DNA of 22,398 bases, taken from positions 262,925 through 285,322 of the forward strand of contig NW_004797970.1 of assembly GCF_000002075.1 (NCBI RefSeq). Reading direction: 5' to 3'. Position 1 is the stretch's first letter. Each line of letters starts with the position of its first letter. Source of the DNA: Aplysia californica (lineage: Eukaryota). The position numbers were made by a program, and so were the translations under genes. Positions 1-22,398 of the stretch are shown here, piece by piece. Under the pieces are notes generated by a model that ran no database searches, had not been told where the DNA came from, and saw only the letters and a list, made by a program, of their open reading frames with translations.

Positions 1-819
1 ATCCATGATCTAATATCTAGATCTAGATCTCAATCTCAAGGAGATTAAACGTAGAAGACGCATCTTTCTGATTGGCTGCTAATTTTAGTACTGTGATGTC
101 ATCACTTCCTGGGATACCCACATGGAACGACGTTTTCGGTAACTTTTTGGATTCCTAGATCTAGATCTAATACTTGGACGTGATGGAAGATCCTAGAATG
201 TTGATGCTTAGAACAGTAAGATTAAGAACGCTGATGCTTGTTGAAATAGAAACACAGTAAACACAAAGACAACAAATCGCACGAAAATTGCCGTAAAGAC
301 GCGGGAGGATTAGATCTAGATCCACCCCCCCCCCCCCATACACATTCTACATCACTAATATATATATAAATAGATTGCCCTGATCTATAGAAAAAACAAA
401 AAGAACTTCAAAGCTACAGATTATAATTTATGGGACTGTTGGTCAGTCGGGCGGAGGAGAAGAGAAAAAACAAACTGTCTGGGACCGGGATCGAATCGCT
501 CCTAAAATCATTGCATGACTTCAAATGCAGACGCACTCTGTATTCGGCCATCAGAACTTCCGAGAGCGAGAGGTAGGTTAAGCATCATATACATAGACAC
601 TTCCATCTTTGGTGCCATGCGGTTGGCTATACTTAGAATCTAGAGATGTAGTCATGTGATCGGAGGGGTAGTACCTGGTCTGACATCAAACAAGATGGGC
701 GCCTTACCTAAAAATAGTTTGCATCTTTCTACGTTTAATCGCATGTGGTGGTCATTCGTTTCTGACAACTGACGTATAAATGGAATGGCCCCCAACAGTT
801 CAATTATCATACTATTCTA

Positions 820-885
820 TATCTAGATCTAGATCTAGAGTCGTCTAGAGTTCTAGATCTAATATCTAGATTTTAGATCTAAGGG
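820..885. repeat. (TCTAGA)n-derived microsatellite, imperfect. Shorter runs of the same motif lie at 17-35, 155-175, 310-322, 990-1010, 1035-1050, 1085-1105, 1305-1330, 3091-3125 and 6379-6400.
   Basis: This is a direct read of the sequence. Confidence 0.85.
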
Positions 886-1518
886 AGTGTATACAGACCC
901 GGTAACCGGGAACAAAGTCACAAAGTATACAGACCCGGTAGTGGAACTCTTTTGTGATTTTGGAAAGTTTCAAGCGCCCTCTTGGCTCTGGGTAGACCTA
1001 GATCTAGGTTCTTCTATATATCTATGGCCTAGGCTAGGTCTAGATCTAGACAGACAGACATAAATCATTGATCTAGTTTCGAGGCTAGCCTAGATCTAGA
1101 TCTAAATTCTAAATGAAGATTGTGGATGTCTTTTCGTTGAACGATCGTTTTTCCTCTGTTTTGGAGATGGAGGAATCACAATTTGAAGAAAAGAACAATG
1201 TCATAATTTCTCTCGAGCATTCATCCTCTCTATTTCTCTCTCTGTCGCTCGCATTCTCTTTTTCTTTGTTCGTCTCTGTCTTTCTTTCTCCCCACCTATT
1301 TTCCACTAGATCTAGATTCTAGATCTATATCTTTCTCTCGTTCCCTCCTGCCAACTGGGGCATGTCATACATTTTGCTAGCACTTCCCCCTGCTCTCTCT
1401 CTCACACACACACACTACCGGGTCTGGGCGCTGAAACTTTCCGAAATCACAAAAGAGTTCCCTTACCGGGTCTGTATACTTCGTGACTTTGTTCCCGGTT
1501 ACCGGGTCTGTATACACT
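886..1518. mobile_element. Foldback or MITE-like element with roughly 100-bp terminal inverted arms (886-990 and 1418-1518) and a microsatellite-rich interior
   Basis: The left arm agtgtatacagacccggtaaccgggaacaaagtcacaaagtatacagacccggtagtggaactcttttgtgattttggaaagtttcaagcgccc is about 95% identical to the reverse complement of 1418-1518. Each arm contains a direct subrepeat GTATACAGACCCGGTA x2 and a palindromic core cccggtaaccggg. The interior has (TCTAGA)n runs and a CT-rich tract. No target-site duplication is evident. Confidence 0.6.
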
Positions 1519-1639
1519 TCGATTTCGATAGAGAGGAGGATCATTTGAATTTCCCCCAAGACATCATACCCATAATAAATTATACTCTACAGAGACAGAC
1601 AAGATATTGGGATCTGCTAATGTTCAAAGAGGCCAAGAT

Positions 1640-1766
1640 ATCTAGATTCTAGATCCAGATATCTAGATCTAGATCTAGATCTAGATCTAGATCTAGACTT
1701 AGAATCTAGATGTAGATGTAGATGTAGATCTAGCCTACCTAGAATCTAGATCTAGTTCTAGATTTA
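1640..1766. repeat. (TCTAGA)n/(AGATCT)n palindromic hexanucleotide microsatellite with degenerate (TGTAGA)n tail
   Basis: This is a direct read of atctagatctagatctagatctagatctagatctagacttagaatctagatgtagatgtagatgtagatctag... Confidence 0.9.
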
Positions 1767-3481
1767 CCTGTTGTACATATCCACCATCATTTCCATTTCA
1801 AGTTCATTTACAAATTTCACAGCAGCATCGCTGAGTTCTGGCTGGGCAGCCATTTTGACACTAAATATGGGATAAGCTGGAGTTGTGTGAGTGACAAATT
1901 TAAGTCACTGGCACAGCGACAACAAAACTCCGACAATAAATGTCGAGATTCAAGTCTTAATTTTCTTCGAACTTTCCAGCGTCCTTCCCACTTGTCACTG
2001 TTGCACCATGTGTGTCTTGTAAACAAAAGTCAGAGTCACTTCCCTTTTGACCTCTAGAGGCCCGACCGCCGGTTGGTCAGATCTTCATGAGAATGAACGC
2101 TAAAGTGGGGGAAAAATATGATAACAATAATCAAAATAACAAAACAAGGCAGCGCCTCAAGTTATTAGGATGTTCTCTTGTTTGCAAAACAAAATTCGTC
2201 TAAAATGTCCAACAAATTATTCAGTACTTAATCTAATCATACAGCTCAAGGGTCCACATATTTAGCTCTGTTGTATGAAGTGCTCGTAACTTTTGTAATA
2301 AAAAAAAAAAGAAAGAAAGTAAAAAGAGAAGCAGCGTTCATTTTGCTTGTCCTGTAATAGTTGTCGACAGTTTGTTTTGAAAAAAATAACAAAACAGAAC
2401 GACCTACTAAACTGTTAAATAGATAATGTGATTCTGTTTATATTAACAGAAAAACGTGTTTTTGGCTTGGATCAAGGACCCCTCGACTTGACATAGTCTA
2501 AAGGCTTCTAAAACATGCTTTCGCTGAACTGAACAATAAATACAAAAAAATACTAGTCACTTATCATACAAAAATAGATCGGTCTGCCTAGAGGGTAATT
2601 TTTTTTTCTTCAGAAACTGGACGATTAATGGAGAAACATAATGTTCATCCTACTTCTGATTTTGGTCATGCCATCAGAGACATGCCATTTAGTCAAGTGT
2701 AGCCAATCAACGAGATCGACACAATTGTAAACAAAACAAATCACACGACCAATCGTTGACATGGAAATTCCTTCTTCCCCGAAACAACTTAATATTACCT
2801 AATTTCGATTACAGCTGTTCACGAGGAACGCTATGCTCGAGATGACCAGGCATTCACTGACCCGTCCGTTATCTTATTATAGAATCTATGTGACTGAGAG
2901 TTGTTGGATCCCACAAGACAGATTGTAAACCTCAACTCATGTTAAATGTGATAGCTTCTAATCGACATTAGGCCTAGTTTTGCTTGTTAAAGGTAAGAAA
3001 ACTTACAGTTTGTCGCTTTTCGGGCTTTTTTTCTTCTTTCTCTCTCTTTTAAAAACAAAAAACGGACCTCTTCCCTGTCCCTGTCATCTAGAATTCTAGG
3101 TCTGGATCTAGATCTAGATCTAGATAGCATAGCTTGAGAAGTTGCTGTATTGTAAACGTTATTATAAAGTGCTAAAGTAAAGATTAAAGTTAAAGGGTGA
3201 TTCACTCATCACTGATTGTCTTGAAGAATTCCCAAAAATGGTCATTATCTATCATAACTTAAGAATATGTGGCCATTGCCAATGGGCAATAGTTGAGCAG
3301 GTTCAATTGTACTTCACTTTCACTTTCACTACTTCACTCCTTTCTTGTACAATTCTACAGTTTTTCCACCCATGTCTGATCAACACTTGGTGATCTAGTA
3401 GTTCTGTTCGTTAAAGTCCATGATCCATTTGTTTTTAGTTTTTACATCCAGAGAAGAAATCCAGAAGTCTTGATGGAAAGT

Positions 3482-3967
3482 GGCTATTCTCACCCGCCCA
3501 GAAGTTCTGGCAAGATCAACTCCTCCCCTCTTCTCTCTCTCTCTGTCTCTTTCTGAATACTGTCTATCGGTGTGGACGATCAAATTGATCAAAACAAAGT
3601 TAAAAAATGATGTTAAAACACAAAAGTAAATTAATTTGGTTGTCTACAAAGATGCTACGGCTATTTAACTTATTCGAATCGAGCCGAACTACGCGGGTCG
3701 CCATTTTGTTTTGCCCGGAAATTCTCGCGCTACTCCTCTCTCTCTTTCTCTCTCTCTCTCCACTGCCCACAGACAAAATTGTACGCTTTTAGTAGGCTAC
3801 AGTTGTAATGGAACGTTTATTCACGGCACAGAATTCTACAATTTTTCTGTTATCACAGTGTAGAATTCTGTGGTTTAGGGTGAACACAAAATTTGGTGAA
3901 CGCGCACCGGGTGAGAATAGCCACAAGACTAGCCTGCACTATTCTCACTCCGGGTGAGAATAGAGGT
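3482..3967. repeat. Inverted-repeat-bounded segment (ggctattctcacccg at 3482-3496 versus ccgggtgagaatagcc at 3907-3922 and again at 3951-3966) with CT-rich microsatellites inside and a perfect 9-bp-stem hairpin tattctcac-tccggg-gtgagaata at 3940-3963
   Basis: The motif cgggtgagaatag occurs three times, once inverted. (CT)n and (TC)n tracts lie at 3527-3552 and 3736-3768. It is a possible small foldback or MITE. Confidence 0.4.
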
Positions 3968-4075
3968 GGCCGTCTTGATGACCAAATATTATTTGAAATA
4001 GGCTACACAAAGAGTAGGGATGCAACCTTATTATTATAACTCTAACTGCAAAGCATCAAATTAGGATAAAATTCA

Positions 4076-4120
4076 GGGGGGCATGCCCCCCCCTCCCCCC
4101 CCCCCCCCCCCCCCACCTCC
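4076..4120. repeat. G6-CATG-C8-T-C20 homopolymer palindrome-like tract, followed by a similar cagggggcaagcccccc at 4136-4152
   Basis: This is a direct read of the sequence. Confidence 0.85.
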
Positions 4121-4189
4121 ATAATTTTATTAGGTCAGGGGGCAAGCCCCCCTACTCTTGACTTTAACGAACGAAACTACAAAAACGCC

Positions 4190-4330
4190 CAACACTTATC
4201 CCCACGGACAGGTGCGGTACATGCTTTACTGCACACCAGTGCCGATCAGCGTCCCGTGGTGGGGAAAGGGGATGGCTTAGCTCTTACTGTCGCCGATGGG
4301 TGTCCCGTGGGGGCAAAGTGTTAACCGGCC
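4190..4330. repeat. Roughly 140-bp palindromic element: left arm caacacttatccccacggacagg, right arm gtgtcccgtgggggcaaagtgttaacc (reverse complement matches the left arm with 3-4 mismatches), with internal direct repeats gtcccgtgg(t/g)ggg
   Basis: This was found by reverse-complement comparison within the sequence. The upstream neighbour is a G6-CATG-C28 tract. Confidence 0.45.
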
Positions 4331-5330
4331 TTGTGAATGGTTTAGATTTCTAGGTTTTAAAAAAGGGAATTCTCCGGTTTTGGCCTCAAGAGTACTGGAT
4401 ATCAATACTGACTTAAATACTGGGTATCGATGTCCGAAAGAGAGCTAGAGTTGCGCGCTGCTATTTTTCAGTACGAAATAACGCCCCCTCCCCACCCACC
4501 CACCCCAAATGTAACCATAATTTGATGTTTTTCAATTCAATTAGGCTTGATATCTCTTGCTTGCTGGAGTCAAACATTATAATATTGACATGCGCATCGA
4601 AAAGTAATCGTTTAGAACCAGAAGTAATCATTGGTGAAGTCAAACGAAGTGACTATTCGGACTCGAGTCTGATTAGGCAAAAATTATATTCAGACTCTGA
4701 ATTGAGTCTAGCATGACGTCCGTTTGAACTCCCGACCCTTGTTCCTAAAAATATTTCCAGCATTTGTGTAAATTTTTTCGATTATAATGATAACAAGCAA
4801 GACGTGAGCTTTAAAATCCAATTACTAGATCTATCTAAACTGGCCCTCTCTGCATCATTTATGAACAGAACAACCAAGTTGAGTTGACCTTGCTGAGGGC
4901 AAAGTTAATTATGTCGACCAGTGAGATTGCGCGCTGCGATCTCGCACTCTCGGCTTGCTGTTGGAAAGAGACCACGGCTGTCGATTTTGTGCAATGTGAT
5001 TTTTAAAAAATTAATTACAGAAAAACTCTAACACACAACAAAATGAAATTAAACATGCGGAAAGACAAATGGTGGTGGAAGTATTGATAATTCTGTAGGC
5101 TAGTGGTGGTGGAAAGACCCTGTGTTGTCGGTTACTGTGTACTTAGACACTGCCATTGGACAATGAGAGTGCAGTCTTTTGACCTTTGATACCATTAAAC
5201 AGTCCTAGTAGGTAATTCTAGAGTTCTAATTTTGGTTTTATGTAAAATCCCCCGACAACAGTTATATTATGTAACCTCCTTACACTCACATAACTCACTT
5301 AGAAGCAGAGGGAATAAATAAAACATTTTT

Positions 5331-5422
5331 TTCGGACCCGAGTCCAAATAGATAAAACCCATATCGGACTCGAGTCCGAATAGATAAAAAATCTAATCGG
5401 ACTTGAGTCCGAATAGAGCTGG
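5331..5422. repeat. Tandem repeat, about 31-bp unit x3, with palindromic core cggactcgagtccg (TCGGAC[C/T][C/T]GAGTCCGAATAGATAAAA); a related degenerate copy lies at 4656-4712
   Basis: This is a direct read: ttcggacccgagtccaaatagataaaaccca / tatcggactcgagtccgaatagataaaaaatc / taatcggacttgagtccgaatagagctgg. Confidence 0.75.
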
Positions 5423-5656
5423 CAGAAGTCAAAACCCACACGGCCGAAACCGGATTATCCCAGATTGAGTCCTTTCAATGTCAACAGGCTTGCATCATCC
5501 TTGTGAGATGGAAAATTAGAGGGATTGAATAATTGTCATATAGGTCTATCAAGGTGTGATTTGTTAGCTCTTCTTGTAAGTACTGTACTTGTACTTGTAC
5601 ATCAAGCCTTGGACTTTGGAGGACACTTTGCTGTTATGTTTGCCTGTTTTATTTTA

Positions 5657-5705
5657 GGGAGTGTATACAGACTCAGTAACCGGGAACAAAGACACAAAGT
5701 ATACG
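5657..5705 (+). repeat. Solo partial copy (about 48 bp, 4 mismatches) of the 886-1518 foldback arm
   Basis: The string gggagtgtatacagactcagtaaccgggaacaaagacacaaagtatac at 5657-5705 matches gggagtgtatacagacccggtaaccgggaacaaagtcacaaagtatac at 883-931. Confidence 0.7.
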
Positions 5706-7638
5706 TGTCACGACGTGGTGGAATCAGGCACTCGTCAATTTTTGGCTATGTAGAGTTATGGGTATCACCTGAAAGCTTGTTCATTTGCTTTGCATTCAAT
5801 TTAAAAAATATCCATCTTTCTTGAATAGAAGTTGAAATACTTGCGATTGAAGGAGGTGGGGTCGCCCGGTTTCAGAGGTAAAATTAGGGAGAAAATGGCG
5901 GCCAAAGGTTGGTAACTTCAATGGCCTAAAGCTGAAAAATATATATTTTGTGCCTTTAACTCATTCGCTATGCCGAGCCGTTGGGGGCGGCGCGGCTAAT
6001 GTGCCGTCAGTACGCTAAGCCGCCCCCGGCGGCTCGAGAACCGATCTTCAATATTAGTTTAGTAAAGATTCTATTCCAATCCGCATATCGATGTTAAAAT
6101 AAAGGTCATGATATAATGTTGACTTTCGGGTCAAGCATTTCCACTGAAAATCGGAAGTTTAGATTCAGTTTTGAAACGCGATTTCGTAGTTTATTCGACT
6201 TTGTTTTATCGCGATGCCAAAATTATAGCCCGGACACCAGTCTTAGTAATTTTACACAACAAAATCTATCATTATTTTGCCCACTAAAGAAGTGTAGGAC
6301 TCTTTTTTATAATATTGATACGATTGGACTCATATTGCCAATGCACTGTTATTTAGAAATCAATATTTTTGAGTGCCAGATCTAGGTCTAGATCTAAATT
6401 GTCAAAATATGTTTTTCTTCCCAAAATCAATACTTTATGATGAAATTACCCAAAAGATGCCACTCAAGACATGTATAGGTTTATTCCAAATGCAATTCTG
6501 AATATTTCCATATTAGATACGAGTGGGTTTTTATCTGTTTGTGATCGTTTTTCAAGATTATAAAAAAAATTTTTTTCCAATATCGGATGTTATGATCCAA
6601 ATGTACAAATATTATGGAATGTATGTGAATAACTGCAAACTTTTCGATATTTTCCAGTTCTATATTCATTTATGGTTGTTGTGATATATCATTTGACTAG
6701 GTGCAAGCCCTGAGTTTCACCAAAGATTTAAAAAATTTTATTTTCAAATTTTATCCGCATCCAATCAAAATTGTGTTGCATAATGGCCTCTTACAGGAAC
6801 CAAAGTTGAAAAATACATAAATGAACTTTACAGATGTATTCTACAATCCATACTGAAAATATTGGTATATAATATGTTGATATTTATTTGAATTTGTCGC
6901 CCCAAAGACCTTTTAACTGCCCACTAGTCATCATCTCATTCGCCCTCCCGAAAAAAAATTAGTCCGCAAGCCGAAAATAATACGTAGCGAATGAGTTAAT
7001 CAACGTTTGTTGAGCCAAAAAATAAAAATTCAACAAAATTGCCAAACTGACAGAAAAATGCCTGTTTCTTCAATTTCACTAATTTTGACGAGCACCTGAT
7101 GTCACCACTCTGCCTCACATACAGTATTCAGACTCGGCAGGGGAAATCTTTTGTGGCATTACAAAGTTCTATCTGACTTTTTTTGGGGCCATTTTGAGTT
7201 ACTAAGACCATGGCCATGAGGTCAGAGACCAAATGACAAATACTCTTTCAGAAATTCTGCTACATCAAAATCATAAGCTATTCAGAGTTGTTATATCAAG
7301 AACTGCATTCAAGAAAGCTTGACATGTTGTGAAACTAAAACTCTGATGTCAAATTTCTCAAAACTAGGTACTGAGCTGGGGTCCGAGCAGCTCAGGTAGA
7401 ACTTTGTAATTCTAAAAGTAGCATTGTATAGCACTTGTCCTGCTAATTTTTATCTGCTTTACATGACATTGACTTTTTATATATATATATCTGTAGCAAA
7501 ATGAAGTTTTTTTAATTGTTATTTTTTTCTGAACTGATATTTAATTACTACTACTAAGCCTAAATGCATTGTAGTTTTCACGCTGTGGACCATTCTGGGG
7601 GGTTTCAGGAGGACATGCCACCCTGAGGTAAAATCTGT

Positions 7639-7659
7639 GGGGGGGGGGGGGGGGGGGGG
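7639..7659. repeat. Poly-G tract (21 nt)
   Basis: This is a direct read of the sequence. Confidence 0.9.
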
Positions 7660-9207
7660 TGTTACAGGGACTGTTTTATTCCATAATTTAATGTTTTACC
7701 AAATCAGCTTTGAAATTTTTCTTGAAAATAATTGACTTGCGACAGTTTTAGTGGCTACCTGATCTGCAGCAAAAATATGGCCATTTGACCCTCAAGGAGT
7801 GCATCTCTGTGCGGGAGTGAAAGTAAAAATGTGACCTTACATTTTTCCATCCTTGTAAACTTAACCAACATGTACATCTGCCTTGAGATAAGCCTGAAAC
7901 AGAGGACTCATTATTGCATATGGTACGAATGTCTAAGCCTAGTTTCTACTGTTTGGGTATATCTAAATATGTACTATGGGAAGAGGTGTTGAGTTCCTAG
8001 TTTGGTTAAATTTATCAGTTACAGAAGTTCGAACCTGTTGACTTTGTATTTTGTATAGAATATCATAGTTAGTCGTGGTTGTGGTTAGGGTTTGCGCTGG
8101 ATGTAGTAACAATTTTGTAAAAAAAATTTGAAGGGGAATTGCATCAAATTCATTTTCTGTGGGCAGTCATAGTCGTACTAAGGCTCCACGTTCAAGTGCC
8201 CACGTTGAAGCTCTTTCTTTGTTCTTCAAAAGAAAAATTGTTGAACGCAATAACTTCAACTTTTCTCCTGTAGGTGAAGTAACTTGAATTATCTTCGTGT
8301 TTCTTTGGAAATCCAAGTCGCAAAACATGTTATATTGCAGGCCATTTTCTTGCGAATTTTATTTCAAATACCAGACGACTCCTACCTCCTTCAGTCACAA
8401 ATATATTGGCTTTTATTCAAGATAGATGGGTATTTCTTTTTAATCAAAGAAAAGCGAATGAACTGTCTTTAACATGATACCAATAACTCTGTGTGCCAAA
8501 AAATTGATGAGTGCCTGATTCTGCCTTGTCATGACACAATATTTTTGTTATTTTATGTGTGAGATGCAACAAAAAAGTAACTCAAGTGTTACAAAATTAG
8601 CAATTTAAACTGATCTCATTTTCATATTTCAAAAATACATTACCTCATTAGTAAATAGGCATACACTGATTTTAAATATTAATTAGAAGCCGATATATGT
8701 AAGCTTCTTAATTAAGTCACCCCTCTGGTATTCAGTTCTGAAAAATCTGGGTTTGAAGTTGGAAATTTAAATTTTCTCCAATACATGTGATGATTTTAAA
8801 AATTAACCCCCCCCCCCCCCTTTTCTTTTTTTTTAAAGCTTAAAAATGAAAAATGTAAATCAAAGTAACTCATTTTGGCAGAAAAAAGTTTGTTTTAAGG
8901 TTTAAATGATTACATTAAACTTTCTTTTGCCTCTTGAGCAATATGTTATATCTCAGCATAATTTAGCTGGTCTTTCTTTTCCCAAGAAATAATGAACCTG
9001 TTCTATAACTGTGTTAAAAAAGACAGGAAGGAAAGAAAGTGTAATCAGCTGGGTATTCTCTTGCAATTAGGATGTTTTATTCATTTACTTTTTCTTACTC
9101 TGTTGATTTTTTGTTTTCTAAAGCATCTGTCAATTTCATGTCACTAACTTTATTGTTTCTTTCAACTCAGATTCTGTGTATTTGTGCAAGAAACCAGTGG
9201 AGGCAAC

Positions 9208-9245
9208 ATGGCTGATCAAGGGGAAATGAAGCGTTGCTCAAACTG
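9208..9245 (+). CDS. XAF1: XAF1/TRAFD1-like TRAF-type zinc finger protein, coding exon 1 (start codon; MADQGEMKRCSN + first 2 nt of a Cys codon)
   Basis: The ATG at 9208 sits in a good Kozak context (aacATGG). The exon ends at aactg|gtaagg, a donor in phase 2; TG plus the first C of the next exon gives Cys, producing CSNCKR, which matches the human XAF1 N-terminus CRNCKR. Upstream, a polypyrimidine tract followed by ...ttcaactcag at about 9170-9179 suggests this may not be the first transcribed exon. Confidence 0.6.
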
Positions 9246-9589
9246 GTAAGGAAATTGATGATTGACTTAGTGATGTGAAAATATCAGGAAATATAAGTAA
9301 TTTAATTTTTTTACAAAGGTTTTGTTTCCTGAATTGTCTTACAGCAACAGGGAATGACTCATTTTTGTCCTTTCAATGAGTCTGTCTGACACTTTATTTC
9401 CCTATACTTCAAAGTAGCTAAGTAAAGAAAAATCTTTTTATTGTGTTCTTTCGTTGCGGTATAAGTTGACATTTTTTTTTTTTACACTACTGCTCTGTTG
9501 ACATGAGTTTCTATTTTAGTGAAGGAGCCTGATTTCCTTTCATTTCAGTTTGGCTTTGGCTGTATTTTTGTCTCTTATTTATTTTACAG

Positions 9590-9782
9590 CAAGCGTGACA
9601 TCTCTTCGTCCAACTTTGTAATGCACGAGATGCACTGTCGCCGACATATTGTCCTTTGTGACCACTGCCAGGAACCTATACCTCGCTCGGAGCTGGAGCA
9701 GCATTTCAATGACGTACATGCCAAAACGCCATGTGTACTGTGCAAGATGGAAGTAGCGAAGGAGAATATGGAGAAACATATG
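9590..9782 (+). CDS. XAF1: XAF1-like coding exon 2 (TRAF-type zinc fingers: KRDISSSNFVMHEMHCRRHIVLCDHCQEPIPRSELEQHFNDVHAKTPCVLCKMEVAKENMEKHM)
   Basis: The acceptor is ttattttacag| at 9589 and the donor is catatg|gtatgg at 9783, with phase 1 in and phase 0 out. The Cys/His spacing aligns with human XAF1 residues about 8-75 (CRNCKRHVVSANFTLHEAYC...LCPECEEPVPKETMEEHC...GCTMCQQSMQKSSLEFH). The open frame is in the ORF track at 9519-9809. Confidence 0.85.
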
Positions 9783-12062
9783 GTATGGAAAGTTATGTTT
9801 TTTGTTTAAGAACATGTGTGTAATATAATCTTGATATTGTTCGATACCCTTACTTTTTTGCTGATAATTTATAATCAGAGACTCTAAAAATAATACAGTA
9901 AATGTTTTTAATACTCTCTTTATAGTTTTTGTCTTTTAAATGTCAACTGTTTTTATCCTGGCCGTACCCCCACGGAATCTGTACCTGTCCTGGGGCCTCC
10001 GCCCCATATAAGACCGCCCAATATAAGATGGAATTCGGGCTGTATTTCTTACATTTACTCTCAGATTTTAAGGAAATTTGACAGTTATGTTAAAAATTGA
10101 ATATAGTATCTGAAAATGTTAGTGGTATTGCACCATGTAGATTTTATGGTATATTCCACCATCCAACTTGCCCTGATTGCCTCGCCTACAACGTCCCCTT
10201 GGATTTATAGATCTACCCTACCCATCGGTACTGCTCGAATTCCAGCACTGGTCCCTTCACCATGATCTGAATCATTATTAGATGAGTCTAATTCCTGTTT
10301 GTTATCGTACACAATGGAGTTTACAGCACTTGATTCAGAGTCACTTTCATCAAATTAGTCTCATTCCCCCTCACAACCCAGTGACACTTCAAGAAGTACT
10401 TTGTCAGTTGTGAATGTGCGTTTTCAAGACATTTTTCATGCTTCTACACCCATCAGAAACAAAGAAATCACTGTACATTGGAAAATTGAAGTATTCAAAC
10501 TGAGCTAGCATCGCTGTATTTGTGTATTTTGGTAATTACAAGCAGAACTAGCTGTTTCACGTGACCATATAGCTGTTCAGAGTTTACTCGTAGCCCGGTC
10601 TGGTCCTCGTTATGAGTACACACTTAGCTGGGATAAAAAGAATTAAGGAAATTAATGTCCAACCCTCTGTTGGCTACAAAAGAAGAAAAAAAGTTTATGA
10701 AGTCTGAAAAGATAACTGAACTTTTTAACTTACAAAAATAACAAAATAATGTGACATGTTGGGAACACTGATATATTTTTGCGGAGATTTTATTTGCTTT
10801 TGCTTGAACAGTCGATTAAATGGATGTTGGAGGATTCAGCTTCTTAAGCATATATATACTTTTTTTATATTTGGCGTAGTGTGTTGCTTTGATCTTGTAC
10901 ACAACTACCACAACAAGAGAGTCTTTGTGTCAATTTTTTTTTCTTTTCTTCTTTCTTTACAAAAAAAATCTCATGGTTCCATGTATCATCCTGAAAACAA
11001 CTGCTACCACAATTGTTAACATAATTATTTATCACTGTACTGGATACAACATTGCATATTTCAAGAGAAGGTGACGCCTGTCACACAGTGCTAACAGAAT
11101 GTTGCAAAGTGTAGTAGGCTTGATCATTCACAGAAAAGTCACATTTGGTACTGGGAAGATGAAGCCTGTGCTTCAGTTTAAAGATTGAATTACAAATTTA
11201 AAAAACAACAACTTTGAAATCTGTTGTACCATTTGTATTTTTTCATGAATGTTTTTGTTCTTTGTTGCTAGTTTCTGAACTGTAGTATTCAGAAATGTTT
11301 TCCTTTGATCTTTTTTCAGGAACTAGTTTTTTTATGATGAACAGAGAAAAAATCACTGTGCTATAGCTTGTTTACTTTCGTCTGGATTAAATGAATTTTA
11401 AGTTGTTTATTAATTCAACAATTCACATGTGACTTTGAATGACAATTCATGGCACAGTGACCAAGAGAAATTTTTTATAAAAAAAGAAATCTTGATCTGG
11501 TAAGAAAAACGTTTCTTTATTTGGTCCCTATATTAAGTACCACTCTTTGGGTGCATACATAGGACCACCACAATAATGATTTACAGTAACTTAGCCTTCA
11601 AATCGGTCATTTTGAGACAGCGACAACACGCTGCCCCCACATTTCAGTGTAAGCCTGTAGATTGCAGTCTATCTAGACATTTCCATTTGAGTCTCAAAAA
11701 GTGATCACCCGTCTGTTGGACTGCGTTTAAATGTGGTGTTGATAAAATTAGGTCAACTATTTGATGTTGTGGGTGAATGTTATAGATTCCATATAACTGT
11801 TCTTTTTCCTGCTCTCGGAAAATAATAAAGAAAATGTGTTAAAATCTTAGTTTGCAGTGACCTGAATTTAATTTTATTCATCCAACTTCTAGACCCACTT
11901 GCGGAAACCTGAGAAGATTGAACAGAGTGATTTGTTTTTATTTTGTTTTACCTGGAGACAGATGCTAGTGAACAAGCTATAGTTGAATGATGTCTGGTTA
12001 TCACATTAAGGATGTAGAACCCAGGAGAAAAATTGTCTGAGTAGATAAAATGTTTTTTCCAG

Positions 12063-12318
12063 GAAAATGACTGTGCCAAGAAGCCAATGCATTGTCAGTT
12101 CTGTGAGCTGAGTTTCCCGAAAGCTGATTTGGCGTCTCACTTTGACTACTGCGGTAGCCGTACAGAGTGCTGCCCCCTGTGCCAGCAGTACATCATGCTC
12201 AAGGACATGGTTCAGCACGAAAACTCGGGATGCTCCTACCCTGAGCCGAAGCCCGCTGCCGCCCCAGCCAGCAGTAACACAGATCCCTTCCGCATGGAAG
12301 AACTTCACTATATGCTGG
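12063..12318 (+). CDS. XAF1: XAF1-like coding exon 3 (TRAF-type zinc finger: ENDCAKKPMHCQFCELSFPKADLASHFDYCGSRTECCPLCQQYIMLKDMVQHENSGC...)
   Basis: The acceptor is tgttttttccag| at 12062 and the donor is atgctgg|gtaact at 12319. The motif DYCGSRTECCPLCQQYIMLKDMVQHENSGC matches the human XAF1 motif ESYCGSRTELCQGCGQFIMHRMLAQHRDVC. Exon 2 joins exon 3 to give the same spacing as human (MEKHM-ENDCAKKPMHCQFC versus LEFHKANECQERPVECKFC). The exon ends with 1 extra nt (g). Confidence 0.85.
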
Positions 12319-12883
12319 GTAACTAACACAGTTCACTCTTTGAGAAAAGATTTACTTCATTGAGGATGCATATTCTGGTCATTTGGCAACTTTTTAAGAC
12401 ATGCTGTATCCACATAGATTTTTTCAGTTCTGTTTAATCTGAAACTTGAAAAGGGAGGCAACAACATGCATATTGTGATGCATCTGGCTCATGTTTCTGA
12501 TTTGTGTATGATGGTTTGAAATGTGCCACATTATTGCTGTTGGTCTGCTGCTGATCAGACATGTGATTCCCCTACATCCCTACAGTGTTTATAGCTGACG
12601 CTTTTTACTTTCTGGCTCTTAAAATTTTCTTCCTGACTAGATTTGCTTTTCCACGTCCTTTGCTTTTAGTCTTCAGTGACTGGTGCTTTTTTGGTTTGCG
12701 TGTAGGATTCTATGATTAGTCAATAAAAAAGAGTTACTGAAAATAATTAAAAGCTCTGGGCAAGTTTTCTGTGTGCTTCTCACAAGGGTTCAGTGGGCAC
12801 TGTCACTTAATAGCAAATACAGCAAAACTTTCAGTCTTTTGAATAAGGCAACAATGACTCCGGTCACTGACTAATCTTCAGCC

Positions 12884-13100
12884 TCTGTGGTGTAGTAGTT
12901 AGGCAGTTCGCTGTTGCAGGCAGGAGATTTGGGTTTGATACCTGACCAGGGACAGTTTTTTATTGAGTGTCTTGGTCTTTCTGCTTGGATACTGTATCCC
13001 TCTCAGCCTGGGTTGGCCCTGACAGGCAGGGTAAGAAGCCCACCTCTTAAATTATATAAATTTGTGTCGATGGGGCGCTAAAATACCTACATTAAAACTG
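12884..13100 (+). mobile_element. Second, unrelated tRNA-derived SINE-like element in intron 3
   Basis: It has a tRNA-like head ctctgtggtgtagtagttaggcagttcgctg...gggtttgatacctgaccagg (A-box-like TGGTGTAGTAGTTAGG and B-box-like GGTTTGATACC), followed by a short body ending ...gtcgatggggcgctaaaatacctac. It has no similarity to the 18316 family. Confidence 0.45.
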
Positions 13101-13460
13101 ACGGATCAGGTCTACTTTTTCTTTTTCTGTTCGGTTTGTACAGTGCTGACTTGATTGGTCTGCATGCTTCTCTTTCCTCACGCAAATGAAAGGTGCATGA
13201 ATTTTATGTCAGAATTATCCAATATGTCTGAGTGCCTCAGTCTAAATGACACTCTAAAAATATGAGTTTGAAAAGTATGTTGCATGTTACAGAACAGTAA
13301 AAAATTTTTTTTTAAAATGGTACTTTAATAAATGTTTTTGGACTCCTTTCAATAGCATTTCTAGTTCACCAGGTGTAAATAATGCTTTTATTTTTTATGC
13401 TCCAGTCACCATTGTCAGTTGAGCAGAAATTGTAGCAAGACTCTTTGTTATCCTTTGCAG

Positions 13461-13664
13461 ACGCCCATGACTTTGGTTCGAGAGATATGTTCCCCGATGT
13501 CACCTCAAACTTACGCAGAGAGCTGAACCGCAACAGAGCCGCTGAGCCCGAAGCCTCCGCCAGGCCCTCGGCTGCCAGCGGAAACAAACCGAGCTTATCT
13601 AATGCCAGGAGGGCCAAGAACTCCACAAGCAAAAAGTCGGACGTGAATGTTCAGAGAGCGAGAA
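13461..13664 (+). CDS. XAF1: XAF1-like coding exon 4 (Ser/Arg/Lys-rich low-complexity linker: DAHDFGSRDMFPDVTSNLRRELNRNRAAEPEASARPSAASGNKPSLSNARRAKNSTSKKSDVNVQRARS)
   Basis: The acceptor is tcctttgcag| at 13460 and the donor is agagcgagaa|gtaaga at 13665. The frame is continuous with exon 3: g + ac gives gac. It lies inside the long open frame 13445-13939 and ends with 1 extra nt (a). There is no direct homology support; the call rests on splice signals, phase consistency and the open frame. Confidence 0.55.
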
Positions 13665-14070
13665 GTAAGATTTTAAAGAAAATTGTCAGAGCCTGTTTAG
13701 AAAGAAATTCTATAAGATCTTTTGTGTTTTGTGATCGGGACTTTGTATTACTTGGCTTAAACCATGTTTTGTTGTTGTTGTTGTTGTTTTCAAATCCCTT
13801 TAGCTGCGAGCATTTCGCTCTTGGCAGCACTATGCCTCCCCTAAGTAACCACATGTCCTTGTCATCTGGTCAACACCGGAGTAAGTCGGTAGGTGTGTGT
13901 AGGAGCCTGCGTCGAAGAACTGCTTGGTTTGGGCAGTGAAGGAGAAGATGTTCAATGGTCTCCTCGTGGTAGTCACAGCGTCTGCAATGGGGTTCCCACA
14001 TGGGATTAATTCTGTTTATGTGCTTCTTATGCTTTGTTCTTAAACTTACATTGGGAGATCTTTGCATATA
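13650..14070 (-). mobile_element. Non-LTR retrotransposon ORF2 C-terminal remnant (zf-RVT-like motif), antisense within intron 4 of the XAF1-like gene
   Basis: The minus-strand ORF 13870-14067 encodes ...NPMWEPHCRRCDYHEETIEHLLLHCPNQAVLRRRL, the C-x2-C...ET.EHLL.HCP...R zinc-binding motif typical of LINE reverse-transcriptase C-termini. A (GTT)n run at 13776-13795 lies downstream. Confidence 0.6.
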
Positions 14071-14306
14071 TATCGTTCATCCAAGAAGCCACTTATTAAT
14101 TGGACCTATGGTTCAAACCTGCTCTAACAACCACCTTTTGAAGACAGTCACTTTTACAAACGACCACTTTTTGCATTAAAAAAATTTAGTGTGTCCTAGA
14201 CATTCACTTGTCTAAGACAAACACTTTTCTCATTGTCAATGAACCGTGGTCTTATTCAGTTGTGACTACTTTTTTGTTATTGAATTCTTACTGATTTTCT
14301 ATCAAA

Positions 14307-14408
14307 CCCCCCCCCCCCCCCCCGCCCCCCCACCCAAACCGCATCACCACCGCCACATCCTTACACCCTGCCCTACTCTCTCTCATAACACACACACACA
14401 CACACACA
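14307..14408. repeat. Poly-C tract (17 C, g, 7 C), C-rich spacer, then (CA)n microsatellite at 14388-14408, in intron 4
   Basis: This is a direct read of the sequence. Confidence 0.9.
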
Positions 14409-14490
14409 TACTTATTGACATTGAAAAGGCGATGAGTACTGTGGTCAATATCTGAGAATGTGTTGTTGTATCTGCCTTGTTTTCCTACAG

Positions 14491-14600
14491 ATCTGGTGCC
14501 CATAGAATCCTCGGAAGACGACTGGAAGTCTTCTATACCTCCTGACATGGATTACGACACGATGCTGGCTCTGCAACTGGCTCATGAGGACTGGCAAGAG
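14491..14600 (+). CDS. XAF1: XAF1-like coding exon 5 (NLVPIESSEDDWKSSIPPDMDYDTMLALQLAHEDWQE; acidic helix resembling a UIM/MIU ubiquitin-binding motif)
   Basis: The acceptor is ttttcctacag| at 14490 and the donor is caagag|gtgagt at 14601. Phase 1 in (a + at gives aat) and phase 0 out. It lies in the open frame 14460-14642. Confidence 0.55.
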
Positions 14601-14778
14601 GTGAGTTTATACATAGGGAGGCCTGCCAAGTACTTTAATTAAATAGGAGCTCTCCCCTTTTTAAAAAAAAACTTGTTGGAGGGCCCTGATCGGATTTACA
14701 TAAAATTTGATTTTTTTTCTTTAATTTCCTTTCCTTTGGTCCTATGCGACTTATCTCCAGCCAGCTCTGTCCCATATA

Positions 14779-15000
14779 TCAGAGATCTTCGTCTTGATCT
14801 CGCTCCCGGGTGGATCTCAGCTTTCCTCTCTCTCTCTCCTTCCCTAAGGGGTTCTTTCTTATACTTTGTCTTGTCGTGATGTGGTTTGGCTTTCTGAGTG
14901 TTTGTCCAATCCATTGCCATCTTCTTCTCTTAATCCCTTGTTGTTTGCTTCGCCTTAAAAATGCTGCATTTCTGATAGTGTCCTGCCGGTGGATTTTCAT
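14779..15000 (-). mobile_element. Possible degenerate retrotransposon ORF fragment (basic G-K-R-x-R-G-R/K motif region)
   Basis: The minus-strand ORF 14779-15000 contains ...RKNPLGKERERGKLRSTRERD..., which loosely resembles the WNPQGKRKRGRP...TWRR motif seen in many invertebrate LINE proteins. The match is weak. Confidence 0.25.
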
Positions 15001-15363
15001 GATCTTCCTCAGGCAACCATTAATGAAGGACTGTAATTTATTTATGATCTGCTTTGTTAGTTGCAGTGTTTCTGATTCTTACAATAATGAATTTTTTACA
15101 TTTGTACTGAAAATCGTGATCTTTGTACTTGTTTTGATAAAAGCCTGCCTCCTTCTAAATGATCTAAATTAGGTGGATGGGACGTAAAAACTTCTGCATC
15201 TAAAAAATAAAGAAGAGTCAGGCCACTATATTATCTTTTGTTCTCCATGCATACAGTTCCTACAGATACAGTTGGGTTTGATATGTGATGGAGACCTGGT
15301 TTATACTAAGGTAGCTCCAAGTTGTTGTTTTTTCGCCTTCTGGTCAGTTTTGAGATACTTTAG

Positions 15364-15404
15364 AGGGCCTATTACATGTACAGGCCGACTGGACAGGTTT
15401 CTGG
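15364..15404. repeat. Left arm of a 41-bp inverted repeat (gggcctattacatgtacaggccgactggacaggtttctgggcc); its partner is at 17661-17701
   Basis: The reverse complement of 17661-17701 is gggcctattacatgtataggccgagcagacaggtttttgac. That gives 34 of 41 matches, including a 16-nt perfect core. Confidence 0.65.
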
Positions 15405-15469
15405 GCCGTATGGCCAATTGTAACGTGTAATAAGGTATGCGGCTCAAACCATAGGCGAAGACCCTGTGA

Positions 15470-16850
15470 ATAGCCGGCCCGCCAGATGTCAAGAACCCAC
15501 AGCCGCTGCCTTTTCAAGCAGAATACAAAAAACTAATAGATAAATACCCCGGGCTCTTCACAGATGGCTCCAAAAAAGACAATGAAGTAGGCGCCGCAGC
15601 CCTATCTTCCAACAGTACACACCAGAGGAGACTCCATCCTGAAGCCTCCATTTTCTCTGCGGAGGCCACTGCCATTGACATGGCACTGGACTCTGTAGAA
15701 AATTCTCCTAACAAATCTTTCCTTATCCTTTCTGACTCTCTGTCTTGCATCACCTCACTCACAAACTACACACTCTTACACCCAAAAATAGTTAGGCTAC
15801 AACAGAAAATCCACACACTATCCGAAACAGGAAAAAACATCATGTTCGCATGGATACCCAGCTATGTGGGCATCCGAGGAAACGAGCAGGTAGACAACCT
15901 GGCGAAGAAAGCTTCATCCCTTCTGCTGGGATCAACGACATGGCACTGGACTCTGTAGAAAATTCTCCTAACAAATCTTTCCTTATCCTTTCTGACTCTC
16001 TGTCTTGCATCACCTCACTCACAAACTACACACTCTTACACCCAAAAATAGTTAGGCTACAACAGAAAATCCACACACTATCCGAAACAGGAAAAAACAT
16101 CATGTTCGCATGGATACCCAGCTATGTGGGCATCCGAGGAAACGAGCAGGTAGACAACCTGGCGAAGAAAGCTTCATCCCTTCTGCTGGGATCAACGACA
16201 AACACTCTCCCATAGACTGACTTTAGAAATAAAGTAAAAAAGTACACCTCCAGTCTGTGGGAGAGCCACTGGGAAAACCAGAAAAACAATAAACTATATG
16301 AAATAAAACCCAAACTAGAACAGCGAAATCCTTCGGACCTCTCCAGAAGAGACGAAGTCATTTTTACTCGATTGTGCATCGGACACACGGCCCTGACCTT
16401 CAAATACCTCCTACAGGGAGATGAGAAGCCGTTCTGTGTCGGATGCGACACAGATTTTACCATTAGACACATTTTAACAGAATGTCTAGACTTTGGAGAG
16501 ATCCGAAGGAAATATTATAAATGCAAGAAATTGCAGGATATTTTTTCCGTCGTTGTTCCCAGCAGAATTTAAAACTTTATAAAGGCCATTGGCCTTTATG
16601 GCCAGTTGTAGAGTGAATTTGATATTATTAAAAATTTTTATTGTTACTTAAAAGAGTTGTTTTAAATCACAAATGTATTTACACTGAATTTAAATATTTT
16701 AACTTTTTAGCATTTTAAAGTAAATTAGTTAACCAGTCGTGAAGTGAACTTTTGCTAAGGTGAACAACTTGTGTTTCGCGCGCTCATATGACCTTAGCAG
16801 TTGCGAGCGCCGTAAAACCCTATACTATACATACATACATACAAAGGATT
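15470..16850 (+). mobile_element. Non-LTR (LINE) retrotransposon, 5'-truncated 3' fragment: RNase H domain, C-terminal zf-RVT-like Cys/His motif, and AT-rich 3' UTR ending in an (ATAC)n tail
   Basis: The translated frame from about 15470 reads ...KYPGLFTDGSKKDNEVGAAALSSN...SIFSAEATAIDMALDSV...ILSDSLSCITSL...IMFAWIPSYVGIRGNEQVDNLAKKA, a canonical RNase H signature (DGS...AE...D...G.GNE.AD.LAK). Downstream, RLCIGHTALTFKYLLQGDEKPFCVGCDTDFTIRHILTECLDFGEIR matches the LINE ORF2 C-terminal zinc-binding motif. The stop is at 16570. The frame is disrupted by an internal duplication, so this is a dead copy. Confidence 0.8.
15679..16198 (+). repeat. 260-bp tandem duplication inside the LINE RNase H region (copy 1 about 15679-15938, copy 2 about 15939-16198)
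   Basis: The string catggcactggactctgtagaaaattctcctaacaaatc... at 15679 recurs at 15939. The two ORFs 15680-15958 and 15850-16215 contain the same peptide (MALDSVENSPNKSF...LLLGSTT). The junction is at gatcaacgaca|tggcactgg, with gaca microhomology. Confidence 0.85.
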
Positions 16851-17660
16851 TTCCTTGATCTAAATCCTAAATGTTATATTTTGAATTATTTTAAGGGAAA
16901 GGTATAATAATTTAAAAAATGAAAACTGATTTTAAAAGGTGTTAAAATCTATTGTTCAAGCACGTTTTGTCTTCCCTGCTATGTTTTAAAATTGAATTCC
17001 TTTCTTGATATCGATGTCAACTGAATGCCAAATTGGAAATGAATTTTCCAAGAATATATACTTTTAAAAAATCGTTGTTTTTTTAAAAGTTTGTATGCAT
17101 CTCACGTTTGTTAAACGTAAAAAGTTCATTTTCTCAAAATTATATGTCTATACCGTACCTAGCAAAATGTGCAATATCTCAAAAACTACTTGAGATATCT
17201 AAAAATTTCAAAAACCCCTGTGTTCAGCATTGAATTTCCTATAAGGTACAAGCCTTAACTCAAAATTGTCAAAATTGGACTTTTGGTACCTTTCTTTAGG
17301 CACACACACATATATGTCTCTTCGTCCATTCTCATGAAGTTTTTGACACCTTCTGGAAATGCTCTAAACTCATCCAGCAGATTTGTTTGTGATAGCGCAT
17401 TCCTCTTCAATAACCAATCCTTTGACCACATGCGACATTGTTTTCTTTGTTTTTGTTTTTTTTAAACTTGATAAAAATGGCTAAATCATCCAGAACTGTT
17501 CTGTCTGCCATGATGCACACACGTGTGTGAAATTTCACCCAGACTAGGCCTAGTGTGTAGAATATGTTGCTCGTGAGGTGCGGCATCCTTCAGATGGATT
17601 GTGGCGTGTAATACTAAACTAAGTGTCTTCGATTTCGTTTGGCTGTACGTCTTGCCTACA

Positions 17661-17701
17661 GTCAAAAACCTGTCTGCTCGGCCTATACATGTAATAGGCC
17701 C
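17661..17701. repeat. Right arm of the 41-bp inverted repeat bracketing 15364-17701 (which contains the + strand LINE fragment)
   Basis: See the left-arm entry. Confidence 0.65.
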
Positions 17702-18315
17702 TTAACCCTTTGAATTCTGGGCTCGTGGGCCTTTAATGGGTAAAACCCTGGACTTCTGAGTAATTTCCTTGATTTTTGTTAGGTATTCTTTTCTACTGCT
17801 TACTTTAGTGTTGTTCTTATCTATTTTTTTCATTTTTTGTTGTAATTATATCACATTGATGCTGCTGTTGGGTATTTGTGTTCTTTTCTGTAAACACGCA
17901 CCAAATTTAGGTTGGTATGTCATACCGATATTTCGGTACCCCAGGGTTTTTGTCGCGTTCTTTTTATACCGATATTTCGGTACAAAGGGTTCTAAGGGTT
18001 AATAATGCTTCATTTGTTCAAGACAATCGGCAGTTTGTAATTCTTGTTACATTCGTTGGATTTGTTTGTGCTATTATCTAATTATTATGTATATAGAATT
18101 TTTGTTTTAAAAAAAAAAAAGTTTTGTTAGCTTGCCATATGGCTCTATCGAAGAGAACTGGTTCTTTGTGCTTGGCATAAACATTCTAGAAATGTTATAG
18201 CAATTCAAAATTAGGTCTTATCATGTCAAATTGGAATGAACAATTCCTGTGAAAACATGTGAATGACAAAAGAGGTCAATAACATTTAACACTTGCTCAT
18301 TTCTAAGAATTGATT

Positions 18316-18835
18316 GGGGGGCTCTCGTGGCCTAGAGGTTAAGGTGTCCGCCTCTTATTCAAAGGTCCCAGGTTCGAATCCAGGTAGCAATGGAAACATT
18401 TTCTTCTCCAAAATTGTCTCCTTTCACCTCCCTTCTTTCCTGCCCTCTGACAATGTTCAGTAGTCTGCTTTCGTCTCCACGTTCTACCCCCACACCCTCA
18501 CCTCCTTTGCCCCCTCCTCTGGGTTCCTGACTCATTCTGCAGCCTTTCTACTGCTACTCCTTGGCTCCTTCTTTCTGTTGTCTTTCAGCCACACCCTTGA
18601 TTTTCTGGTAGGAAGGGTCTACACCTAGCCTTCTCAGACAAGGGCAAAAAATCTTGGAGGTCCTGTGTTCAAGTTGCGCAAGTTAAAAATCCCTTGGTGG
18701 TCTCAAATGGATAAGAGTAGGCTTCAGCCACCACTTGGGCAAAATTCGAAATTTCCTACCAACTGAAAATGTTTAATGTTTCCCGTGCTCTCACATGACC
18801 TTGTGCAGTTGCGAGCGCAGTAAAACACTTATAAA
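18316..18835 (+). mobile_element. tRNA-derived SINE, copy 1 (tRNA-like head with A box TGGCCTAGAGGTTAAGG and B box GGTTCGAATCC; body; LINE-derived 3' tail)
   Basis: The head ggggctctcgtggcctagaggttaaggtg...ggttcgaatcc and the following roughly 200 nt are 85-90% identical to the copy at 22111-22398. The tRNA cloverleaf is degenerate, with no complementary D-stem or anticodon stem. The tail ctcacatgaccttgtgcagttgcgagcgcagtaaaac at about 18790-18830 matches the LINE 3' end at 16776-16815. Confidence 0.75.
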
Positions 18836-19515
18836 AAGGAAAAAAGAATTGATTTGTCTACTGTTCAATCTCGATCATCAATTCTCTGTGAACATTTAAC
18901 TGTTTCGTTCAACTATCCCATTGTATTACTTTTCTGTTGACCAGTTTCTGCTGTTAGTTTGAGAAATGTTGGTGCAGTGAAAAGTCTCATATGTTCTTCA
19001 TTCTTTTCAAGAGTTTTTAGGAGGAAAGGAGCCTTTGGAAGAGATGTGATTTGTTAATGGAAATTTCCTCTTCTTTCATAATTTGCTGTTGTCAACAATG
19101 TATTCAGTTAATATTTATCAAAAGTGGGAGAATTATTTTTTTAATTGTGAAATTTTGACAATACTCATGAATAGTTTGATGAAATGATAGATCTCTTGTA
19201 TTTTTCTTCGTAAACATCTTTTGATGTTGGGAATTTGTTTTGGTATTAATTAATCACTGAACGAAGCCTAATATTATAAGCTTTATTAAAGTTGGCACGA
19301 TAAGTGCTTTCAGTGTTTCTTTAATTCTGGCATTGAAACTAAGGCAATATTGCATTATTTGCAGCATCAACGGCAGTATGTATGTTTTTTTAATGTTATT
19401 CTGAAATTTGTCACTTTGATTAAGAAAAATTGTTTCCTTGCACTTTTAGAAAAATTGCGAAGGATCATTTATAATTGATCTGTGCCATAAAGTTTCTTTG
19501 AAATTTTGTTCCCAG

Positions 19516-19666
19516 GATTTGACACCAACAGTGAGAGATGACCGCCAACAAATAGACAACAGATTCAATATGGCCGACTTTAGGTGGGAGAGAGGGGAGG
19601 AAAACATTCCAGATTTCCAGAGGAACATACAGACTCAGGAACCCAGTCGGCAGAATGCAGGACAAG
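19516..19666 (+). CDS. XAF1: XAF1-like coding exon 6 (DLTPTVRDDRQQIDNRFNMADFRWERGEENIPDFQRNIQTQEPSRQNAGQ)
   Basis: The acceptor is tttgttcccag| at 19515 and the donor is gacaag|gtaaaa at 19667. Phase 0 in, ending with 1 extra nt (g) that completes gca (Ala) with exon 7. It lies in the open frame 19498-19686. Confidence 0.55.
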
Positions 19667-20127
19667 GTAAAAAATTGAAAATATAAAGCAGACCTGATAA
19701 GTACTCCAATAAAATCACAGCTTTCCGATGATTTTTTTGGGCGGGTTTTTGCCCTTCAAAGAACTTCAATTGGATTTGCATGAAATAGGAGTTTTTACTT
19801 TCATTAAAGAAAAATGCAAGTACGGAAGTGGTTGTTTGTACAGATGATTGTCTTTGACAGTTGGCTGTTAGAGCAGCTTCAACTGTATTTGGAGACTTCA
19901 CTGAATTTTTTATATATACTCTTTAGCTGTTTTTTTTTTTTAGGATAGCCCATTGCATAGCTTATCCTTTTAAATAAAAAGTCACCTTTTTAAAAAAAAC
20001 AAACAGTGGAGGTGATCGGTGACTCGAAACACAGTATGTTCATGCAGACCTGTTGGTATATGGACACGGTCAGTTTTCCCTTACAAAAGAATGATACAAT
20101 GAGTTGTAAAATCTTATCCTCATTCGC

Positions 20128-20159
20128 GGCGGGGGTGGGTGGGGGTGGAGGGGGGGGGG
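20128..20159. repeat. G-rich tract GGCGGGGGTGGGTGGGGGTGGAGGGGGGGGG in intron 6 (candidate G-quadruplex former)
   Basis: This is a direct read: at least four G3+ runs separated by 1-2 nt loops. Confidence 0.8.
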
Positions 20160-20335
20160 TAGTTGTAGTATTTAGAGCCTGATTTACATTATTTTATTGC
20201 CATTTCCCTTTGACAGACCAAGTCAAAGCTTTTCTTTTGATTGCCTTGCTGGTATTCTTTCTGTGGTCTCCTCACACATCCAAATGGGGACAGTGTTTGT
20301 AATCACTCTACTTGTGTTACTCTGTTCTTTTTCAG

Positions 20336-20415
20336 CATATGAAGATGAGGATATGAGCATCCCGTGTGAGTTTTGTGAAATGGAGATACCTTTGACGACC
20401 TACTTAGAACATGTT
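20336..20415 (+). CDS. XAF1: XAF1-like coding exon 7 (AYEDEDMSIPCEFCEMEIPLTTYLEHV; first C-C-H part of a CCHC UBZ-type zinc finger)
   Basis: The acceptor is ctgttctttttcag| at 20335 and the donor is catgtt|gtaagt at 20416. C-x2-C-x11-H is followed in exon 8 by x3-C, the same spacing as human XAF1 CHYCNQMIPENKYFHHMGKC and NEMO [21 protein letters not shown]. Confidence 0.7.
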
Positions 20416-20834
20416 GTAAGTTATTGTGTGTCACTTATGTCGAGTTTTGTTTTTGTGTGCAAAAAGGACACTGTTGTCTTTTTTAGTTGTTGTGGAAAAG
20501 ACTGCGTACTTGTATTTGACATAATTGTCTTATGTTTGCTGTTTTTTAAAACTCTTCAGTCGCCTTTTATTTAGTTTTTTCCTTGACGTTGGTGTCAGGT
20601 TTATTTTTCTAAATAAAAATTGTACTGGCCATTTTTAAAATTTCTGTCTGTGTTTTTTGTTAATTTTGTTTAAAGCCTTGAGTCCTGACATTACAATAAA
20701 CAAAATTGTTAGCTGTTCTTTTGTTCTTATAGGGCTCCTTTGGCTCTTCATTTCCCTGGCCCCCTCCCCCTTTTTTTGTTAAAAAAAAAGCTTCTTTCAA
20801 ATACTCTAGGTTATGTTGATCTTTCCTGTCTCAG

Positions 20835-20959
20835 GAGACTTGCCCTCTTGGAGAATCAGCATCCGACAACAGGAACAATGAATCAACGAGTACGCAGCCA
20901 CACACAAGAGCATCCATTCCAGTCATAAACAACTTACGTGCGGACGAATCTGCTTACAG
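20835..20959 (+). CDS. XAF1: XAF1-like coding exon 8 (ETCPLGESASDNRNNESTSTQPHTRASIPVINNLRADESAY + ag)
   Basis: The acceptor is ctgtctcag| at 20834 and the donor is gcttacag|gtgagt at 20960. Phase 0 in; the first codons E-T-C supply the final Cys of the CCHC finger begun in exon 7 (HVETC). The frame has no stop, and the 2 extra nt (ag) plus the c of exon 9 give agc (Ser). The ORF track lists a different frame here, which I reject. Confidence 0.55.
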
Positions 20960-21332
20960 GTGAGTGGGTGTGGTCAATGGCATCCCTTTTTCTTATAAAA
21001 TCTCTCAATGGTTTTGCTTCAGGGTTTATAAGAAAGGGATGTCTTGGGGTGAAAGGCAAGGTAGGACAATTGACCCACGCAAGGGATGAAGTGGGAAGTG
21101 ATCATTTGTATAGGTGATTGTCATGGGAAGGTGGCTGTTTTGGTCAATTTGGACCCAATATTCACTTTCTTATTCAGTACCGTTAGTTTGAGATTATTAA
21201 AGCGTTGTTGTTGTTAGTTTACTTTTCACTTATACAAAAACGAGGACTGGTTTTGATTTCTGATGAGCTGTTAGTGGACCGTCCGCATTTGGAATTGTTA
21301 CTCACTTTATATTCTTCATGGTGGTTTTCTGT

Positions 21333-21447
21333 GGGTGGTTGGCAACTGCTCTAGTGTGGTTTTCTCCCCTTTCTTTTCTTTGTATGTTTCTCTAATAACA
21401 TGGGTGGTTGGCAGGTGCTTTGTTGTGGTTTGCTCCTTCTGTCCTTT
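21333..21447. repeat. Intronic tandem duplication, about 69-bp period (gggtggttggcaactgctctagtgtggttttctcccctttc / gggtggttggcaggtgctttgttgtggtttgctccttctgtcctttc)
   Basis: This is a direct read of the sequence. Confidence 0.6.
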
Positions 21448-21579
21448 CAAACATTAATCGTCCTTATCTCTCCTCCTTCTTTTTTGTGTTTGTTATTTGG
21501 TACTTAAATGACCTATTTGTTTTGCAAATGGTGTAATACTCCAACTAAAGCTCACAGTTGTCTCCTTGTTGTATTTCAG

Positions 21580-21685
21580 CGATGTGGGTGCCCCCCTCAC
21601 ACTTGATGATCTTGACGAGCAAGTGGTCCTTCCATGTGAGTTCTGTGAAGAAGTCTTTCCATCAGACATCATCTTTCAGCACCAG
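21580..21685 (+). CDS. XAF1: XAF1-like coding exon 9 (SDVGAPLTLDDLDEQVVLPCEFCEEVFPSDIIFQHQ; C-C-H part of a second CCHC finger matching the human XAF1 C-terminus CSQCGILLPLPILNQHQEKC)
   Basis: The acceptor is gtatttcag| at 21579 and the donor is caccag|gtaaac at 21686. The motif PCEFCE...QHQ is an internal duplicate of the exon 7 motif. The terminal xxC must be in a further exon, which I could not find before the SINE at 22111, so the gene is 3'-partial in this window. Confidence 0.7.
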
Positions 21686-22110
21686 GTAAACAATCTTTTC
21701 TTCTGTTTGTAGAAAAAAATGTTTTTTTAAAAATCAGATGTTTCAGATTTTTCTTTTACTATGTCTACATCTATAGTACTTATTGATAATAAATGCATTT
21801 ACAGGGGGATAAAAATAAAAGTCAATTAAAAAAAATAAATATCTCACACAAAATTTGTACTAGAATGTTGTAATTTGGAACACAGATATAATTCATTCAA
21901 AAGAAATTTATTTGACTTAAAGTTCACAAAGAAGAAACTTGTTTTTGAAAATGGAAATGACTTTTATAAAAATCGCTTATAAATGCAAAATGCGCCAATT
22001 TAAAAGATCTTGTAAAGAAAGAAAGTCACGTAATGATTGGTTTATTTTTTTCCTTTCCTGTCCTTTTTAAAATCTAATCTTTCCATACTTGTAACCTTTA
22101 AACAATATTA

Positions 22111-22398
22111 GGGGCTCTCGTGGCCTAGAGGTTAAGGTGTTGGCCTCTCATTCAAAGGTCCCGGGTTCGAATCCGGGTAGTGACCGAAAAATTTTCTTCT
22201 CTAAAATTGTCTCCTTTCACCTCCTTTCGTGCTCTCTAGCAATGTTCTGTTGTCTGCTTTCATTTCCACTTTCTGCCCCCATCCCCTCACCTCCTTTGCC
22301 CCCTTCTCTGGGCTCCTGACTCTTTCTGCAGTCTTTCTACTGCTACTCCTTGGCTCCTCCTTACTGCTGTCTTTCTGCCACACCCCTGATCTTCTGGT
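22111..22398 (+). mobile_element. tRNA-derived SINE, copy 2 (same family and orientation as 18316; truncated by the window end)
   Basis: The strings ggggctctcgtggcctagaggttaaggtgttggcctctcattcaaaggtcccgggttcgaatccgggtag and aaaattgtctcctttcacctcc... are collinear with copy 1 through cacacccctgatcttctggt at the window end. Confidence 0.8.

Follow-up and report, generated by a model that had tools for sequence, protein, structure and literature searches.

The block at 15365-17701 of the Aplysia californica DNA analysed here (the window: a stretch of 22,398 nucleotides, positions 262,925 to 285,322 of contig NW_004797970.1) is very probably one old, internally deleted, non-autonomous transposon of the PIF/Harbinger superfamily, located antisense within an intron of a TRAFD1/XAF1-like gene and inserted at a TTAA-type site. 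The initial annotation had recognised an inverted repeat bracketing the block and had placed first among its explanations terminal inverted repeats (TIRs) belonging to a non-autonomous DNA transposon which had captured, or been invaded by, a LINE. This explanation gains substance from the finding that the arms, together with ~150 bp adjoining on the left and ~390 bp on the right, represent the ends of a complete PIF/Harbinger element, and that the right part encodes the start of the transposase. What the copy has kept of the transposase is limited to ~65 N-terminal codons, ahead of the catalytic domain, and it is therefore understood as non-autonomous. The element is dead, being devoid of a transposase and having arms with 5 mismatches over their 40 positions; no host function is evident for it. 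Its layout is summarised in Table 1.

Table 1. Layout of the probable PIF/Harbinger element and its immediate flanks, in positions of the window.
Feature	Position	Strand	Basis or remark
Left flank TTAGA	15360-15364		TTAA/TWA-type target-site copy with one extra G; alternative reading TAG if the TIR begins at A15364
3′ TIR (left arm of the inverted repeat)	15365-15404	-	Repeat search, gapped alignment, comparison of termini
3′ terminal 147 bp (TIR and subterminal region)	15365-15511	-	Alignment to the 3′ end of L005
5′-truncated LINE fragment	15512-16845	+	Pfam domains, translation; 5′ limit placed where Harbinger homology ends (15511)
Tandem duplication, 2 x 260 bp, in the LINE fragment	15677-16196	+	100% identity, no indels
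AT-rich segment, 466 bp, 28% GC	16846-17311		Without similarity to the interior of L005
Transposase exon 1 remnant	17312-17511	-	Translation, protein matches, tblastn, DNA alignment
5′ subterminal region and 5′ UTR	17512-17661	-	Alignment with L001-L005 between TIR and ATG
5′ TIR (right arm of the inverted repeat)	17662-17701	-	Homology to other copies starts at the G of GGGCC, 17701
Right flank TTAA (target-site copy)	17702-17705		Sequence, comparison of termini

A repeat search of the window finds the inverted repeat where it had been annotated, with arms of 40 nt at 15364-15403 and 17663-17702 that match at 35 of 40 positions (88% complementary) and are spaced by 2259 nt. The earlier count of 34 matches in 41 positions around a perfect core of 16 nt is reproduced once the string quoted for it is placed at 15365 (15364 being A); with A15364 pairing to T17702, the perfect core becomes 17 nt. 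Arm matches arm by blastn inside the window at 50.9 bits (E = 5e-8), and blastn detects no third copy of the arm within the 22-kb window. As null distribution, the whole window was shuffled 100 times with its dinucleotides preserved, and the best minus-strand self-match of each shuffle was taken. It had a mean of 33.7 bits (sd 3.9) and a maximum of 46.4 bits, hence none of the 100 shuffles reached the 50.9 bits of the native arms, and the original assessment of the repeat as far beyond chance for this window is borne out. A chance match as the origin of the arms is ruled out by the shuffles together with the homology of the arms to independent copies of the element. Compared to a 36-nt reference pattern, the arms show 2 and 4 substitutions, the lower number belonging to the left (3′) arm.

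The right end of the block carries the coding evidence. From 17701 down to 17312 (~390 bp) the minus strand comprises TIR, 5′ UTR, ATG and a frameshifted transposase start: translation from the ATG at 17511-17509 gives MADRTVLDDLAIF..., a frameshift follows in an A-rich run at ~17440-17466, and the reading then continues as ...RMWSKDWLLKRNALSQTNLLDEFRAFPEGVKNFMRMDEETY. Homology to the transposase stops at 17312, beside a (CA)n/(TA)n stretch, with about 65 first codons kept. Pfam assigns no family to the 68-aa window remnant alone; its identity is established through its homologues and their genomic context. In a collection of 5.8 billion proteins, the remnant retrieves three (P0001-P0003) that are 68-76% identical and open with the same MAD..L..LAIF...RMWSKDWLLKR... 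start. P0003, the longest of the three, when used as the query retrieves 132 relatives, all of them short first-exon products and some labelled 'Nuclease HARBI1' by their sources. At the DNA level, the contigs of P0001-P0004 align with the minus strand of the window from the ATG up through the 5′ UTR to one common point, and the flanks beyond that point are unrelated. The common terminus reads GGGCCTATTA.A.GTA.AGGCCGA...GACAGGTTT, with the homology beginning at GGGCC in different flanking DNA.

A complete relative of the window element is present in L005, a 217-kb ENA contig carrying P0005 (the relatives overall derive from Tara Oceans, other ENA and Logan assemblies). The L005 element extends over 3.3 kb (9816-13127), with inverted TIRs at 9816 and 13127, each adjoining TTAA. 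Exon 1 of its transposase lies at 10001-10432 and the second exon at ~11330-12057; the joined product matches the Pfam families DDE_Tnp_4 (PF13359, 6.6e-32) and Plant_tran (1.9e-9). An open reading frame of 180 aa on the opposite strand (12621-12079) matches MADF_DNA_bdg (1.6e-18). PIF/Harbinger elements are defined by TIRs of 25-50 bp, a 3-bp TWA target-site duplication (TSD) and a DDE transposase accompanied by a Myb-like/MADF gene (PMC9179366; bioRxiv 10.64898/2026.05.26.728016). The layout of L005 is the canonical two-gene organisation of the superfamily. The concern raised at the outset, that the terminus might occur only here or only as single copies, is removed by these loci: L005 has it at both ends of a full element, in inverted orientation, and further copies carry it at their 5′ end. 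The TIRs of PIF/Harbinger elements are the sequences bound and cut by the transposase and its MADF partner, a role that the arms of the window element would have shared.

Besides these relatives, a more distant family (L011-L013) shows the same order of exon 1, DDE_Tnp_4 exon and MADF gene, with a different TIR of 46 nt; the unitigs concerned stop inside the TIRs and are thus without flanks or TSD. Around a more distant relative in L006, the search for TIRs gave no convincing pair. In L010, the TIR search was swamped by microsatellite-like repeats. Scans with TIR patterns returned 0 matches in JGI metagenome contigs (two patterns) and in GTDB genomes, and so yielded neither extra copies nor short non-autonomous relatives there. 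The family represented by L005, a Harbinger family with a MADF partner gene, occurs in a number of assemblies from metagenomes and read archives, of marine and other origin.

Alignment of the window with the complete relative accounts for both ends of the block. Positions 17705 to 17312 of the window correspond to positions 1-384 of a 3320-bp L005 stretch (73.8%, E = 1e-66), and positions 15511 to 15364 correspond to positions 3170-3317 of the same stretch (L005 12981-13128; 69.6%, 158 columns, E = 1e-17). The two alignments run colinearly and share one orientation, and the block is accordingly interpreted as a single element with its own 5′ and 3′ ends. With exon 1 of L005 as the query, tblastn recovers the transposase start in the window (80% over 41 aa, E = 1e-19), the N-terminal 14 aa being found in another frame; with the L005 MADF protein as the query, it gives no match in the window copy. 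What is missing from the window copy is equivalent to positions ~385-3169 of the L005 stretch (~2.8 kb), a span that takes in the intron and the remainder of exon 1 as well as the DDE domain and the MADF gene. Their place is taken by 1.8 kb of foreign DNA, composed of 1.3 kb from the 3′ part of a LINE, on the strand opposite to the transposon, and of 466 bp of AT-rich sequence.

The LINE fragment that the initial annotation located in the block is substantiated by the Pfam match to RNase H (PF00075, 1.3e-10; RVT_3, 3.5e-4). The plus strand at 15512-16572 encodes the C-terminal portion of a retroelement polyprotein, consisting of the RNase H domain and a Cys/His-rich tail, with the stop codon at 16570-16572. 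The LINE 3′ UTR follows and then an (ATAC)5 tail, with (ATAC)n at 16822-16843; blastn in the window shows the 3′-tail motif to recur at 18777-18829. We take the fragment to come from an RNase H-bearing non-LTR retrotransposon, tentatively of the I/Nimb/Tad-like clades. An in-frame stop and a duplication that disrupts the frame mark it as degenerate, and its RT domain is gone through 5′ truncation. The duplication consists of apparently perfect 260-bp tandem copies (15677-15936 and 15937-16196) with the 4-bp microhomology GACA at their bounds, and it shifts the reading frame. Comparison of the junctions at 15511/15512 and 16845/16846 reveals no visible TSD around the LINE piece. Because no TSD flanks the fragment, simple nested retrotransposition of the LINE is not demonstrated. 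Regarding the 466 bp at 16846-17311, derivation from a Harbinger interior that has since diverged, such as the promoter or N-terminus of MADF, was considered and rejected: Smith-Waterman scores of 12 and 15 against the L005 interior and other fetched loci are at the level of shuffles (14.5 ± 2.1), and tblastn with the L005 transposase or MADF proteins gives no match in this segment.

Two histories could lead to an element of such composition. The LINE may have retrotransposed into the Harbinger element, with a later deletion or rearrangement removing the remaining interior. Alternatively, the LINE piece together with its neighbouring DNA may have been copied in as filler when a double-strand gap was repaired after excision. 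Related to the latter, but reaching further, is the reading of the block as a transduplicating non-autonomous Harbinger, in which template switching in gap repair brought the LINE together with 466 bp of host DNA between the TIRs in a single capture, with the chimera possibly mobilised in trans and present in multiple copies. We consider this possible but tentative. In its favour, both TIRs and the subterminal regions are kept and the entire coding interior is replaced; the LINE junctions lack a visible TSD; and the DNA after the LINE tail is not Harbinger-like, as joint copying of the LINE with its genomic flank would produce. However, a LINE insertion followed by deletion yields the same picture, and only one copy of the chimera is known.

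The single-element reading has also to be weighed against a composite origin of the block, in which two independent truncated Harbinger copies, one represented by its 5′ end and the other by its 3′ end, landed close to each other in convergent fashion, with the LINE and other DNA between them. The stretch at 15512-17311 is indeed without Harbinger homology, the arms do have 5 mismatches in 40 positions and TTAA is not cleanly preserved in the left flank, all of which would suit two separate insertions. Yet the two pieces are the exact 5′ and 3′ termini of the family, arranged colinearly with matching orientation, and each of them ends at the terminal base of the family, flanked by the same TTAA-type motif. 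It would take two truncations that each kept just the outer end, in the correct orientation and 2.3 kb apart, an unlikely coincidence that makes this origin highly improbable overall.

The target site of the probable PIF/Harbinger element was examined from nine listed ends, two from the window and seven from outside, the latter spread over six contigs (L001 to L005 and L007); as L001 and L002 represent one locus, eight of the ends are independent. TTAA adjoins GGGCC at six of the nine: the right end of the window, L001 and L002, L004, and both ends of L005. The other ends show TAAA (L007), AGAT (L003) and TTAGA (left end of the window). The initial annotation had seen no obvious target-site duplication, a statement that needs revision in that a TTAA-like motif flanks the block on each side (TTAGA/GGGCC...GGCCC/TTAA), the left copy being imperfect by one extra G. 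Gapped alignment of the window ends (TTA-G-AGGGCC with TTA-AGGGCC) resolves the difference as a one-base insertion. If the TIR is instead read from A15364, the flanks become TAG and TAA, which would be a duplication of 3 bp in which one base is substituted. Judged from sequence, the TTAA flanks are compatible with a TWA duplication of 3 bp together with one terminal base, and also with a 4-bp TTAA duplication. The longer flank (A)CTTTA(A), common to L001, L004, the 5′ end of L005 and the left end of the window, looks like an extended target preference, as far as the alignment of flanks can suggest. For a single insertion, the pre-insertion site would be expected to read ...ACTTTAACCC... with one TTAA. 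That a Harbinger lineage inserts at TTAA with a 4-bp duplication and, in addition, that the window copy is a chimera which captured LINE and host DNA and was mobilised in trans ('Pack'-type transduplication by an animal Harbinger) is a combination that we regard as unlikely.

Assignment of the block to piggyBac or another TTAA-targeting superfamily, to a foldback element, or to a functional long-range RNA or DNA hairpin rather than to Harbinger is extremely improbable. TTAA is the target of piggyBac, and its presence at six of the nine listed ends could suggest such an origin, but both the remnant of coding sequence and the relatives of full length belong with DDE_Tnp_4 and MADF, and the termini are GGGCC...GGCCC where those of piggyBac are CCC...GGG. 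The initial annotation had proposed, as further explanations, a LINE inserted into a foldback element that was already in place, and a long-range hairpin. Foldback elements have inverted arms of hundreds of bp or more, composed of sub-repeats, around an interior with little or no unique sequence; the former is thus at variance with arms of only 40 nt that contain no sub-repeats and enclose 2.26 kb of unique sequence. As regards the latter, pairing of the arms over 2.26 kb would be possible, but their five mismatches are uncompensated, each arm is conserved singly at element ends elsewhere, and Rfam gives no matches in the whole window. Uncompensated mismatches and single conservation suggest that the arms are protein-binding ends rather than a selected stem.

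The surrounding gene is encoded on the plus strand and is recognised by zinc fingers of TRAFD1/XAF1 type (PF21366, 2.7e-9). Candidate exons at ~9.6, 12.1 and 20.3 kb make an intronic position of the block, antisense to the XAF1-like gene, plausible. A search with the XAF1-like exons retrieved three ENA fragments, at 64-81% identity. A tRNA scan of the whole window returned nothing. An annotation should mask the block as the degraded remains of a PIF/Harbinger element containing a nested LINE, and should not assign it a structural or regulatory role in the XAF1-like gene. The termini, together with the 3.3-kb reference at L005 9816-13127, could seed a repeat-library entry for the Harbinger family with MADF partner. 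The block is ordinary genomic debris, a routine non-autonomous element of a well-known type that will not surprise a specialist of transposable elements; mildly interesting are the consistent TTAA flank and the replacement of the interior by foreign DNA.

Placed among known systems, the element shares with piggyBac the TTAA that adjoins most ends and is distinct from it in having DDE_Tnp_4 rather than DDE_Tnp_1_7 as well as other terminal nucleotides. The nested piece resembles RNase H-bearing non-LTR retrotransposons in its RNase H domain, Cys/His C-terminal motif, 3′ UTR, short microsatellite tail and 5′ truncation, and it deviates from them as a fragment without RT domain or flanking TSD that has acquired a 260-bp tandem duplication. 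With internally deleted or MITE-like Harbingers, such as mPing and Tourist in plants, the window element has in common that the transposase is lost and the termini for recognition in trans are kept. MADF-only and short Harbinger derivatives are described in Caenorhabditis inopinata (bioRxiv 10.64898/2026.05.26.728016). All of these MITE-like forms are short, homogeneous and multi-copy, whereas the window element has one known copy of 2.3 kb that is mostly unrelated filler. The two-gene PIF/Harbinger elements of animals differ from the window copy in that the latter is without catalytic domain or MADF gene and has a foreign interior, and in that most ends show TTAA on both sides where the canonical 3-bp TWA duplication is not clean. 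The likeness to them is found in the TIRs of ~40-56 bp that start from GGGCC, in the HTH_Tnp_4-like stretch of the transposase N-terminus, in full-length relatives having DDE_Tnp_4 and an opposite-strand MADF gene, in the TTAA/TWA-type site, and in the decay to non-autonomous derivatives that keep their ends only.

A complete relative of the dead PIF/Harbinger element in a probable intron of the XAF1-like gene appears to be preserved at positions 9816-13127 of L005, a 217-kb ENA contig, and this 3.3-kb copy can serve as a reference for the family. It has terminal inverted repeats of ∼56 nt, TTAA at both sides, a DDE_Tnp_4 transposase whose two exons are separated by a (CA)n-rich intron, and, encoded on the strand opposite to the transposase, a MADF gene. 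Directly outside the terminus, (A)CTTTA(A) is common to L005 (5' end), to two further contigs with relatives (L001, L004) and to the left end of the window element. This sharing reaches past TTAA in several independent insertions and hints that the target-site preference of the family may be extended, possibly palindromic.

Inside the LINE fragment of the block, window 15677-16196 is a tandem duplication of 2 x 260 bp, its copies 100% identical and its edges marked by 4 bp of microhomology (GACA). The LINE fragment is degenerate apart from this duplication, which is either an assembly artefact or a very recent event. The LINE 3'-UTR motif at 16772-16821 (...GACCTT.GCAGTTGCGAGCGC.GTAAAAC...) is found again 2 kb downstream, at 18777-18829, matching at 83% across 53 nt and with an A-rich stretch after it. 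The downstream copy most likely marks either the 3' end of another LINE or a SINE that has the LINE tail in common. Just downstream of the block lies an exact 18-nt direct repeat, ATACCGATATTTCGGTAC (17922-17939 and 17966-17983, starts 44 bp apart), the unit of which is itself nearly palindromic.

Repeats and ORF remnants elsewhere in the window
Feature	Position	Strand	Detail
Inverted repeat	886-979 / 1426-1518		94.7% over 94 nt
Inverted repeat	5705-5899 / 8341-8537		75% over 197 nt
Palindrome	1640-1763		about 120 nt
ORF remnant	14779-15000	(-)	contains ..RRRWQWIGQTLRKPNHITTRQ..
ORF remnant	13873-14076	(-)	contains ..CRRCDYHEETIEHLLLHCP..

The first three features tabulated, which all lie in the window's upstream portion, are stronger than the block's own inverted repeat and probably represent other transposons or MITEs. 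The two ORF remnants presumably derive their likeness from the C-terminal parts of further non-LTR retrotransposons, which suggests that the intron around the block is a patchwork of transposable-element debris.

The more distant Harbinger family of the same layout is represented by L011-L013, Logan unitigs of 3045-3046 bp out of several sequencing runs, each consisting entirely of a related element from within one 46-nt terminal inverted repeat (TTCTGGCAGTTTTACCCGG...) to within the other. Since the first-exon protein has the same sequence in nine contigs, the comparison suggests a family that is young, and possibly active, in another organism.

What the first reader, a model, noticed from the sequence alone, without database searches (positions are those of the whole stretch)
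16750..18835. LINE-SINE partner pair: SINE 3' tail matches the 3' end of the RNase H-containing LINE
The LINE 3' UTR ends ...tttcgcgcgctcatatgaccttagcagttgcgagcgccgtaaaaccc at about 16776-16815. The SINE copy at 18316 ends ...cccgtgctctcacatgaccttgtgcagttgcgagcgcagtaaaacac at about 18790-18830. A shared roughly 40-nt 3' tail between a tRNA-derived SINE and a LINE in the same genome is the classic signature of a SINE that borrows the reverse transcriptase of that LINE family. Both members of the pair are present within 2 kb here, so the partnership can be read directly.
Basis: partly seen in the sequence, partly recalled or inferred. Interest (0 to 1): 0.6.

Follow-up and report, generated by a model that had tools for sequence, protein, structure and literature searches.

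The report
SINE sharing a LINE's 3' hairpin tail
A short tRNA-headed retrotransposon (SINE) in what looks like a mollusc genome ends in the same small RNA hairpin as a neighbouring RNase H-bearing LINE; this is the textbook sign that the SINE borrows that kind of LINE's reverse transcriptase, so it is a real but ordinary finding.

Summary
LINE 3' end 16772-16821 and SINE 3' end 18777-18829 are 83% identical over 53 columns, far above chance.

The SINE (18316-18843, 528 nt) is genuine. It has A and B boxes, an exact 11-bp target-site duplication, and a second copy at 22111-22398.

The LINE (about 15473-16843) is a dead, 5'-truncated copy of an RNase H-bearing family. Its relatives encode endonuclease, reverse transcriptase and RNase H.

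The shared tail is a two-stem hairpin followed by GUAAAAC. It recurs at the 3' ends of LINE relatives only 40-50% identical in protein, and the stems show compensatory changes. This fits 'stringent' 3'-end recognition by the LINE reverse transcriptase.

There is one correction. The SINE's LINE-like part is about 200 nt, not 40. That longer part is colinear with the 3'UTR of a different LINE lineage (L011), not with the window LINE's AT-rich UTR. The window LINE is therefore a plausible partner family but may be only a cousin of the true donor.

No further SINE copies could be retrieved, so identity at the consensus level is untested.

The host is probably a mollusc, possibly a heterobranch gastropod. 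Partnerships between Nimb/I-type LINEs and SINEs are already described in molluscs. I rate this a new member of a known kind, of low interest.

The parts
15473..16611 (+). Coding remnant of a 5'-truncated, dead LINE copy: RNase H domain plus a C-terminal Cys/His domain.
   Evidence: tblastn with relatives starts at 15473-15494 and runs to 16608. Pfam RNase_H E 1.5e-10. There is a TAG at 16213-16215 and a TAA at 16570-16572 where the sister copy L001 reads CAG and TTG.
15677..16196 (+). Two perfect 260-nt tandem units inside the LINE RNase H region. They shift the reading frame.
   Evidence: 100% identity. L001 carries a single unit.
16612..16779 (+). AT-rich LINE 3'UTR upstream of the hairpin. 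It has no similarity to the SINE upstream of 16772.
   Evidence: Sequence. 88% identical to the L001 UTR. The SINE-versus-UTR alignment covers only the last 53 nt.
16780..16820 (+). LINE 3' hairpin and terminal motif. Outer stem GCGCTC 16780-16785 pairs with GAGCGC 16805-16810. Inner stem TGAC 16789-16792 pairs with GTTG 16800-16803. GTAAAACCC follows at 16812-16820.
   Evidence: Fold. Covariance-model hit 16779-16817, 24.2 bits. Covariation.
16821..16843 (+). LINE terminal simple repeat: TATACTATA followed by (CATA)3CA.
   Evidence: Read directly. Relatives end in (TCATAC)n, (TAC)n or (AAAC)n at the same place.
18305..18315 (+). 5' target-site duplication of the SINE, AAGAATTGATT.
   Evidence: Exact 11-nt direct repeat with 18844-18854.
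18316..18392 (+). tRNA-related SINE head with A box TGGCCTAGAGG at 18328-18338 and B box GGTTCGAATCC at 18371-18381.
   Evidence: Rfam tRNA full-length match 18321-18389, but only 16.9 bits (gathering score 29). ARAGORN is negative. The head is conserved in copy 2.
18393..18627 (+). C/T-rich SINE body of unknown origin.
   Evidence: Shared with copy 2 at 87%. No match to any LINE locus.
18628..18784 (+). LINE-3'UTR-like domain of the SINE, colinear with the L011 3'UTR.
   Evidence: Local score 71 vs shuffles 18.8 +/- 2.2. blastn E 3.5e-11. Colinear to the very end. An nhmmer profile built from the SINE/L011 alignment itself matches nothing else in the loci held.
18785..18828 (+). SINE 3' hairpin and terminal motif. 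Outer stem GTGCTC 18785-18790 pairs with GAGCGC 18813-18818, including one G-U pair. Inner stem TGAC 18796-18799 pairs with GTTG 18808-18811. GTAAAACAC follows at 18820-18828.
   Evidence: Alignment to the LINE tail. Fold. Covariance-model hit 18784-18825, 19 bits.
18829..18843 (+). A-rich SINE terminus, TTATAAAAAGGAAAA.
   Evidence: Read directly. It lies between the terminal motif and the 3' target-site duplication.
18844..18854 (+). 3' target-site duplication of the SINE.
22111..22398 (+). Second copy of the SINE (head and C/T-rich body), cut off by the end of the window before its tail.
   Evidence: 87.3% identity over 292 nt, E 2e-100. Similarity begins at the same 5' base.

Best explanation
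The element at 18316-18843 is a tRNA-headed SINE. Its 3' ~200 nt derive from the 3'UTR of an RNase H-bearing, endonuclease-plus-reverse-transcriptase LINE of the I superfamily, possibly Nimb.

Its last ~45 nt form a two-stem hairpin followed by GUAAAAC. The LINE family represented by the dead copy at 15473-16843 carries the same module at its own 3' end.

Inferred mechanism:
1. RNA polymerase III transcribes the SINE from its A and B boxes.
2. The reverse transcriptase of an active LINE with this hairpin binds the hairpin and terminal motif on the SINE RNA in trans.
3. That enzyme copies the SINE into a nicked target by target-primed reverse transcription, which produces the 11-bp target-site duplication.

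What is shown: the sequence match, the SINE's anatomy, the conservation and covariation of the hairpin across the LINE clade, and the LINE domain content.

What is inferred: recognition by the reverse transcriptase, and which LINE subfamily actually does the work.
For: - Tail match is 83% over 53 columns, well above chance.
- The SINE has A and B boxes, an 11-bp target-site duplication and a second copy.
- The LINE has RNase H. Relatives L011 and L012 encode Exo_endo_phos + RVT_1 + RNase_H.
- The same architecture (stem, AUGRCC loop, stem, GUWAAR, microsatellite) sits at the 3' ends of LINE relatives that are 40-51% identical in protein: L002, L003, L004, L010-L015.
- Covariation on the hand-registered alignment A5: 86.8% of cells paired, 6 of 11 pairs with changes on both sides, score 0.431 vs 0.273 +/- 0.035 (0 of 500 shuffles reach it), and 25-65% paired when partners are slid. 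The Infernal-aligned full-length tails give the same picture.
- The SINE keeps the outer stem through a G-U pair, and its inner stem is identical to the LINE's.
- Sister copy L001 has the last 24 nt that it covers identical to the window LINE, while the UTR just upstream has diverged.
- Divergence levels are similar: LINE copies 89%, SINE copies 87%, tails 83-89%.
- Published mollusc LINE-SINE tail homologies span 35-61 bp at 72-95% identity and include Nimb partners (PMC11481361).
Against: - Only one complete SINE copy and one complete LINE tail from this genome could be examined. L001 stops inside the tail.
- The window LINE copy itself is non-functional.
- The SINE's LINE-like region beyond the last 53 nt matches L011, a LINE lineage only ~41% identical in protein to the window LINE, and not the window LINE's own UTR.
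- The terminal repeats differ: (CATA)n versus an A-rich end.
- No target-site duplication was found for the LINE.
- The tRNA match is below Rfam's threshold and ARAGORN finds nothing.
- Runs of four T inside the SINE (18400-18403 and 18602-18605) could act as weak polymerase III terminators.
- Alignment A5 was registered by hand with the structure in mind, so its pairing percentage is somewhat favoured.
Confidence: 0.75

Rival explanations
1. The SINE was built from, and is mobilised by, a different subfamily of the same LINE clade, one whose 3'UTR resembles L011's. The window LINE family is only a cousin that shares the clade-wide terminal hairpin and plays no part in moving the SINE.
For: SINE 18628-18830 is colinear with the last ~220 nt of the L011 3'UTR, down to GT(A/T)AAACAC. 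The window LINE UTR (16612-16771) is AT-rich and unrelated to the SINE. Swapping of tails and partners among mollusc SINEs is described as a 'mosaic' pattern (PMC11481361).
Against: Over the terminal hairpin the SINE is much closer to the window LINE (score 59, including an exact 14-mer) than to L011, L003 or L002 (scores 32 or less over the tail). In stringent-type systems the terminal stem-loop is the part thought to be recognised, according to the reviews read here (PMC3747384; PMC4824008). No LINE with an L011-like UTR from this genome was seen.
Confidence: 0.3
2. The tail similarity reflects module shuffling between SINE families. The SINE acquired a ready-made tail by recombination or template switching from another SINE, so it does not directly indicate its current reverse-transcriptase donor.
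For: Homologous tails shared between different SINE superfamilies are reported in bivalves and gastropods.
Against: Whatever the route of acquisition, the tail is the LINE clade's own conserved 3' hairpin. The functional inference therefore stays the same.
Confidence: 0.1
3. The 528-nt element is not an amplifying SINE family. It would instead be a one-off chimeric retrocopy, formed by a template switch from a LINE 3'UTR to a tRNA and later duplicated segmentally.
For: Only two copies were seen. The tRNA score is sub-threshold.
Against: The two copies are 13% diverged. Similarity begins at the same 5' base in different flanking DNA. Copy 1 has its own exact 11-bp target-site duplication.
Confidence: 0.04
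4. The match is chance or low-complexity similarity.
For: None beyond the short length of the match.
Against: Shuffle and BLAST statistics. Both matches sit at element 3' ends. The same structured motif occurs at the 3' ends of nine other LINE loci.
Confidence: 0.01

Closest known systems
Nimb (I-superfamily) LINEs partnered with tRNA-derived V and Meta SINEs in bivalve molluscs (Martelossi et al. 2024, PMC11481361; Nishihara et al. 2016, PMC4824008)
   Same: The host is probably a mollusc in both cases. Both involve a tRNA-headed SINE and a LINE-derived 3' tail of a few dozen bases. Reported tails are 35-61 bp at 72-95% identity; here it is 53 columns at 83%. Those papers place Nimb in the LINE I superfamily (PMC11481361); the LINE here carries RNase H, which I take to be typical of I-like clades from general knowledge. 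Tails are followed by microsatellites.
   Different: The clade of the window LINE was not placed by reverse-transcriptase phylogeny. The SINE's central domain could not be compared with the V, Meta or Nin-DC domains, because no sequences are held in the papers. The host here looks like a gastropod rather than a bivalve.
UnaL2 LINE / UnaSINE1 of the eel (Kajikawa and Okada 2002, as cited in PMC4824008 and PMC3747384)
   Same: It works the same way: a conserved 3' stem-loop plus a short terminal repeat shared by the LINE and the SINE. That is the basis of 'stringent' recognition by the reverse transcriptase.
   Different: UnaL2 belongs to the L2 clade; from general knowledge L2-clade elements lack RNase H. 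The dependency was shown experimentally there, whereas here it is inferred. In the eel pair, from my recollection of the original work, LINE and SINE share the same terminal repeat; the papers read here state only that UnaL2 ends in TGTAA repeats. Here the terminal repeats differ.
Gecko SINE / MosquI (I-74_AAe) of Aedes aegypti, an I-clade pair listed in Ohshima 2013 (PMC3747384, Table 1)
   Same: A tRNA-promoter SINE carrying the tail of an I-clade LINE.
   Different: The host is an insect.

Membership tests
tRNA-derived SINE | Polymerase III A and B boxes in a tRNA-related head | tested here: inconclusive
   A box TGGCCTAGAGG (18328-18338) and a consensus B box GGTTCGAATCC (18371-18381) are present and conserved in copy 2. 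The Rfam tRNA model aligns over its full length, but at 16.9 bits against a gathering score of 29. ARAGORN is negative.
tRNA-derived SINE | Short and non-coding | tested here: met
   528 nt, with no open frame longer than 64 codons on either strand.
tRNA-derived SINE | Flanked by target-site duplications | tested here: met
   Exact 11-bp AAGAATTGATT on both sides.
tRNA-derived SINE | Many dispersed copies in the genome | not testable with these tools
   Two copies in 22 kb. The genome is not in any searchable collection: pattern scans and a six-frame protein search found nothing.
Stringent-type LINE-SINE partnership | SINE 3' end homologous to the 3' end of a LINE in the same genome | tested here: met
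   83% over 53 columns, ending at the same GTAAAAC motif.
Stringent-type LINE-SINE partnership | Conserved 3' stem-loop supported by compensatory changes | tested here: met
   Six of 11 pairs show double changes. Pairing drops to 25-65% when partners are slid.
Stringent-type LINE-SINE partnership | Same terminal repeat on LINE and SINE | tested here: not met
   The LINE ends TATACTATA(CATA)3CA. The SINE ends TTATAAAAAGGAAAA. These are single copies, so the consensus state is unknown.
Stringent-type LINE-SINE partnership | Tail identity holds between family consensus sequences | not testable with these tools
   Only one SINE tail is available. The second LINE copy, L001, ends 24 nt into the tail.
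Stringent-type LINE-SINE partnership | SINE mobilisation depends on the LINE reverse transcriptase and on the tail | not testable with these tools
   This needs a retrotransposition assay.
I-superfamily / Nimb LINE | ORF2 with AP endonuclease, reverse transcriptase and RNase H | tested here: met
   The window copy retains RNase H and the C-terminal domain. Relatives L011 and L012 carry Exo_endo_phos + RVT_1 + RNase_H.
I-superfamily / Nimb LINE | Reverse-transcriptase domain groups with Nimb or I reference elements in a phylogeny | not tested
   No reference LINE sequences (Repbase, Dfam) were available. Database hits carry no clade names.

The most novel reading that the evidence does not exclude
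The ~140-nt domain of the SINE at 18628-18767 is a structured module of LINE 3'UTRs. It is conserved, with compensatory changes, between this SINE and the 3'UTR of a LINE from a different organism whose protein is only ~41% identical to the window LINE. If this domain corresponds to one of the 'highly conserved central domains' used to define SINE superfamilies, whose origin and role are still described as unclear, this would show that such a domain is a borrowed LINE 3'UTR element. That would suggest it serves reverse-transcriptase recruitment.
Probability: 0.12. Interest if true: 0.55.

Novelty: new member of a known kind. Interest (0 to 1): 0.22.

Why it matters
It gives a clean, locally readable example of a SINE carrying the 3' recognition hairpin of an RNase H-bearing LINE clade in a poorly sampled, probably molluscan genome. 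It also defines that hairpin (two stems, AUGRCC loop, GUWAAR, microsatellite) across several LINE lineages. That is useful for annotating repeats and predicting LINE-SINE partnerships, but it does not change how these elements are understood.

Tried and rejected
- **Pattern scans for more copies.** I scanned for the tail in JGI metagenome contigs. The five hits were all chance matches in GC-rich coding-like DNA. Viral contigs and prokaryotic genome contigs gave nothing.
- **Six-frame pseudo-protein search.** A six-frame translation of the SINE was searched against the protein collection to catch spuriously called ORFs on SINE copies. There were no hits.
- **Rfam.** The gathering-threshold search of the window found nothing. 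A snoR71-like match inside the SINE (E 0.71) is chance.
- **Sequence strings in papers.** Searches of the paper library and of supplements for tail, domain or head strings returned only unrelated primer matches, and no supplements are held. The SINE's central domain therefore could not be assigned to V, Meta, Nin-DC, MESC or any other named domain.
- **LINE target-site duplication.** None was found.
- **SINEs in the related LINE loci.** The extra tails found in L004 and L012 are those of further LINE copies, where I checked; the one at L004 12264-12328 belongs to a 5'-truncated LINE.
- **Automatic alignment of the tails.** MAFFT mis-registered the outer stem and RNAalifold then saw only 3 pairs. 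I replaced it with a hand-registered trimmed alignment and an Infernal alignment.
- **Host identification.** The word-indexed protein search with a TRAFD1-like exon found nothing. The exhaustive HMMER search did find relatives.
Full report
**1. Observation.**
Both quoted strings are present. The LINE string lies at 16774-16820 and the SINE string at 18782-18828. The best local alignment (16772-16824 vs 18777-18833) has 47 identities, 6 mismatches and 4 gap columns. It scores 59, against 21.3 +/- 2.2 (maximum 31) for shuffled SINE sequence. A self-BLAST of the window reports 83% over 53 columns, E 4.5e-7. The core 14-mer GCAGTTGCGAGCGC occurs only at these two sites, with 0.04 expected by chance.

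**2. The SINE.**
The element spans 18316-18843 (528 nt). It is bracketed by an exact 11-bp direct repeat, AAGAATTGATT, at 18305-18315 and 18844-18854.
- Its first ~75 nt align end-to-end to the Rfam tRNA model, but only at 16.9 bits against a gathering score of 29. ARAGORN finds no tRNA.
- It contains a good A box (18328-18338) and a consensus B box GGTTCGAATCC (18371-18381).
- A second copy at 22111-22398 is 87% identical and starts at the same base in unrelated flanking DNA. The window ends before its tail.
- No reading frame exceeds 64 codons.

This is a bona fide tRNA-related SINE, although the parent tRNA is undetermined.

**3. The LINE.**
Protein similarity to relatives starts at about 15473 and runs to 16608. 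The remnant encodes RNase H (Pfam PF00075, E 1.5e-10) and a Cys/His-rich C-terminal domain.

The copy is dead for four reasons:
- It is 5'-truncated.
- It contains a perfect, frameshifting 260-nt tandem duplication at 15677-16196.
- It has a TAG at 16213-16215 where the sister copy reads CAG.
- It has a TAA at 16570-16572 where the sister copy reads TTG.

That sister copy, L001, comes from ENA metagenome assembly ERZ17088427. It is 89% identical in DNA and 92% in protein over the full 169 residues by tblastn.

The true stop codon is at 16609-16611, and the 3'UTR runs to 16820. It is followed by TATACTATA(CATA)3CA. No target-site duplication could be found for the LINE.

More distant relatives, 40-51% identical in protein and found in marine and other metagenome assemblies, show the full architecture of endonuclease, reverse transcriptase and RNase H (L011 and L012). 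From general knowledge of non-LTR retrotransposons, this architecture points to the I-like group of clades. Published work places Nimb in the 'LINE I superfamily' and reports it as a SINE partner in molluscs (PMC11481361; PMC4758252). I could not test clade membership because no reference sequences were available.

**4. What the shared tail is.**
I read the 3' ends of nine related LINE loci: L002, L003, L004, L010, L011, L012, L013, L014 and L015. All of them end with the same architecture:
- an outer stem of 5-7 bp whose sequence differs between lineages (GCGCUC/GAGCGC, AGCGCU/AGCGCU, GACGCC/GGUGUC, GACGC/GCGUC, GGCAC/GUGCC);
- a short internal loop;
- a 4-bp inner stem (UGAC/GUYG, UAGC/GCUG or UGGC/GCUG);
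- an apical loop;
- then GU(A/U)AA(A/G), followed a few bases later by a lineage-specific microsatellite: (CATA)n, (TCATAC)n, (TAC)n or (AAAC)n.

Single-sequence folds recover this shape in most cases.

MAFFT mis-registered the outer stem, so RNAalifold saw little. I therefore made a hand-registered, loop-trimmed alignment of 11 tails (A5). On it:
- 86.8% of cells are paired;
- 6 of 11 pairs show changes on both sides;
- the covariation score is 0.431, against 0.273 +/- 0.035 for shuffles (0 of 500 reach it);
- pairing falls to 25-65% when partners are slid by 1-3 columns.

A covariance model built from A5 re-found every tail in the untrimmed loci, found nothing else in the window, and its own alignment gives the same counts. 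The caveat is that both alignments were fitted to the proposed structure.

The SINE keeps the outer stem through one G-U pair, and its inner stem is identical to the LINE's. In L001 the last 24 nt that the contig covers are identical to the window LINE, although the UTR just upstream has diverged. That pattern fits constraint on the tail.

**5. A correction to the picture.**
The SINE's LINE-like part is not ~40 nt. SINE 18628-18753 aligns with the 3'UTR of L011, with a score of 71 against 18.8 +/- 2.2 for shuffles and blastn E 3.5e-11. A global alignment is colinear from there to the very end, GTAAAACAC against GTTAAACAC. The two-sequence consensus fold shows several compensatory pairs, which is suggestive only.

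L011 comes from a Tara Oceans marine metagenome. Its protein is only ~41% identical to the window LINE's (P0006 rows) and has no closer relative among the sequences held here. The window LINE's own UTR is AT-rich and shares only the last ~53 nt with the SINE.

So the SINE's 3' ~200 nt look like the 3'UTR of a LINE lineage that is not the one sitting 1.5 kb upstream. Over the terminal hairpin itself, though, the SINE is clearly closest to the window LINE, with a score of 59 against 32 or less for the others.

**6. Limits.**
I could not obtain more SINE copies or a complete second LINE tail from this genome. The tail pattern returned only chance matches in JGI metagenomes. Viral and prokaryotic genome collections gave nothing, and a six-frame pseudo-protein search found nothing.

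**7. Host and literature.**
- An exon at 12045-12323 encodes a TRAFD1/XAF1-type zinc finger (Pfam PF21366, E 9e-10).
- Most of its best named relatives are from heterobranch gastropods: Plakobranchus, Bulinus, Physella, Lymnaea and Candidula at 42-47% identity. A chiton protein shares a 90% cluster with a shorter hit at 57% identity. The window is therefore probably molluscan, from a species not in the protein collection.
- Shared LINE-SINE 3' tails with stem-loops and compensatory changes are textbook (PMC3747384; PMC4824008).
- In bivalves, tail homologies of 35-61 bp at 72-95% identity, including Nimb partners for V and Meta SINEs, are already catalogued (PMC11481361).
- An I-clade pair, Gecko/MosquI, is listed for mosquito (PMC3747384).

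**8. Mechanism and rivals.**
The best-supported reading (confidence 0.75) has three steps:
1. The SINE is transcribed by polymerase III.
2. Its RNA presents the clade-specific hairpin and GUAAAAC end.
3. The reverse transcriptase of an active LINE carrying that hairpin copies it into new sites by target-primed reverse transcription.

The main rival (confidence 0.3, and partly overlapping with the above) is that the working partner is a sister subfamily with an L011-like UTR, and that the window LINE family is merely a cousin. Module shuffling between SINEs (0.1), a one-off chimeric retrocopy (0.04) and chance (0.01) are much less likely.

**9. Verdict.**
This is a new member of a well-known kind, and interest is low (0.22). 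The one thread that could be more interesting is whether the SINE's central domain, shared with a distant LINE's 3'UTR, corresponds to a named SINE 'highly conserved domain'. I could not test that.

Noticed in passing
window 15677-15936 and 15937-16196: A perfect (100%) 260-nt tandem duplication lies inside the LINE's RNase H region and shifts the reading frame. The sister copy L001 has a single unit. It is either a very recent local duplication or an assembly artefact.
   Followed up: partly
window 18628-18767; L011 3988-4141: A ~140-nt domain of the SINE body is homologous to an internal part of the 3'UTR of a distant LINE from a Tara Oceans metagenome, and the two-sequence fold shows compensatory pairs. 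Whether it equals a named SINE central domain (V, Meta, Nin-DC and so on) is unknown.
   Followed up: partly
window 17702-18002: A possible small DNA-transposon relic. It has 13-nt terminal inverted repeats, TTAACCCTTTGAA and TTCTAAGGGTTAA, each beginning or ending in TTAA (piggyBac-like, from memory). Inside are two exact copies of the palindromic 18-mer ATACCGATATTTCGGTAC at 17922 and 17966.
   Followed up: no
window 15364-15403 and 17663-17702: A 40-nt inverted match (88%) flanks the LINE on one side and sits next to the TTAA element on the other. It is probably two fragments of another repeat family.
   Followed up: no
window 12045-12323 (+); also 9507-9806 and 20176-20571 (+): The segment at 12045-12323 is an exon of a TRAFD1/XAF1-type zinc-finger gene (Pfam PF21366, E 9e-10). 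Most of the best named relatives are heterobranch gastropod proteins at 42-47% identity. The other two open segments contain similar Cys/His motifs but gave no Pfam hit. If they are exons of the same gene, the LINE and SINE would lie in its introns in the sense orientation.
   Followed up: partly
window 14699-15078 (-): An open segment on the minus strand (...RRRWQWIGQTLRKPNHITTRQS...) resembles, from memory, the C-terminal region of RTE-type LINE ORF2 proteins. Pfam gave no hit. It is possibly a second, unrelated LINE fragment directly upstream of the RNase H LINE.
   Followed up: no
window 886-979, 1426-1518 and 5656-5704: A repeat occurs as a 94-nt inverted pair (95% identical, about 450 nt apart), with a third partial copy at 5656-5704. 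It may be a MITE or foldback-like element. A further 197-nt inverted pair lies at 5705-5899 and 8341-8537 (75%).
   Followed up: no
window 1-3125; 4093-4121; 7639-7660; 14305-14330: The first 3 kb are dense with (GATCTA)n-type microsatellite tracts. Several long homopolymer C or G runs of 14-22 nt occur elsewhere.
   Followed up: no
L004 7939-8003, 11587-11651, 12264-12328; L012 1328-1392, 9927-9991, 11500-11564: The related LINE is highly repeated in the ENA long-read assemblies. One 90% protein cluster has 1156 members, and several copies with near-identical hairpin tails lie within 20 kb.
   Followed up: partly
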